A stretch of 40,059 nt of DNA, from positions 1 through 40,059 of IMG/VR virus record IMGVR_UViG_3300048576_000513. One strand, 5' to 3'. The position numbers were made by a program, and so were the translations under genes. Position 1 is the first letter of the stretch; every line of letters begins with the position of its first letter. The stretch comes from a virus. Taxonomy: Duplodnaviria > Caudoviricetes. This document shows positions 1 to 40,059 of the stretch, one piece after another. The notes beneath the pieces were generated by a model. That model searched no databases, had not been told where the DNA came from, and saw nothing but the letters and a program-made list of their open reading frames with translations.

Positions 1-1191
1 TTGCCCCAACTGACCGAGGTAAAGCTGCGTGCGATAAGGCAAAGCGGCAAGATCGAACGCTTCCACGACGGCGGCGGCCTGTACCTGGAGTTGAGCGCCG
101 CCGGCGGGAAATACTGGCGCTGGAAGTACAAATTCGAGGGGAAGGAAAAGCGGTTGAGTTTCGGGGCCTGGCCGGATGTTTCCCTCAAGGATGCCCGGGA
201 GAAGCGCGACACCTGCCGGAAGCTGTTAAAGGGGGGTACCGACCCCGGGCAAGAGAAGGGTCATTCACAAAGCCACTGCCCAGGGCCCGTCGCGACGTTC
301 AAAACCGTGGCCGAGGAATGGGTGCGGAACCAGAAAAACGTCTGGGTCGATACCCATGCCGAGACGGTCGAAAGCCGGCTTGCGAGCAACGTCTACCCCT
401 ACATCGGAGACAGCCCCATTGCCGGGATAGCGCCCCAGGACATCCTCGCCCTGCTCCGCAAGATCGAGGAGCGCGGGGCCTATGAAGTCGCCAAGCGCGT
501 CCTTGGAATTTGTTCGCTCGTTTTCCGGTACGGCGTGGCCATCGGGGCCGTGGGTTCTGACCCTTGCCGTGACCTGCGGGGGGCCCTCATACCACGCCAG
601 AAGGGGCAATTCGCGGCCCTCACGAAGCCGAAGGATGTCGGCATCCTCTTGTTGGCCATCGACGAATACAAGGGCTCTGGCGTGGTCCGGGCGGCGCTGA
701 AGTTCTCGGCTCTGACCTTCTGCCGGCCTGGGGAGATTCGAAAAGCGGAATGGGCGGAGATTGATTTCGAGGCGAAGGAATGGACAATACCGGCCGCCAG
801 GATGAAGGTCCGCGTCGAGCATCGAGTGCCGTTATCTCAACAAGCACTTGAAGTCCTGGAGGGGCTACGCCCCCTCACGGGCTCGGGGAAATATCTATTC
901 CCCGGGCCTCGCGGCAAGGACAAGCCCCTATCAGAAAATGCCATCAACGTGGCGATCCGCATCATGGGGTATGGAAAGGATCAAATGACGGCCCATGGGT
1001 TCCGGGCCATGGCCTCTACGCTCCTGAATGAGGGCGGGCATGATCCAGACGTGATCGAGGCGCAGCTTGCCCACACGGGTGCGGACAAAATCCGCGCCAT
1101 CTACAATCGGGCGCAGTACATGGAAAAGCGAAGAATTTTGATGCAGGCATGGGCAGACTACCTGGACGAACTAAGGTCTTCGGCGCTGTAG
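1..1191 (+). CDS. int: P4-family tyrosine integrase
   Basis: Arm-binding N-terminus (DGGGLYL..GGKYWRWKY), catalytic R (CRPGE), HGFR, LAH, Y (AIYNRAQY). TTG start at window edge. Confidence 0.97.
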   Translation: MPQLTEVKLRAIRQSGKIERFHDGGGLYLELSAAGGKYWRWKYKFEGKEKRLSFGAWPDVSLKDAREKRDTCRKLLKGGTDPGQEKGHSQSHCPGPVATFKTVAEEWVRNQKNVWVDTHAETVESRLASNVYPYIGDSPIAGIAPQDILALLRKIEERGAYEVAKRVLGICSLVFRYGVAIGAVGSDPCRDLRGALIPRQKGQFAALTKPKDVGILLLAIDEYKGSGVVRAALKFSALTFCRPGEIRKAEWAEIDFEAKEWTIPAARMKVRVEHRVPLSQQALEVLEGLRPLTGSGKYLFPGPRGKDKPLSENAINVAIRIMGYGKDQMTAHGFRAMASTLLNEGGHDPDVIEAQLAHTGADKIRAIYNRAQYMEKRRILMQAWADYLDELRSSAL

Positions 1192-1391
1192 GGCTTGCCG
1201 GGAAGCTGCTTGATGACCTCGCGCAGGTCGCCTAAGCGCCAGACGGGCGTGGCCCCAATGTAGCGCTGCTTGGGGATGATCCCCCTGTCGATGTTGAGGT
1301 AAAATGTCGAAATAGGCATGTCGGCCAGGAATTTCCGAGCATCGTTGCAGCGAAGAAGCCGGTCGTCGTCATCCATTAATTTCGGGTCCAT
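1158..1391 (-). CDS. AlpA-like excisionase
   Basis: 77 aa MDPKL..RLLR..STFY..IDRGIIPKQRYIG..VWRLGDL, convergent on int. Confidence 0.85.
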   Translation of the reverse strand: MDPKLMDDDDRLLRCNDARKFLADMPISTFYLNIDRGIIPKQRYIGATPVWRLGDLREVIKQLPGKPYSAEDLSSSR

Positions 1392-1396
1392 CTCCC

Positions 1397-1684
1397 CTAC
1401 TCCTTCCCTCGACCGGCCTTGACCCACCCCATGCCGCCGCACGTCGGGCAGGGCTTTAGATCGCCGATGTCCAAGGTTCCATACCCGCAACAATCCGGGC
1501 ACTCTGGGCAAAAGGCGGGACACACGTGGTCTCTTGGATCACCATCTCCATCGCAAATCCCCCGCCCAGCCACACCCATCCCGTGGATGCACTCATGCCA
1601 AGGGCAAACAATTTCCTCTTCTGGAATGGAGGGACCCATGGAAATACTGGCCACGAACTGACCATGCTTATCGCGGGTTAGCAT
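1397..1684 (-). CDS. Cys-rich protein with DnaJ-type zinc-finger motifs
   Basis: CPDCCGYG and CPTCGGMG (CxxCxGxG). Confidence 0.65.
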   Translation of the reverse strand: MLTRDKHGQFVASISMGPSIPEEEIVCPWHECIHGMGVAGRGICDGDGDPRDHVCPAFCPECPDCCGYGTLDIGDLKPCPTCGGMGWVKAGRGKE

Positions 1685-1687
1685 TCT

Positions 1688-1960
1688 TCACCTCCCGGCC
1701 ACGGGCGCCTTAATTTTGTCAGAGACATTTCTAGCTTCAAGATACAACCGGGCAAGGGTATAATCTCCACATGGATTTTCACAGCACTCACATCCCGAAA
1801 CTAGACTCGCCGCCAACGCATCCGCTCTTTCCAGTGCCTTGTCCATTTGCTCCATAGCCTCCACAATCATGCCCATATCTGTGGCCGTGATTTGGCCACC
1901 AGACTTGAGGTGGAGATACAAGCGGCGAGCCAGGGCAATATATCCTCGATGGTCATCCAT
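1688..1960 (-). CDS. Hypothetical phage protein
   Basis: Starts MDDHRGY; overlaps the stop of the upstream gene. Confidence 0.6.
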   Translation of the reverse strand: MDDHRGYIALARRLYLHLKSGGQITATDMGMIVEAMEQMDKALERADALAASLVSGCECCENPCGDYTLARLYLEARNVSDKIKAPVAGR

Positions 1961-2555
1961 GGCGGTCCTCCTGGTAGGCTTTGGCGGCGTTTTCAACCAT
2001 CTTCACCCTGTTTATATATTCAGTGTAATCGTAAAGTTCATCAAACGCCAAACTCCTGTTTGCCATTTCCTTTACGGCGACGCGAAAGTCATCAAACTGA
2101 ACTTCCCAAGGCTTTCTGATTAACTCTCTCAATTCTTCAATCCGCGCCCGCAAAAATCCAGCCACTTCACGCAGATCTGTAGCATGCTGGATTGCTTCCG
2201 CCAGCGCATCCGCCATCTTGACGATCCCATCCAAGCGGGCCCGCTCCTGACATAACTGGTCAACCTGTCGAATTAAAGTTACACACTCTCCTTCCCGTTG
2301 CATAACTGCGTCATTAAGGGCGTACCGCTCCTGCCGCAGGGCCGCGTTCTCGGCCTCTGCCTTCTCAAGCCGGGCCAGGGCGTCCTGCAACAGTTCCGTC
2401 TCATTGGCCAGCATTCGCTTCGTGATGTCCGCGCCTTCCTCCAGGCCCTTGCATCGGCCGTCCAGGCGTGACTTCTCGGAAAGGAGGGCGATGCATTGCT
2501 CGCAGGGCGTGAACCCGCACGACTTGCCGGACTCGGAAGGGGAGCGTTCACACAT
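1953..2555 (-). CDS. Coiled-coil hypothetical protein
   Basis: 200 aa, heptad-rich, coupled to neighbours. Confidence 0.7.
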   Translation of the reverse strand: MCERSPSESGKSCGFTPCEQCIALLSEKSRLDGRCKGLEEGADITKRMLANETELLQDALARLEKAEAENAALRQERYALNDAVMQREGECVTLIRQVDQLCQERARLDGIVKMADALAEAIQHATDLREVAGFLRARIEELRELIRKPWEVQFDDFRVAVKEMANRSLAFDELYDYTEYINRVKMVENAAKAYQEDRHG

Positions 2556-2799
2556 TGTATGTCTCCTCGCGGACGACAGAGTTTAGGTCGATGTCCTTTT
2601 TTATGTCTTTGATGTACCTTTCCGCCTGTTCCCAACACAAAAATTGTTTGTCTATTTTCTCCCACTCTTCCGTCTCAATATATCGACCAGCAAGAGTATC
2701 GGCTGCCCAAAGTTCTCCTCCATGTAAAGATGATATCCTGACCATTTTTTGATAGACAGTCACTTCTCCACTTTTCTTTTGGACGATCTTGAATTGCAT
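2548..2799 (-). CDS. Hypothetical protein
   Basis: 83 aa, start/stop overlaps on both sides. Confidence 0.65.
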   Translation of the reverse strand: MQFKIVQKKSGEVTVYQKMVRISSLHGGELWAADTLAGRYIETEEWEKIDKQFLCWEQAERYIKDIKKDIDLNSVVREETYNV

Positions 2800-2969
2800 T
2801 ATTCCCCCTCCACCCGCGCATCGACCGTCTGTTCGGTGGGGACGGGAAGCGTCTTCTCTTCTCTATCCGCCCCTTCGATCAACTGTTGGACATCAACCCC
2901 AAGGGCTTCGGCTAACAGAAAGACTGAAGCCAGATATCTTCCGTCACGAGATTCAACTGTCTTGGGCAT
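2799..2969 (-). CDS. Small hypothetical protein (MPKTVESRDG...VEGE)
   Basis: 56 aa ORF read by hand, TAATG-coupled to the next gene. Confidence 0.5.
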   Translation of the reverse strand: MPKTVESRDGRYLASVFLLAEALGVDVQQLIEGADREEKTLPVPTEQTVDARVEGE

Positions 2970-3144
2970 TTGGCATCCTCCAATATGCGGCCTTGATTTG
3001 GTTTATGATCTGGCACACAAAGCAAATCCCAAGACCAACGAGACCTGTCGTTAAATTGCATTTCCCAAGGACAATACACATCGGCCATATCATGCAACCC
3101 AAGAGACTTAAAAAGCCTATGGTAAATTTTATAGGTGGGGTCAT
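2953..3144 (-). CDS. Small two-helix membrane protein
   Basis: Two hydrophobic segments in 63 aa. Confidence 0.55.
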   Translation of the reverse strand: MTPPIKFTIGFLSLLGCMIWPMCIVLGKCNLTTGLVGLGICFVCQIINQIKAAYWRMPNAQDS

Positions 3145-3147
3145 AGA

Positions 3148-3606
3148 TTATTTCTGTTCCTCCGCGTCGAGGGCGGAAATACTATTGGCGAGGTCGTTTG
3201 CCGCAATCTCCTCGTACCGCTTTAGGACTGCCATGTTCTCGAAATTGCCAACAAGCGAAGCCTGCTCGTACCCAAGTCGTTGCAAAAGGAGTCCGCTTGC
3301 CGCTTCCGCCACCCGTTCCAGCTTCTCGTTCCTCTCCCGCAACCGCTCCACCTCGGCCAGGAGGGCGGGGACGTCGGTACGGGAATGGGCGATGAATGCA
3401 GTGTTGGCAAAGCCTTCTTCTCCAGAAATATGATTTTTATATTGGTTCCCTCGGCCATCATGGATGGAAAGGTCGCCAATTATTCTTTTTGGCTTTTCGA
3501 CGGGCGACAATTGGGCGCAATCACCAAGGACTGTAAAATACCACGGCCCCTTAGTCGCCTTCTCAGCCCGCTCCCTGATCTCCTCAAGCTGCTTTGCCGT
3601 CAGCAT
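3148..3606 (-). CDS. ead/Ea22-like protein
   Basis: LEEIRERAEKATKGPW...NTAFIAHSRTDVPALLAEVERLR family pattern. Confidence 0.8.
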   Translation of the reverse strand: MLTAKQLEEIRERAEKATKGPWYFTVLGDCAQLSPVEKPKRIIGDLSIHDGRGNQYKNHISGEEGFANTAFIAHSRTDVPALLAEVERLRERNEKLERVAEAASGLLLQRLGYEQASLVGNFENMAVLKRYEEIAANDLANSISALDAEEQK

Positions 3607-3643
3607 GGCCACGCTCCTTCCCTCTTGATGGCCAACCCAGCCA

Positions 3644-4126
3644 TCATAAATTTGCCGCCCTTCGGATGCCGTCGTACAGAGCCAATCCGGGCACCCAGGA
3701 ACCGTCCAGTTGATCCTCGTATTGGGCCACCATCCAGCCCAGGACGCGGTAGATGAGCCGCCATGTGTGGGCAAGCTGAGACCGGCCGCCGCGCCGGGCA
3801 ACCAGTTCCGCATCCTCGGCTAGGCCGTGGGCGGTGACGATCCAGCGGAGCCCATCTTGTGTTTTCGCCCCTTGGCGTTCGACCACGTCCATGACTTGGC
3901 CCAGAGTCTTGGCGTAAGCATCATGGGCTTTCTGGTTCTTGAAATGCCAGCCACCTTTTTCGTTCCGGCCACCTAGGCGCAGCTCGCAAAGGCGGATGAG
4001 GCAGCCGAGCCGGGCCCGGGCCATGGCAAGGGCGGGGATTGCATCCGTGGACGTGTAAACGGCGTTGCAGACATCCACGGCGATCATGTGGGAACGGTAG
4101 GCAAGTGATGGGGTGACGGTGTTCAT
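3644..4126 (-). CDS. Hypothetical protein
   Basis: Starts MNTVTPS with ATGA overlap. Confidence 0.65.
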   Translation of the reverse strand: MNTVTPSLAYRSHMIAVDVCNAVYTSTDAIPALAMARARLGCLIRLCELRLGGRNEKGGWHFKNQKAHDAYAKTLGQVMDVVERQGAKTQDGLRWIVTAHGLAEDAELVARRGGRSQLAHTWRLIYRVLGWMVAQYEDQLDGSWVPGLALYDGIRRAANL

Positions 4127-4689
4127 CCCTCCACCCTCTTCACCTTCACCACCCAAGCCCACGGGTTCGACTCCCAGGGGTAGCGACGGCCGTAGCGGGA
4201 GGACCAGAACGCCTCAAACTCCGCACGAATCTGCTTGTAGAGCTCATGGCTGGCCGGAGTGTCCATGGACACGCCAAGGGCCATCCGCATGTCGTTCTCG
4301 CAGAGTTGATGCAGGCGGCAGCACCGCACGCTTTCAACCTCCAGGGTGATCCTGGACGCTGCTTCCGGCATCCTGGTTGACGGTTCCCAAGGGCCAGATT
4401 CAACACCATCCGCCGCATAAGCGTACTCATTGACGGGGTGGCCCAATGCCTTCCACGTCTCTTTGCACCGCAGCCGCGTTCCAGGGGCGCCGAAGGGGCT
4501 CTTATCGAGGATCGTGAACCGCCCGCACGCTCCAAGAACTGTACGGCCGGCGACGTCCATATGGTCGGCCAGCGGATGACTGCATACGCACATCGTCTTG
4601 TGGGCGACCGGCCTGACGACCAGCCCCAGCCTATCGTCCAGAGCGGCGCGGGCTTCGTGCGGCGAGAGGGTGAAGCTATGTTCTTTCAT
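4123..4689 (-). CDS. Phage ASCH/PUA-like protein
   Basis: KETW, WEPSTRMPEAASRITLEV, WESNPWAWVV resemble the common WxPSIHMPRWASRITLE...WxxNPWVWV family. Confidence 0.7.
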   Translation of the reverse strand: MKEHSFTLSPHEARAALDDRLGLVVRPVAHKTMCVCSHPLADHMDVAGRTVLGACGRFTILDKSPFGAPGTRLRCKETWKALGHPVNEYAYAADGVESGPWEPSTRMPEAASRITLEVESVRCCRLHQLCENDMRMALGVSMDTPASHELYKQIRAEFEAFWSSRYGRRYPWESNPWAWVVKVKRVEG

Positions 4690-4710
4690 CCCCGTTCCTC
4701 CGGGAATGCG

Positions 4711-5175
4711 TCATGGGTTTGGCCGTCGAGCAGCCGGCCGGAAGCGTGCCGCGAGAGCCGGGCGCGGGGAAGATGTGCGGGAGTGGGTGTTGGTGCATGC
4801 GGCCTCCTCGTTGTTTTTGACCACCTCCCGAATCCAGCCAGCCGGAATATGTCCGTCGAACACCATCCAGTTCTCAGGGTCGCCAGCCACATCCAGCACT
4901 TCATGGCTTGGCACATCCAACCTCGACCATGGGACTACTTTATCCATGTGGGACTTCGGAATTTTGATGGTAAGACGAACAGCATTTCTCCGGTAGGGGA
5001 GGTGGCTATGCGTCTGCCAATCCTGAACGAAGCTCCCATTACTTGTCAGCCATTGGCATGGCCCAACAAAGCCATAGAATTTCCCGTCCCGAATTATAGG
5101 AATGACGCCCTTCGTCAGACCTTCTCGTTGGATAGCCGGTAGAAGATGCGTCGCCGTAAAGTGGTAAAACTTCAT
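4711..5175 (-). CDS. Putative ADP-ribosyltransferase-fold protein
   Basis: FYHFT..L..I..EGL start, WLTS strand, WMVFDGHIP..WI end, as in Tpt1/DarT/DUF952-type ART folds. Confidence 0.55.
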   Translation of the reverse strand: MKFYHFTATHLLPAIQREGLTKGVIPIIRDGKFYGFVGPCQWLTSNGSFVQDWQTHSHLPYRRNAVRLTIKIPKSHMDKVVPWSRLDVPSHEVLDVAGDPENWMVFDGHIPAGWIREVVKNNEEAACTNTHSRTSSPRPALAARFRPAARRPNP

Positions 5176-5424
5176 TCCTTCACCGTTCTGGTTTTCGCTT
5201 CGACTCTCCTCAACTGCCTCCGCGCCCTTGCTCTCCACGGCCACGGCGCGGCCTGCTCTTCCAAAGCCTTCACGCGGCGGCGCGCTCGGGCGACGACCTC
5301 GATGATTCGCTTCTGGTGGCGCATTGGGCGGCCTCCTGCTGCTTTTTGGCGTGCTGGCGTTTGGCCCGGGTGATGAGGCGGTCGAAGCGGGCAAGGGCCT
5401 GGGCTTCGGTGAGGGGTTTGGACA

Positions 5425-7251
5425 TCAGGCAGCCCCTCCCATCGCCTCGCCCACGAACCGGCTTACCGGGCTCTCGTAGACGCGGACCTTGCCGTCCTGG
5501 CCCACCTTCTCCGACCGCTCCGGTCGCACGGCCAGGGTCAGGCAGTCCCGGGCCCGGGTGATGGCCACATAGGCAAGCCGGCGCTCTTCTTCGATGTCGC
5601 CTGCGTCCACGGCGCGCTTGCTCGGCAGGATGTCCTCATTGCAGCCGGCGAGGATCACGTAGGGCCATTCCAGGCCCTTGGCGCCGTGGATGGTGGCCAG
5701 AGTGACGACGCCGGGGCCGGCAGGGTCGGCCGGCGGAATCTCGTCCTGGACGTCGTAGGTGGAGAGCCATTCGAGGTAGGCGGCGACGGTGCGATCCTGC
5801 GGGGGGCGGCCGAAGCAGTACGACCCGACGAAATCCAGGATGTCTTCCGAGACAAAATCTCGCCGAGCCACCATATCAACATCATGCGCACGGATAGCCA
5901 CCAAGACATCGGTGTCCGGCGCGACACTGAAGAAGAGCCAGCCTTGATTGAAAGTCTCCTTCCACTCCTGGAAGTGGCTCCGGTCATGCTGAATGGCCAT
6001 GGCCCGGACGGCGGCGTAATCCTGGTCGGAGAGCTCAAGCTTGTCCTTGATGAGCAGAAACGCGAAGTTGTCGAACGGGTTCACCAGCAGCTTCAAGAAC
6101 GCATGGAACCGCCGGAACTCCTCGGTGTTGGTCAAGGCGGCCTTCTGGCCCACGTAGAGGTACGGCACGCCCACGGCGTCGAGCTCTTCGGCCACCCTCT
6201 GGAGCAGGACGTGCTTGCGGGCGAGGACGGCGGTTTCGCGGGGGAGGAAGTGGTTCAGGTTCGCCAACGTGGCGGCCCTGGCTACGGCCCGGCTGTCCAT
6301 CTCGGGACACGCAGCGACAAGCGCCCCATCTTCCCGGCACGCCTGCATTGTCACCGGCAACCGCATCCGGTTGTGCTCGATCAGCCTGTTTGCCGCTTCG
6401 ACGATCCAGGCCCCAGATCGGTAGTTCCGCTCCAGTCTCAGGACCTGGAAGGTATCCGCGTTCTCCAGGAGGTATTCCGGCGCGGCACCGCGCCATTGGT
6501 AGATGGCCTGGCTGGAATCTCCGACCGCGAATAGGCTGGCCGGCAACCCCTTGGCCATGGTCTCAAGGAGGCCCCACTGGAGTCGATCCAGATCCTGAAC
6601 CTCATCCACCAGCACATGCCGCCAGCCCAGGTACTGCATGACCCGGGGCAGAAGCAGCATAAAGCCGGTCAAGAGGCCGCCGTAGGTCAGGGCGTTGTTT
6701 TCCCGGCAGCGGGCCATGAAGGCGCGGAAGAGGTTGAAAAGCCCTTTGTCGAGCTCGGAAGGCTCAATCCCGGTCGAGTAGTACATGGAGAAGGTAGCAT
6801 CCACGGCCTTCTTGGAGAGCTTCCAGGTTTTCCCCTTGAGCGCCCCCATCTCCGTGGCCACTTGCCGGAGCAGGAACGACTCCTCCCACTCCGAATAGAC
6901 CGTGATGTTGTCCGGCCGCAGGCCAAGCAGTTCCCCGAACCGGCGAAGCTGCACCAGGGCCAGGGCGTGCATGGTGCCCATGGTCACGCCGAAGGCCTTG
7001 TTTCCGATCCGCTTCACCAGCCGTTCCCGCATCTCGCCGGCGGCCTTGCGGGTGAACGTCACGGCCACGATCTCGGACGGCGAGGCGTGGCACTCCTCAA
7101 TCAAGTAGGCGATGCGCTCGGTGAGCACGCGGGTCTTGCCGCTGCCGGCCCCGGCCAGAACCAGGGCCCGGGGCGCGTCGGTGGTCACGGCGGCAAGCTG
7201 GTCCGGATCGAGCGCGGCGCGCGCGCCGCAGGAGGGGTTAGGCGTTTCCAT
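5425..7251 (-). CDS. UvrD/PcrA-like SF1 DNA helicase
   Basis: AGAGSGKT, TFTRKAA, VDEVQD, VGDSSQAIYQWRGA, NYRS, TIHGAKGLEW, EERRLAYVAITRA. Confidence 0.96.
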   Translation of the reverse strand: METPNPSCGARAALDPDQLAAVTTDAPRALVLAGAGSGKTRVLTERIAYLIEECHASPSEIVAVTFTRKAAGEMRERLVKRIGNKAFGVTMGTMHALALVQLRRFGELLGLRPDNITVYSEWEESFLLRQVATEMGALKGKTWKLSKKAVDATFSMYYSTGIEPSELDKGLFNLFRAFMARCRENNALTYGGLLTGFMLLLPRVMQYLGWRHVLVDEVQDLDRLQWGLLETMAKGLPASLFAVGDSSQAIYQWRGAAPEYLLENADTFQVLRLERNYRSGAWIVEAANRLIEHNRMRLPVTMQACREDGALVAACPEMDSRAVARAATLANLNHFLPRETAVLARKHVLLQRVAEELDAVGVPYLYVGQKAALTNTEEFRRFHAFLKLLVNPFDNFAFLLIKDKLELSDQDYAAVRAMAIQHDRSHFQEWKETFNQGWLFFSVAPDTDVLVAIRAHDVDMVARRDFVSEDILDFVGSYCFGRPPQDRTVAAYLEWLSTYDVQDEIPPADPAGPGVVTLATIHGAKGLEWPYVILAGCNEDILPSKRAVDAGDIEEERRLAYVAITRARDCLTLAVRPERSEKVGQDGKVRVYESPVSRFVGEAMGGAA

Positions 7252-7633
7252 CGTGAACCTCCGATATGAGGGGAAATTCCAGCGAGTATTTTGTGTACCA
7301 AGGCTTAGGCTCGTGCGGGCCTATCTCTCCAAGGAGAAGCAAGACGTACCCGCCCTCGACGCCTTCTTGGCAAAGGAACCGCTTGGCATATGCGAAAAAA
7401 GAGCGGCCACCCGTATCATATGAGCCAAGGTACGGAACGCATACGAAGTGCAAGGTATCGCCATGTCGGATGCCGTAGACGTCTTTGATGACCGCCAGTC
7501 CAAAACGAAGAATCTCGCGGTATCTTTCGTATGGTAACTCCACAGTATGGACCATCGACGGGCAAAGTATCCCGCCGGGGTACAACGCCCGTTCCGGGCA
7601 CGGATGGGGATGGAACGGGCTAGGCCGCATCAC
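7238..7633 (-). CDS. Hypothetical protein
   Basis: 131 aa, overlaps both neighbours. Confidence 0.55.
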   Translation of the reverse strand: MMRPSPFHPHPCPERALYPGGILCPSMVHTVELPYERYREILRFGLAVIKDVYGIRHGDTLHFVCVPYLGSYDTGGRSFFAYAKRFLCQEGVEGGYVLLLLGEIGPHEPKPWYTKYSLEFPLISEVHDGNA

Positions 7634-8207
7634 CCACCTCCACCACGTCCCACCCCTCCGGCACGCTCGCCGGCCGGTGGCAGGAATTAACTACAAGCTG
7701 CGTCCCCGGGTTGGTGACGACCATGTGCTCCAGGGCCAGGGTCAGGTGCGCCTCGTCGAGCTCGGCCACCTCCAGGATCAGGACCCGGTGCTTGGCGTCG
7801 CCGAGCAGCGCATGGGCCATGGCGGCGTCGAAAAGCACGCGCTGGCCGCCGCTCAATCCGGCGTGGGGGATCGTGCGCCCGTCCGGCCGCTTCCAGGCCA
7901 GGATCACGGCGCCGTCGTCCTCAATGTGCATATCGGCCTCGCCCTCGGGGAGAATCTGCCTCATGACCTCGGCCAGGGCCTCGCACGTCTTGGCCATGGC
8001 CTTGGCCTTCTGGCTTTTGAGGGCTTCGAGGGCGGCCTTGGCTTCCACCAGCCCCTTGCGGGCATTGGCGGCCTTGGCGCGCTGCGCCTCGATCACCTCT
8101 TCGAGTCCCTTGGCCTGGTTGTAGAGGGCCAGTTCCCCGCGCAGGGACTTCAACCGGGCTTCCAGGCCGGAAACCTGTTGCTCCAGAATGGCGGTGTCGG
8201 CGCTCAT
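7620..8207 (-). CDS. C-terminal half of Rad50/SbcC-like ABC ATPase
   Basis: Coiled coil, LSGGQ signature, variant Walker B/D-loop VLILEVAELD, H-switch VVNSCH. Confidence 0.8.
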   Translation of the reverse strand: MSADTAILEQQVSGLEARLKSLRGELALYNQAKGLEEVIEAQRAKAANARKGLVEAKAALEALKSQKAKAMAKTCEALAEVMRQILPEGEADMHIEDDGAVILAWKRPDGRTIPHAGLSGGQRVLFDAAMAHALLGDAKHRVLILEVAELDEAHLTLALEHMVVTNPGTQLVVNSCHRPASVPEGWDVVEVGDAA

Positions 8208-9178
8208 GCGGCGGCCCTCCCGTCCAGCCCCTTGCGGGCCTTGGCCAGTTCTTGCTTGATGACCATCTTGGCGGCGCATACGTCGCAGCCGGCCCGGTCC
8301 ATGGTGGAGAGGATGCGCTCAAGGATGACGGTCATGTCGGGAGCGGCCGGGGCGGCCGGCTCTTGCCGAAGGAATGCTTCGGGTGGTCCGGCTTCTCCGA
8401 CAAGGTGATATCCCGAGACTTCGGGGCCCCCACCCTGCGCCAGTGTGGCCGTCTCGGCCGGGGCCGATTGTTCAACCTGCCGCGCTTCGGCCTTGGCCTG
8501 CTCCTCGACCCTGGCCGCCGCGATCCGCTCCGCTTCCAGGTCGGCCCGGGCCTGCCGCAAATCAGCTTCGGCCTTGTCGATCTCGGCCTGCTTGTCGGCC
8601 ATGGTCCCGGCCGGAAGCTGGATGCCGGCCTTCTTGGACGTGATGTTGGCGACCAGGGACGCCGCTTCCCGCTCCTCGCGCTCCAGGGCCGCGATGCGCT
8701 TCGCCTGCCGCTCGATCTTTTCGGCAATCCCCTTCACGTCGCCTTCCGGCGGAAACAGGCGTAAAAGCTCGTCGATTTTCTTGGCGTCGGAGAGCCCGAG
8801 GAACACCGAGAGGTCCACCACGGCCACGTCGGCCAGGGCCCGGGCGAACTCGGGCGCGCTGCACTTGATGCCGCCGGCGTACATCTCCTGGGACACGGCC
8901 CCGGTGCGTTCGGAGCGCGAGAACCGGCGCTCGAGCTTCTTGCCCGACTCCAGGACCACCCCGGCGCGCAGGTCCTTGCCCTTGCCGTCGTGGAAGGCCT
9001 CCAGGATCGCAGCGTTTTGCTTTCCGGCCCCGGGCACGTAGCCGAGAACCGCGAGCTGCAGGGCCTGGGTCCGGGCGGACTTGCCTGCCCCGTTCGGCCC
9101 CACTACCAGGGTCAGCCCCCCCAAGGGGGCCTGGAACGTGGCCCCCTTGAAGTTGTGGGCGGTGACCGCGGCGATCAC
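8204..9178 (-). CDS. N-terminal half of Rad50/SbcC-like ABC ATPase
   Basis: HNFKG, Walker A GPNGAGKS, coiled coil, CDVC near C-terminus. Confidence 0.85.
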   Translation of the reverse strand: MIAAVTAHNFKGATFQAPLGGLTLVVGPNGAGKSARTQALQLAVLGYVPGAGKQNAAILEAFHDGKGKDLRAGVVLESGKKLERRFSRSERTGAVSQEMYAGGIKCSAPEFARALADVAVVDLSVFLGLSDAKKIDELLRLFPPEGDVKGIAEKIERQAKRIAALEREEREAASLVANITSKKAGIQLPAGTMADKQAEIDKAEADLRQARADLEAERIAAARVEEQAKAEARQVEQSAPAETATLAQGGGPEVSGYHLVGEAGPPEAFLRQEPAAPAAPDMTVILERILSTMDRAGCDVCAAKMVIKQELAKARKGLDGRAAA

Positions 9179-10470
9179 GACGCACCCTCGTCAACCATGC
9201 CGGAGATGGCCTTGTAGAGTTTGCGGGCCTGGGCCGGGGTGATGGTCGCGTCCTGGGGGATGCCCATATTATGGCGGGCGGCGGCGTCATGATCCGGGAA
9301 CATCTCCCGGGTGGCCTCGTAGTTTTCGAGGTCCTTGAGGTCGGCGTCGGAGTACGGACCGGCTTCAGCGGCCTTGACCGGTTCCGGCTCCCCGGATTCC
9401 CCCTCGGGCTCATGGCCGTAGGTGCCGTTTTCGCCCGGGGTCATGTCGATGGGCGCGGCGGCTTCGGCCGGGGCCGCTTCGGGTTCGCGTTCCTCGTCTT
9501 CGGCGTTGATGAGGTCTTCCTCCTCATCCATCCGATCCACGCCCTTGGTATACTGGATGGTCACAGGCTGCTCGCCTTCGCCCAGAGCGGCGAAGTTCTG
9601 GCCCTCGCCAAGCCCTTCAACGCGGCGCTGGACGTTGGCGTACATCGTGGCGTCCCACTTGAGCAGGCTGCCGCCGGTCGGACGCCAGCAGATAATGGAG
9701 AGGTCCCACCGGGGGCCGGGGGCCTTCTGTAGCCCGGAAAGGTGCTTACAGGCGTTGCGGCGGGCGAAGGTTTGCGCGAAATCGATGGCCTTCTTCTCGC
9801 GGTTCAGTATCTCGCCGTACCACTTCAAGGCCTCGCCGTGTTCGCTGTTGACCCACAGGACCATGGTTTCGTCAAAAGGATAACTTCCCCAGGTGCCCGC
9901 GTCCTTCGGCTTGTCCATGTCCGCCGGCAAGAGCTTGAACGCCTGGGGGGTTTGCTTTGCCTTGGCGATGAGGTCGATCAGGCGGTAGCTCGGCACGTCG
10001 TAGGCCGTGGTCCAGTCGGCGACCATGGGCAGGCCCTTCGAGGAGAATCGGAAGGCCACGGCCCGGGCGTAGATGTTGAGGATGCGCCGGTTGTTCGGGT
10101 CGCGGATCACGTGGGGGTTGGCCTGCTCCACGCCGTCCACAGTCACGGTCTTCGGGAAGATGACGCACGCCCCGGCAGCCTCGGCCCACAGCTCGTAACC
10201 CTGGGCCGAAACGACGAAGGGAATTTTGTCGGAAAAACCGGGCTTCACCAGCCCGCCATTCTCGGCCGAAAGGGTCAGGCGCTGCTTGAACGCTTTGATT
10301 TCCCCGGCCTTGTCAGTCAGGGCGAAAGCCTCATCCACTCCCAGGGCGACAATGTCCTTTTTGTGGAGCGCTCCGATGTAGGCGCTCAGGGCCTTTCCTT
10401 CCTGGGGCATGCTGGCCACCACCGCCCCGAGGGCGGCCTGGGCCTGGGATTGCAAATCGGCGTAGGTCAC
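9175..10470 (-). CDS. Hypothetical protein, possible single-strand annealing recombinase
   Basis: 431 aa; FAQTFARRNACKHLSG resembles the AxTxAxxRA helix of phage annealing proteins; acidic tail; context. Function inferred. Confidence 0.5.
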   Translation of the reverse strand: MTYADLQSQAQAALGAVVASMPQEGKALSAYIGALHKKDIVALGVDEAFALTDKAGEIKAFKQRLTLSAENGGLVKPGFSDKIPFVVSAQGYELWAEAAGACVIFPKTVTVDGVEQANPHVIRDPNNRRILNIYARAVAFRFSSKGLPMVADWTTAYDVPSYRLIDLIAKAKQTPQAFKLLPADMDKPKDAGTWGSYPFDETMVLWVNSEHGEALKWYGEILNREKKAIDFAQTFARRNACKHLSGLQKAPGPRWDLSIICWRPTGGSLLKWDATMYANVQRRVEGLGEGQNFAALGEGEQPVTIQYTKGVDRMDEEEDLINAEDEEREPEAAPAEAAAPIDMTPGENGTYGHEPEGESGEPEPVKAAEAGPYSDADLKDLENYEATREMFPDHDAAARHNMGIPQDATITPAQARKLYKAISGMVDEGAS

Positions 10471-10598
10471 GGGTTCCTCCTTGACTTTTTCGGCCGTCTG
10501 GCCGACAGGTCAGCTTGCTTGTTTTTGCTCCCCGCAGGAGCTGATGATTTTGGAAGCCCTGGCGTTGCACCGCTGGGGCTTCTTGCGTTTCTGGCGTG

Positions 10599-10790
10599 TC
10601 ATGCGGCTCCCACCTTGCGCCGACGCTCGACTATGCGCTGCCGGATCGCGGCCAGGGCCTCCTGGTTGAGACGGCGGACAGTGTCCAGATCGCCGCGCCT
10701 GCCCATTTCGGCGAAAAGCCGTCGCTGCGTGGCATCGTCCAGAGTGTTGAAAGCCAGGTGGTAGGGGCTCAAGAGCCCGGAGACGTTCAT
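10599..10790 (-). CDS. Hypothetical protein
   Basis: 63 aa MNVSGLL..., ATGA overlap. Confidence 0.6.
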   Translation of the reverse strand: MNVSGLLSPYHLAFNTLDDATQRRLFAEMGRRGDLDTVRRLNQEALAAIRQRIVERRRKVGAA

Positions 10791-11071
10791 GCGGCCTCCC
10801 TGGGCAGCCGCCCGTACAGCCCGCGCAGGGCGATGTCCTGGATCGCGGGGTCCTTGGCCGTGTTGTAGATTTCGAGCAGGGCCGTTTGCTTTGCCGCGGC
10901 GATCTCGGGGAGGTCTTCGTTCGGCGTCTCCGTTGATTCGTTCAAGGCCTCGCGGACCTGCCGCATAATGTCGGTGTTCTTTATTTCCAGGGGCAGAACG
11001 CCCAGACGGGGGTCGCCGTGGATCAACTCCATGGCCGCCGCTCTTCGGGCTTCGGTGGTCAGGTCGCTCAT
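10787..11071 (-). CDS. Hypothetical protein
   Basis: MSDLTTEARR..., ATGA overlap. Confidence 0.65.
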   Translation of the reverse strand: MSDLTTEARRAAAMELIHGDPRLGVLPLEIKNTDIMRQVREALNESTETPNEDLPEIAAAKQTALLEIYNTAKDPAIQDIALRGLYGRLPREAA

Positions 11072-11223
11072 TTCTGCACCTCGCGCATGCCATACCGGCA
11101 TGCCGTTTCCCGTTGCGGGCGGTCGCCCATGGCCGACCAGAACATCACGGCCGAAAGCGCCAGCCCGAGAATCATCCCGAAAATGGTGACATTGCGGATG
11201 GTGTGGTCGTGTTTTCGCTCCAC
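11068..11223 (-). CDS. Small single-pass membrane protein
   Basis: GTG start; hydrophobic VTIFGMILGLALSAVMFW. Confidence 0.5.
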   Translation of the reverse strand: MERKHDHTIRNVTIFGMILGLALSAVMFWSAMGDRPQRETACRYGMREVQK

Positions 11224-11234
11224 GGCCACGCCCC

Positions 11235-11696
11235 CTACGCCGCTGCGCGGCTCGGCAGGGCCAGAGCCGGCGGCTTGGAAAACTCCATGTCGTCCATGGT
11301 GTAGGGGCCGGCCGGTTCCAGGGTCACCTTGGCGCCGATGGGCACCATCACAAATTCGTACCCGGGACCGGTCATCTCCCGGGCCGTGGCCAGGATGTCG
11401 GAAATGGTGGGCTCCGGTTCGGCCGGGGCAGGCACGGTCATGGGCGCCGGGTTGGCCAGGTCGCGGCTGGTGTCCTCGCAGAGGTAGGGCCGGTCGGACT
11501 CGCCCATGATCCAACGGGGGTTTGCGTCGTGGCTCCAGATGAGGGCTTGGAGCCAGGAATCGGGGACGGACTGCCGGCGCTTGGCGTCGGAAATGCTCGA
11601 CTGGCGAATGCCCAGGACCTTGGCCAGTTCAACTTGGGTTCGGGTGCCGGTGATTGCGTAGATGCGCTGCATGGCAGCGGAAAAATCACTTTCCAT
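11235..11696 (-). CDS. Phage CI-type HTH DNA-binding protein
   Basis: TQVELAKVLGIRQSSISDAKRRQSVPDSWL...NPRWIMG. Confidence 0.85.
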   Translation of the reverse strand: MESDFSAAMQRIYAITGTRTQVELAKVLGIRQSSISDAKRRQSVPDSWLQALIWSHDANPRWIMGESDRPYLCEDTSRDLANPAPMTVPAPAEPEPTISDILATAREMTGPGYEFVMVPIGAKVTLEPAGPYTMDDMEFSKPPALALPSRAAA

Positions 11697-11720
11697 AATC
11701 CCCTCCCTTCAAAAAGCACC

Positions 11721-11965
11721 GGAGCCCCAGGCCAATCCCAGGGCTCCACCTTTTTTTGCGCCCGGCCAGGGCTGCCAGGCCCTGGCCGGGGGAAAGGGAA
11801 CGAGACATGCTCGCTCGCTCTCCAATAATTGCGGGGCGGCCAGCCTTGGGGGAGATTGATCCGCCCCGCGTACTCGATATGCACTCAGCCTCTGCCAATG
11901 GCCCGGCCATGGGGGAGATGCCGGGGTTGAGGTTGCGCGTGTGGGGACACGCGGGGAGATTTGGA
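11721..11965. repeat. Cluster of five GC-rich hairpins, several with G-run loops
   Basis: ggagccc/gggctcc; cccggccagggc/gccctggccggg; gcggggcgg/ccgccccgc; cccggccat/atgccggg; cgcgtgt/acacgcg. Confidence 0.7.
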
Positions 11966-12103
11966 GCTGCGTCGGCAAAAATTTGGGCTACTTTATCAGC
12001 ACTTCTCCGGGGTCAGCCGGCCAGTTTGCATCAATTTCACCCTCGACACGTAATGACTTCTGCTGACTAGGCGTCCGTCCTCGGTGCCGAAATGGGAAAT
12101 TCG

Positions 12104-12325
12104 CTATTTGACCTCGACAAATTTACGGTCATCACTAAGCCGGTACTTTTTGCCCGCCTCCAACCCATCTTCGCCAACATACCCAATAACAACGCGCCAT
12201 CTTCCGGCCGCATTGTCCCACCATTTTATGGAGATGGTGCCCCCGTCCCCGGCGGTCGCGGTGCCCCCGGCCCCCAACCGGCTTATTTCCAGTTTTTGCG
12301 TGTCTGCATTCCACGCCGCAGCCAC
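12104..12325 (-). pseudogene. Truncated remnant of a GTATAGDG-repeat phage protein
   Basis: About one repeat plus the typical C-terminus (GYVGEDGLEAGKKYRLSDDRKFVEV); N-terminal part absent. Confidence 0.5.
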
Positions 12326-12455
12326 CCTCTTAAAGCTCAAGCTAGGCGGGGGACTCATCATCCCCCGCCGGAAATTCGCGTTCGATCATTCAGCATTGCC
12401 CCTGGCTAGCCGTTTCCAACGGTTGTGTTGGTTGCTCGCTGCGTAGGGGGCCAGA

Positions 12456-12467
12456 TTGTCAAAGATC
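12456..12467 (-). promoter_or_regulatory. boxA-like antitermination site
   Basis: GATCTTTGACAA on minus strand, about 250 nt downstream of PL; resembles boxA GCTCTTTAACAA. Confidence 0.4.
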
Positions 12468-12715
12468 TCTTCAGGTTGAGTTATTTAGTAATCCTTAAAC
12501 ACTGCCCCTGCCGCTTATGCCCTCGTCCCGCCTCCGGTCCCCTCCCGTGGAGTGCCGCCCCGCTGGCGCCATGGTGGGCGTACCCTGCCCATGGCCGCTT
12601 TCGGCTTTCTGCTCCTGGGTTCCTCTGGCTTTCAGAGAGCTGCTCATCCCGTCCCGCTTCCCCTACTACCCGGCCCGTGGGCGCGGGGTGTTCGGTTCCG
12701 CGTTTCGTTGGGGAG

Positions 12716-12770
12716 AAGATATGTCAGATTGTCATGTCTTGCAAGCATTAAACCATGTCAAATTGGCATA
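12716..12770 (-). promoter_or_regulatory. PL promoter with two operators
   Basis: TTGCAA (12739-44)-17 nt-TATCTT (12716-21); operators TATGTCAGATTGTCATG (12720-36) and CATGTCAAATTGGCATA (12754-70). Confidence 0.85.
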
Positions 12771-12798
12771 GCCTTCAAAAAAATTTTGGGCTAGCCTC

Positions 12799-12820
12799 AA
12801 AAAAACCCGCGCGAGGCGGG
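12799..12820 (-). terminator. Intrinsic terminator
   Basis: cccgc-ctcgc-gcggg followed by T7 on minus strand. Confidence 0.65.
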
Positions 12821-12839
12821 CCAATCAGCGGAGGAATCT

Positions 12840-13274
12840 ATGGAAGAGCTTTTACGGGAACTTCTGGCGGAGGTGCGGGCGCTTCGGCGAGAAGCGGCGA
12901 ACGCTATGGGACGGCGGTCCTGCTTTGATGCCCAGGAGGACAAGGCGGGGGTGGAGATGGTCGGGGAGCAAGGCCCCGAGGTGCGGGCCTTTGGCTCAGA
13001 AGGGGGCGGCCAAGAGGCAAAGGAAGGGGATTTCGACTACGGCGGGGACTTTTTCTGGATGTCCAATGCCGAGAACTCACGGGAGCAGGAAGACCTTCTC
13101 GGGCGCTTCCTGGTGGTAGCCCAAAACATCAAGTGTTGCTCAACAGGCTGCGCCTTTCACAAGATGCGGTTTGGATGCGCGCTGAAGGGCGTCTACCTGG
13201 CCCACGGGAAGTGCTCGCAGTTTCTCCCGCGCGAGGAATGGCTGAAGATCAACGAGAAGATGGGCGTCCGGTAA
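12840..13274 (+). CDS. Hypothetical protein with C-terminal Cys cluster (DUF1540-like)
   Basis: GGAGG RBS; IKCCSTGCAFHK..GCALKGV. Confidence 0.6.
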   Translation: MEELLRELLAEVRALRREAANAMGRRSCFDAQEDKAGVEMVGEQGPEVRAFGSEGGGQEAKEGDFDYGGDFFWMSNAENSREQEDLLGRFLVVAQNIKCCSTGCAFHKMRFGCALKGVYLAHGKCSQFLPREEWLKINEKMGVR

Positions 13275-13303
13275 CCATTACTTTTGCAAGCCAGGAGGAC
13301 TGC

Positions 13304-13588
13304 ATGGATATTTTCAAAAAGTATAAAGATGCCAAACTGGAGATCGACGACTTCACGCAACCGTTCATAATAAAGGAGCGCGATGAGGCCCCGCTCAACG
13401 AAAAGACTTCTCTCTTCTTAACATCAAAAGCGAAAGACGGGACCGGGCGCGTTGTTGGTCTTGTTCGCGTTAAGCGGATTAGTGGGCCATACTTTGAAGT
13501 AGTTGCAGTAGGTCCGGTCCTTGACGAAAAAGCAGACCTACTGACTGTTTTGCAAGTTCGGAAAGAGCAGCAGATGAAAGGTTCTTAA
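13304..13588 (+). CDS. Hypothetical protein
   Basis: AGGAGG RBS before MDIFKKY; 3' end overlaps the convergent gene. Confidence 0.55.
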   Translation: MDIFKKYKDAKLEIDDFTQPFIIKERDEAPLNEKTSLFLTSKAKDGTGRVVGLVRVKRISGPYFEVVAVGPVLDEKADLLTVLQVRKEQQMKGS

Positions 13589-13976
13589 CAACACCCCTTA
13601 GCCTTGATTTCTTTTCATCACTAAGGGGGGACTTGTTTACGTTATCCATCAGGAAAATCTTCACCTGCTCATCGTCAAGCCGGATCGTCATGGTCCCAAG
13701 GGCAGCAGTTAAGCCGCCATCGGGCTCTAAAAAGTCCACCCCCTTAGTGGTGATTGTCACGTCCATAACCTCGGGAGCATCCATCGTCATTTCCCCTGCT
13801 TCGGTCATATCGACAAGGCCATGATCTTTTAAGTAGCGCAAATTTGTATACCACCTCCACGGGTCTTCTTTGAAATGCGTGGGGATTTGATCTTGGTCGA
13901 TTGGTTGATACGGTGTTTCATTTAGGAGCTCTAATATCTCCAGCTGGAATCCACTATCCAAAGACTTGTTTCTCAT
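13479..13976 (-). CDS. Winged-helix prophage protein (YjcQ-like)
   Basis: QLEILELL..NLRYLKDHGLV..ITTKGVDFLEPDGGL. Confidence 0.75.
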   Translation of the reverse strand: MRNKSLDSGFQLEILELLNETPYQPIDQDQIPTHFKEDPWRWYTNLRYLKDHGLVDMTEAGEMTMDAPEVMDVTITTKGVDFLEPDGGLTAALGTMTIRLDDEQVKIFLMDNVNKSPLSDEKKSRLRGVVKNLSSAALSELAKQSVGLLFRQGPDLLQLLQSMAH

Positions 13977-13988
13977 TCTGAATACCCT

Positions 13989-14300
13989 TTATTTCAAAAC
14001 ACTAATGCCGCTCGCCGGGCTGGCCTTCCCAACCAAGTCGCCCATGTATTTGAACTCAATATATCTAGCCTTTCCCGTAATGCACGCGTCTGCGTCAGCT
14101 ACGGAATGAATCATTTTCGACCTTGTTCCCTTATCTTGCGACATAATATAATTACTCATATTGCACTGAAGCTCGTCTCCACTCGGGGCGCACTGGATAA
14201 ATTCCGAGGCCATCGCCATGACGCGGACACACTGCGGGTCGGCTGAATAGGCAACAGCGGAAATGGACAACACACATATTACAAGAGCGACTATTTTCAC
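13989..14300 (-). CDS. Exported protein of the immunity region
   Basis: GTG start, signal peptide KIVALVICVLSISAVAYSA, several Cys. Confidence 0.6.
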   Translation of the reverse strand: MKIVALVICVLSISAVAYSADPQCVRVMAMASEFIQCAPSGDELQCNMSNYIMSQDKGTRSKMIHSVADADACITGKARYIEFKYMGDLVGKASPASGISVLK

Positions 14301-14319
14301 GATATTTTCCCTCCCTTGA

Positions 14320-14664
14320 TTAAGCGGAAGCACGATCTCCGTTCAAAAAATCATTCTCACCTGGCCTATCATCTCCGTTCCCTGGGCTTAATTCTGCATG
14401 TTCTTCAGCCAGCACCAATATCTTTTCCAACGGTTTGTGTACGGCCTTCGCCATTTTCAAAGCATCGATCATTTTTAAATTATGAGGCTTTTTGACGTAC
14501 CTTTTCCATTTGTGCGTTTCTTTTGAATTAAAAGCCGCCATAACAAATTTTGTCACATTGAAAGGCTCCTCGCCCTCTGGCCCTCGGGGATTCGGCTCGA
14601 ATTCTTCGCGCGTCATTATCTGACGCCGAATCTCGTCAATTATGGCTTTGCACATTTTTTCCAC
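14320..14664 (-). CDS. Putative immunity repressor (no S24 peptidase domain)
   Basis: Sits in cI position divergent from the cro-like gene; weak HTH-like C-terminal half. Function inferred from position. Confidence 0.55.
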   Translation of the reverse strand: MEKMCKAIIDEIRRQIMTREEFEPNPRGPEGEEPFNVTKFVMAAFNSKETHKWKRYVKKPHNLKMIDALKMAKAVHKPLEKILVLAEEHAELSPGNGDDRPGENDFLNGDRASA

Positions 14665-14698
14665 ATATCAATAATGCCAAACCCTTCTGGGATGGCAA

Positions 14699-14753
14699 TA
14701 TGTCGATTTGTCCGGTCTTGACTCTTGCAAGGTATGTCGATTTGACATATCTT
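14699..14753 (+). promoter_or_regulatory. PR promoter with two operators
   Basis: TTGCAA (14725-30)-17 nt-TATCTT (14748-53); operators TATGTCGATTTGTCCGG (14699-715) and TATGTCGATTTGACATA (14733-49). Confidence 0.85.
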
Positions 14754-14759
14754 AACTCC

Positions 14760-15011
14760 ATGAGCATCGAACACACCCTAAGCCCAGTCCAGCGCAAAGC
14801 GCTAGAGTCCGCTTACCCTACCCAGGCCGAAGCGGCCCGCGCGCTCCAGTGCTCCCTCCGCACCTACGCCAGAGTGCTAAAGGGCCAGTGCAAGCGAGGG
14901 AAAACGGTCCTCTTGGCGAAGGTACATGCCGACGCTCTCCTTTCCCGCCAGTTCGACGAGTCCGGACGCCCCCTCCCCGCCACCACGCAACCCGACCGCC
15001 AGGAGGCCTAG
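14760..15011 (+). CDS. Cro-like HTH protein, probably leaderless
   Basis: TQAEAARALQCSLRTYARV; ATG 6 nt after the -10, no RBS. Confidence 0.75.
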   Translation: MSIEHTLSPVQRKALESAYPTQAEAARALQCSLRTYARVLKGQCKRGKTVLLAKVHADALLSRQFDESGRPLPATTQPDRQEA

Positions 15012-15013
15012 CC

Positions 15014-15205
15014 ATGAAATTCTGTCCCGACTGTGGGCACAAGCTGCCCGAAGAAAAACGCCCCACACTGCCCATGATGTCCTCGCCTCTTGGCGCCGAA
15101 CTTTTGGACATCATCAACGTCCTCCGCGCCCTCGGCTGCGCGGAGGACGTTGTATTGAAGGTCGTTCTCGTCAGGATTTCTGAGTCTCTCCATCCAATGC
15201 ATTGA
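15014..15205 (+). CDS. Small zinc-ribbon protein
   Basis: MKFCPDCGHKL with AGGAGG RBS. Confidence 0.65.
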   Translation: MKFCPDCGHKLPEEKRPTLPMMSSPLGAELLDIINVLRALGCAEDVVLKVVLVRISESLHPMH

Positions 15206-15374
15206 ACCTTGCAAGCGCATGATCGAAAAGGTTGGTCACATTTAGTGCCGTCCCAGCCGTTGTTCCTTGCCCTGACCCGGCGAGTTGATACGCCAGGATG
15301 TAGGCCAACTTGAAATTGTTGCTTTTGCCTTCAAGGGACAGGGCCATGGTCTCTTCAATGTTTTCGATAGGCAT
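15171..15374 (-). CDS. Small hypothetical protein
   Basis: 67 aa with AGAGGAG upstream; opposite to operon. Confidence 0.4.
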   Translation of the reverse strand: MPIENIEETMALSLEGKSNNFKLAYILAYQLAGSGQGTTAGTALNVTNLFDHALARFNALDGETQKS

Positions 15375-15733
15375 TTCGCTTCTCCTCTCGGTTTGGGTTT
15401 GGGTCGCACCGATTCAATACCGAGGGGAGGGGCGGGAATAAAGGGTTCATCCATGCACATCCCCGCAATTTCCGATGGGCAGCGCCGCCTGCATGGTCAG
15501 CAGCCCCGGGAACCGCTCGATGGCCATTCGCTCGGCGTCACGCACCATGTCCGGCCATGGCATGTCGGCCGGTCGTTTCATGGTGCGCCAGTGGATTGCA
15601 TCGACCTCGCGCACGCGGATCAACACGCGGATCAGGCCGGGGAACTCGGGGTCTTTGCGAGGATGGATCGAGACGTATTTGGGGGTTGGCATGGGGGCAC
15701 AGTACATGCCCCGATTTCAATAGCGAGGGACAA

Positions 15734-16201
15734 ATGAACTTCGAAAAACCCCCGGTCGAGCCATGGGAAATGATGGCCGAAGCCAAGCGGGCTCTTGGTA
15801 TCACCACGTTCCAGAAACTCCTTGGCGTCGGGACTACACAGGCGAATCGGTATTGCAGGAACCCCAAGTTCACGGCCGATGCCGAGAACAGCCAGCTTGT
15901 GCGGTTGCGGGACCTCTTTGATGAACTGCGTAACGCAGGGGCCGAGGACCAAGTGCGGCAGATGCTCAACTTTCTCGGCGAGTCCATCGGCGAGCGCGTC
16001 GGCGGCCGGGCCAACACCGCACCCAACAAGGACACCGTGGCCGAGGAGTGTCTGGACGATCTCCCCTCGCTAGCCCTGGTCCATGAGCTTTTGCAGAGTG
16101 GAGAGCATCCACGTGTGATCCGGGACGCTTTTGACAAGCTCGTGGATGAGGTGAGCCAGGACCTTTCGCTCTACGAAAACAAATGGCGCGAGGGGAAGTA
16201 G
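15734..16201 (+). CDS. CII-like regulatory protein
   Basis: N-terminal HTH-like FQKLLGVGTTQANRYCRNP; position after cro. Confidence 0.6.
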   Translation: MNFEKPPVEPWEMMAEAKRALGITTFQKLLGVGTTQANRYCRNPKFTADAENSQLVRLRDLFDELRNAGAEDQVRQMLNFLGESIGERVGGRANTAPNKDTVAEECLDDLPSLALVHELLQSGEHPRVIRDAFDKLVDEVSQDLSLYENKWREGK

Positions 16202-16435
16202 ATGACCAACCCCGCCACCTGGCCATCCCACACCCTCGACCCCCGTTGCTGTCCCCAGGACCACACCGCCCCGCTCTCAACGGCGCTTTGCCTGGCCAAT
16301 ATCGATCTTGAAGCCGCCCCGTGTCTCCGGTGCCTCCGGGGACAGGAGATTGCCCGAGCCAATACCGCCAAGCGTCGGGCGGATGCGGCCAGGAGCAGCA
16401 AAATAAAAAAGCCCCGGATGGGCCGGGGCTCATGA
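16202..16435 (+). CDS. Small Cys-containing protein
   Basis: Abuts the upstream stop; CLRC. Confidence 0.5.
   Translation: MTNPATWPSHTLDPRCCPQDHTAPLSTALCLANIDLEAAPCLRCLRGQEIARANTAKRRADAARSSKIKKPRMGRGS
16401..16430 (-). terminator. Intrinsic terminator for an antisense transcript
   Basis: agccccgg-cccat-ccggggct followed by TTTTTATTT on minus strand. Confidence 0.55.
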
Positions 16436-16446
16436 AGGGAGATTGT

Positions 16447-17352
16447 ATGCAAGCTTTTGCTCAAGCGGATAAGCGTCAAGACCTCCTGACGTCAGGGGAA
16501 ATGGTCATTGACAGGCCCTTGGCCGAGATCATCCTCAACGACTGCCGATACCCTCGACAACGCAAAATCTACACACATCACGTCGATCTGTTGCGTGGGC
16601 TGATGCGGCGTGGAGAATGGTGGGACGACGACCAGCTTACCTTTTGCCGCCTGCCGTCAGGGAAACTGTACTTGGTCAACGGCTACCACCGGCTGACCGC
16701 TATTGCGGCCGAAGACCTCCCCGTCAAATTTTCCATCCGCATCCTCCAGGCCGTGGACATGGACGCCGTAAACCGATGCTACACGTCGTTCGACACCATG
16801 AACCGCAAGCGCTCGGAAACAGAAATCTTAGGCGCCATGGGGATTCAGGAAAAGTTCGGCCTGAAGGGCGCATTTGCGTCCGCTGTCTATCGGGCCATTC
16901 CGATCATCGCCAATAAATTCTACATGCCGAACTACCAGACCGACCCGACCCATGTACGCGATGTGATGGCGCGAATCGAGATGTCGGCTGACTATTGGGT
17001 GTTCGGCAGAACTTACCAGGATCTTCTCAATGACGGCAGTCATGCCATCAAGACAAAGCTCTTGTCTGCCTCCGTCGCTGCCGTGGCCTTGGTTACCATC
17101 AAGCATCAACCAGGGAAGGCGGCACAGTTCTGGTCCGGCGTGGCCCTCCTTAGCGGCGTCCAGAGACGCGACCCGCGCCACACGCTGAATAAAAAACTCC
17201 TCGACACCAGATACCCGAACCAGTTCAAGCACGGAACAATTCCTTTGGCCGCGAACGATTGCGCCGTGGCCTGGAACGCCTTCATGCAGGGCCGCGAAAT
17301 CGGCGTGCTTCGCGAGGCCGCCTTCCGGCTGGTCGGGACGCCCTGGAGGTAG
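16447..17352 (+). CDS. ParB/Srx-fold protein
   Basis: RQRKI..HV..L...M..GEW; LVNGYHRLTAI. Confidence 0.75.
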   Translation: MQAFAQADKRQDLLTSGEMVIDRPLAEIILNDCRYPRQRKIYTHHVDLLRGLMRRGEWWDDDQLTFCRLPSGKLYLVNGYHRLTAIAAEDLPVKFSIRILQAVDMDAVNRCYTSFDTMNRKRSETEILGAMGIQEKFGLKGAFASAVYRAIPIIANKFYMPNYQTDPTHVRDVMARIEMSADYWVFGRTYQDLLNDGSHAIKTKLLSASVAAVALVTIKHQPGKAAQFWSGVALLSGVQRRDPRHTLNKKLLDTRYPNQFKHGTIPLAANDCAVAWNAFMQGREIGVLREAAFRLVGTPWR

Positions 17353-17354
17353 CC

Positions 17355-18101
17355 GTGGAAATCAGGCGTATTTCTCTTGCGGACACTATCCGCAACATCG
17401 AGGCCAGACCGGTGGACAGGAAGGCGGTTGAAGCCCTGGCGGAATCCATGAACAGGCTGGGGCTTCTCAACCCCATCACGGTCTACCCCACCACTTATGC
17501 CTCCAGGGGGAAGGCCGACAATCCAGGGTGGGGTATTGCCGCCGGCCATCACCGTTTTGAGGCGGCTAAAATGCTCGGCTGGGAAGAGATTGACGCCTTT
17601 GTGGTGGAGGCGGCCTCCGAGATCACGACGCGCCGCCTCATCGAGATCAGCGAAAACCTGCACCGAGCGGAATTGACGGCGCTGGAACGGGACAAACTGG
17701 TGGCGGAATGGGTGGAGCTGACGGGGGGAGTTTCGTCTCAACTTGATACGAAACTCGGTCGCCCTGAAAGCGGTGCGAGAAAAGCCGCTCGTGATCTTGG
17801 GCTCGAAAAGATGGATGTCCACCGCGCCCTCAAGGTCGCCTCCCTGTCCCCCGAAGCCCAGGACGCGGCCCGCGAAATCGGGCTTGACGACAACCGGGCG
17901 GCCCTCTTGGAGGCGCGGAAACAGCCGACCCCGGAAGCACAGGTGGAGTCGCTACGCCGTAGAGCCGAGGTAAAGTTGGCCCCCCTCGTTATGGACGATT
18001 TCGCGATCATCCAAAAGCAAAAAGCCGCACTCATAAAGGCGTGGGAATCGGCACGGCCAGAGGCGAGGAACGAATTTCTTAAGGAGATAGGCGAACGATG
18101 A
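17355..18101 (+). CDS. ParB/Spo0J family protein
   Basis: LAESMNRLGLLNPITV, AGHHRFEAAKMLG, ENLHRAELT, HTH. Confidence 0.88.
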   Translation: MEIRRISLADTIRNIEARPVDRKAVEALAESMNRLGLLNPITVYPTTYASRGKADNPGWGIAAGHHRFEAAKMLGWEEIDAFVVEAASEITTRRLIEISENLHRAELTALERDKLVAEWVELTGGVSSQLDTKLGRPESGARKAARDLGLEKMDVHRALKVASLSPEAQDAAREIGLDDNRAALLEARKQPTPEAQVESLRRRAEVKLAPLVMDDFAIIQKQKAALIKAWESARPEARNEFLKEIGER

Positions 18102-18352
18102 AAAAAAACGGGCTTGCCGTGCTCCCTGGATGTTTTGTTGACGCTCCAGACAATCCTGTTTGCCCGAAATGTGGAGAAACCGTATACCTCGTGCCTGTCT
18201 TCGGGAAGCGATTACTCGGATTTCTGTGGAGAAGTGTCGAGTATTTTTACGTCGAATGCGGGGAGTGCGGGAGAAAGACAGAGATGTCGCCAACAATAAG
18301 GCCTGTTATAAGGGATTTTTTTATTAAGGAGCCCAATAATGGCCATCGGTAA
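18098..18352 (+). CDS. Zinc-ribbon protein (Lar-like)
   Basis: CPKCG...VECGECG. Confidence 0.55.
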   Translation: MKKNGLAVLPGCFVDAPDNPVCPKCGETVYLVPVFGKRLLGFLWRSVEYFYVECGECGRKTEMSPTIRPVIRDFFIKEPNNGHR

Positions 18353-19097
18353 CTGTAAAAATCCCGACTGCCCGAACCATATACTGCGCGTGCAAACACG
18401 CAACGGTTTTTGCCTGGAGTGTCACGCCGCCATCCAGGAGGCGAAAACGAAATACCTGGGGAAGCGCCGCGAACCCTTCGAAACAATCGAAGAGTTTCCG
18501 GGGAAGGGTCCGGCCCAGGCCACGCCGTCCGCCCAGGACGTGACCTGCTACGACGCGGAGGCGGAGATGGCGGCGAGGGAAGCTGTATCGGCCAGAGCTG
18601 AAATGCCCGAGAGATCCTACGCCGAGATTCGGGAGGCGACCGAGAAGGCTATCGAGAAAGCCAAAAAGGATGACCATTTTCCCCAGACGGGAAATATGGT
18701 CCCCGACCCCATCCTCCCCTTCACCTTGGCCGGCATCCAGTTCACCCCGTTCCTTGTGGACAGGTCGCGCCCCTCTGGTGACCCTCGGGTGACCATCCGT
18801 CAGGGATGCGTTGCGTTCAGTTCCTGTGCCGTCCGGACCTTCTCCCTCCACAAGCACAAGGGTGTCATTTTCTACCCGGCCCCGGGGGTTCTCGGAATCC
18901 AATTCCTGCCGGCTCCGATCCAGGGCAGCTATTCCCTCGTCAGTCAGCACAAAGACTCCACCGACCGGGTGGTCAACGCCATCACATTTCTCAAGTCGTT
19001 CCCCGACCTCGCCGGGAGAAAGGGGGTTCTGGAGCCCACCGAACGGGATGGGTTCTATCTGGTGAGGTTAGGCGAAGGGCAAGGGGAGGCGGCGTAG
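18339..19097 (+). CDS. Hypothetical protein with N-terminal Cys motif
   Basis: CKNPDC..GFCLEC; coupled to neighbours. Confidence 0.7.
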   Translation: MAIGNCKNPDCPNHILRVQTRNGFCLECHAAIQEAKTKYLGKRREPFETIEEFPGKGPAQATPSAQDVTCYDAEAEMAAREAVSARAEMPERSYAEIREATEKAIEKAKKDDHFPQTGNMVPDPILPFTLAGIQFTPFLVDRSRPSGDPRVTIRQGCVAFSSCAVRTFSLHKHKGVIFYPAPGVLGIQFLPAPIQGSYSLVSQHKDSTDRVVNAITFLKSFPDLAGRKGVLEPTERDGFYLVRLGEGQGEAA

Positions 19098-19099
19098 CC

Positions 19100-19468
19100 A
19101 TGAGTATGAAGACACCTCCGATCCCCGAGTGGAAACAGTTGGAAATGGCCCTGGGCGACCCTGACGCGCCCCAGGAACCTTACCAAAAGGCCTTGACCAT
19201 CACCTCGCCCATCATTCCGGTCTACGCCAAATGGCTGACCTGCATAACCCGCATGTACGATGATTTGGTGTGTGCCAACCAATGGGTTGTCTGGTGGACC
19301 AACACGACACCGCCCCTTTACGAAGAATTTTCGCGGGAGGAGTTCAACAAGCGCTTCGTCCTGGAGTCGCAGGCCCCGGCGCACATGCGTGAACGATTCG
19401 CGGCGATGCCGAGCTACCTGGATTGGGTGGATATGCACAATGCGGATGAGGACGGGGTGCGGCAATGA
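19100..19468 (+). CDS. Hypothetical protein
   Basis: MSMKTPP..., RBS, ATGA overlap with the methyltransferase. Confidence 0.65.
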   Translation: MSMKTPPIPEWKQLEMALGDPDAPQEPYQKALTITSPIIPVYAKWLTCITRMYDDLVCANQWVVWWTNTTPPLYEEFSREEFNKRFVLESQAPAHMRERFAAMPSYLDWVDMHNADEDGVRQ

Positions 19469-22464
19469 TGCTCGACATGCTCGGCGGAAGGTCCGGCGGT
19501 CATGGCCTGGAGCTTGTGGTGGACAGCTTTGCCGGCGGCGGGGGCGCCTCGACCGGCATCCGTCTGGCCCTGGGGCGCGATCCCGACGCGGCTCTCAACC
19601 ACGACCCCGTGGCCCTGGCCATCCACAAGGCCAACCACCCCGGGAGCATCCACTACTGCCAGGACATCTTTTCGGTGGAACCGAACCACGTGACCATGGG
19701 TCGGCCGGTCGGGCTCCTGTGGGCCTCGCCGGACTGCTTCCCGGCCGGGACCATGATCCTGACCCAAAAGGGTTTCGCCCCTATCGAGAGCCTATGCGTC
19801 GACGACCTCGTTCTGACCCACAAAGGCCATTGGCGCCGGGTGACCTGCACAATGAAGACCGTGAAGGACACGCTCATCGTGCGCGGCCAAGGCCATTATG
19901 GGTTAGAAGTTTCAGCCGAGCATCCCTTCCTATCTAGGGCCGCGAAAAACGCCTGGCGGAACAACACGACTGTCAAGGAGTGGTCCACCCCCTCTTGGGT
20001 GAAGGCGGACGAACTTAAAAAAGGCTCCTACTGGGCAACCCCCGTTTCTGCTGACCCTCTTGCGACTCCACCTGTCGAAGGCCGTTCCCTTCCTTTCAGT
20101 GAGGGCTTTTGGTGGCTCGTCGGCAGGTATTTGGCTGACGGATGGTCACGCATCCGCGAGGGCACAGGATCGGAACTGGTGATTTGTTGCGGCAAGGCCA
20201 AGGCCGACGTCACCCGAGAACGTTTGAACTTTTGCCCGCCGGCTGGCGGCAGAGCTTGCGATAACGAACTGCGATGGGGCGAACGCGAGACGAGGACCGA
20301 AATCCAATTCACGGCCAGCCACAAGGGCATGGTCCAGTGGCTCCGGGATCACTTCGGCCACCTCGCGCAAAACAAGCGGCTACCTGGGTGGGCTCTTGGC
20401 CTTGACGAAAATTCCAGGCGGGCAATTCTGGACGGTTATTTCGCCGGCGACGGATGGGAGAGCGGCAACATCGTCGAAGTCGGCAGCGTTTCTAAAGCCT
20501 TGATTCTCGGCATGCGTCTCTTGGCCGAATCCCTGGGGCGCAGGGCGACCTTGTATTTCCAGGCAGGCAGGCCAACCACCATAGAAGGCCGGGCGGTCAC
20601 CAATGTGCGCGACGCCTATAAGGTCCGCTGGAGAAAGCAACTCCTTCGCCAGCAAACGACTGCGGACGACAAGCATTCCTGGTCGGCAATCCGGGACGTG
20701 GCCCCAGGCCGCCAAGGCGTGGATGTCTACAACCTCTCTGTGGAAGAAGACGAATCCTACATCGCTGAAGGTGTCGTCGTGCACAATTGTACCCATTTTT
20801 CTAAGGCCAAGGGCGGCGCGCCGAAACGCAATGCCAAGATCCGCGACCTCGCTTGGGCCGTGGTCAAATGGGCTCGCGAGGCCCGTCCCCGGGTCATCAT
20901 TTTGGAGAACGTCGAGGAGTTCGTCACCTGGGGACCGCTTTCCGAACGCGGCGAGATCGTCAAGGGGCGCGAGGGCGAGACGTTCCGGCAGTGGCTGCGC
21001 CAGCTCCGGCGACTCGGCTACCGGGTGCGGCACCGCGAGCTTCGGGCCTGCGACTACGGCGCGCCCACCATCCGCAAGCGGTTTTTCCTCATCGCCCGAC
21101 GCGACGGCCGCCCCATCGTCTGGCCCAAGCCGACGCACGGCCCGGGCCGGCCGCAGCCGTACCGCACGGCGGCCGACATCATCGATTGGTCCATCCCGTG
21201 CCCGTCGATTTTCGAGCGGGCCCGGCCGCTGGCGGAAAACACCCTGCGCCGCATCGCCGAGGGCATCCGCCGGTACGTGATCGAGGCGGCCGAACCGTTC
21301 ATCGTCACCTATTACGGCCCCAAGCGTCCCGGAGATTTCCGGGGCAACGGCCTGTCGGAACAGCTCGGGACGCAGACGACGGAAAACCGGCACGCGTTGG
21401 TGACGCCCTATGTCGTCAACCTGACCCATGGCGGCCGATTGGAACCGGGCAACGAACCGCTGCGCACCATCACCACGGCGCATCGGGGAGAAAAGGCCAT
21501 CGCCGTTCCCGTGCTGGTGACCAACACGACCGGCCACGCTCCGGCGAATACTCGTGGCCCCGTTTCGACCCTCACCACCGGCGGACAGCAAATGCTTGCC
21601 TGCGCCGGCCTGGTCGGCGTCGGCGGTCGGGCCGGCCAGTCCCGCCCCAGAGGCGCGGGCGAATCCACGGCCACCACCACGGCCAAGGCCGACACGGCCG
21701 TCGTGGCCGCCACTATGATCCAGACCGGGTACGGCGAGCGTCCCGGCCAGACGCCCCGGGCCCTGGACCTGCAAAAGCCGCTGGGCACCATCGTTGCAGG
21801 CGGCGGCAAGCACGCCGTGGCGGCCGCCTGCCTGCTCAAGCATTACGGCGGCGTGGTCGGTCAGCCGGCGGACGCGCCCATGGGCACCGTGACCACGGTG
21901 GACCACCATTCCGTGTTGGCCGCCTCGATTATGCGCCAGTTCGGCAACTCGGTCGGCGCCCCGGCGGACGATCCCCTCGGCACGGTCACGGCCGGAGGCG
22001 GCGGCAAGTCCGGACTCGTCACCTCGAACCTCGTCAAGCTGCGCGGCACCTGCCGGGACGGCCAGCCCGTCACCGAACCCATGCCGACCGTCACGGCAGG
22101 GGGCACCCATATCGGCGAGGTGCGGGCGTTCCTGGTCAAATACTTCGGCACGGCCATTGGCCAGGACCTGCGCGATCCGCTTCATACCGTGACCACCAAG
22201 GATCGCTTGGGCCTCGTGACCGTTCAGGGCGAAGAATACGTCATCGCGGACATCGGCCTGCGCATGCTTACACCCCGGGAACTGTTCCTGGCCCAGGGCT
22301 TCCCCGCCGACTACGTGATCGATCCGGTGTTCAACGGCAAGCCGCTGCCGAAGTCGAAACAGGTCCGCGCCTGCGGCAACAGCGTGTGCCCGCCCCTGGC
22401 CGAGGCGCTGGTCCGGGCGAACTGCGCGGATATGGCCGTGGAGACCATGGAGGTGGGGGCGTGA
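19465..22464 (+). CDS. DNA cytosine-C5 methyltransferase containing an intein
   Basis: FAGGGG, SPD|C, ENV, YGAPTIRKRF, RMLTPREL..AQGFP, GNSV. Confidence 0.96.
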   Translation: MMLDMLGGRSGGHGLELVVDSFAGGGGASTGIRLALGRDPDAALNHDPVALAIHKANHPGSIHYCQDIFSVEPNHVTMGRPVGLLWASPDCFPAGTMILTQKGFAPIESLCVDDLVLTHKGHWRRVTCTMKTVKDTLIVRGQGHYGLEVSAEHPFLSRAAKNAWRNNTTVKEWSTPSWVKADELKKGSYWATPVSADPLATPPVEGRSLPFSEGFWWLVGRYLADGWSRIREGTGSELVICCGKAKADVTRERLNFCPPAGGRACDNELRWGERETRTEIQFTASHKGMVQWLRDHFGHLAQNKRLPGWALGLDENSRRAILDGYFAGDGWESGNIVEVGSVSKALILGMRLLAESLGRRATLYFQAGRPTTIEGRAVTNVRDAYKVRWRKQLLRQQTTADDKHSWSAIRDVAPGRQGVDVYNLSVEEDESYIAEGVVVHNCTHFSKAKGGAPKRNAKIRDLAWAVVKWAREARPRVIILENVEEFVTWGPLSERGEIVKGREGETFRQWLRQLRRLGYRVRHRELRACDYGAPTIRKRFFLIARRDGRPIVWPKPTHGPGRPQPYRTAADIIDWSIPCPSIFERARPLAENTLRRIAEGIRRYVIEAAEPFIVTYYGPKRPGDFRGNGLSEQLGTQTTENRHALVTPYVVNLTHGGRLEPGNEPLRTITTAHRGEKAIAVPVLVTNTTGHAPANTRGPVSTLTTGGQQMLACAGLVGVGGRAGQSRPRGAGESTATTTAKADTAVVAATMIQTGYGERPGQTPRALDLQKPLGTIVAGGGKHAVAAACLLKHYGGVVGQPADAPMGTVTTVDHHSVLAASIMRQFGNSVGAPADDPLGTVTAGGGGKSGLVTSNLVKLRGTCRDGQPVTEPMPTVTAGGTHIGEVRAFLVKYFGTAIGQDLRDPLHTVTTKDRLGLVTVQGEEYVIADIGLRMLTPRELFLAQGFPADYVIDPVFNGKPLPKSKQVRACGNSVCPPLAEALVRANCADMAVETMEVGA
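19735..20787 (+). mobile_element. Intein (351 aa) with LAGLIDADG homing endonuclease
   Basis: Begins CFPAGT; block B SAEHPF; LVGRYLADG and ILDGYFAGDG; ends VYNLSVEEDESYIAEGVVVHN|C. Confidence 0.96.
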
Positions 22465-23321
22465 GCGGCCCGGATCGGCAATACAGCCTGTTGCCCCTGG
22501 ATGATGCGATCCGGGAGGCGATCGATTTTTTGCGGAAGCATGAGCCGCCGGAGGGATATTTTGTGGGGTTTTCTGGCGGCAAGGACTCCATCGTCACACT
22601 GGAGTTGTGCCGGATGGCAGGTGTTAGGCACGAGGCCTACTACTCCTGCACCACCATCGACCCGCCAGAGGTCGTGAAATTCATCCGTAAACACTACCCA
22701 GAGGTGAAGTGGCTCTACCCTGCGATGTCGTTCTATACGGCAATAAAGAAAAATTCCCCGCCACTTCGCATGAAAAGATGGTGCTGTGACGTATTAAAGA
22801 AAAATCCTGCTAAAGCGATTCCGCTCAAAGCCCGTATCATGGGCATCCGGGCGGAAGAGTCAGCCATGCGAGCTAGTCGACCGCGAATTTCTCCTTACAA
22901 AAAGTATGGCCTGATCATGGTGAAGCCTATCTTCGCATGGCAGGAATGGCAAATTTGGGAATTCATCGAGCAGTTCAGTCTTCCGTATCCAAGTTTATAC
23001 GATGAAGGGTTTGACAGAATTGGATGCGTGGTCTGTCCTTTCATCTGCCATGCTAATCAATCCAGAGTAAACCGAAATAAAGCGCGTTGGCCTGGGTTGT
23101 ATAAGGCGTTTGAGCACGCTTGCAGGGATTGGTGGGAAAAATGCAAAGCTGAAGGTTTTAGGACTCGATACAAACATGACAGTTTCGAAGATTATATGCA
23201 TTCCTACTATCGAGGGTTTGAGACTGATTTGAAACCCGAGATCAAGACCGGTCAAGCGGTACTGTCAATTTCCCCTGCACCCCGCACAGGACTCGCCGCC
23301 ACGGCCGGGGTAGGAGCGTAG
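22461..23321 (+). CDS. PAPS-reductase family protein (PP-loop, Fe-S motifs)
   Basis: GTG start; FSGGKDS, RWCCDVLKK, GIRAEES..R, PI..W, RIGCVVCP. Confidence 0.9.
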   Translation: MSGPDRQYSLLPLDDAIREAIDFLRKHEPPEGYFVGFSGGKDSIVTLELCRMAGVRHEAYYSCTTIDPPEVVKFIRKHYPEVKWLYPAMSFYTAIKKNSPPLRMKRWCCDVLKKNPAKAIPLKARIMGIRAEESAMRASRPRISPYKKYGLIMVKPIFAWQEWQIWEFIEQFSLPYPSLYDEGFDRIGCVVCPFICHANQSRVNRNKARWPGLYKAFEHACRDWWEKCKAEGFRTRYKHDSFEDYMHSYYRGFETDLKPEIKTGQAVLSISPAPRTGLAATAGVGA

Positions 23322-23323
23322 GC

Positions 23324-23683
23324 ATGACCGACCTCATCACATCCCTCCAGGCACGCAATTCCGAGCTCGTCTCGGAAAACCGCGCCCTCTCCCGCGCCCT
23401 GCATGAGCGCGGCCCGGGAATCTCGGCCATCCTCTACGCCTACCACAAGGCCATCGAAAAGCATCAGCGATTCCCGACCGCCTTGGACTCGCAGGGCGTT
23501 ATTTTGGCCGAAGAGGTGCTCGAGCTCGCGGCCGAAATGATCGGTGCCGCCCTCGGTCTTACTCGGGCCATCAACGACAATCGAGACAACGCGCCGTGTT
23601 TTGCCCGCGTGTGGGAGGAGACGACGCATGTGGGGGCCGTGGCGCTGCGAATGCTGGGGAAGCTGGGGCAGGTGAAGGGATGA
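23324..23683 (+). CDS. MazG-like NTP pyrophosphatase
   Basis: ILAEEVLELAAE...EETTHVGAVALR pattern. Confidence 0.55.
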   Translation: MTDLITSLQARNSELVSENRALSRALHERGPGISAILYAYHKAIEKHQRFPTALDSQGVILAEEVLELAAEMIGAALGLTRAINDNRDNAPCFARVWEETTHVGAVALRMLGKLGQVKG

Positions 23684-23904
23684 CCGACCGCTGTTCAACC
23701 TGTGGCACGCCCTGGCGTGACCACCTCGGCGTCGAGGGCACGTGCCGCCTGCATCTGGCCGCCGCTGACGCGCTCGTCAAAATCCTGGCCGTCTGTGACG
23801 CCTGGGGAGACGGCGGGCGCTTGCACCAGGCCATCGTGCGGCTTGGCGAGCGAGGTCTCGAGTACGCCAGGATCACGCGGGATGGGGAGTGGAGGTTGCC
23901 GTAA
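23680..23904 (+). CDS. Small Cys/His protein
   Basis: CSTCG..DH..C; coupled on both sides. Confidence 0.55.
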   Translation: MTDRCSTCGTPWRDHLGVEGTCRLHLAAADALVKILAVCDAWGDGGRLHQAIVRLGERGLEYARITRDGEWRLP

Positions 23905-24797
23905 TGGACTGGCTCCGCTGGTACCACGGATCATGCACAGACCCGAAATTCCGGGTGGTGGCCAAGAAAGCTGCCCGGGAGGTCGACGGTATCCGCGTAT
24001 CGGATGTGCTGGCTGTGTGGGCGATGATCCTGGAGCGGGCCAGCGAGAGTGACCCCAGAGGATCGTTTTCCGGCTTTGATTGCGAAGGTGCGGACGTGAC
24101 CCTGGACATGCCCGACGGATCAGCCTGCGCCATCCGCGCTGCCCTCGAGGCAAAAGGCCTGGTCGAAGGCGACATGGTGGTCAACTGGTCCAAACGACAG
24201 CCAAAGCGCGAACGTGAGGACAACAGCACTTCCCGGGTCAGGGATTATCGGGAACGGAAAAAGCAAGAAAGCAACACCACTTGCGACAATGGAACGCCAT
24301 GTAACGCCACGCAACGCCAGGAAACACCTAGATTAGATAAGAGTAGAGAAGAATTAATAACAGGGTGTACCCCCCTACCCCCCACAGGGGGGGGAGGGCT
24401 TCCCGATCTCCCTCCTTCTCCCGAGGACGATCCGGACGTCCACCCCCAGGCCGAAATTTCCAGCCTCAACGATTGTGCCATTGAGTTCCAGGACCTCGCG
24501 GCTGCCTACCAATCCGCCGGAGGCTGCGTGGACGTGGTCCCGGCCTACAAGGCCTACGAGGGCATGCGGCGAGGATTCCCCCTGGCCATGATTATCGGCG
24601 ATCTGGAGAAGCGGAAAAATTGCGACCAGTGGCGGCGTGGGCGAATCCCGAAGCTCTCGAACTACCTCGGGGACCGCGTGTGGCTCAACCCGATACCAGC
24701 GGCCCGGGCCAGCCCCACCGGTGAAAAACTCGGGCCTGACGGGAAACCGGACTGGATGCGTTACGCCGGAAGCTGTTTGAAGGGGCAAGCCACATGA
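23904..24797 (+). CDS. Phage replication initiator
   Basis: WLRWYH..TDPKF, NWSKRQ..STSRVRDYRERKK, central low-complexity region, IPKLSNYLGDRVW. Confidence 0.8.
   Translation: MDWLRWYHGSCTDPKFRVVAKKAAREVDGIRVSDVLAVWAMILERASESDPRGSFSGFDCEGADVTLDMPDGSACAIRAALEAKGLVEGDMVVNWSKRQPKREREDNSTSRVRDYRERKKQESNTTCDNGTPCNATQRQETPRLDKSREELITGCTPLPPTGGGGLPDLPPSPEDDPDVHPQAEISSLNDCAIEFQDLAAAYQSAGGCVDVVPAYKAYEGMRRGFPLAMIIGDLEKRKNCDQWRRGRIPKLSNYLGDRVWLNPIPAARASPTGEKLGPDGKPDWMRYAGSCLKGQAT
24289..24395. repeat. Putative replication origin
   Basis: AACGCCA three times at 10-nt period plus AACACC, then A-rich tract and C-run/G-run inverted repeat, inside the initiator gene. Confidence 0.5.
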
Positions 24798-25360
24798 ATA
24801 ACGAGATATTCGCCTCAATGCTCGACAAGATCATGGCCATGTTCGGCCGGACACCCTCTGTCGCTATGCGCGGTGTCTGCTGGGACGTTTGCGAGCCGCT
24901 GCCGGACGTGTACGCGGACTACGCCGTGGAACAGGCCCGCGACCTCGACCGCCAGCCTGGGAACATGAGCAAGTTTTTTCGGGACGCATGGTTTCGCTGG
25001 CGTGATGCGCACCCATCCATGGCGGCCAAGGAACAGGCTTACGGCTGCGATTTCTGCCACCAAGGGACGATCCATTTCATCCGGTCCCACGAAGGGCGCG
25101 GGTGGCTGAATGAGACGGCAACCTGCGGCCACTGCCGGCCAGCAGGGCAAACGCACGGGAACATACGCCGCTACGGCGGGGAAATTGTAGACCCGAGCAA
25201 AGCTCTGTCGCTGTGTGCGGAGAGGAATTCCATTGAAAAGCAGCGGGGGCAGTCCGATTTCTCGGGCAGGCTCCAGGCCTGGCACAATGGCGAGCGCCCC
25301 GATGAACGCTGTTCTACTCCCGACGATGACAGGCCCGACCACGCGGAGGGATGGCTTTGA
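24794..25360 (+). CDS. Replication-associated protein
   Basis: Coupled to initiator; CDFC and CGHC motifs. Confidence 0.6.
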   Translation: MNNEIFASMLDKIMAMFGRTPSVAMRGVCWDVCEPLPDVYADYAVEQARDLDRQPGNMSKFFRDAWFRWRDAHPSMAAKEQAYGCDFCHQGTIHFIRSHEGRGWLNETATCGHCRPAGQTHGNIRRYGGEIVDPSKALSLCAERNSIEKQRGQSDFSGRLQAWHNGERPDERCSTPDDDRPDHAEGWL

Positions 25361-25587
25361 CTCGCCCCTGCGACATCACCCCGGCCCTCCCGTGCTGCCA
25401 CGCCGGCCGCTGCTACGGCCGCGTGATGTGGGAGGGCAAAACACCGGCTAGCGGTCCGGTGGGCGTGCCCATGGAGCAGGTGCAGGCCTGCAAATGGAGC
25501 GAGCGGGCCACGGCCGCCAGGCTGAAATTGGCCCGTGAAAACGACATCGATGCCGGCTCTCGCCGGTTGAACCAAAACCCGGCCTAG
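25351..25587 (+). CDS. Small hypothetical protein
   Basis: Overlaps upstream gene, RBS present. Confidence 0.45.
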   Translation: MALTRPCDITPALPCCHAGRCYGRVMWEGKTPASGPVGVPMEQVQACKWSERATAARLKLARENDIDAGSRRLNQNPA

Positions 25588-25607
25588 GACGGCAGGAGGA
25601 AGGGAAA

Positions 25608-26030
25608 ATGGAACGTCAGGAAGCGATGAAAGAAGCCCTGGATATCGTGAAAGCCCAGGCGGGCGCCAGGGCCATGACCGAAGACGAGATCACCGGCATG
25701 GTTTCGAATCTCACCGCCAGCATCATGAACCTGGGGGAGGACGCCCCGGCCGCAGGCGATGCCAACCCCTGCCCGATCAAAGGCATGGACCCCAAGAAGG
25801 CCATCACCGAAACAGCCGTCACCTGCCTCGAATGCGGCAAAAGGTTCAAGGTGATCACCAAAAAGCACCTTGAGCACCACGGCATGACGCCCGAGCAGTA
25901 CCGAGAAAAGCACGGGTACAAGAAGACCCAGGCTCTGGCCTGCAAATCGCTGGCGCGCGAACGGCGTAAGAAGATGACCGAAATGAAGCTGTGGGAGAAG
26001 AAGGGCAAGAAGCAGGATAAGGCGGCGTAG
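25608..26030 (+). CDS. MucR/Ros family regulator
   Basis: AITETAVTCLECGKRFKVITKKHLEHHGMTPEQYREKHG. Confidence 0.92.
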   Translation: MERQEAMKEALDIVKAQAGARAMTEDEITGMVSNLTASIMNLGEDAPAAGDANPCPIKGMDPKKAITETAVTCLECGKRFKVITKKHLEHHGMTPEQYREKHGYKKTQALACKSLARERRKKMTEMKLWEKKGKKQDKAA

Positions 26031-26034
26031 ACCC

Positions 26035-26445
26035 ATGGCCGGACAGCCATCCATGACGGCTGCCGAGTACCGGGCCCTGATGCGCTCCGGGGGTGTCCCC
26101 GGGGCGCGGCCCGGTCCTGCCCGGCGTGCGCCGCACGAAGCCGGCAAGATGAACAAGCTGGAAGCGCAGTACGACCGCGAGGTTCTACAGCCGCGACTCC
26201 GAGCCGGGGAATATCTCGATGTGCGCTTCGAGCCGTTCAAATTGCGGTTGGCGGACAAGACTTTCTATAGCTTCGATTTTGTCGCCGTGCGCCCAGACTG
26301 CATCGAAGTTCACGAATGCAAAGGGCATTGGGAGGACGATGCCCGCGTGAAGTGGAAGGTCGCTGCGGAACAATTTTGGTGGTTCAAGTTTTACGCGGTG
26401 CAGTACGTCAGTGGATCCTGGAAGATTGAGGAGTACCGGGGGTAG
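26035..26445 (+). CDS. PD-(D/E)XK endonuclease (DUF1064-like)
   Basis: MNKLEAQY..YSFDF..HECKG..DDARVKWK. Confidence 0.8.
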   Translation: MAGQPSMTAAEYRALMRSGGVPGARPGPARRAPHEAGKMNKLEAQYDREVLQPRLRAGEYLDVRFEPFKLRLADKTFYSFDFVAVRPDCIEVHECKGHWEDDARVKWKVAAEQFWWFKFYAVQYVSGSWKIEEYRG

Positions 26446-26468
26446 GCCTCACGGCCTGGGAGATCATC

Positions 26469-26726
26469 GTGCGCCAGGAGATGCTTGAAGAGATCATCGC
26501 GCAAGCCATAGGCCGGGAGGACGCGCAAAAGGCAGTACAGGCAATCATGGATCACTGGGGAGGATCCCTGCAGCAAATACCATCCGGGAAAAATAGATTC
26601 CGTGAAAGGGCTGATCGTAACGACAGAATTCGCAGTCTCTACCGCAATAACCTGCTTAATATTTCCAGTCTCGCTGATCGATTCGGGTTGAGCGAGTCTC
26701 AGGTGAGGAAGATTTTAGGGGACTGA
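26469..26726 (+). CDS. Mor family transcription activator
   Basis: WGGSLQQIP..RNDRIR..LADRFGLSESQVRKI; precedes lysis genes. Confidence 0.85.
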   Translation: MRQEMLEEIIAQAIGREDAQKAVQAIMDHWGGSLQQIPSGKNRFRERADRNDRIRSLYRNNLLNISSLADRFGLSESQVRKILGD

Positions 26727-26848
26727 TCCCCATCTTTTCGCACCCATGTAATCGCGCATGCGCGGCCCCGTGCCCACCATGGCCCCACAAATGGCCCACC
26801 CCAACCCCATCCCGGCGGTGCGCGGTGGGCCTCCCGCGGGGGCCATCT

Positions 26849-27634
26849 ATGTCGAATCAATTCGGAAGCCAGTCACGGACCAATTTGGCCAAATGCCACC
26901 CGGAGCTGCAAGCCATAGCCAGGCAAGCGCTCCAAGCGTCTGCCGTCGATTTCACGGTCACGTCCGGCGCCGGTCTCTCCCTGGCCGTGGCCCCCTACCC
27001 TGCCGACCCGTCCCTCGAGAAATACCAGATCATCGTCGCCGCTTTCCGGCAGGTAGCCAAATCCCTGGGCCTGACGCTCCGCTGGAGTGGAGATTTCAAG
27101 GCTTTCGCCGATCCGTCCCGCTTCGAGATCGACGAGCCGGCCGGCAGGCAGTGGTCTGCTTCCTCCCAGATCGCTGCCCCGGAGCCGGTTCCGACTCAGA
27201 CACAAGCCATCCCGGACCGAGCCGCCCTATCCGGCCTGAGCGAAGCCGACCTGCTGGCCCGGGTCATCTGGGGCGAATGCCGGGGGAAGCTCCCCGAGGA
27301 GGCCCGCGCCATCGCGCATGTGGTGGTCAACCGGGCGGCCAAGCCGGGCTGGTGGGGAAAGGACATCAAGGGCTGCTGTCTGGCCAAGGCGCAGTTCTCC
27401 TGTCTCAACTCGGTCGACCCGAACCTGCCCAAGATCCTCAAGGGGGATTTCCGGGATGGATCCTGGGCAACCTGCCTGACGGAAGCCGCTGCGGCCGTTG
27501 CCGGAGAGAGCCAGGACCCGACAGGAGGCGCCACGTCCTACCATGCGGCCAGCATGAACCCCTTCCCATCCTGGGCCAAGGCGCTCACCCCCACGGCCCG
27601 GATAGGGAGCCACATTTTCTACCGGGAGGCGTGA
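26849..27634 (+). CDS. Endolysin: degenerate M15-like domain plus SleB/Hydrolase_2 domain
   Basis: N: SRTNLAKCHPEL..VDFTVTSG..LRWSGDF..FAD..RFE; C: LARVIWGECRG, VVVNR, QFSC, DPTGGATSYH, IGSHIFY. Confidence 0.88.
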   Translation: MSNQFGSQSRTNLAKCHPELQAIARQALQASAVDFTVTSGAGLSLAVAPYPADPSLEKYQIIVAAFRQVAKSLGLTLRWSGDFKAFADPSRFEIDEPAGRQWSASSQIAAPEPVPTQTQAIPDRAALSGLSEADLLARVIWGECRGKLPEEARAIAHVVVNRAAKPGWWGKDIKGCCLAKAQFSCLNSVDPNLPKILKGDFRDGSWATCLTEAAAAVAGESQDPTGGATSYHAASMNPFPSWAKALTPTARIGSHIFYREA

Positions 27635-27790
27635 GGTGACCATCAAGGAAGCCAAGGAAAGCCGCCAATGCATCGGCTGCATATTCCGACTGATTGGCCC
27701 GGGTGAGGCCCGGTGCATGGGCGCGAGCCTGGGTGACAAGGAGTGCCCCGGCCGGAACCCAAGCGAGAAACGTGCGGGGGGCGAGAAGAA

Positions 27791-28057
27791 ATGAACCCCC
27801 TCCTCTCCCGCAAGCTCGTAATGGGCCTGGTGGCAATCGCCGGCATCGCCTTTTCGGCCAAGCTCGGTTTGTCCCGGGAGGCTCTCTATGCTCTCAGCCT
27901 CGTAGCCCTGGCCTGTAGCGGCTCCCAGGCCGTCCAGGACCTGTGCAAGGCCCTTGTCGAGGTTCTGCATGCCTGGTCGGACCTCAAGCCCTTCATCCTG
28001 AGCCAGGAGCAACCGCCATGCGCTCCGCCCTCTGCGCCCTCGTCGCCGTCCTCGTAG
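27791..28057 (+). CDS. Putative holin
   Basis: SRKL motif and two hydrophobic helices after the endolysin. Confidence 0.6.
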   Translation: MNPLLSRKLVMGLVAIAGIAFSAKLGLSREALYALSLVALACSGSQAVQDLCKALVEVLHAWSDLKPFILSQEQPPCAPPSAPSSPSS

Positions 28058-28188
28058 CGCTGGGGCTGCAAGGCTGCGCCTCGATCCTTGGATTCGATGT
28101 GCGTTTCGGGGTGCCTCGCCAGTTTTGGACCAACACCACAACCGGACCCGACCGATGCGACACGGGCCCGATGATCGACAGGAGATAG
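28018..28188 (+). CDS. Small lipoprotein
   Basis: MRSALCALVAVLVALGLQG|C lipobox. Confidence 0.55.
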   Translation: MRSALCALVAVLVALGLQGCASILGFDVRFGVPRQFWTNTTTGPDRCDTGPMIDRR

Positions 28189-28191
28189 ACC

Positions 28192-28476
28192 ATGCGCAAG
28201 ATCATCATCGCCATTCTCGTCGTGTCCGCCCTGGGCCTGGCCGGGTGTGCCGGCAAGACCATCACCGGCGCCTCTGGTCAACAAACCTCCACCGTGCCCG
28301 CCACGGTCTCCACCGCCCTGACCCAGGCTGCCGGCGTCATGCAGGCGATTGCCACACTTCCGCCGGCGCCGGTGGATGATGCCACGCAAAAGCAACTCGC
28401 CGGCTGGAAGGCTTGGGCGGCATATCTGGCCCCTCTCGTCGGCGTGGCGGCCAAGGCCGTAATCTCGGGGTTGTAG
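28192..28476 (+). CDS. Lipoprotein
   Basis: LAG|C lipobox, AGGAG RBS, hydrophobic C-terminus. Confidence 0.75.
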   Translation: MRKIIIAILVVSALGLAGCAGKTITGASGQQTSTVPATVSTALTQAAGVMQAIATLPPAPVDDATQKQLAGWKAWAAYLAPLVGVAAKAVISGL

Positions 28477-28479
28477 GCC

Positions 28480-29400
28480 ATGCGCATCGTCAGCATCGAT
28501 GGCGGCGGGATCAAGGGCTATCTCCCGGCCCTCGTGCTCGCCATGCTCGAGACGCAAACCGGGAAGCCCATAGGCGCCATGGCCGGCATGCTGGCAGGCA
28601 CGTCCACCGGTGCGATCCTGGCGCTCGGGCTGGCCGCCGGCATCCCCGCCCTCGAAATGGCCAACTTCTATCGCTCCAAGGGCCCGGCCATCTTCCGGCG
28701 GTCCTGGGGCAAACGGCTGCGGTCCTGCTTCGGCGTGGCGGATGAGCAGTACAGCAACTATGCCCTCCACACTGGCCTGCGCGAAATCTTCGGCGACAGG
28801 AAGCTCTCCGACCTCATCACGCCCTGCATGGCCGTGGCCTACGAGATCGAGACGCGCCAGGCCGTTTTTTTCACGTCCTGGGATGCCACGCGCGACCCGC
28901 ACCGGGACTTCTCGCTTGTGGACGTGGCCATGGGAAGCGCGGCGGCCCCCACCTATTTCGAACCATGGCCGACCATGAGCGTGACCGGGGACCGGCTGGC
29001 CTGCGTGGACGGAGGGGTGGCGGCCAATAATCCGGGCCTGTGCGCCGTGGTCGAAGCGATCAAGCGGGGTTCCCTGCTCGATTCCGTCAGCCTCGTGTCT
29101 CTTGGAACCGGGCAGGAGGATCGGCCTTACCTCCTCCGTCTCGCGCGCAACTGGGGCCTGGCTGCCTGGTCCCGGCCGCTCCTGGATATCCTGTTCGCCG
29201 CAGCCTCCGACGTCACGGATCACCACTGCCGGAATTTGCTCGGGCAGCGGTATGTACGGCTCCAGCAGGATTTCAGCGAGCCTGTGGGGATGGATCAGAC
29301 GGACGACCGTGCGTGGGCTGTCATGCGCATGTGCGCGGGGAAGATCGCGGGACGACCGGAGATGGAGCAGGCCATGCGGCTGCTTGGAGAGGAGGCGTAG
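28480..29400 (+). CDS. Patatin-like phospholipase
   Basis: DGGGIKG, GTSTG, SAAAPTYF, DGGVAANNP, SLGTG. Confidence 0.95.
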   Translation: MRIVSIDGGGIKGYLPALVLAMLETQTGKPIGAMAGMLAGTSTGAILALGLAAGIPALEMANFYRSKGPAIFRRSWGKRLRSCFGVADEQYSNYALHTGLREIFGDRKLSDLITPCMAVAYEIETRQAVFFTSWDATRDPHRDFSLVDVAMGSAAAPTYFEPWPTMSVTGDRLACVDGGVAANNPGLCAVVEAIKRGSLLDSVSLVSLGTGQEDRPYLLRLARNWGLAAWSRPLLDILFAAASDVTDHHCRNLLGQRYVRLQQDFSEPVGMDQTDDRAWAVMRMCAGKIAGRPEMEQAMRLLGEEA

Positions 29401-29402
29401 GC

Positions 29403-29678
29403 ATGGCCATCGAACAGGCGACCGGCTCAGTGATTCTTGATGGGCTCGCCAATTTGGGAGCCTATGGGGCCATGGGTGCCGTGATCGTTTGGTTTATCAA
29501 ACGTGAATTCACGGGCCTGAAAAGCCGGATCGACTGTTTCGAAAAGGCACAGCATGCATGCCAAGTTTCCAACGCCAGAGAGTTCGCAACCAAGGATGAC
29601 ATCTCCAGAGTCTGGGAACGTGTGGATGAGCACGCGGAAGACATCGCCCATATCAAGGGGAAGTTGGAAGCGCGATAG
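29403..29678 (+). CDS. Membrane-anchored coiled-coil protein (lysis-associated)
   Basis: One TM helix then coiled coil; AGGAGG RBS. Confidence 0.65.
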   Translation: MAIEQATGSVILDGLANLGAYGAMGAVIVWFIKREFTGLKSRIDCFEKAQHACQVSNAREFATKDDISRVWERVDEHAEDIAHIKGKLEAR

Positions 29679-29985
29679 CCAAAACCTCGCGGCGGCTCTA
29701 CCCGGCCGCCGATATGCCCGGGCAGGCCAAAGAAGCCCCGGGCGAACGGATAAACGGGCACCTCTTTTCGGAAGGCATGTGTCGATCGGGTGAGCCTGCC
29801 CCGGGGGAATCCAGCGTTAAGCCCCGTCACCAATGACCGCTGGGCATGCGCGGTAGGCCCGATATTTCGCGGGGGAGAGGCACAGAATCAGGGCCGGGTT
29901 CCTGGGGTTTCTACGGGGAGGGTTGCGCCTTGAGCGCAGCAATCCGCGAACGAAATTGAACGCAAAGCAGAGGAGGTGATGACCT

Positions 29986-30135
29986 ATGGCGGCAACGACT
30001 CGCAGGGGCGTGGCCAGGGTGACCGGACAGGCGCGGGCCAGGACCGGCGGCGCGCGCGGCGCGAACATCGTCCGGGCCATGGCGGCCCGCAGCGGCGGCA
30101 GCCCCACCATCAAGCGGGGCAAGAAGTTCCGTTAA
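29986..30135 (+). CDS. Small Arg/Gly/Ala-rich basic peptide
   Basis: AGGAGGTGA RBS; MAATTRRGVAR...KRGKKFR, 49 aa. Confidence 0.65.
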   Translation: MAATTRRGVARVTGQARARTGGARGANIVRAMAARSGGSPTIKRGKKFR

Positions 30136-31520
30136 CCAACCAGCGCGTTCAGCTTGGCGTCGGGCCTCGCCTCAGGTCGGTAGAAATACGTGGTCGGGGG
30201 GAGCTCGATGCCAAGCAAGGGCGCAAGATCGTGGCACCAGAGGCGGCCATTTTTATGCAGCGCACCCCACTTGGCCTTCGCAAGAAACTTTTCAGCCAAA
30301 GAGCCGGCCAGCGGCACAGGCTTAGGGAAAGCCTTGAGAAGCGCCTCATAGTCCGCGAGGCATTCGGTTTCCGGGTTGCCGGTCGCTTCCAGACCATCCA
30401 AGGGGTTCGCCACTTTCTCCGGCCGCTTGCCCAGCCGGGAATAGCTCACACCGGGCACGTCCAGCCCCATCTTTTGCGCCACGAAGCCGCCGTCCAGGAA
30501 CATATCCCCATGCGCGGTCAGCTTGAGCGCCGCCAGGAAATGATCCTTCTGCCCTCGATCCTCGAACACGATTTCAAACCGGGATTTGTCGGAGAAGTAG
30601 ACCGACACCCAAAATCCGGCGTCGGTCATCGAGGCGTCTTTGTTGGCCATCTGCTTGGCCTGGGCATTGAGCTTGGAGTACCGGCTTTCCTCGGGGGCCA
30701 TTGGCTTCGGAATGGTCATCTTCTGGGACGGCCTGGTGAACGAAAAACGCTTCGGAGCCTCGGGTTTCGGGGCATCCATCGCGGCCAGCGCATCGGCCTT
30801 GGGCAGCGCATCCATGGAGCCATATTTTTCAAGTGCCCGCTCCAACCGGAACACCTCCAGATCCATCATCGGAAAAAATTCCAGGCATCGGGCATAGTCC
30901 CGGGGGAAATGTTTCTTGAGATTCCAGGCGTACAGCAGGTACAGGCCGTCGAAGGTGCGCCCAAAGGCCTGATACTCCGGGGAAAGGCGCACGCCATTGT
31001 CTTTCAGGGCCTTGACGATATCGTCCTTGCGCCAGTCCCAAATCGGATAGAACACGCGCCGGCTGTCGTTCCAGGCCCCGTGCTTTTTGATGGCGCTCGC
31101 CCGTTGGATCGAGTCAGCCGCACGCACCCCTATCGCCGTCCACGAATTTTCTGGGAGCCCGGCCGAAAGCTCGGCCAGCCGGGAAACGTCATCCCAATCG
31201 AATTGCGGCAGGTTGGCCGCGTAGAGCACCGGATATCGCTCCGGGGCCTGAAAAACCATCCCCTCGAACATCATGTGCAGCACGGGCGAAGGCAATCGCA
31301 CGATATGCGTGCCGAGCTTGGCCTCGCAGTAGGCAAGGTATTCTTCCACCACCTCAAGCCCTGGCACCATATAGTAATAGTAGGGAATGATTTCAAAGTG
31401 ATCCCGAAGGGTAAAGGCAACCCCCCAAGCGTCTTTCCCGCCGGAGAATGCAACCAAGCACTTTTCCGGGTTCGGGCTATTTTCGCGAACATGCTGAATT
31501 ATTTCTTTTAGCGATTGCAT
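30132..31520 (-). CDS. PAPS-reductase-like PP-loop protein with C-terminal extension
   Basis: VAFSGGKDA, GVRAADSIQR, YPIWDW, FGRTFDG. Confidence 0.82.
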   Translation of the reverse strand: MQSLKEIIQHVRENSPNPEKCLVAFSGGKDAWGVAFTLRDHFEIIPYYYYMVPGLEVVEEYLAYCEAKLGTHIVRLPSPVLHMMFEGMVFQAPERYPVLYAANLPQFDWDDVSRLAELSAGLPENSWTAIGVRAADSIQRASAIKKHGAWNDSRRVFYPIWDWRKDDIVKALKDNGVRLSPEYQAFGRTFDGLYLLYAWNLKKHFPRDYARCLEFFPMMDLEVFRLERALEKYGSMDALPKADALAAMDAPKPEAPKRFSFTRPSQKMTIPKPMAPEESRYSKLNAQAKQMANKDASMTDAGFWVSVYFSDKSRFEIVFEDRGQKDHFLAALKLTAHGDMFLDGGFVAQKMGLDVPGVSYSRLGKRPEKVANPLDGLEATGNPETECLADYEALLKAFPKPVPLAGSLAEKFLAKAKWGALHKNGRLWCHDLAPLLGIELPPTTYFYRPEARPDAKLNALVG

Positions 31521-31534
31521 ACGGGGATAGTCTC

Positions 31535-31978
31535 ATGGAAAAGAAGAAAAAGCAAGCAAAAAAGAAAGGCAGTAAGCTAAGAAAATATAGCCAGGCAAAG
31601 GTAGTCAAGGCCATTGAGGGGACAGGTGGGATTATAACCGAGATCGCCACGCGCCTCGGATGCCAGCGTGCCACAGTCTACGCCTACCTTGACGCCTTCC
31701 CTAAGATCAAGGCTGCGTATGACGAAGAGCGTGACTCTGTATGTGACGTGGCAAGATCGAACATAGTAGAGTCAATCTTCAATGGTAACGTCGATGACTC
31801 AAAGTGGTGGGTGGAGAGGCGAGATCCTGAATTCATGACAAAACAACAGGTACAGGCCGACGTGAAAACTTCCGGCGGCGTCTTGGTCGTCCCGGGTGTG
31901 GCCGCCGACCCCTCCGCATGGGAGGAGGCAGCCAAGGCACAACAGGCCGAAGTATTAAAGGGCGGGAATGCTGAATAA
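31535..31978 (+). CDS. terS: Terminase small subunit
   Basis: HTH IATRLGCQRATVYAYL, directly upstream of terL. Confidence 0.75.
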   Translation: MEKKKKQAKKKGSKLRKYSQAKVVKAIEGTGGIITEIATRLGCQRATVYAYLDAFPKIKAAYDEERDSVCDVARSNIVESIFNGNVDDSKWWVERRDPEFMTKQQVQADVKTSGGVLVVPGVAADPSAWEEAAKAQQAEVLKGGNAE

Positions 31979-33359
31979 TACGGTTTGGAAGCCCCAGCCC
32001 GGGTCTCAGCCTCTTTTCTTGAGCTGCCCCATTTTCGAGTGTCTGTATGAGGGCACGCGGGGGCCTGGGAAGACGGACTCCCTGCTCATGGACTTCGCCC
32101 AGCACGTGGGACAAGGGTTTGGCCCGGCATGGCGCGGCATTCTCTTCCGGCGTGAGTACAAAGAGCTTCAGGACGTTGTCACCAAATCCAAGAAATGGTT
32201 CCACCAGATTTTCCCCAACGCTCGCTTCCTTGAAAGCCAATCAGATTACAAGTGGCGCTTCAAGGATGGCGAGGAATTGCTTTTTCGGACAGCCAAAAAG
32301 GCGGATGATTACTGGAACTACCACGGCCACGAATACCCCTGGATCGGCTGGGAAGAACTGACGAACTGGGCAAGCTCGGCACTGTACGAGGATATGACGT
32401 CCGTGTGCCGCTCGTCGCATTCGGGTGTCCCGAGAAAGTACCGGGCCACGGCCAACCCTTATGGCCCTGGCCACAACTGGGTCAAGGCACGTTTTATCGA
32501 TCCGGCCCCGCGCGGGACAGTTATTCAGGACGAGCATGGGCGGCCTCGCGTGTGCCTGCATGGCTCGATCTATGAGAATAAGATCCTTCTGGCGGCCGAT
32601 CCGCAGTACCTCAAAAACCTCGAAGCCATCACCGAGGAGAACAAGCGGAAGGCCTGGCTTGAAGGATGTTGGGACATCACGGCAGGTGGCGCGATTGATG
32701 ACGTTTGGCTTGCCTCAAAGCATGTCCTTTCGCCTTTCTCGATCCCATCCTCCTGGCGGCTGGACCGCTCTTTCGACTGGGGGTCATCGCACCCATTCTC
32801 TGTCGGCTGGTGGGCGGAATCGGATGGCACAGAGGCCACAATGCCGGACGGCACGAAGCGGTGTTGGCCCCGGGGAACGCTTTTCCGGGTGTCCGAGTAT
32901 TACGGCTGGAATGGCAAGCCGAACGAGGGTTGCCGGATGATAGCCACGGAGATTGCCCGAAAGATTAGGGAGATCGAAAAGAACTTCAAGCGTTCCGTAA
33001 ACCCAGGCCCCGCCGATGGTTCCATTTTTGACGCCCAAAATGGCGTCTGTATCGCGGACGACATGGCCCGGGCTGGCGTCCGGTGGGAGCGTGCCGACAA
33101 GTCGCCCGGGAGCCGCCTCAACGGCCTTGAGCGTCTACGCAAATACCTTGCCGCCGCCCATAAAGCGCCCATGGAAGAGCCGGGCTTGTTCGTTTTCGAC
33201 ACCTGCCGGCATTTCATCCGCACGGTGCCGGTCCTCCCCCGTAACGAGCGCAACCCGGACGACATCGACACCAGTGCCGAAGACCACATCTACGACGAGA
33301 CCCGGTACCGGGTTCTCGTTGTGAAGCATTCCACCACCATCGTCGATTTCCCCCTGTGA
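31968..33359 (+). CDS. terL: Terminase large subunit
   Basis: GTRGPGKT, IGWEELT, TANP, FDWGS, EDHIYDETRY. Confidence 0.95.
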   Translation: MLNNTVWKPQPGSQPLFLSCPIFECLYEGTRGPGKTDSLLMDFAQHVGQGFGPAWRGILFRREYKELQDVVTKSKKWFHQIFPNARFLESQSDYKWRFKDGEELLFRTAKKADDYWNYHGHEYPWIGWEELTNWASSALYEDMTSVCRSSHSGVPRKYRATANPYGPGHNWVKARFIDPAPRGTVIQDEHGRPRVCLHGSIYENKILLAADPQYLKNLEAITEENKRKAWLEGCWDITAGGAIDDVWLASKHVLSPFSIPSSWRLDRSFDWGSSHPFSVGWWAESDGTEATMPDGTKRCWPRGTLFRVSEYYGWNGKPNEGCRMIATEIARKIREIEKNFKRSVNPGPADGSIFDAQNGVCIADDMARAGVRWERADKSPGSRLNGLERLRKYLAAAHKAPMEEPGLFVFDTCRHFIRTVPVLPRNERNPDDIDTSAEDHIYDETRYRVLVVKHSTTIVDFPL

Positions 33360-33367
33360 GGTCCACC

Positions 33368-34897
33368 ATGTCCACCGCCCCCAACACCGCCAACGTCAAT
33401 ACCCCCTCCCTCGCCTGCCAGGATATGGAACAGGCCCGGGCCCTCCCCCGCACGCTCATGGGCGGGACGAAAGCCATGCGCGATGCCGGCCGGGAATACC
33501 TGCCCCAGGAGCCGGCCGAGAGCGCCCAGAACTACGACAACCGCCTTTCCCGATCTGTTCTTTTCAACGTCTACGGCCAGGCCGTAGAGGACCTCACCGG
33601 CAAGGTTTTTTCGAAGCCGGTCCACTCGCAGGATGACGTCCCCGAGGATATGGCCTCTTGGCTCGAAAATATCGACCTCGCAGGGAACGACCTCAACACC
33701 TTCGCCAAGAAGGTCTTCGAGGACGCTTTCCATGGTGTCTCGTACATCCTGGTCGATTACCCGCGGGTGATGACTAGCGGCACTCTGGAGGAGGAACGCA
33801 AGGCCGGGGCACGGCCCTACTGCGTCCATGTGCCCTGCCAGAACCTCATCGGCTGGAAGTCCGCCAGGATCAACGGCGTGGAGACGCTGACGCAGGTGCG
33901 AATCCGAGAGATGAGTGTGGAGGCGGACGGCGAATGGGGCGAGAAGGCTGTTTGCCGGGTGCGGGTGCTGGACCTGAAGCCGGGCGCCGAAGGGGAACCT
34001 CGCTGCTTTTTCACGGTGTGGGAACCGGTGAAGGATGCCCAGGGCAAGGAGACTTGGCGAATAAACATGGAAATGTCTGGCATCATGTCCATCGGCCTCA
34101 TTCCCATGGTGGCGGTCTACACGAAGCGCACGGACTTCATGGCCGGCAAGCCGCCCTTGGCTGATTTGGCGGACCTGAACTGCCTGCACTGGCAGAAATG
34201 GTCCGACCAAAACCAGATTGAGCATGTGGCCAGCGTGCCGGTTCTGTTCTTCACGGGATTCACGCCCACCGAAAGCGGTAAACCCGCCGTCACAGAGATC
34301 GCGGCAAGCAAGATGCTTACGGACACCAACCCGGAAGCAAACCTCCGCTATGTCGAGCACTCCGGCGCAGCCATCGGGGCCAACCGCGAGTCCCTGAAAG
34401 ACCTCGAGGACCGCATGGCCAAGATGGCCCTTGACCCCATGGTCACCCGGCCCGGCAACGTGACGGCCACGGCCACCAGCGTGGACACGGCCAAGGCCAG
34501 TTGTCCTCTTCAGGCCTGGGCCTGGGAACTTCAGGACTCGCTCGAGCGCATGCTCCAGTACATGGGCGCGTGGGTCGGGAAGAAGCCCGAGGAGTGCGGC
34601 GGCATCAACGTGAACAGCGACTTCGGCCTGTCCGTGACCGACATGACCCTGGCCGAGATGACGCAGGCGTATCAGGCCGGGCTGCTCTCGCGCCAGACCA
34701 TCTGGGCCGAGATGCAGCGCCGGGGCCGGCTGTCGGATGACTTCAACGCCGAGGAGGAGATGGACCGCCTCATGACCGAAGCCCGGGACGGGACGGTCCA
34801 GTCGGCGGCTACTCGGTTTCTGAATCCGGGCCGGGCTCCCGTGGGGACTGGCCCGACGGGCGGGGCCCCTCAGCTGGGGCAAGGGGAAGCTGCGTGA
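33368..34897 (+). CDS. Portal protein (DUF4055 type)
   Basis: GGTKAMRDAGREYLPQ..Y..RL, ILVDYP, PPLADLADLN; follows terL. Alternative GTG start at 33356. Confidence 0.9.
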   Translation: MSTAPNTANVNTPSLACQDMEQARALPRTLMGGTKAMRDAGREYLPQEPAESAQNYDNRLSRSVLFNVYGQAVEDLTGKVFSKPVHSQDDVPEDMASWLENIDLAGNDLNTFAKKVFEDAFHGVSYILVDYPRVMTSGTLEEERKAGARPYCVHVPCQNLIGWKSARINGVETLTQVRIREMSVEADGEWGEKAVCRVRVLDLKPGAEGEPRCFFTVWEPVKDAQGKETWRINMEMSGIMSIGLIPMVAVYTKRTDFMAGKPPLADLADLNCLHWQKWSDQNQIEHVASVPVLFFTGFTPTESGKPAVTEIAASKMLTDTNPEANLRYVEHSGAAIGANRESLKDLEDRMAKMALDPMVTRPGNVTATATSVDTAKASCPLQAWAWELQDSLERMLQYMGAWVGKKPEECGGINVNSDFGLSVTDMTLAEMTQAYQAGLLSRQTIWAEMQRRGRLSDDFNAEEEMDRLMTEARDGTVQSAATRFLNPGRAPVGTGPTGGAPQLGQGEAA

Positions 34898-35069
34898 GTT
34901 CGCGGAGAAAAAGGGCTTTGCCTCGGGCTAAGTCGCGTTGCCTGTGCGGCAAGGACAGATCGATGCGGAAAACGCCGTTCTCCATATCCTTGGTGGCGCG
35001 CTCGAAATATTTCCGGCGCCTTTCGCGCGCCTCTTCCCGCGTTTCGACGCGGGGTTTCTCGTCAGGCAT
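34809..35069 (-). CDS. Possible small protein (MPDEKPRVET...)
   Basis: Protein-like composition, but competes with + ORF 34894-35082. Confidence 0.3.
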   Translation of the reverse strand: MPDEKPRVETREEARERRRKYFERATKDMENGVFRIDLSLPHRQRDLARGKALFLRELTQLPLAPAEGPRPSGQSPREPGPDSETE

Positions 35070-35083
35070 GACGGAGGCGTAGC

Positions 35084-36208
35084 ATGGGCGAAACCAACGG
35101 GCAAGCGCTGTACGACACCTACCAATGGGCACGCAGCATCGTCTGGAGGGCGCAGCTCGACCAGTTCGAAGCCGAAGCCCTCCTTTCCATCCTGGCCACC
35201 CTCGACAAGGGCCGCCGCGAGGTCATGCGCGAGTTCCAGGCCCGCTACGCCGGCGCGAACCTTTCCGACTGGCAGGAGGCCCGGCTTGAAGCCCTGCTTT
35301 ACGAGGTGGAGGATTTAACCGCGGGCGTTCGGTCGGAGCTCACGCAGCAGTACACCACCATGTCCGTGACCGTGGCCGCGCCGACGCTCACCGAAACCGT
35401 GGGCGCCCTGTCCGTGGCCGGCCTGGCCAAGGGCGTGAACAATGTGGCGCTCTCCCCGACGCAGCTTCGGACCTTCTTCCAGGAAACACCCCTGGGTGGC
35501 CGGCTGATCCAGGAGTGGGTGGACCGCACCTTCGACTTCAACATCCAGGGCCAGATTCGGCAGGCCATCAACGTGGGCGTGCTGCGGGGAGAAGGCTATC
35601 CGGGGCTGGTGCGGCGGATGGAAGACGGGTTCGGGATGGCCCGGCAGGACGCCATTTCTTTGACGAGAACTTTTGTAAGTAGCGCAAACAATCAGGCAAG
35701 AGATATGGTGTATCGCGAAAATCGCGATATAGTAAAGAAGTGGCGTTGGCTTACGGCGTCGGATAATAGAGTTTGTCCGATTTGTCTTGCATTGCATGGT
35801 AGAGAGTTTAAGATAGGGGAAGGCCCGGAAACCCCCAAGCACATACGCTGCCGATGTGTACGCTTGCCCGTTACAGTCACTTGGCGTGAACTTGGTATTG
35901 ATATAGACGAAATGCAACACGAGCTTGACCGCTGGGTGGTTCGTGGGCGGGAGGGCGAGAACGGCGAGATTCTGGTTCGGGGCGTGCATGAGGGCGGGAA
36001 AGACCCTGTTCTTCGTGTTGGGCGTTACAAGAACGCCGACGCATTTTGGGACAGCATGTCCGACGCGGAGAAGGCCAGCACGAGCATGGGACCGGGCCGG
36101 ACGGCATTGCTGAACTCGGGAGACATCAAGATGGCGGATTTGATTCGGGAGGACTTTCAGCCCAGGACGCTCAACGAGTTGAAGGCGTTGGCGGCGTCCA
36201 GGGGTTAA
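35084..36208 (+). CDS. Head morphogenesis protein (SPP1 gp7/Mu F family)
   Basis: RT..SSANN, W...DNRVCPIC..LHG, PKHIRCRC; follows portal. Confidence 0.93.
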   Translation: MGETNGQALYDTYQWARSIVWRAQLDQFEAEALLSILATLDKGRREVMREFQARYAGANLSDWQEARLEALLYEVEDLTAGVRSELTQQYTTMSVTVAAPTLTETVGALSVAGLAKGVNNVALSPTQLRTFFQETPLGGRLIQEWVDRTFDFNIQGQIRQAINVGVLRGEGYPGLVRRMEDGFGMARQDAISLTRTFVSSANNQARDMVYRENRDIVKKWRWLTASDNRVCPICLALHGREFKIGEGPETPKHIRCRCVRLPVTVTWRELGIDIDEMQHELDRWVVRGREGENGEILVRGVHEGGKDPVLRVGRYKNADAFWDSMSDAEKASTSMGPGRTALLNSGDIKMADLIREDFQPRTLNELKALAASRG

Positions 36209-36210
36209 GC

Positions 36211-36453
36211 TCAGCCGGCATCATCGAACAAATCTTTCGGCCGAAGCCCAAGCGCCCCGGCAATCTTCTGAAGATTCTTGAGCGTCAGGGTGTCAATCCC
36301 GGCTGCGCCATCCCTCCTGGCTTTCCGGATCGTGACGAGAGAAAGCCCCGAGGCCTTTGCCAGGCCTTCCATGGTGAAGCCCTTCAGGCGGGCCAATTCG
36401 TCGATCCGGCTTTTCACCCGCATTCCCTGAAACATTTCTTTCCCCTTGGTCAA
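36211..36453 (-). CDS. XRE-family HTH regulator divergent from the Cas7-like cassette
   Basis: TMEGLAKASGLSLVTIRK...LQKIAGALGLRPKDLF; start uncertain. Confidence 0.85.
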   Translation of the reverse strand: MTKGKEMFQGMRVKSRIDELARLKGFTMEGLAKASGLSLVTIRKARRDGAAGIDTLTLKNLQKIAGALGLRPKDLFDDAG

Positions 36454-36525
36454 TGCCGGAAGTCCCCAATCTGTGGCCAGTCAAGGTTATTTACTTTCAT
36501 GCAGATGCCATAAAAATACCGCACC

Positions 36526-36561
36526 GTCACGCTTGACGTGACTACTGCCTGATAGTATTCT
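36526..36561 (+). promoter_or_regulatory. Cassette promoter with operator over the -35
   Basis: TTGACG (36533-38)-17 nt-TATTCT (36556-61); GTCACG-N5-CGTGAC at 36526-42. Confidence 0.75.
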
Positions 36562-36594
36562 TTCATAACACTTGGCGAGCAATGGGCCTGTCAT

Positions 36595-36846
36595 GGTGTG
36601 GCTCGCTGGGGCGCGGCTCAGATTGGTTTGGCGCGTTGCGGTGAAGCACGGCAAGGCGTTGTCTGGTGTGCCAGGGCGTGGGACGGCAAGGCTTGGAAAC
36701 AAATTTCTCGTGGCTTGGCGTGGGTGCCGATGTGGGGCGAGGTAAGGCGAGGCGCGCCGATGCTCGGTTTGGGTAAATTTTTTCATGGCGAGGCACGCCC
36801 GGGCGGTGTGAGCCGGGGTGGTGCTAGGCGTGTCAAGGCAAGGAAC
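36595..36846 (+). ncRNA. Upstream array of three GGY-NN pentamer tracts (putative guide RNAs)
   Basis: 5-nt register at 36595-36699 (13 of 21 units start GGY), 36712-36775, 36787-36846; A/T linkers AAATTTCTCGT and AAATTTTTTCAT. Confidence 0.8.
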
Positions 36847-36866
36847 TTTTAACGCGAGGATGAAAA

Positions 36867-37487
36867 ATGGAACGCATCGCTTTTCAGATCGAAGGCATTG
36901 CTCCGATTCTCATGCACGACAATACGCGGCTGGCGAATCCGCTTGATCCGCTGTGCAAGGAGCTGAAATCGGTCACCAGCAAGAAGAAAAAAACCGATTC
37001 CGACTTGGCCGCCATTGCCAAAATCGAGTTTCGCGGCGGTATCTATTTCGATGAGACGGACGGACCCTACATCCCGTCCCGCTGCATCCAGGCTATGCTC
37101 CGGGATGCCGGAACCATCAACAAGCAGGGCCGGGCCGTGAATCGCGGTGTCGTGGTCGTCGAGGACAAGTGTCCGCTCCAGTACGAAGGGCCGCGCACCA
37201 TTGACGCGCTTTTCGAGTCGGGCGAATTTACCGACATGCGCCCGGTGAAGGTCCAGACGTCCACCACCGTGCGCTGCCGGCCCATCTTTCGGGCCTGGGG
37301 CATCAAGTTCACCCTGGCCTTTCAGCCCGACGTCATCAACCGTGAAGAGGTCATCGACATCGTGGAGCGCGCCGGCATGATGACCGGATTGGGCGACTAC
37401 CGGCCCGGTTCTCCCAAGGGGGGCCAGTTCGGTCGCTTCGAGGTGGTGGCCATCGACGGCAAAAAGGTGGCCAAGGAGGCGGCGTAA
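36867..37487 (+). CDS. Stand-alone Cas7/RAMP-superfamily-like protein
   Basis: IEGIAPILMH first strand, PYIP..IQAMLRDA helix, RPIF..W..KFTL, G-rich loop GLGDYRP...GQFGRFEV. Confidence 0.75.
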   Translation: MERIAFQIEGIAPILMHDNTRLANPLDPLCKELKSVTSKKKKTDSDLAAIAKIEFRGGIYFDETDGPYIPSRCIQAMLRDAGTINKQGRAVNRGVVVVEDKCPLQYEGPRTIDALFESGEFTDMRPVKVQTSTTVRCRPIFRAWGIKFTLAFQPDVINREEVIDIVERAGMMTGLGDYRPGSPKGGQFGRFEVVAIDGKKVAKEAA

Positions 37488-37489
37488 TC

Positions 37490-37984
37490 ATGGGTGCCCT
37501 TCGATCCATCCGCGAAGCCCACAAGCCGCCCGAGGGAACGCAATACGACAAGGGGTGGCAAAATGCCCTGGCGGCTTTCGACTCAGCCGATTTTTATCCC
37601 GGCGACATCATCCCCATGGCGTGGTTCTATGAGCACTTCCGGGTCAAGGAGCCTTCGTCTCGCGGGACGATAGCCGAGTTCCAGGAAGAGCAGTTCCGTT
37701 TCCTTGGGGAGATGGACCGCTTCCAGAAGGCCCTGGCCGAGGATTACGACCTCGCTTTGCAAAACGTCCGGGGCGAGGGCTACCGGATCGTTCCGCCGGC
37801 CGAGCAAACGGAATGGGCCATGGACCGAGCGCAGCGGGAATTTGGGAAGGCCCTTTCTCGGGCGCACATGCGCTTGACGCATATTCGGCTGAACGAGCTG
37901 ACCGACGAACAGCGCCGGCAAAACGCCGACGCACAGGCCAAGCTGGCCGCGTTCAGGACGAGGGCCAGGACGGCGTTGGTTTGA
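37490..37984 (+). CDS. Accessory protein of the cassette (winged-helix-like)
   Basis: AGGAGG RBS; wing-like LQNVRGEGYRI; helical C-terminus. Confidence 0.75.
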   Translation: MGALRSIREAHKPPEGTQYDKGWQNALAAFDSADFYPGDIIPMAWFYEHFRVKEPSSRGTIAEFQEEQFRFLGEMDRFQKALAEDYDLALQNVRGEGYRIVPPAEQTEWAMDRAQREFGKALSRAHMRLTHIRLNELTDEQRRQNADAQAKLAAFRTRARTALV

Positions 37985-37992
37985 ATTTTCGT

Positions 37993-38524
37993 GGCAAGGT
38001 CTGGTGGGGTCCGGAAAGGCACGATACGGCTGTGCTGGGTCGAGTTTGGCTTGCCTCAAAGGTCCGGCGGCTTCGGTCGTCGGGCCGAACGAGGTTGGCT
38101 CGGGAGTGGTACGGCTGTGTCTGGTTCTGCACGGCGGGGCGATGTTGGGCGTGGCTTGCCTTCGAGGTGCAGCGGCGAAAGTCGTTGCACTGATCAAGGC
38201 GCGGTCCGGACTGGTTCGGCGGGGACAGGCGCGGCTGGGCAAGGTTCGGCCTTACATGGCCAGGCAGAGCAAGGATTGCCTCCGAGAAGCCGGCGTTTCG
38301 ATCCTGGCTTCGATCGAGGCGGGGAGATGTTGGGTGAAGCCGGTCGATGCACGCCATGGCTCGGTGATGCCGGCCACGGCCAGGCTTGCCTCCGAGGCCC
38401 AGGGAGCAATCCTTGGGCCGATCAAGGCTAGGCACGGTTGGGCGGAGTGTGGCGCTGTTGGGATTGTTGGGCGGTGTTGGGCTTGCCTTGCAGGGGCGTC
38501 AACTCCGATTGGCGTCCCGATCAA
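37993..38524 (+). ncRNA. Downstream array of five GGY-NN tracts, each closed by GGMTTGCCTY, hairpin and GAWCRA
   Basis: Tracts start 37993, 38093, 38198, 38318, 38426; hairpins 38061-86 (UUCG), 38167-90 (GAAA), 38286-311, 38396-419 (GCAA), 38493-518. Confidence 0.88.
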
Positions 38525-38543
38525 GATAAGCAGGAGGAAAGAC

Positions 38544-38792
38544 ATGCCCGATGACCTCACCCGCAAACGCCTCACCATCGCCGCCTTCCACAACGCCACG
38601 GCCGACCACCTGGAGCGCCAGGCCGTTTCCCTCTTCCGCCAGTCCGGCCAGTCCCGGGCGGCGGCGAACTATGCGACCGTCATGCCGGCGGAAGAGGTCG
38701 AGAAGGTGTTCCCGCTGGTCATGGCCGCCATTGAGGAGGCGAAGCGCGGGCAGAGGCTGGCGGGGATGGGGGTGGAGGGAGGCACAAATTAA
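38544..38792 (+). CDS. Small hypothetical protein after the array
   Basis: AGGAGG RBS; MPDDLTRKRL..., 82 aa. Confidence 0.7.
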   Translation: MPDDLTRKRLTIAAFHNATADHLERQAVSLFRQSGQSRAAANYATVMPAEEVEKVFPLVMAAIEEAKRGQRLAGMGVEGGTN

Positions 38793-39325
38793 TTTCCTAC
38801 ACTTCTCCTTCCCGCGCTACACCACCCATACCCTGGCGCCGGCTCAATTCCGGCCGGGAGGAACTTCCTGATCGAGTCCGAGGGATTCCCCTCGGGGCAA
38901 TTCGCCGGGTCAACCGACATCCCCTCCACCGTCGCCCTTGGGATCGCCCCGGGCGGCAGCGAGGGCGGCGCGGTGTAGGAGTAGCCGAGGTAAGCGCCGG
39001 ACGGGCCGTAGAAGGACGTGTGTTGGGCGTGGGCGGGGGAAGTGATATTTTGTGCCATGCCTATTATGACAAGGGCTGCAAGAGCCCAGATGAGGACACA
39101 AACCAGCCTGGGGCGCTCTTGCGTCCAGCTTTGGAACCTGTAGTACCCGCAGGCGTTTTTGAAATCAGTGGCCGTTTCCGTTAAGACATAAGCGTCGTGC
39201 GCTAAGGTTCCTGGGGGTGCCCATCCACAGAGATTTGGCCTGTCCATTTTATACCTCACTGTCAACGGCGACGTGCGGGCGGCGATGCGCTTGCGAGGGG
39301 AGGGGATGCGGGGGACGAATTTCAT
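38789..39325 (-). CDS. Membrane-anchored hypothetical protein
   Basis: TM segment LVCVLIWALAALVIIGMA; start uncertain. Confidence 0.55.
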   Translation of the reverse strand: MKFVPRIPSPRKRIAARTSPLTVRYKMDRPNLCGWAPPGTLAHDAYVLTETATDFKNACGYYRFQSWTQERPRLVCVLIWALAALVIIGMAQNITSPAHAQHTSFYGPSGAYLGYSYTAPPSLPPGAIPRATVEGMSVDPANCPEGNPSDSIRKFLPAGIEPAPGYGWCSAGRRSVGN

Positions 39326-39328
39326 AGG

Positions 39329-39685
39329 TCAACTCTCCACTCCCTGCGTCAGGGTATCGAGCGGGATGCCCAAACCATTATGCAGGGCGTGGGCCATGTC
39401 CAGGGTCAGCCGGCGCTTCCCAGCCAGGACTTCGGACACAACCTCTTCGCTGCCGATGAACGGTTCCAAGCCGCGCGGGGTCAGTCCTCGCTGCTCCATG
39501 GCGAATTGGATGGCTTCATGGGGGGTAGGCTTGGGGATGGGGTAGTGCTCGTCTTCGTAGTCCTCGACGAGCTTGGACCAATGATCCAGGCGTTCGGCGT
39601 CTTCCGTGCCCTCTTGGGCGTGCATGAGCGAAAGGACGGTTTTCAGTGCCTCATCATAGTCTGCTTCCGTCGTAATGCGCTCCAT
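39329..39685 (-). CDS. higA: HigA-like HTH antitoxin
   Basis: ITTEADYDEAL..LVEDYEDEHYPI..MEQRGL..VSEVLAGKRRLT. Confidence 0.88.
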   Translation of the reverse strand: MERITTEADYDEALKTVLSLMHAQEGTEDAERLDHWSKLVEDYEDEHYPIPKPTPHEAIQFAMEQRGLTPRGLEPFIGSEEVVSEVLAGKRRLTLDMAHALHNGLGIPLDTLTQGVES

Positions 39686-39687
39686 AC

Positions 39688-40059
39688 CTACCTCCCCGCC
39701 TGCTTTCTCCCCAGCCCTTCCGCCAGCAACGCCACGGCCAGGGTGTTCATGGACACGCCTTCGATCTCGGCTTGTTGAGCCAGCTTGGCGTGGAGGCTCT
39801 TGGGGGCACGCAGGTTGAACTTGCCGGAAGCTGCTCCCCCGCTTCCCGGGGCCGGGAGCGCGCGTCCGTCCTCCAGGTAAATGGCGATCACCCCTCCCAG
39901 AGCATCGCGGCCATTGGCCAAAGCCTCTTCCGGCGTCTCGCCGTCCGACATGACCGCGCCGGGAAAGTCCGGGAACACGACCAGCCACCCGCCGCCGTCC
40001 TCTTCGGTGAGCGGCGTTATCTGAAAGGGGTAGTCCTCGAACTTCGGCATGGTGGGCAT
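39688..40059 (-). CDS. hicB: HicB family antitoxin
   Basis: EEDGGGWLVVFPDFPG..SDGETPEEAL; RHH SGKFNLRAPKSLH..EGVSMN. Confidence 0.93.
   Translation of the reverse strand: MPTMPKFEDYPFQITPLTEEDGGGWLVVFPDFPGAVMSDGETPEEALANGRDALGGVIAIYLEDGRALPAPGSGGAASGKFNLRAPKSLHAKLAQQAEIEGVSMNTLAVALLAEGLGRKQAGR

Follow-up and report, generated by a model that had tools for sequence, protein, structure and literature searches.

The window, i.e. the whole stretch of 40,059 nucleotides analysed here (IMG/VR record IMGVR_UViG_3300048576_000513; Duplodnaviria, Caudoviricetes), is a temperate phage record in which an integrase, a terminase and a portal and gp7 region were recognised. One of the closest relatives of its gp7 comes from a prophage, the record of which bears the title Solidesulfovibrio alcoholivorans. 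As in the SPP1 gp7/MuF proteins described in the literature (PMC5576092), a Phage_Mu_F domain is encoded downstream of the portal gene and the 3' region is variable; the window differs in that no toxin domain was matched in gp7 with Pfam or PHROGs and in that it is the conserved core that holds the relevant variation. The slot behind gp7 is empty or about 200 bp long at three related loci (L001, L003 and L102) and holds differing inserts at four others (L002, L101, L104 and L105). In the window it holds a cassette composed of an HTH gene, three GGYNN tracts (U1 to U3), the genes vipr and vap and a further array of tracts (Table 1).

Table 1. Features of the gp7 gene and the adjoining cassette (positions in the window)
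Feature	Position	Strand	Evidence and remarks
gp7/MuF head morphogenesis gene, 374 aa	35084..36208	+	Pfam PF04233 (Phage_Mu_F) E 1.7e-15; PHROG head morphogenesis
AT-rich segment of gp7, synonymously saturated, best-fit extent	35654..36025	+	65/124 A/T-ending codons; right edge poorly defined, 35903-36056
Predicted footprint of guide U1 in gp7, units 4-20, antisense, skipped base = wobble	35654..35704	-	resident match 24/34
HTH gene of Cro/C1 type, oriented away from the VIPR unit	36211..36453	-	Pfam HTH_26 E 1.7e-7
Sigma-70-like promoter match upstream of U1	36533..36561	+	consensus match only; 1 found vs 0.1 expected
GGYNN tract U1, 22 units	36585..36694	+	units 4-20 decode to the gp7 motif
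GGYNN tracts U2 and U3, upstream of vipr	36711..36841	+	
vipr gene, 206 aa, RAMP-like	36867..37487	+	phmmer to SUSP1 Vipr 36pp_D E 1.9e-31; profile E 3e-59
vap accessory gene, 164 aa, next after vipr	37490..37984	+	vap homologs behind vipr in G216 (72%) and G329 (26%)
Downstream array, five GGYNN tracts	37993..38480	+	hairpins behind D1 and D2

The cassette is identified from its sequence as a VIPR because its 206-aa protein matches the Vipr of SUSP1 (E 1.9e-31), the match covering residues 4-193; a RAMP-like Vipr, an adjoining vap and GGY/NN pentamer tracts flanking the genes (three upstream, five downstream) are all present. The 'wobble-skipping guide' of an earlier, sequence-only reading of this DNA would thereby be a VIPR vrRNA. 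In layout the locus resembles the type II-like VIPR of SUSP1 and of a Pseudomonas fulva prophage, which likewise comprise vipr, a small accessory gene and GGYNN tracts on both sides (10.64898/2026.04.26.720920; 10.64898/2026.04.26.720927), a likeness to type II and not a phylogenetic assignment. The Cro/C1-type HTH protein is likely the regulator of the VIPR unit. No Pfam family above the cut-off was obtained for vap, and the single-sequence structure model of Vap was of low confidence (pLDDT 46.9). A nuclease family was absent from vipr, vap and the HTH gene in Pfam and PHROGs, a remote fold being possible. Regarding the tails of the tracts, the hairpins behind D1 and D2 had z-scores of -2.2 and -2.0, whereas no structured tail is apparent at the 3' end of U1 (z 0.4). 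The first units of U2 (36711-36735) lie one base off the register of its remaining units, which may reflect an indel or a staggered array.

U1 encodes a gp7 motif of related phages. Its units 4-20 spell V-T-L-T-R-T-F-V-S-A-A-N-N-E-A-x-D, the consensus of the gp7 family, at a motif where the resident gp7, i.e. that of the window, reads I-S-L-T-R-T-F-V-S-S-A-N-N-Q-A-R-D. Read as NN plus one skipped base, U1 is antisense to gp7 and in codon register, with the skip on the wobble. Its best site was gp7 in 8/8 related phage records, with 27-30 of 34 positions matched and all 100 shuffles lower (maximum 22-25); only the 1-nt skip rises above the shuffles, skips of 0, 2 and 3 scoring 19-23. Because units 4-20 had been picked after the match was seen, the test was repeated with the untrimmed guide, which matched the relatives at 30-33 of 44 positions (shuffle maximum 27-29) and the resident at 27/44, within its shuffles (maximum 29). 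The codon at 35654 is the partner of the final variable unit of U1. Units 21-22 resemble the common scaffold end: GGCAA occurs more often than any other unit in the last position (69/216) and likewise in the second-last (47/216). U1 has 17-20 variable units, which exceeds the published 9-16. U2, U3 and the five downstream tracts yielded no target above shuffles in the window, the eight related records and the G216 stretch. A match of U2 to the 3' end of gp7 (19/26) was rejected, since without the units that are off register it fell to shuffle level (14-15/20).

The resident gp7 matches U1 at 24/34 positions (71%), the lowest value in a comparison with 11 loci of more than 50% identity (26-30), two of which, L103 and L104, share one footprint allele; L007 and L087 (duplicates of L001) and L006 (a truncated near-copy of L004) were excluded from the counts. 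Scores of 24 or less were likewise found in 8/9 distant gp7 loci (31-41% identity). In the published VIPR work a natural target is called at a cut-off of 80%, a level that none of the self-hits in its sets reached. This cut-off is reached by 9/11 of the loci above 50% identity; the resident lies below it, and no self site at 80% or more was found. Regarding the three tail-proximal units of U1, 3/6 positions are matched in the resident and 6/6 in four GC-rich close relatives; according to the VIPR structures (10.64898/2026.04.26.720927, section 8), it is at the 3' tail that target engagement begins. An exact search of viral_contigs with guide units 8-20 gave no matches, and units 6-15 had one exact match there, the AT-rich codons of L002.

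The footprint coincides with a change in codon composition of the resident gene. As had been counted in the sequence-only reading, 1/18 codons before 35654 ends in A or T, against 12/18 from 35654 onwards (Fisher p 3e-4), and the AT-rich codons persist through the conserved core (25/190 before 35654 vs 52/88 in 35654-35915, p 9e-15). The patch outlasts the end at 35915 that had been assigned to it, the best fit reaching 36025. That it starts at the predicted target was borne out, the best fit of the left edge being 35651-35654 (2-lnL range 35642-35666). In a scan of 20 window genes no other in-gene A/T3 patch was as strong, the runner-up being the intein region of a methylase. The product of the latter gene (19465-22464) is a C-5 DNA methylase that has an intein (matches to Hint and LAGLIDADG; A/T3-rich at 19888-20803); an overlapping frame of 822 aa (20853-23321) matches PAPS reductase, and a 462-aa gene on the minus strand (30132-31520), divergent from the small terminase region, has a weak PAPS-reductase match.

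gp7 is a mosaic, the 5' half of which is close to L001, L002, L003 and L102, while the 3' half comes from other lineages. In 35100-35653 the resident is 82-89% identical in nucleotides to these four loci and 77-78% to L101; in 35654-35915 the nucleotide identity to relatives falls to 63-67%, with protein identity still at 75-77%. At 4-fold sites of the latter interval, 5/28 to 10/28 are identical to five close relatives, compared with 62-77% upstream (four of them). In segment trees, computed without P0009 and P0012, the N-terminal part of the resident groups with P0002 and L002, the core falls in a different, weakly supported group (81/85), and the C-terminus groups with L101, L002 and P0011. 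The residues I-S at 191-192 occur in 0/11 proteins of 72% identity or more (P0002-P0012) and are absent from L002. The saturation of the silent sites with respect to all relatives found marks the segment from 35654 as a block of other ancestry, likely one that was recombined in; a recombined patch, which the earlier reading had named as the alternative, is the likely origin of the segment.

The proposal that the target was locally recoded was not supported, since silent saturation extends far past the 51-bp target and since first- and second-position changes at conserved sites are not enriched in the footprint (5/30 inside vs 13/114 in the remainder of the patch, p 0.31). Resampling at the rate outside the footprint gave a score of 24 or less in 64-86% of simulations. 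Changes among the relatives amount to 14/204 inside the footprint and 94/852 outside, i.e. the motif is more conserved inside; for the resident the figures are 28/136 and 115/568, a mild excess whose significance could not be shown. A recombined origin and self-avoidance as the reason for keeping the segment are compatible readings.

Two synonymous codon-box switches had been put forward as escapes from the guide. Against the CT and TC of the guide, TTG (35660) and AGT (35678) are indeed mismatches, but AGT is ancestral and not specific to the resident: AGY occurs at 35678 in 9/11 loci above 50% identity, TCN only in L002 and L108. TTG at 35660 is derived with respect to 9/11 loci, TTR being found also in L107 and in L002, a record with no Vipr match. 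The further statement that Leu and Ser switches are the only silent escapes overlooked Arg (CGN/AGR), and the resident AGA at 35699 adds a mismatch; another missed mismatch is added by AGC at 35681 (vs TCG in L001 and L102). At 35666, AGA matches the guide, and 5/11 relatives have the mismatching CGN there. As TTG and AGA are also used across the rest of the AT-rich patch, donor codon style and selection fit the box switches equally well.

If self-avoidance shaped the segment, cassette-free relatives should lack it, and here the outcome is divided. Four close VIPR-free relatives (L001, L003, L101 and L102) have no AT-rich patch (A/T3 0.12-0.38), whereas L002, which is VIPR-free too, has one of its own (A/T3 0.51-0.67); its sequence differs from that of the resident (7/25 4-fold sites identical). 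No Vipr was found in the records of L001, L003, L101 and L102 or in five others, in a search that covered several fragments and was run without a positive control. The left edge of the L002 patch (35651-35690) overlaps the resident edge, so the latter may be no more than the point where the most conserved motif begins. The changes of L002 at conserved first and second positions number 5/30 in the footprint vs 15/114 outside. L002 codons match guide units 6-15 exactly, from which it follows that AT-rich does not mean immune. In the L002 record a free-standing HNH_3 endonuclease gene (4361-5023) lies immediately upstream of gp7; its portal is only 30% identical to that of the window, the independent MuF AT-rich patch lies at 5560-5830, and a ParB-like insert follows gp7. 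The HNH gene and the patch of L002 may represent a parallel conflict. Regarding wider searches, an exact search with a degenerate resident-type motif gave no matches, a single-protein Vipr search of viral_contigs found none, short gp7 fragments gave one distant match only, a metagenome scan gave four loci, all of 51-55% identity, and the 416 matches among INPHARED phages were all below 60% identity.

A second bearer of the cassette was found in wastewater, on contigs from three runs of one study. One contig of 1749 bp extends across the footprint as far as vipr and shows 17 differences over 35867-37321; in another run there were two differences over 35867-36863, a stretch that contains U1. The gp7 of this bearer (the twin, an assembled contig) has 63 differences in 510 bp upstream, an ordinary level among relatives, and is less than 80% alike to the resident over the 153 bp of 35714-35866. 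It nevertheless keeps A35654, T35657, T35660 and both AG Ser codons, and five of the first ten wobbles differ. The five listed differences in the footprint are all at wobbles, with the bases of I-S-L(TTG) and AGY-AGY kept; 6/20 twin differences are unlisted, probably near the alignment ends, and 35684-35704 was only partly read. Just upstream, 5/18 codons of the twin end in A or T, an edge less sharp than that of the resident. Both cassette-bearing alleles share descent, so that 2/2 against 0/5 reflects one lineage and not independent evidence.

These comparisons indicate a recent transfer of the cassette together with the gp7 tail between two backbones with low-match footprints, with a crossover near 35867, downstream of the target. 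A compatibility rule, under which the cassette would persist only beside a resistant allele, fits the twin better than co-conversion. A V-T type gp7 allele is present at low depth in one wastewater run, i.e. the predicted target occurs in the same sample. The same runs hold a second lineage (36014-37210) in which the HTH gene is about 89% and vipr about 91% alike and the HTH gene is joined to a different gp7 3' end. In G216, a Vipr cassette 92% identical lies in another prophage region and lacks HTH, U1 and U2; the anti-gp7 guide was seen only in cassette copies adjoining gp7.

Among 210 tracts of 62 other VIPR loci, nine reached z of 3 or more for a site near to self, judged on 60 shuffles per tract; several of these sites lie in neighbouring structural genes (capsid in L063, tail J in L084, neck in L085). 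An automatic test for wobble register was not significant (5/7 vs 69/151, p 0.17); with frames chosen by hand, and after the fact, the wobble register was found in 7/7 assignable sites. The adjacent major capsid gene of L063 has, at 3987-4016, a guide match of 18/20 in wobble register, which exceeds the published 80% cut-off for self; a Leu codon, TTG, is mismatched there, and A/T3 is locally raised (16/29 codons). The site in the neighbouring tail J gene of L084 (8419-8448) scores 16/20, again with a TTG Leu mismatch, and L085 has two near-self sites in one neck gene (1099-1119 and 1189-1236; 13/14 and 22/32).

Another kind of insert occupies the slot behind gp7 in L104 (6203-8070) and also in L103. 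It includes an HTH gene 41% identical to that of the window, 36-nt dual-repeat arrays with two spacers of 9-10 nt, and a 279-aa protein that matches PDB 9mty (E 6e-30) and TasH 21kl (E 3e-8), features that point to a TIGR-Tas-like system where the window has its VIPR cassette. For the L104 spacers no target in keeping with the published rule was found, the best opposite-strand score in nine records being no higher than 16/18. The two spacers of one unit (L104 7960-7995) match relatives on the same strand in B+A order, at L142 3661, L136 11857 and L132 12100 (18/18 and 17/18, self 17/18); this departs from the published opposite-strand rule, and eight arrangements had been tried.

We consider it somewhat probable that U1 silences the gp7 of rival phages and that the resident's own recombined AT-rich segment, being poorly matched, has been kept as a guard against self-silencing. 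On the computed matches, U1 with a 1-nt skip picks gp7, with the wobble skipped, in every related record tested. VIPR binds DNA, represses transcription and needs no PAM (10.64898/2026.04.26.720920), and from this published work a Vipr-vrRNA complex would be expected to bind such sites and to repress transcription with no cutting. The computed saturation at silent sites against all relatives found marks the segment from 35654 as of differing ancestry. The cassette would then persist only next to an allele that it binds badly, and exchange with susceptible kin would shorten the foreign block at its left end as far as the footprint and no further; a halt of trimming there would account for the edge at 35654. 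AT-richness would not be what permits escape, the guide being blind to wobble bases, but would reflect the codon style of the donor. Silencing of a rival gp7 would lower the quality of rival virions, and selection would keep the footprint foreign. In SPP1, gp7 aids infectivity. The self-avoidance proposed in the earlier reading is retained in part: no close relative matches the guide as poorly as the resident, and the twin keeps the mismatches, but recoding aimed at the target was not supported and the Ser mismatch is ancestral. A point against this explanation is that AGA at 35666 leaves one silent escape unused.

A neutral origin is possible, though we hold it to be doubtful. Phage mosaicism would have brought in the MuF core of a phage with lower GC, the crossover having taken place at the most conserved motif. 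The guide would target this motif for its conservation, and the low self-match and the shared edge would be by-products, the resident allele being under no selection. This agrees with the patch of L002, which starts at about the same place in a record with no Vipr, with a footprint that is not enriched and a match that simulations make as low as observed, with gp7 trees that differ by segment and with the varied inserts of the slot (L002, L101, L104, L105). It accounts less well for the mismatching bases that both cassette-bearing alleles keep though the next 153 bp differ (less than 80% alike). Moreover, an allele of ancestral type would score 27-29/34, at or above the published cut-off, so that some constraint is expected, and the HNH gene upstream of gp7 could, by analogy, explain the L002 patch by a similar conflict. 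Were the footprint instead recoded in place, with point mutations selected after U1 was gained and including silent Leu, Ser and Arg box switches, the switches relative to relatives with the same residue at 35660 (TTG), 35681 (AGC) and 35699 (AGA), all of which add mismatches, would be explained, as would the TTG that L063 and L084 have in a neighbouring structural gene where their own guide reads CT. This course is nonetheless improbable: wobbles that the guide does not read are saturated, divergence extends 200-370 bp beyond the footprint, TTG and AGA recur in the rest of the patch, Ser 35678 is ancestral and AGA at 35666 matches the guide.

True homing, in which the cassette would cut or nick a rival gp7 and repair would copy flank and cassette in the manner of free-standing T4 endonucleases, is still more improbable. 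The stretch from 35654 to the cassette does differ in ancestry from the 5' half of gp7, the gp7 3' end and the cassette moved recently as a block, and free-standing endonucleases are known for distant cleavage sites and co-conversion (PMC2988022); against this stand the missing nuclease family in vipr, vap and the HTH gene, the description of type II vap genes as DNA-binding (10.64898/2026.04.26.720920) and the start of the recent exchange near 35867, downstream of the target, which was therefore not co-converted on that occasion. The likeness to a homing endonuclease drawn in the earlier reading holds only loosely, given the lack of a detected nuclease and the place of the latest crossover. 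Local mutagenesis, in which repeated binding of Vipr would have exposed the site to AT-biased mutation and so made the patch, appears the least credible of all. A/T endings are raised at the near-self sites of L063 (7/10, gene 0.19) and L084 (6/10, gene 0.22), but not in L029, L052, L073 and L085; the patch is seven times the footprint, that of L063 extends the other way, and L002 has its patch with no Vipr.

The locus shares with published VIPR (10.64898/2026.04.26.720920; 10.64898/2026.04.26.720927) the wobble-skipping code with a 1-nt skip, a target in rival phages and the lack of a self site at 80% or more. The targets described there comprise satellites, regulators of lysis and lysogeny and other VIPR loci, whereas here the target is a homolog of the gene next door, and the resident allele is a foreign block with an edge at the footprint. 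Solo vrRNAs likewise match self less well than non-self, avoiding autoimmunity, but their guides are aimed at the vrRNAs of other phages and not at a protein-coding neighbour gene or a recombined allele (10.64898/2026.10.15.759431); the main text of that preprint, as available, makes no mention of recoding. T4-like free-standing homing endonucleases and marker exclusion share with the window a sequence-specific element beside a conserved gene and a linked resistant allele, and these endonucleases act on alleles of relatives hundreds of bases away (PMC2988022). The window differs in that no nuclease was detected, the action would be repression, and no evidence of break-driven co-conversion was found. 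A VIPR cassette linked to a resistant allele of a neighbouring gene was not found in the available printed text, and the target tables of the preprints may contain such cases.

Taken together, the window cassette belongs to VIPR and, with moderate probability, combines a guide directed at kin with a neighbour allele that is resistant and was gained by recombination. For how VIPR, which needs no PAM and reads only the first two codon bases, can be aimed at close kin without a self-hit, the locus offers a testable answer: a divergent block of the target gene gained by recombination and not by base-by-base mutation. The alleles of gp7 form a natural series of 24 to 30 matches out of 34 with mismatches in different places, which could be used to measure the tolerance and seed of VIPR, properties not found in the available text of the VIPR preprints. 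The locus also suggests a cause for mosaic boundaries within conserved phage head genes. More tentatively, it could act as a nuclease-free allele drive, in which a VIPR beside a virion gene, with a guide against the common allele and a resistant foreign block at home, would silence kin and spread with its allele in mixed infections. If so, the neighbourhood of gp7 would be a recurring arsenal (VIPR in the window, HNH in L002, a TIGR-Tas-like locus in L103 and L104), the weapons of which would drive the swapping of alleles in the most conserved part of a head gene.

Follow-up and report, generated by a model that had tools for sequence, protein, structure and literature searches.

The tract vr1 is best explained as the guide region of a vrRNA from a VIPR cassette of type II-like make-up, apparently complete and borne by a prophage of Desulfovibrionaceae type, and it is predicted to direct silencing of the gp7/MuF gene of rivals lacking VIPR; we put the probability of this reading at roughly 0.85. 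Silencing of rivals is predicted because the code carried by vr1 matches the gp7/MuF genes of related phages that are without VIPR. The stretch analyzed, referred to here as the window, comprises positions 1 to 40,059 of the IMG/VR record IMGVR_UViG_3300048576_000513. It should be noted that both the system and its code are already published, the code having been in print since April 2026, and that the gapped NN-x code proposed for this locus in a preliminary description is the published rule. The window does indicate that raw sequence alone suffices for a blind reading of the VIPR code, and that the code predicts a target in the prophage of an anaerobe, far from the E. coli and Pseudomonas models. 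Three details would be of interest to specialists: the structural-gene targets, a self allele of 69% match beside the guide, and tRNA-like tails in actinophages.

VIPR, an RNA-guided DNA binder related to CRISPR, is the subject of three bioRxiv preprints issued by a single laboratory in 2026 (10.64898/2026.04.26.720920; 10.64898/2026.04.26.720927; 10.64898/2026.10.15.759431), and the statements on published systems made here follow the parts of these texts available to us. Vipr is a minimal RAMP protein which polymerises on the vrRNA with one protomer per repeat, and the vrRNA itself is composed of 9-16 YNNGG units and a structured 3' tail (10.64898/2026.04.26.720920). Under the "1-nt skip rule", which was set by experiment, GGY is sequestered by the protein and NN pairs with DNA, leaving out one target base in three; the base left out is mostly at the wobble position, and both DNA strands can be targeted (10.64898/2026.04.26.720920). 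According to the VIPR preprints binding of Vipr leads to repression of transcription, vap1 strengthens protection, and natural targets, defined by an NN match of at least 80%, were found in competing phages and satellites.

The eight tracts claimed for the window in the preliminary description are real, with three in 36595-36845 and five in 37990-38481 (Table 1). All lie on the vipr strand and are composed of 9-18 units each, where a vrRNA calls for 4 or more, the NN series differs between every two tracts, and the GG period is strictly 5 nt, is found on the + strand only and is confined to two non-coding blocks. In the downstream block five modules stand in tandem; in each of them a variable tract precedes GGCTTGCCTYNNAGG, after which come a hairpin of differing sequence and GATCRAGG. 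The five array tails share one predicted fold of 16 pairs, 9 of them with compensatory changes, in which a closing stem of 5 bp surrounds the variable hairpin. The structured 3' tail is a feature of the array only, since no shared structure was found in the three upstream tracts (vr1-vr3), which end in A/T-rich stretches. No Rfam family attained its gathering score, either in the window or in eight loci related to it, and ARAGORN returned no tRNA in the window. The XRE-type HTH gene at the left end of the cassette is possibly its regulator.

Table 1. Features of the VIPR-like cassette and of the adjoining gp7 gene (positions in the window).
Feature	Position	Strand	Description
Resident gp7 footprint	35654..35707	+	25/36 (69%) to vr1; encodes ISLTRTFVSSANNQARDM, conserved MuF motif
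A/T-rich mosaic patch in gp7	35654..35930	+	GC 0.42-0.57, against 0.60-0.72 in the gene upstream of the patch
XRE-type HTH gene	36211..36453	-	80 aa; Pfam HTH_26, HTH_3; left end of inserted cassette
Putative sigma-70-like promoter	36533..36561	+	TTGACG, 17 nt, TATTCT; followed after about 34 nt by the first vr1 repeat; consensus match only
vr1	36595..36686	+	18 GGYNN/YNNGG units; NN pairs spell the gp7 footprint
vr2	36709..36772	+	3 units, 4-nt register break, 9 YNNGG units (36728-36772), then A/T-rich stretch
vr3	36784..36843	+	12 YNNGG units; end just 5' of the vipr ribosome-binding site
vipr	36867..37487	+	206 aa, minimal Cas7-like RAMP protein; phrog_4652, PHROG E 2.6e-55
vap1-like accessory gene	37490..37984	+	164 aa; phrog_5926, PHROG E 1.2e-27
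vrA1	37990..38094	+	12 YNNGG units (37990-38049) and tail (GGCTTGCCTC..., hairpin, GAACGAGG)
vrA2	38090..38199	+	13 units (38090-38154) and tail
vrA3	38195..38319	+	16 units (38195-38274) and tail
vrA4	38315..38427	+	14 units (38315-38384) and tail
vrA5	38423..38526	+	about 12 units, internal register shift (38423-38481), and tail

Read as 18 pentamers (36595-36684, with GG at the start of 12), vr1 yields at pentamer positions 4-5 the reverse-complemented series GT AC CT AC AG AC TT GT TC GC GC AA AA GA GC CC GA AC, exactly as previously listed. Two more units, GGCAA GGCTT, continue to about 36699; the gp7 match is not extended by them and they are probably the start of a tail. A recount against the resident gp7 at 35654-35707 gave the same 10/18 dinucleotides and 25/36 bases as had been claimed, the base left out being the third of each codon. 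The footprint is in the frame of the MuF/gp7 ORF at 35084-36208 (Pfam PF04233), the product of which is a Phage_Mu_F/SPP1 gp7-type head-morphogenesis protein, and it is the top vr1 site on both strands of the window, with the runner-up at 20/36. When the order of the pairs in vr1 was shuffled, 3 out of 1000 guides attained 25 or more anywhere in the window, which makes the match somewhat rarer than the earlier chance estimate of 0.01-0.03, before allowing for eight tracts. The resident match is real and unlikely to arise by chance, and taken alone it is not decisive given eight tracts and the free choices made in the decoding. At 69% it is also below the 80% NN-match line drawn for natural targets in the available text of the VIPR papers.

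The gp7 loci of other phages were drawn from species genomes, IMG/VR and metagenomes, and those with gp7 identity of 50% or more were counted as siblings; homologs of gp7 with 72-80% identity are known, including one from Solidesulfovibrio alcoholivorans. The 12 sibling loci hold 10 distinct alleles, every one of which outscores the resident one (26-31/36 versus 25), and eight of them, at 29-31/36 (81-86%), are past the 80% line; the match is always at the homologous site and always in frame. The alleles of loci L078 and L080 score 31/36 and that of L074 scores 30/36, and more distant MuF genes score 21-28 at this site. The expectation that related phages would hold near-perfect, in-frame gp7 targets was thus borne out as to the frame and as to a better match than the resident gene, and failed as to near-perfection, as the best allele retains mismatches at 5 of 36 bases. 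At the peptide level the sibling consensus at the site, VTLTRTFVSAANN.ARDM, mends three resident mismatches to the decoded guide, and compatibility with decoded vr1 is 16/18 for the best homologs versus 12/18 for the resident protein. The controls proposed in the preliminary description also turned out in its favor: no shuffled guide did as well, be it in 200 trials over 415 kb (maximum 26) or in 100 trials over the full length of five sibling records (maximum 25), and in the latter records a skip of 1 gave 31/36, as compared to 23, 22, and 23 for skips of 0, 2, and 3 (19-23 overall). Other dinucleotide registers reached 22-27 in sibling records, and reversed-only or complemented-only readings 23. 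It should be noted that the sibling matches are not independent events, since the alleles are homologous to each other and to the resident gene. No vr1 target with three or fewer mismatches in the first 15 pairs was present in a sample of 301 genomes of the Solidesulfovibrio family, and the exact 11-pair vr1 pattern was found in one IMG/VR contig only, the already known L080. If wobble bases are skipped, synonymous changes should leave the guide largely unaffected, as had been proposed, and the 10 alleles agree with this: their majority identity is 0.85 at codon position 1, 0.95 at position 2 and 0.64 at position 3, and no wobble column is invariant; the second VIPR preprint, in its available text, likewise argues that wobble skipping defeats synonymous escape (10.64898/2026.10.15.759431).

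The sibling phages appear to be without the system. A Vipr homolog was present in none of the five whole sibling records, three of which are at least 90% complete, and GG tracts within 6 kb of gp7 occurred at just one of 37 loci scanned, that of a distant relative. In siblings L072 and L074 the homolog of an 82-aa gene (orf82, 38544-38792) starts a few bases past the end of gp7; in the window the two genes are separated by 2.3 kb, composed of the XRE gene, vr1-3, vipr, vap and the array. Judged by this sequence comparison, the cassette is an insertion relative to the siblings between gp7 and orf82. One metagenome contig joins 36187 to 38550, a weak junction with a depth of 4.8 and 30 letters on the shorter side; the metagenome contigs come from four runs labelled 'RNA-Seq cDNA', which are probably DNA, and among the runs listed for the locus none is recorded as RNA.

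The 206-aa protein has no Pfam family. Its AlphaFold2 model (pLDDT 93, pTM 0.87) gave 64 Foldseek matches in the PDB at E<=0.001, the best being type III Csm/Cmr subunits including Csm3 (E about 1e-5, TM 0.45-0.56), and the model appears to combine the RRM core, thumb and G-loop expected of a minimal RAMP; the C-terminal loop GLGDYRP...GQFGRF is seen in the alignment. It is 34% identical over 194 aa (E 4e-41) to the phiSUSP1 ORF located between GGTNN tracts, and a search of the phiSUSP1 record with Vipr gave E 1.3e-33. Residues H17, R138, D177, and R179 of SUSP1 Vipr are described as reading two guanines in the available text of one preprint (10.64898/2026.04.26.720927). These four GG-reading residues are identical here, W178 is replaced by Y178, and the residues of the pyrimidine (Y) pocket, E71 and M72, are not conserved, being S and R. 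The 164-aa vap1-like protein matches the product of the gene that immediately follows vipr in phiSUSP1 (E 4.4e-9), LESphi2 (7.5e-25) and Trine (1.4e-7). Homologs of the 206-aa Vipr were identified in 130 named phage records, and in all eight of the named phages examined among these (LESphi2, Medea1, Trine, HY02, LittleE, MakoManhole, prophiBWHA-1, and phiSUSP1) the gene pair is flanked by GGYNN tracts with a GG period of 5, which in the A/T-rich coliphages take the form GGTNN. Searching the cassette against named phages with blastn gave no match, and a related-locus search from the Vipr protein alone yielded no relative. An exact 15-mer of the array tail had 45 matches in IMG/VR, which we attribute to chance because none carries GG tracts (maximum 7/12 in phase). 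Other identities considered for the tracts were a TRAP-like ring-protein site, a CsrA sponge, tandem two-layer G-quadruplexes, an opposite-strand Rho-utilisation site, a gyrase or pac site and a ToxI-like antitoxin; all were dropped because of the strict 5.0-nt period, the RAMP neighbor and the target matches.

The features of the locus are consistent with those of type II VIPR as known from SUSP1 and a Pseudomonas fulva prophage; i.e., a homologous vipr and vap1 pair, vrRNAs upstream and a tailed array downstream, GGY/NN repeats, a 1-nt skip falling on the wobble, a prophage carrier, targets in competing mobile elements and no self-target at 80%. According to the available text of the preprints, which count 664-667 representatives, VIPR typing rests on Vipr phylogeny; the present locus is filed as a VIPR system of the type II kind by its vap1-type neighbor and by arrays which are tailed rather than staggered or ribozyme-interspersed, and this assignment is one made from sequence features. 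It differs from the type II models in its Desulfovibrionaceae-like host lineage, the nearest gp7 being that of S. alcoholivorans, in having three upstream vrRNAs instead of one, in the 18 units of vr1 as compared to 9-16 in published vrRNAs, and in a tail built as a 5-bp closing stem round a variable hairpin, whereas the tail of the SUSP1 clade is a pseudoknot. The targets are structural and packaging genes (gp7/MuF and TerL), while those named in the available parts of the preprints are a satellite recombinase and lysis-lysogeny regulators. Two natural target classes would thus be added, namely the head-morphogenesis gene of a sibling prophage and the terminase of a small capsid-encoding element.

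With the Cas7 family of Class 1 CRISPR systems (Csm3, Cmr4) the protein shares the fold, composed of RRM core, thumb and C-terminal glycine-rich loop, and, as reported in the available VIPR papers, the use of one protomer per RNA repeat. The period is however 5 nt with 2 bases read in VIPR and 6 nt with 5 read in CRISPR, and the guide is made of the repeats themselves and not of a contiguous spacer. The cassette has neither a CRISPR array nor cas1/cas2 nor a nuclease partner; the scan for CRISPR-Cas detected no repeat-spacer array, and no cas family among the neighboring proteins scanned except the RAMP-like fold. In ToxIN, a type III toxin-antitoxin system, the toxin cleaves ToxI repeats which are identical to one another. 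The likeness to ToxIN and to other tandem phage sRNA arrays consists of tandem non-coding RNA units beside a small protein gene in a phage; in the present locus, in contrast to ToxIN, no two tracts are alike, conservation is confined to the tails, and the protein is a RAMP.

For the remaining guides, targets were sought by matching exact 8-pair sub-patterns in IMG/VR followed by scoring of the full guide. The clearest result was obtained for vrA3, which matches five IMG/VR contigs in frame at 29/32 (91%), a score attained by none of 200 shuffles (maximum 22). The site is within a 595-aa ORF with large-terminase (TerL) PHROG matches, on an integrated element of 15.1 kb (CheckV 96% complete) which we liken to a capsid-encoding satellite because of its genes for an integrase, a primase, a portal, a major head protein and a MuF protein; it resembles such elements, and the label of satellite is ours. 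A candidate target of vrA2 scores 22/26 in seven IMG/VR contigs of one phage family, seven of the eight contigs matched sharing one gene family. The site lies on the strand opposite a small ORF, at whose wobble positions the skipped bases fall, and its matches past the selected core are only marginally above chance. For vrA4 there were 29 exact 8-pair matches, the best full score being 23/28 in two contigs, which was rejected because about 0.4 such matches are expected by chance on a rough binomial estimate. The 19/24 match of vrA1 in one sibling record is equalled by 2% of shuffles and was rejected given eight guides, and for vr2, vr3, and vrA5 nothing above shuffles was found in the window, the sibling records and the IMG/VR contigs searched. 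Five of the eight guides are thus without a target among the sequences searched, and with the marginal vrA2 added six lack a convincing one. Within the window no self site reaches 80%, the best vr1 site being at 69% and those of the other full guides at 59-72%; an 8-pair fragment of vrA5 has a self match of 13/16, which 43.5% of shuffles equal.

By analogy with the published systems, as far as the available text describes them, Vipr protomers would coat the vrRNA, one per repeat, hiding GGY and presenting NN; the resulting filament would pair with one DNA strand, skipping every third base; and the bound complex would repress transcription, an effect that vap1 would enhance. This scheme supposes that the vr RNAs are made and processed in the host, and either that 5 mismatches, as in the best known allele, do not prevent targeting or that better-matching alleles exist. 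Divergence of the resident allele would spare the phage from its own guide.

A decoding chosen after inspection of the tracts invites the suspicion of coincidence, in which case the tracts would be a G-rich repeat element of another kind, RNA or DNA, with no address in their NN pairs. That most of the eight guides lack a match in the sequences searched would agree with this, and a resident score which 3 in 1000 shuffles equal is not overwhelming when there are eight tracts. The skip rule was, however, fixed independently by experiment, as set out in the available text (10.64898/2026.04.26.720920), the sibling alleles reach a score that 0 of 300 shuffles attain, and only a skip of 1 and the NN register work. 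A second guide, vrA3, finds a different gene with 0 of 200 shuffles equal to it, and the adjoining protein is a Cas7-like homolog of a characterized Vipr. We consider coincidence extremely improbable.

It is somewhat easier to imagine that vr1 acts on the resident gp7, with 69% representing a deliberately weak site which tunes or times the head-morphogenesis gene of the phage itself. The resident site leads the window by 5 bases and is ~900 nt from the guide, and, following the available text, either DNA strand could be targeted (10.64898/2026.04.26.720920). Every one of the distinct sibling alleles nevertheless matches better, and in the loci tested by the papers, as far as their available text goes, there is no self-target of at least 80% (10.64898/2026.04.26.720920). 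Since the siblings keep gp7 without the cassette, the gene does not need it, and the residual match can be ascribed to homology between the resident gene and the true target; own-gene control is in our judgement improbable. Marginally less credible again, and very improbable, is a decaying or orphaned cassette in which vr1 records a former target and the guide or the whole system is defunct. Six of the 18 vr1 units are without GG, there are register breaks in vr2 and vrA5, and the provirus record is estimated to be 67% complete. Against decay, vipr and vap are full-length open frames, the RNA-reading residues are conserved and the match to the target extends to the NN pairs of the degenerate units; internal degeneracy is moreover frequent in working vrRNAs, according to the available text (10.64898/2026.04.26.720920), and related contigs hold the tails and swap the guides, as would be expected of a system in use. 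We therefore retain the reading of vr1 as a VIPR guide directed at the gp7/MuF gene of rival phages.

The locus offers a clean case for how a PAM-less system spares its carrier, with its own homolog of the target 900 nt away, a match of 69% and a mosaic patch at the footprint edge. One scenario, which is tentative and which we hold to be doubtful, is that in the absence of a PAM VIPR separates self from rival by allele divergence, and that this phage gained immunity by recombination, the patch cutting the match from ~83% to 69%. If this were true, diversifying gene conversion in the structural genes of phages would be concentrated at VIPR footprints, and mosaic patches could reveal who targets whom. 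In the alignment with six siblings the left edge of the patch is the first codon of the footprint and its right end is at about 35930; the patch is in part common to sibling L071. The coincidence of patch edge and footprint edge is a single observation. The differences within the footprint are not concentrated on the positions which are read. Related metagenome contigs show 17 differences from the window (~99% identity) over the 1455 nt that lead from 35867 across vr1-3 to within vipr, and at 35713-35867 the same contigs are of equal length and diverged in sequence. In other contigs the array tails are kept and the guide tracts differ. Such patterns in gp7 and in the guides are consistent with a contested site at which alleles are replaced and guides turn over.

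The sibling prophages, related phages carrying gp7 homologs, have gp7 and the 82-aa gene adjoining one another, while in the window the two are separated by the whole cassette of VIPR, the published RNA-guided DNA binder. Phage Medea1 carries a similar VIPR cassette, inserted among its tail genes, in which an HTH regulator gene again lies on the other strand. No capsid or tail genes were found downstream of gp7 in the window record, which is rated 67% complete.

The left edge of the A/T-rich patch inside the resident gp7 is the first codon of the footprint, the gp7 site homologous to the target of guide tract vr1. Part of the patch is shared between the window and a sibling gp7 locus (L071), and in near-identical metagenome relatives positions 35713-35867 are occupied by a diverged segment of equal length.

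Over the array (window 37990-38480) the array tails, for example 38153-38319, are retained in contigs of four wastewater metagenome runs, and the guide tracts flanking the retained tails differ on both sides; one form of these contigs has 53 other letters in place of 37990-38153. Among close relatives the guides turn over and the array tails stay. The element containing the target of the array guide vrA3 encodes an integrase, a primase/helicase, an ERCC4 nuclease, TerL, a portal, a major head protein, a DnaT-like protein and MuF; none of its scanned ORFs is a tail gene, and it resembles a capsid-forming phage satellite. The same target was found in four more contigs of 6-12 kb each.

Locations of features in the window and in the related loci
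Feature	Location	Remarks
Whole VIPR cassette	window 36209-38543	2.3-kb insertion between gp7 and 82-aa gene
XRE HTH gene within cassette	window 36211-36453	divergent, minus strand
A/T-rich mosaic patch inside gp7	window 35654-35930	
XRE-like regulator gene and HicB-type antitoxin gene (Pfam HicB, Arc)	window 39329-40059	minus strand; right end of record
vrA3-targeted element	L160 (G311)	15110 nt; small, integrated
LESphi2 vrRNAs	L051:3029-3500	three, upstream of vipr; operon next to cI
HY02 (Felix-O1-like phage) vrRNA tracts	L056:2690-2960, 4060-4175	
tRNA-like minihelices after vrRNA tracts	L053:4076-4352; L057:2748-2929, 4347-4393; L058:2981-3145; L059:2873-2919	actinophage loci

In the VIPR loci of Gordonia phages Trine and MakoManhole and Mycobacterium phages LittleE and prophiBWHA-1, every vrRNA tract is followed by a tRNA-like minihelix composed of an acceptor-like stem and a T arm, in which the GGTTCGAnTCC loop is invariant and 8 of the 11 pairs show compensatory changes (nine copies compared). 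One copy was called 'tRNA-???' by ARAGORN; Rfam returned no match for these minihelices. Since the word 'tRNA' is absent from the main text of the two VIPR preprints searched for it, tract plus minihelix may represent an undescribed array architecture, with RNase P and RNase Z as its possible processing enzymes. Every LESphi2 vrRNA terminates in a hairpin in which GGGCTG is closed by CAGC(G), and in HY02 an A/T-rich box (AAAGGTCTTTAAGAGGGTCTTTTAATAAGGT), possibly a promoter, recurs in front of each tract. Trine gene 40, annotated 'hypothetical protein', overlaps the vrRNA array of that phage and may be partly a miscall.

Follow-up and report, generated by a model that had tools for sequence, protein, structure and literature searches.

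A type II-like VIPR locus in a Caudoviricetes provirus with a predicted guide RNA matching a conserved motif of serine recombinases

In the 40,059-nucleotide stretch of DNA analysed here (hereinafter the window), which is the entire provirus record IMGVR_UViG_3300048576_000513 (Duplodnaviria; Caudoviricetes), two non-coding stretches, at 36.57–36.87 kb and 37.99–38.53 kb, show a strong 5-nucleotide periodicity and enclose two short genes. Set out in fives, both stretches read as successive NN-GGY pentamers. The loci of the VIPR system have been described as consisting of a minimal RAMP protein (Vipr), an accessory gene (vap) and vrRNAs, each of which comprises 9–16 YNNGG repeats and a structured tail (10.64898/2026.04.26.720920), and the elements of the present locus, all on the plus strand, can be named accordingly. 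The first enclosed gene, vipr (36867–37487), encodes a 206 aa RAMP protein that was recognized by homology to a protein of Escherichia phage phiSUSP1 (hereinafter SUSP1), a match to PHROG 4652, an AF2 model and Foldseek comparison. The second (37490–37984) is a vap1-like accessory gene for a protein of 164 aa that matches PHROG 5926 and has homologs in SUSP1 and LESphi2. Upstream of vipr, the region 36578–36866 contains three pentamer tracts, u1–u3, and likely encodes one or more upstream vrRNAs. Ahead of these tracts lies a sigma-70-like promoter match, TTGACG-17-TATTCT (36533–36561), which is a match to the consensus only; two such matches were found compared with 0.7 expected in shuffled sequences. 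The u1–u3 tracts are devoid of the tail found in the downstream stretch and have short A/T-rich ends instead, GGAAACAAATTTCTC, GGGTAAATTTTTTCA and AGGAACTTTTAACGC, which may represent a second type of tail or else staggered or degenerate vrRNAs.

In the downstream stretch, five units (d1–d5) are arranged head to tail; each has 11–15 pentamers and, after them, a tail of approximately 43 nucleotides with the layout TTGCCTCCGAGG, a hairpin and then CGATCAAGG. Unit d1 (37991–38093) includes 12 repeats (37991–38050) and a tail at 38051–38093, d2 (38101–38198) has 11 repeats (38101–38155) and a tail at 38156–38198, and d3 (38201–38318) has 15 repeats (38201–38275) and a tail at 38276–38318. The unit that is the main subject of this work, d4, combines a tract of 13 pentamers (38321–38385) with a 3' tail at 38386–38427. 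The last unit, d5 (38428–38525), consists of approximately 11 repeats (38428–38482) and a tail at 38483–38525; its NN reading is ambiguous because the register changes by one base inside the tract, such that the 5' part follows the phase of the d4 tail whereas the last three units follow that of the d5 tail. The five tails can be aligned with each other, and RNAalifold folds the alignment into an outer stem of 5 bp that encloses a hairpin of 11 bp, with compensatory two-sided changes among the five tails in 9 of the 16 consensus pairs. The d4 tail adopts the same structure, with an outer stem GCCUC/AAGGC that includes one C-A mismatch, and the inner hairpin. When region 38045–38534 of the window was compared with contigs from public sequencing runs, short contigs of three runs matched in the tails only and then continued into different pentamer tracts, which suggests, as far as can be judged from the sequences, close relatives that share these tails but carry different guides. 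Contigs of four sequencing runs from a single study (probably of DNA) cover variants of vipr and the tails, and do not cover d4.

Searches for other kinds of non-coding elements in the window yielded no Rfam families in a scan at the gathering thresholds and no tRNAs detectable by ARAGORN. A CRISPR array, with direct repeats of 25–40 nucleotides, unique spacers and cas genes, was considered and rejected: the repeat search recovered only the pentamer-tract units of approximately 105–120 nucleotides, and a Pfam scan of the 29 ORFs of the window found no cas families. Also considered were a TRAP-like protein-binding repeat, runs forming G-quadruplexes and a reverse-transcriptase template, all dropped given the Vipr homology and the published code.

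The 206 aa protein has no match in Pfam, and produced a highly significant hit to PHROG 4652 (E-value 2.6e-55) and another to the SUSP1 homolog (E-value 1.3e-33; 35 % identity over residues 4–194). In SUSP1, the vipr gene is flanked by one pentamer tract upstream and three downstream, in agreement with the published description. An AlphaFold (AF2) model of the window Vipr built from 35 homologs has a pLDDT of 91, and a Foldseek search with this model gave 56 matches at E-values of 0.001 or less, the best solved structures being Csm3, Cmr4 and Cas7 (E-value 1.5e-5, TM-score of about 0.5). The residues that hold the GGY triplet in SUSP1 Vipr are reported to be H17, R138, D177, W178 and R179 (10.64898/2026.04.26.720927); the corresponding residues of the window protein are H17, R138, D177, Y178 and R179, such that four are identical and the tryptophan is replaced with another aromatic residue. 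In contrast, the residues of the Y3 pocket, E71, M72 and C173 in SUSP1, are R, C and T, respectively, in the window Vipr. The Vap protein showed significant similarity to PHROG 5926 (E-value 1.2e-27) and to proteins encoded directly downstream of vipr in SUSP1 (E-value 4.4e-9; 24 % identity) and in Pseudomonas phage LESphi2 (E-value 7.5e-25).

Vipr belongs to a large, unnamed protein family with 381 clusters at E-values of 1e-10 or less, and its close relatives (P0003–P0005) are 79–95 % identical to the window protein. A search for relatives seeded with the single Vipr sequence retrieved none, whereas the alignment-based search retrieved 429 loci, of which 80 related viral loci were kept. In these viral loci, NNGGY tracts lie on the vipr strand in 73 of the 80 cases and on the other strand in three, and a guide resembling d4 was present in none of the 80. 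The PADLOC collection (2023) includes no models for Vipr or Vap.

Judging from gene content and homology, we classify the locus as a VIPR system resembling type II. As in the type II systems of SUSP1 and of the Pseudomonas fulva prophage, a vipr-vap1 pair is accompanied by one or more upstream vrRNAs and a downstream array, and as in SUSP1, 11–15 GGY/NN repeats are joined to a structured tail and yield matches in other mobile elements with a 1-nucleotide skip aligned to the wobble position (see below). There are also clear differences from SUSP1. Apart from the modest identity of both proteins and the altered Y3 pocket, the array has five downstream units instead of three, the tail sequence differs, the upstream tracts are A/T-rich at the end, and the element itself is a provirus with a tyrosine integrase and a G+C-rich host. 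The likeness to the backbones of Class 1 CRISPR systems (Cas7/Csm3/Cmr4) extends to the RAMP fold, one protomer per repeat unit and periodically flipped bases, but the window lacks CRISPR repeats and cas genes, and a VIPR guide is noncontiguous, with two of every five guide bases pairing with two of every three target bases. We know of no adaptation module in VIPR systems.

The provirus record is estimated to be 67 % complete. In addition to the tyrosine integrase, it encodes a CI-like repressor, a terminase and a portal protein, and a gene for a Mu-F-like protein is located just upstream of the VIPR locus. Several other features of the provirus were observed in the course of the analysis. Defense-like genes are located at 5428–7251, 8207–10470, 28480–29397 and 39688–40059; a GajB-like UvrD helicase (PADLOC E-value 9.9e-79) lies near an AAA_23 ATPase, and there are also a patatin-like phospholipase effector (E-value 4.7e-66) and a HicB antitoxin. 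These genes look like defense cargo. At 19465–22461, a C-5 cytosine methylase of 999 aa is interrupted by Hint/intein and LAGLIDADG domains and therefore appears to be an intein-bearing methylase. Finally, an A-rich stretch at 24250–24400, inside a called ORF, contains three copies of AACGCCA approximately 10 nucleotides apart followed by a hairpin formed by a C-run and a G-run; the arrangement might represent iterons, or else an operator and a terminator.

The mode of target recognition by VIPR has been reported in detail: the NN pairs of a vrRNA base-pair with double-stranded DNA, every third base of the target is skipped, and the skipped base usually coincides with the wobble position of a codon (10.64898/2026.04.26.720920). 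The preliminary description of this DNA, made from the sequence alone, had arrived at the notion of a codon-phased code, which turns out to be equivalent to this 1-nucleotide-skip rule. It had placed the fourth downstream tract at 38318–38392. The 13-unit tract indeed lies within this interval, but the interval also takes in three bases of the previous tail and seven bases of the tail of d4 itself; the tract stops where the conserved tail begins with TTGCC (38386). The pentamers from 38321 to 38385 are GGGGA, GATGT, TGGGT, GAAGC, CGGTC, GATGC, ACGCC, ATGGC, TCGGT, GATGC, CGGCC, ACGGC and CAGGC, and the NN pairs read from them, GG, GA, TG, GA, CG, GA, AC, AT, TC, GA, CG, AC and CA, are identical to the pairs listed originally. 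Taken as the first and second positions of codons, these pairs spell G-[DE]-[CW*]-[DE]-R-[DE]-T-[IM]-S-[DE]-R-T-[HQ].

To search for potential targets, the NN string was turned into a 1-nucleotide-skip pattern and exact-match scans were run against viral, genome and metagenome contigs from three public collections. Among the viral contigs, the 11-NN pattern had no matches and the 9-NN core had two; the 11-NN pattern gave one match among the genome contigs, where about 0.07 would be expected for random sequence, and three among the metagenome contigs, in which the full 13-NN pattern was not found. All six matches are in frame, with the skipped base at the third codon position, and fall on the same peptide, A-E-[W/F]-E-R-[D/E]-T-I-S-E-R-T, as anticipated by the earlier proposal that d4 spells a serine recombinase motif. 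Moreover, all six matched ORFs contain the Resolvase domain (PF00239) with scores above the Pfam cut-off, and several additionally contain Recombinase and zinc-ribbon domains. Over the full guide, five of the matches score 23 of 26 and the sixth 25 of 26 (88–96 %), and a perfect 26/26 target was not found in the contig scans. The best match (L009) encodes V-A-E-W-E-R-D-T-I-S-E-R-T-Q and differs from d4 only in the first, 5'-most NN, GC in place of GG. The cryo-EM study describes this end of the filament as flexible (10.64898/2026.04.26.720927). In the alignment of the target recombinases, both the RVST motif with its serine and the motif E-x-E-R-x-x-I-x-E-R-T are apparent. In the protein encoded at locus L006, the latter occupies residues 127–138, within the part that aligns to the structures of gamma-delta resolvase, DNA invertases and the TP901-1 integrase; we take it to be 'helix E' of serine recombinases.

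The controls set these matches apart from the background. The reversed 9-NN core had no matches in the viral contigs compared with two for the real pattern, and in the 35 genomes of the phylum that includes genome G001, where only G001 contains a match, the backward pattern had none. Shuffling the order of the units produced maxima of 16–19 of 26, both with 100 shuffles over 47 recombinase loci and with 40 shuffles over 30 recombinase loci; the highest shuffled score was 19/26 in 543 kb of loci and 20/26 in 80 kb of one genome. Thus, the enrichment in serine recombinase genes over shuffled controls, on which the original proposal had been staked, was observed, with 23–25 of 26 for the real order. 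When the skip length was set to 0, 1, 2 or 3 nucleotides, the top scores in the 30 loci, which had been chosen by the Resolvase HMM alone, were 19, 23, 16 and 18, respectively.

The breadth of the potential target range can be gauged with the published threshold of 80 % NN match, which for d4 corresponds to at least 21 of 26. Among the 30 HMM-chosen loci, which come from one small phylum, two reach this level, one of them being the L006 gene, and in about 12 more the best site is the same motif with 17–20 of 26. Among viral recombinases, 27 of 47 reach 80 %, in a sample that is biased because it was selected with the peptide pattern [IFV][AS]E[WF]ER[ED]T. Therefore, d4 fits one branch of the family, which includes short recombinases of 224–245 aa and some large ones, rather than every serine recombinase. 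The targets sit in mobile elements. The L006 gene is located at the edge of an integrated island, where its neighbors are KfrA_N and DUF3987 genes. The L008 gene belongs to a different phage and is flanked by genes for a Mu-F-like protein and a GIY-YIG endonuclease, and viral contigs carry two further targets, the large serine recombinases L004 and L005. On the metagenome contig that carries L008 (approximately 2694–4533), the short serine recombinase gene directly follows the portal and Mu-F-like genes, that is, it occupies the genomic slot that in the window is taken by the VIPR locus. No other guide of the array converged on the d4-matched element in the 80 kb around L006, in the one genome analysed, and Vipr was not found in genome G001 with the window protein as the query.

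Some of the sister guides also produced matches. The core of d3 had six matches in the viral contigs, one in each of six contigs, all of which are homologous, antisense and wobble-aligned, with 25–27 of 30 NN positions matching; the target peptide, L-W-I-S-D-F-H-A-C-P-D, belongs to a protein similar to the terminase large subunit (PHROG 9, E-value 2.9e-9) that is unrelated to the terminase of the window itself. The core of d1 had a single match in the viral contigs, with 21 of 24 NN positions, in a gene for an AlpA-family excision regulator (PF05930, E-value 1.1e-7); the pattern used in this case covers 18 bases, so that about one chance match is plausible and the evidence is weak. For d2, d5 and u1–u3, no targets above the shuffle null were detected in 543 kb of loci. 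By sequence, the d1 and d3 matches fit the published picture of guides directed against rival elements.

The foremost alternative to an active guide is that d4 is a decaying one, with a GGY scaffold too eroded for Vipr assembly, so that the match of its NN string would be a fossil without present function. Indeed, d4 is the most degenerate of the four in-register tracts: only 5 of its 13 triplets are canonical GGY, compared with 8/12 in d1, 7/11 in d2 and 10/15 in d3. The first VIPR paper reports that perturbation of GGY abolished silencing in SUSP1 (10.64898/2026.04.26.720920), hence d4 may be weak or dead, and both G1 and G2 are described as being read by specific residues (10.64898/2026.04.26.720927). 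However, each of the eight deviant triplets is only one base off and retains two of the three positions, the tail of d4 is intact and fits the covarying structure, and the NN string still matches a natural gene at 96 % although neutral decay would be expected to erode the NN positions as well. In addition, internal degeneracy of vrRNAs is reported to be frequent (10.64898/2026.04.26.720920), and triplets degenerate at one position are described for whole VIPR clusters (10.64898/2026.10.21.760802). On balance, we consider decay unlikely.

A second alternative, which appears quite improbable, is that d4 regulates not a competitor but a recombinase of the phage itself, encoded in the part of the genome that is missing from the record, or a recombinase of the host such as an invertase. 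The incompleteness of the provirus record leaves some room for this scenario, especially given that the window ends soon after the locus, without tail genes. Within the 40-kb provirus, neither the d4 pattern nor the Resolvase family was detected; as the preliminary description had noted, there is no serine recombinase gene in the window, and the integrase of the phage is of the tyrosine type. The best self-match of d4 in the window is 17 of 26, and all guides of the array remain at or below 73 % on the window; in the VIPR loci examined in the first paper, no self-targeting at 80 % or above is reported (10.64898/2026.04.26.720920). Furthermore, of the best-matching recombinases, L006 lies at the margin of an integrated element and L008 belongs to another phage. 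Finally, the possibility that the likeness of d4 to the recombinase motif arose by chance in a G+C-rich periodic tract is hardly credible: although the collections are so large that a 25/26 match somewhere in approximately 1e12–1e13 positions is not astronomically improbable (P of 1.8e-14 per site), exact matches in three collections hit, six times out of six and always in frame, a single motif of one protein family, the reversed and shuffled controls did not reproduce them, only the 1-nucleotide skip gave high scores, and the sister guide d3 behaves in the same manner on another gene family.

Accordingly, the reading that we favor, and regard as probable, is that d4 is the fourth of five vrRNA units, matches the codons of a serine recombinase motif, and is predicted to silence competing mobile elements. 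This reading builds on the anatomy of the locus, the homology of the two proteins and the RAMP fold of Vipr, the covariation in the tails, the wobble-aligned matches and the lack of a self-target in the window, and agrees with the original suggestion that d4 is a guide to a recombinase gene of another mobile element. Transcription, vrRNA processing, filament formation and silencing are all extrapolated from the VIPR systems of SUSP1 and P. fulva. By analogy with these, the array would be transcribed and cut into vrRNAs of approximately 110 nucleotides, and each GGY triplet would be bound by one Vipr protomer, with the NN pair left exposed. The NN bases would then pair with one DNA strand as a gapped hybrid in which every third target base is flipped out; d4 reads in the same sense as the coding strand, so that in its case the paired strand would be the template strand of the recombinase gene. 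Once bound, the complex would be expected to block transcription of this gene; as in CRISPR interference by binding, the type II system is reported in the VIPR preprints to silence through binding, without cleavage (10.64898/2026.04.26.720920, 10.64898/2026.04.26.720927). A rival phage, satellite or integrative element that carries a recombinase of this kind would then be unable to integrate or excise. Given that the NN bases fall on codon positions 1 and 2 of a motif conserved in the catalytic domain, the target could not escape by synonymous drift.

There is a close precedent for such a guide. The reported targets of VIPR are competing phages and satellites (10.64898/2026.04.26.720920), and vrRNA4 of SUSP1 has been shown experimentally to silence the excision recombinase of the F5 satellites, which uses a serine for catalysis, thereby immobilizing the satellite; its footprint encompasses six units and 18 bp, over residues 79–84, just upstream of the catalytic serine (10.64898/2026.10.15.759431). 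Like vrRNA4, d4 is codon-phased on conserved codons of the catalytic domain of a recombinase with a catalytic serine, and the proposed outcome is likewise immobilization of a rival. Unlike vrRNA4, d4 consists of 13 units that span 38 bp, falls on the E-x-E-R-x-x-I-x-E-R-T motif located further on, close to where the catalytic domain ends, comes from an unrelated phage lineage and is a prediction made from sequence. The main text of the first VIPR paper mentions neither 'serine recombinase' nor 'integrase' (10.64898/2026.04.26.720920), and 'serine recombinase' is not used in the paper on vrRNA4 (10.64898/2026.10.15.759431); the supplementary target tables of these papers might contain recombinase targets from other clades. 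Thus, the VIPR system, its code and a recombinase-directed guide have already been published, and the locus described here is a new instance with a well-resolved predicted target.

The first descriptions of VIPR date back no further than 2026, and what is known of its biology rests on a few systems from Enterobacteria and Pseudomonas. The locus in the window displays the same logic with a Vipr only 35 % identical to that of SUSP1 and in a G+C-rich host, with guides that are codon-phased on conserved motifs and aimed at genes that rivals need in order to move or to be packaged. More tentatively, a distant, G+C-rich VIPR lineage may have settled independently on serine recombinases, with d4 acting as a silencer at the level of the protein family and the array as a whole serving as a kit against excision, integration and packaging. 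If so, a single vrRNA, with a long guide of 13 units placed on the motif at which the catalytic domain is most conserved, would act against the recombinases of many unrelated elements, and the targets of the sister guides would be a terminase and an AlpA-type regulator of excision. Because of its degenerate GGY triplets, d4 provides a natural test of how much variation of the scaffold is tolerated by Vipr. Should d4 be active, the silencing of recombinases would no longer be peculiar to SUSP1 but a strategy that recurs among VIPR systems, and VIPR guides could be aimed at the motifs of protein families rather than at single genes.
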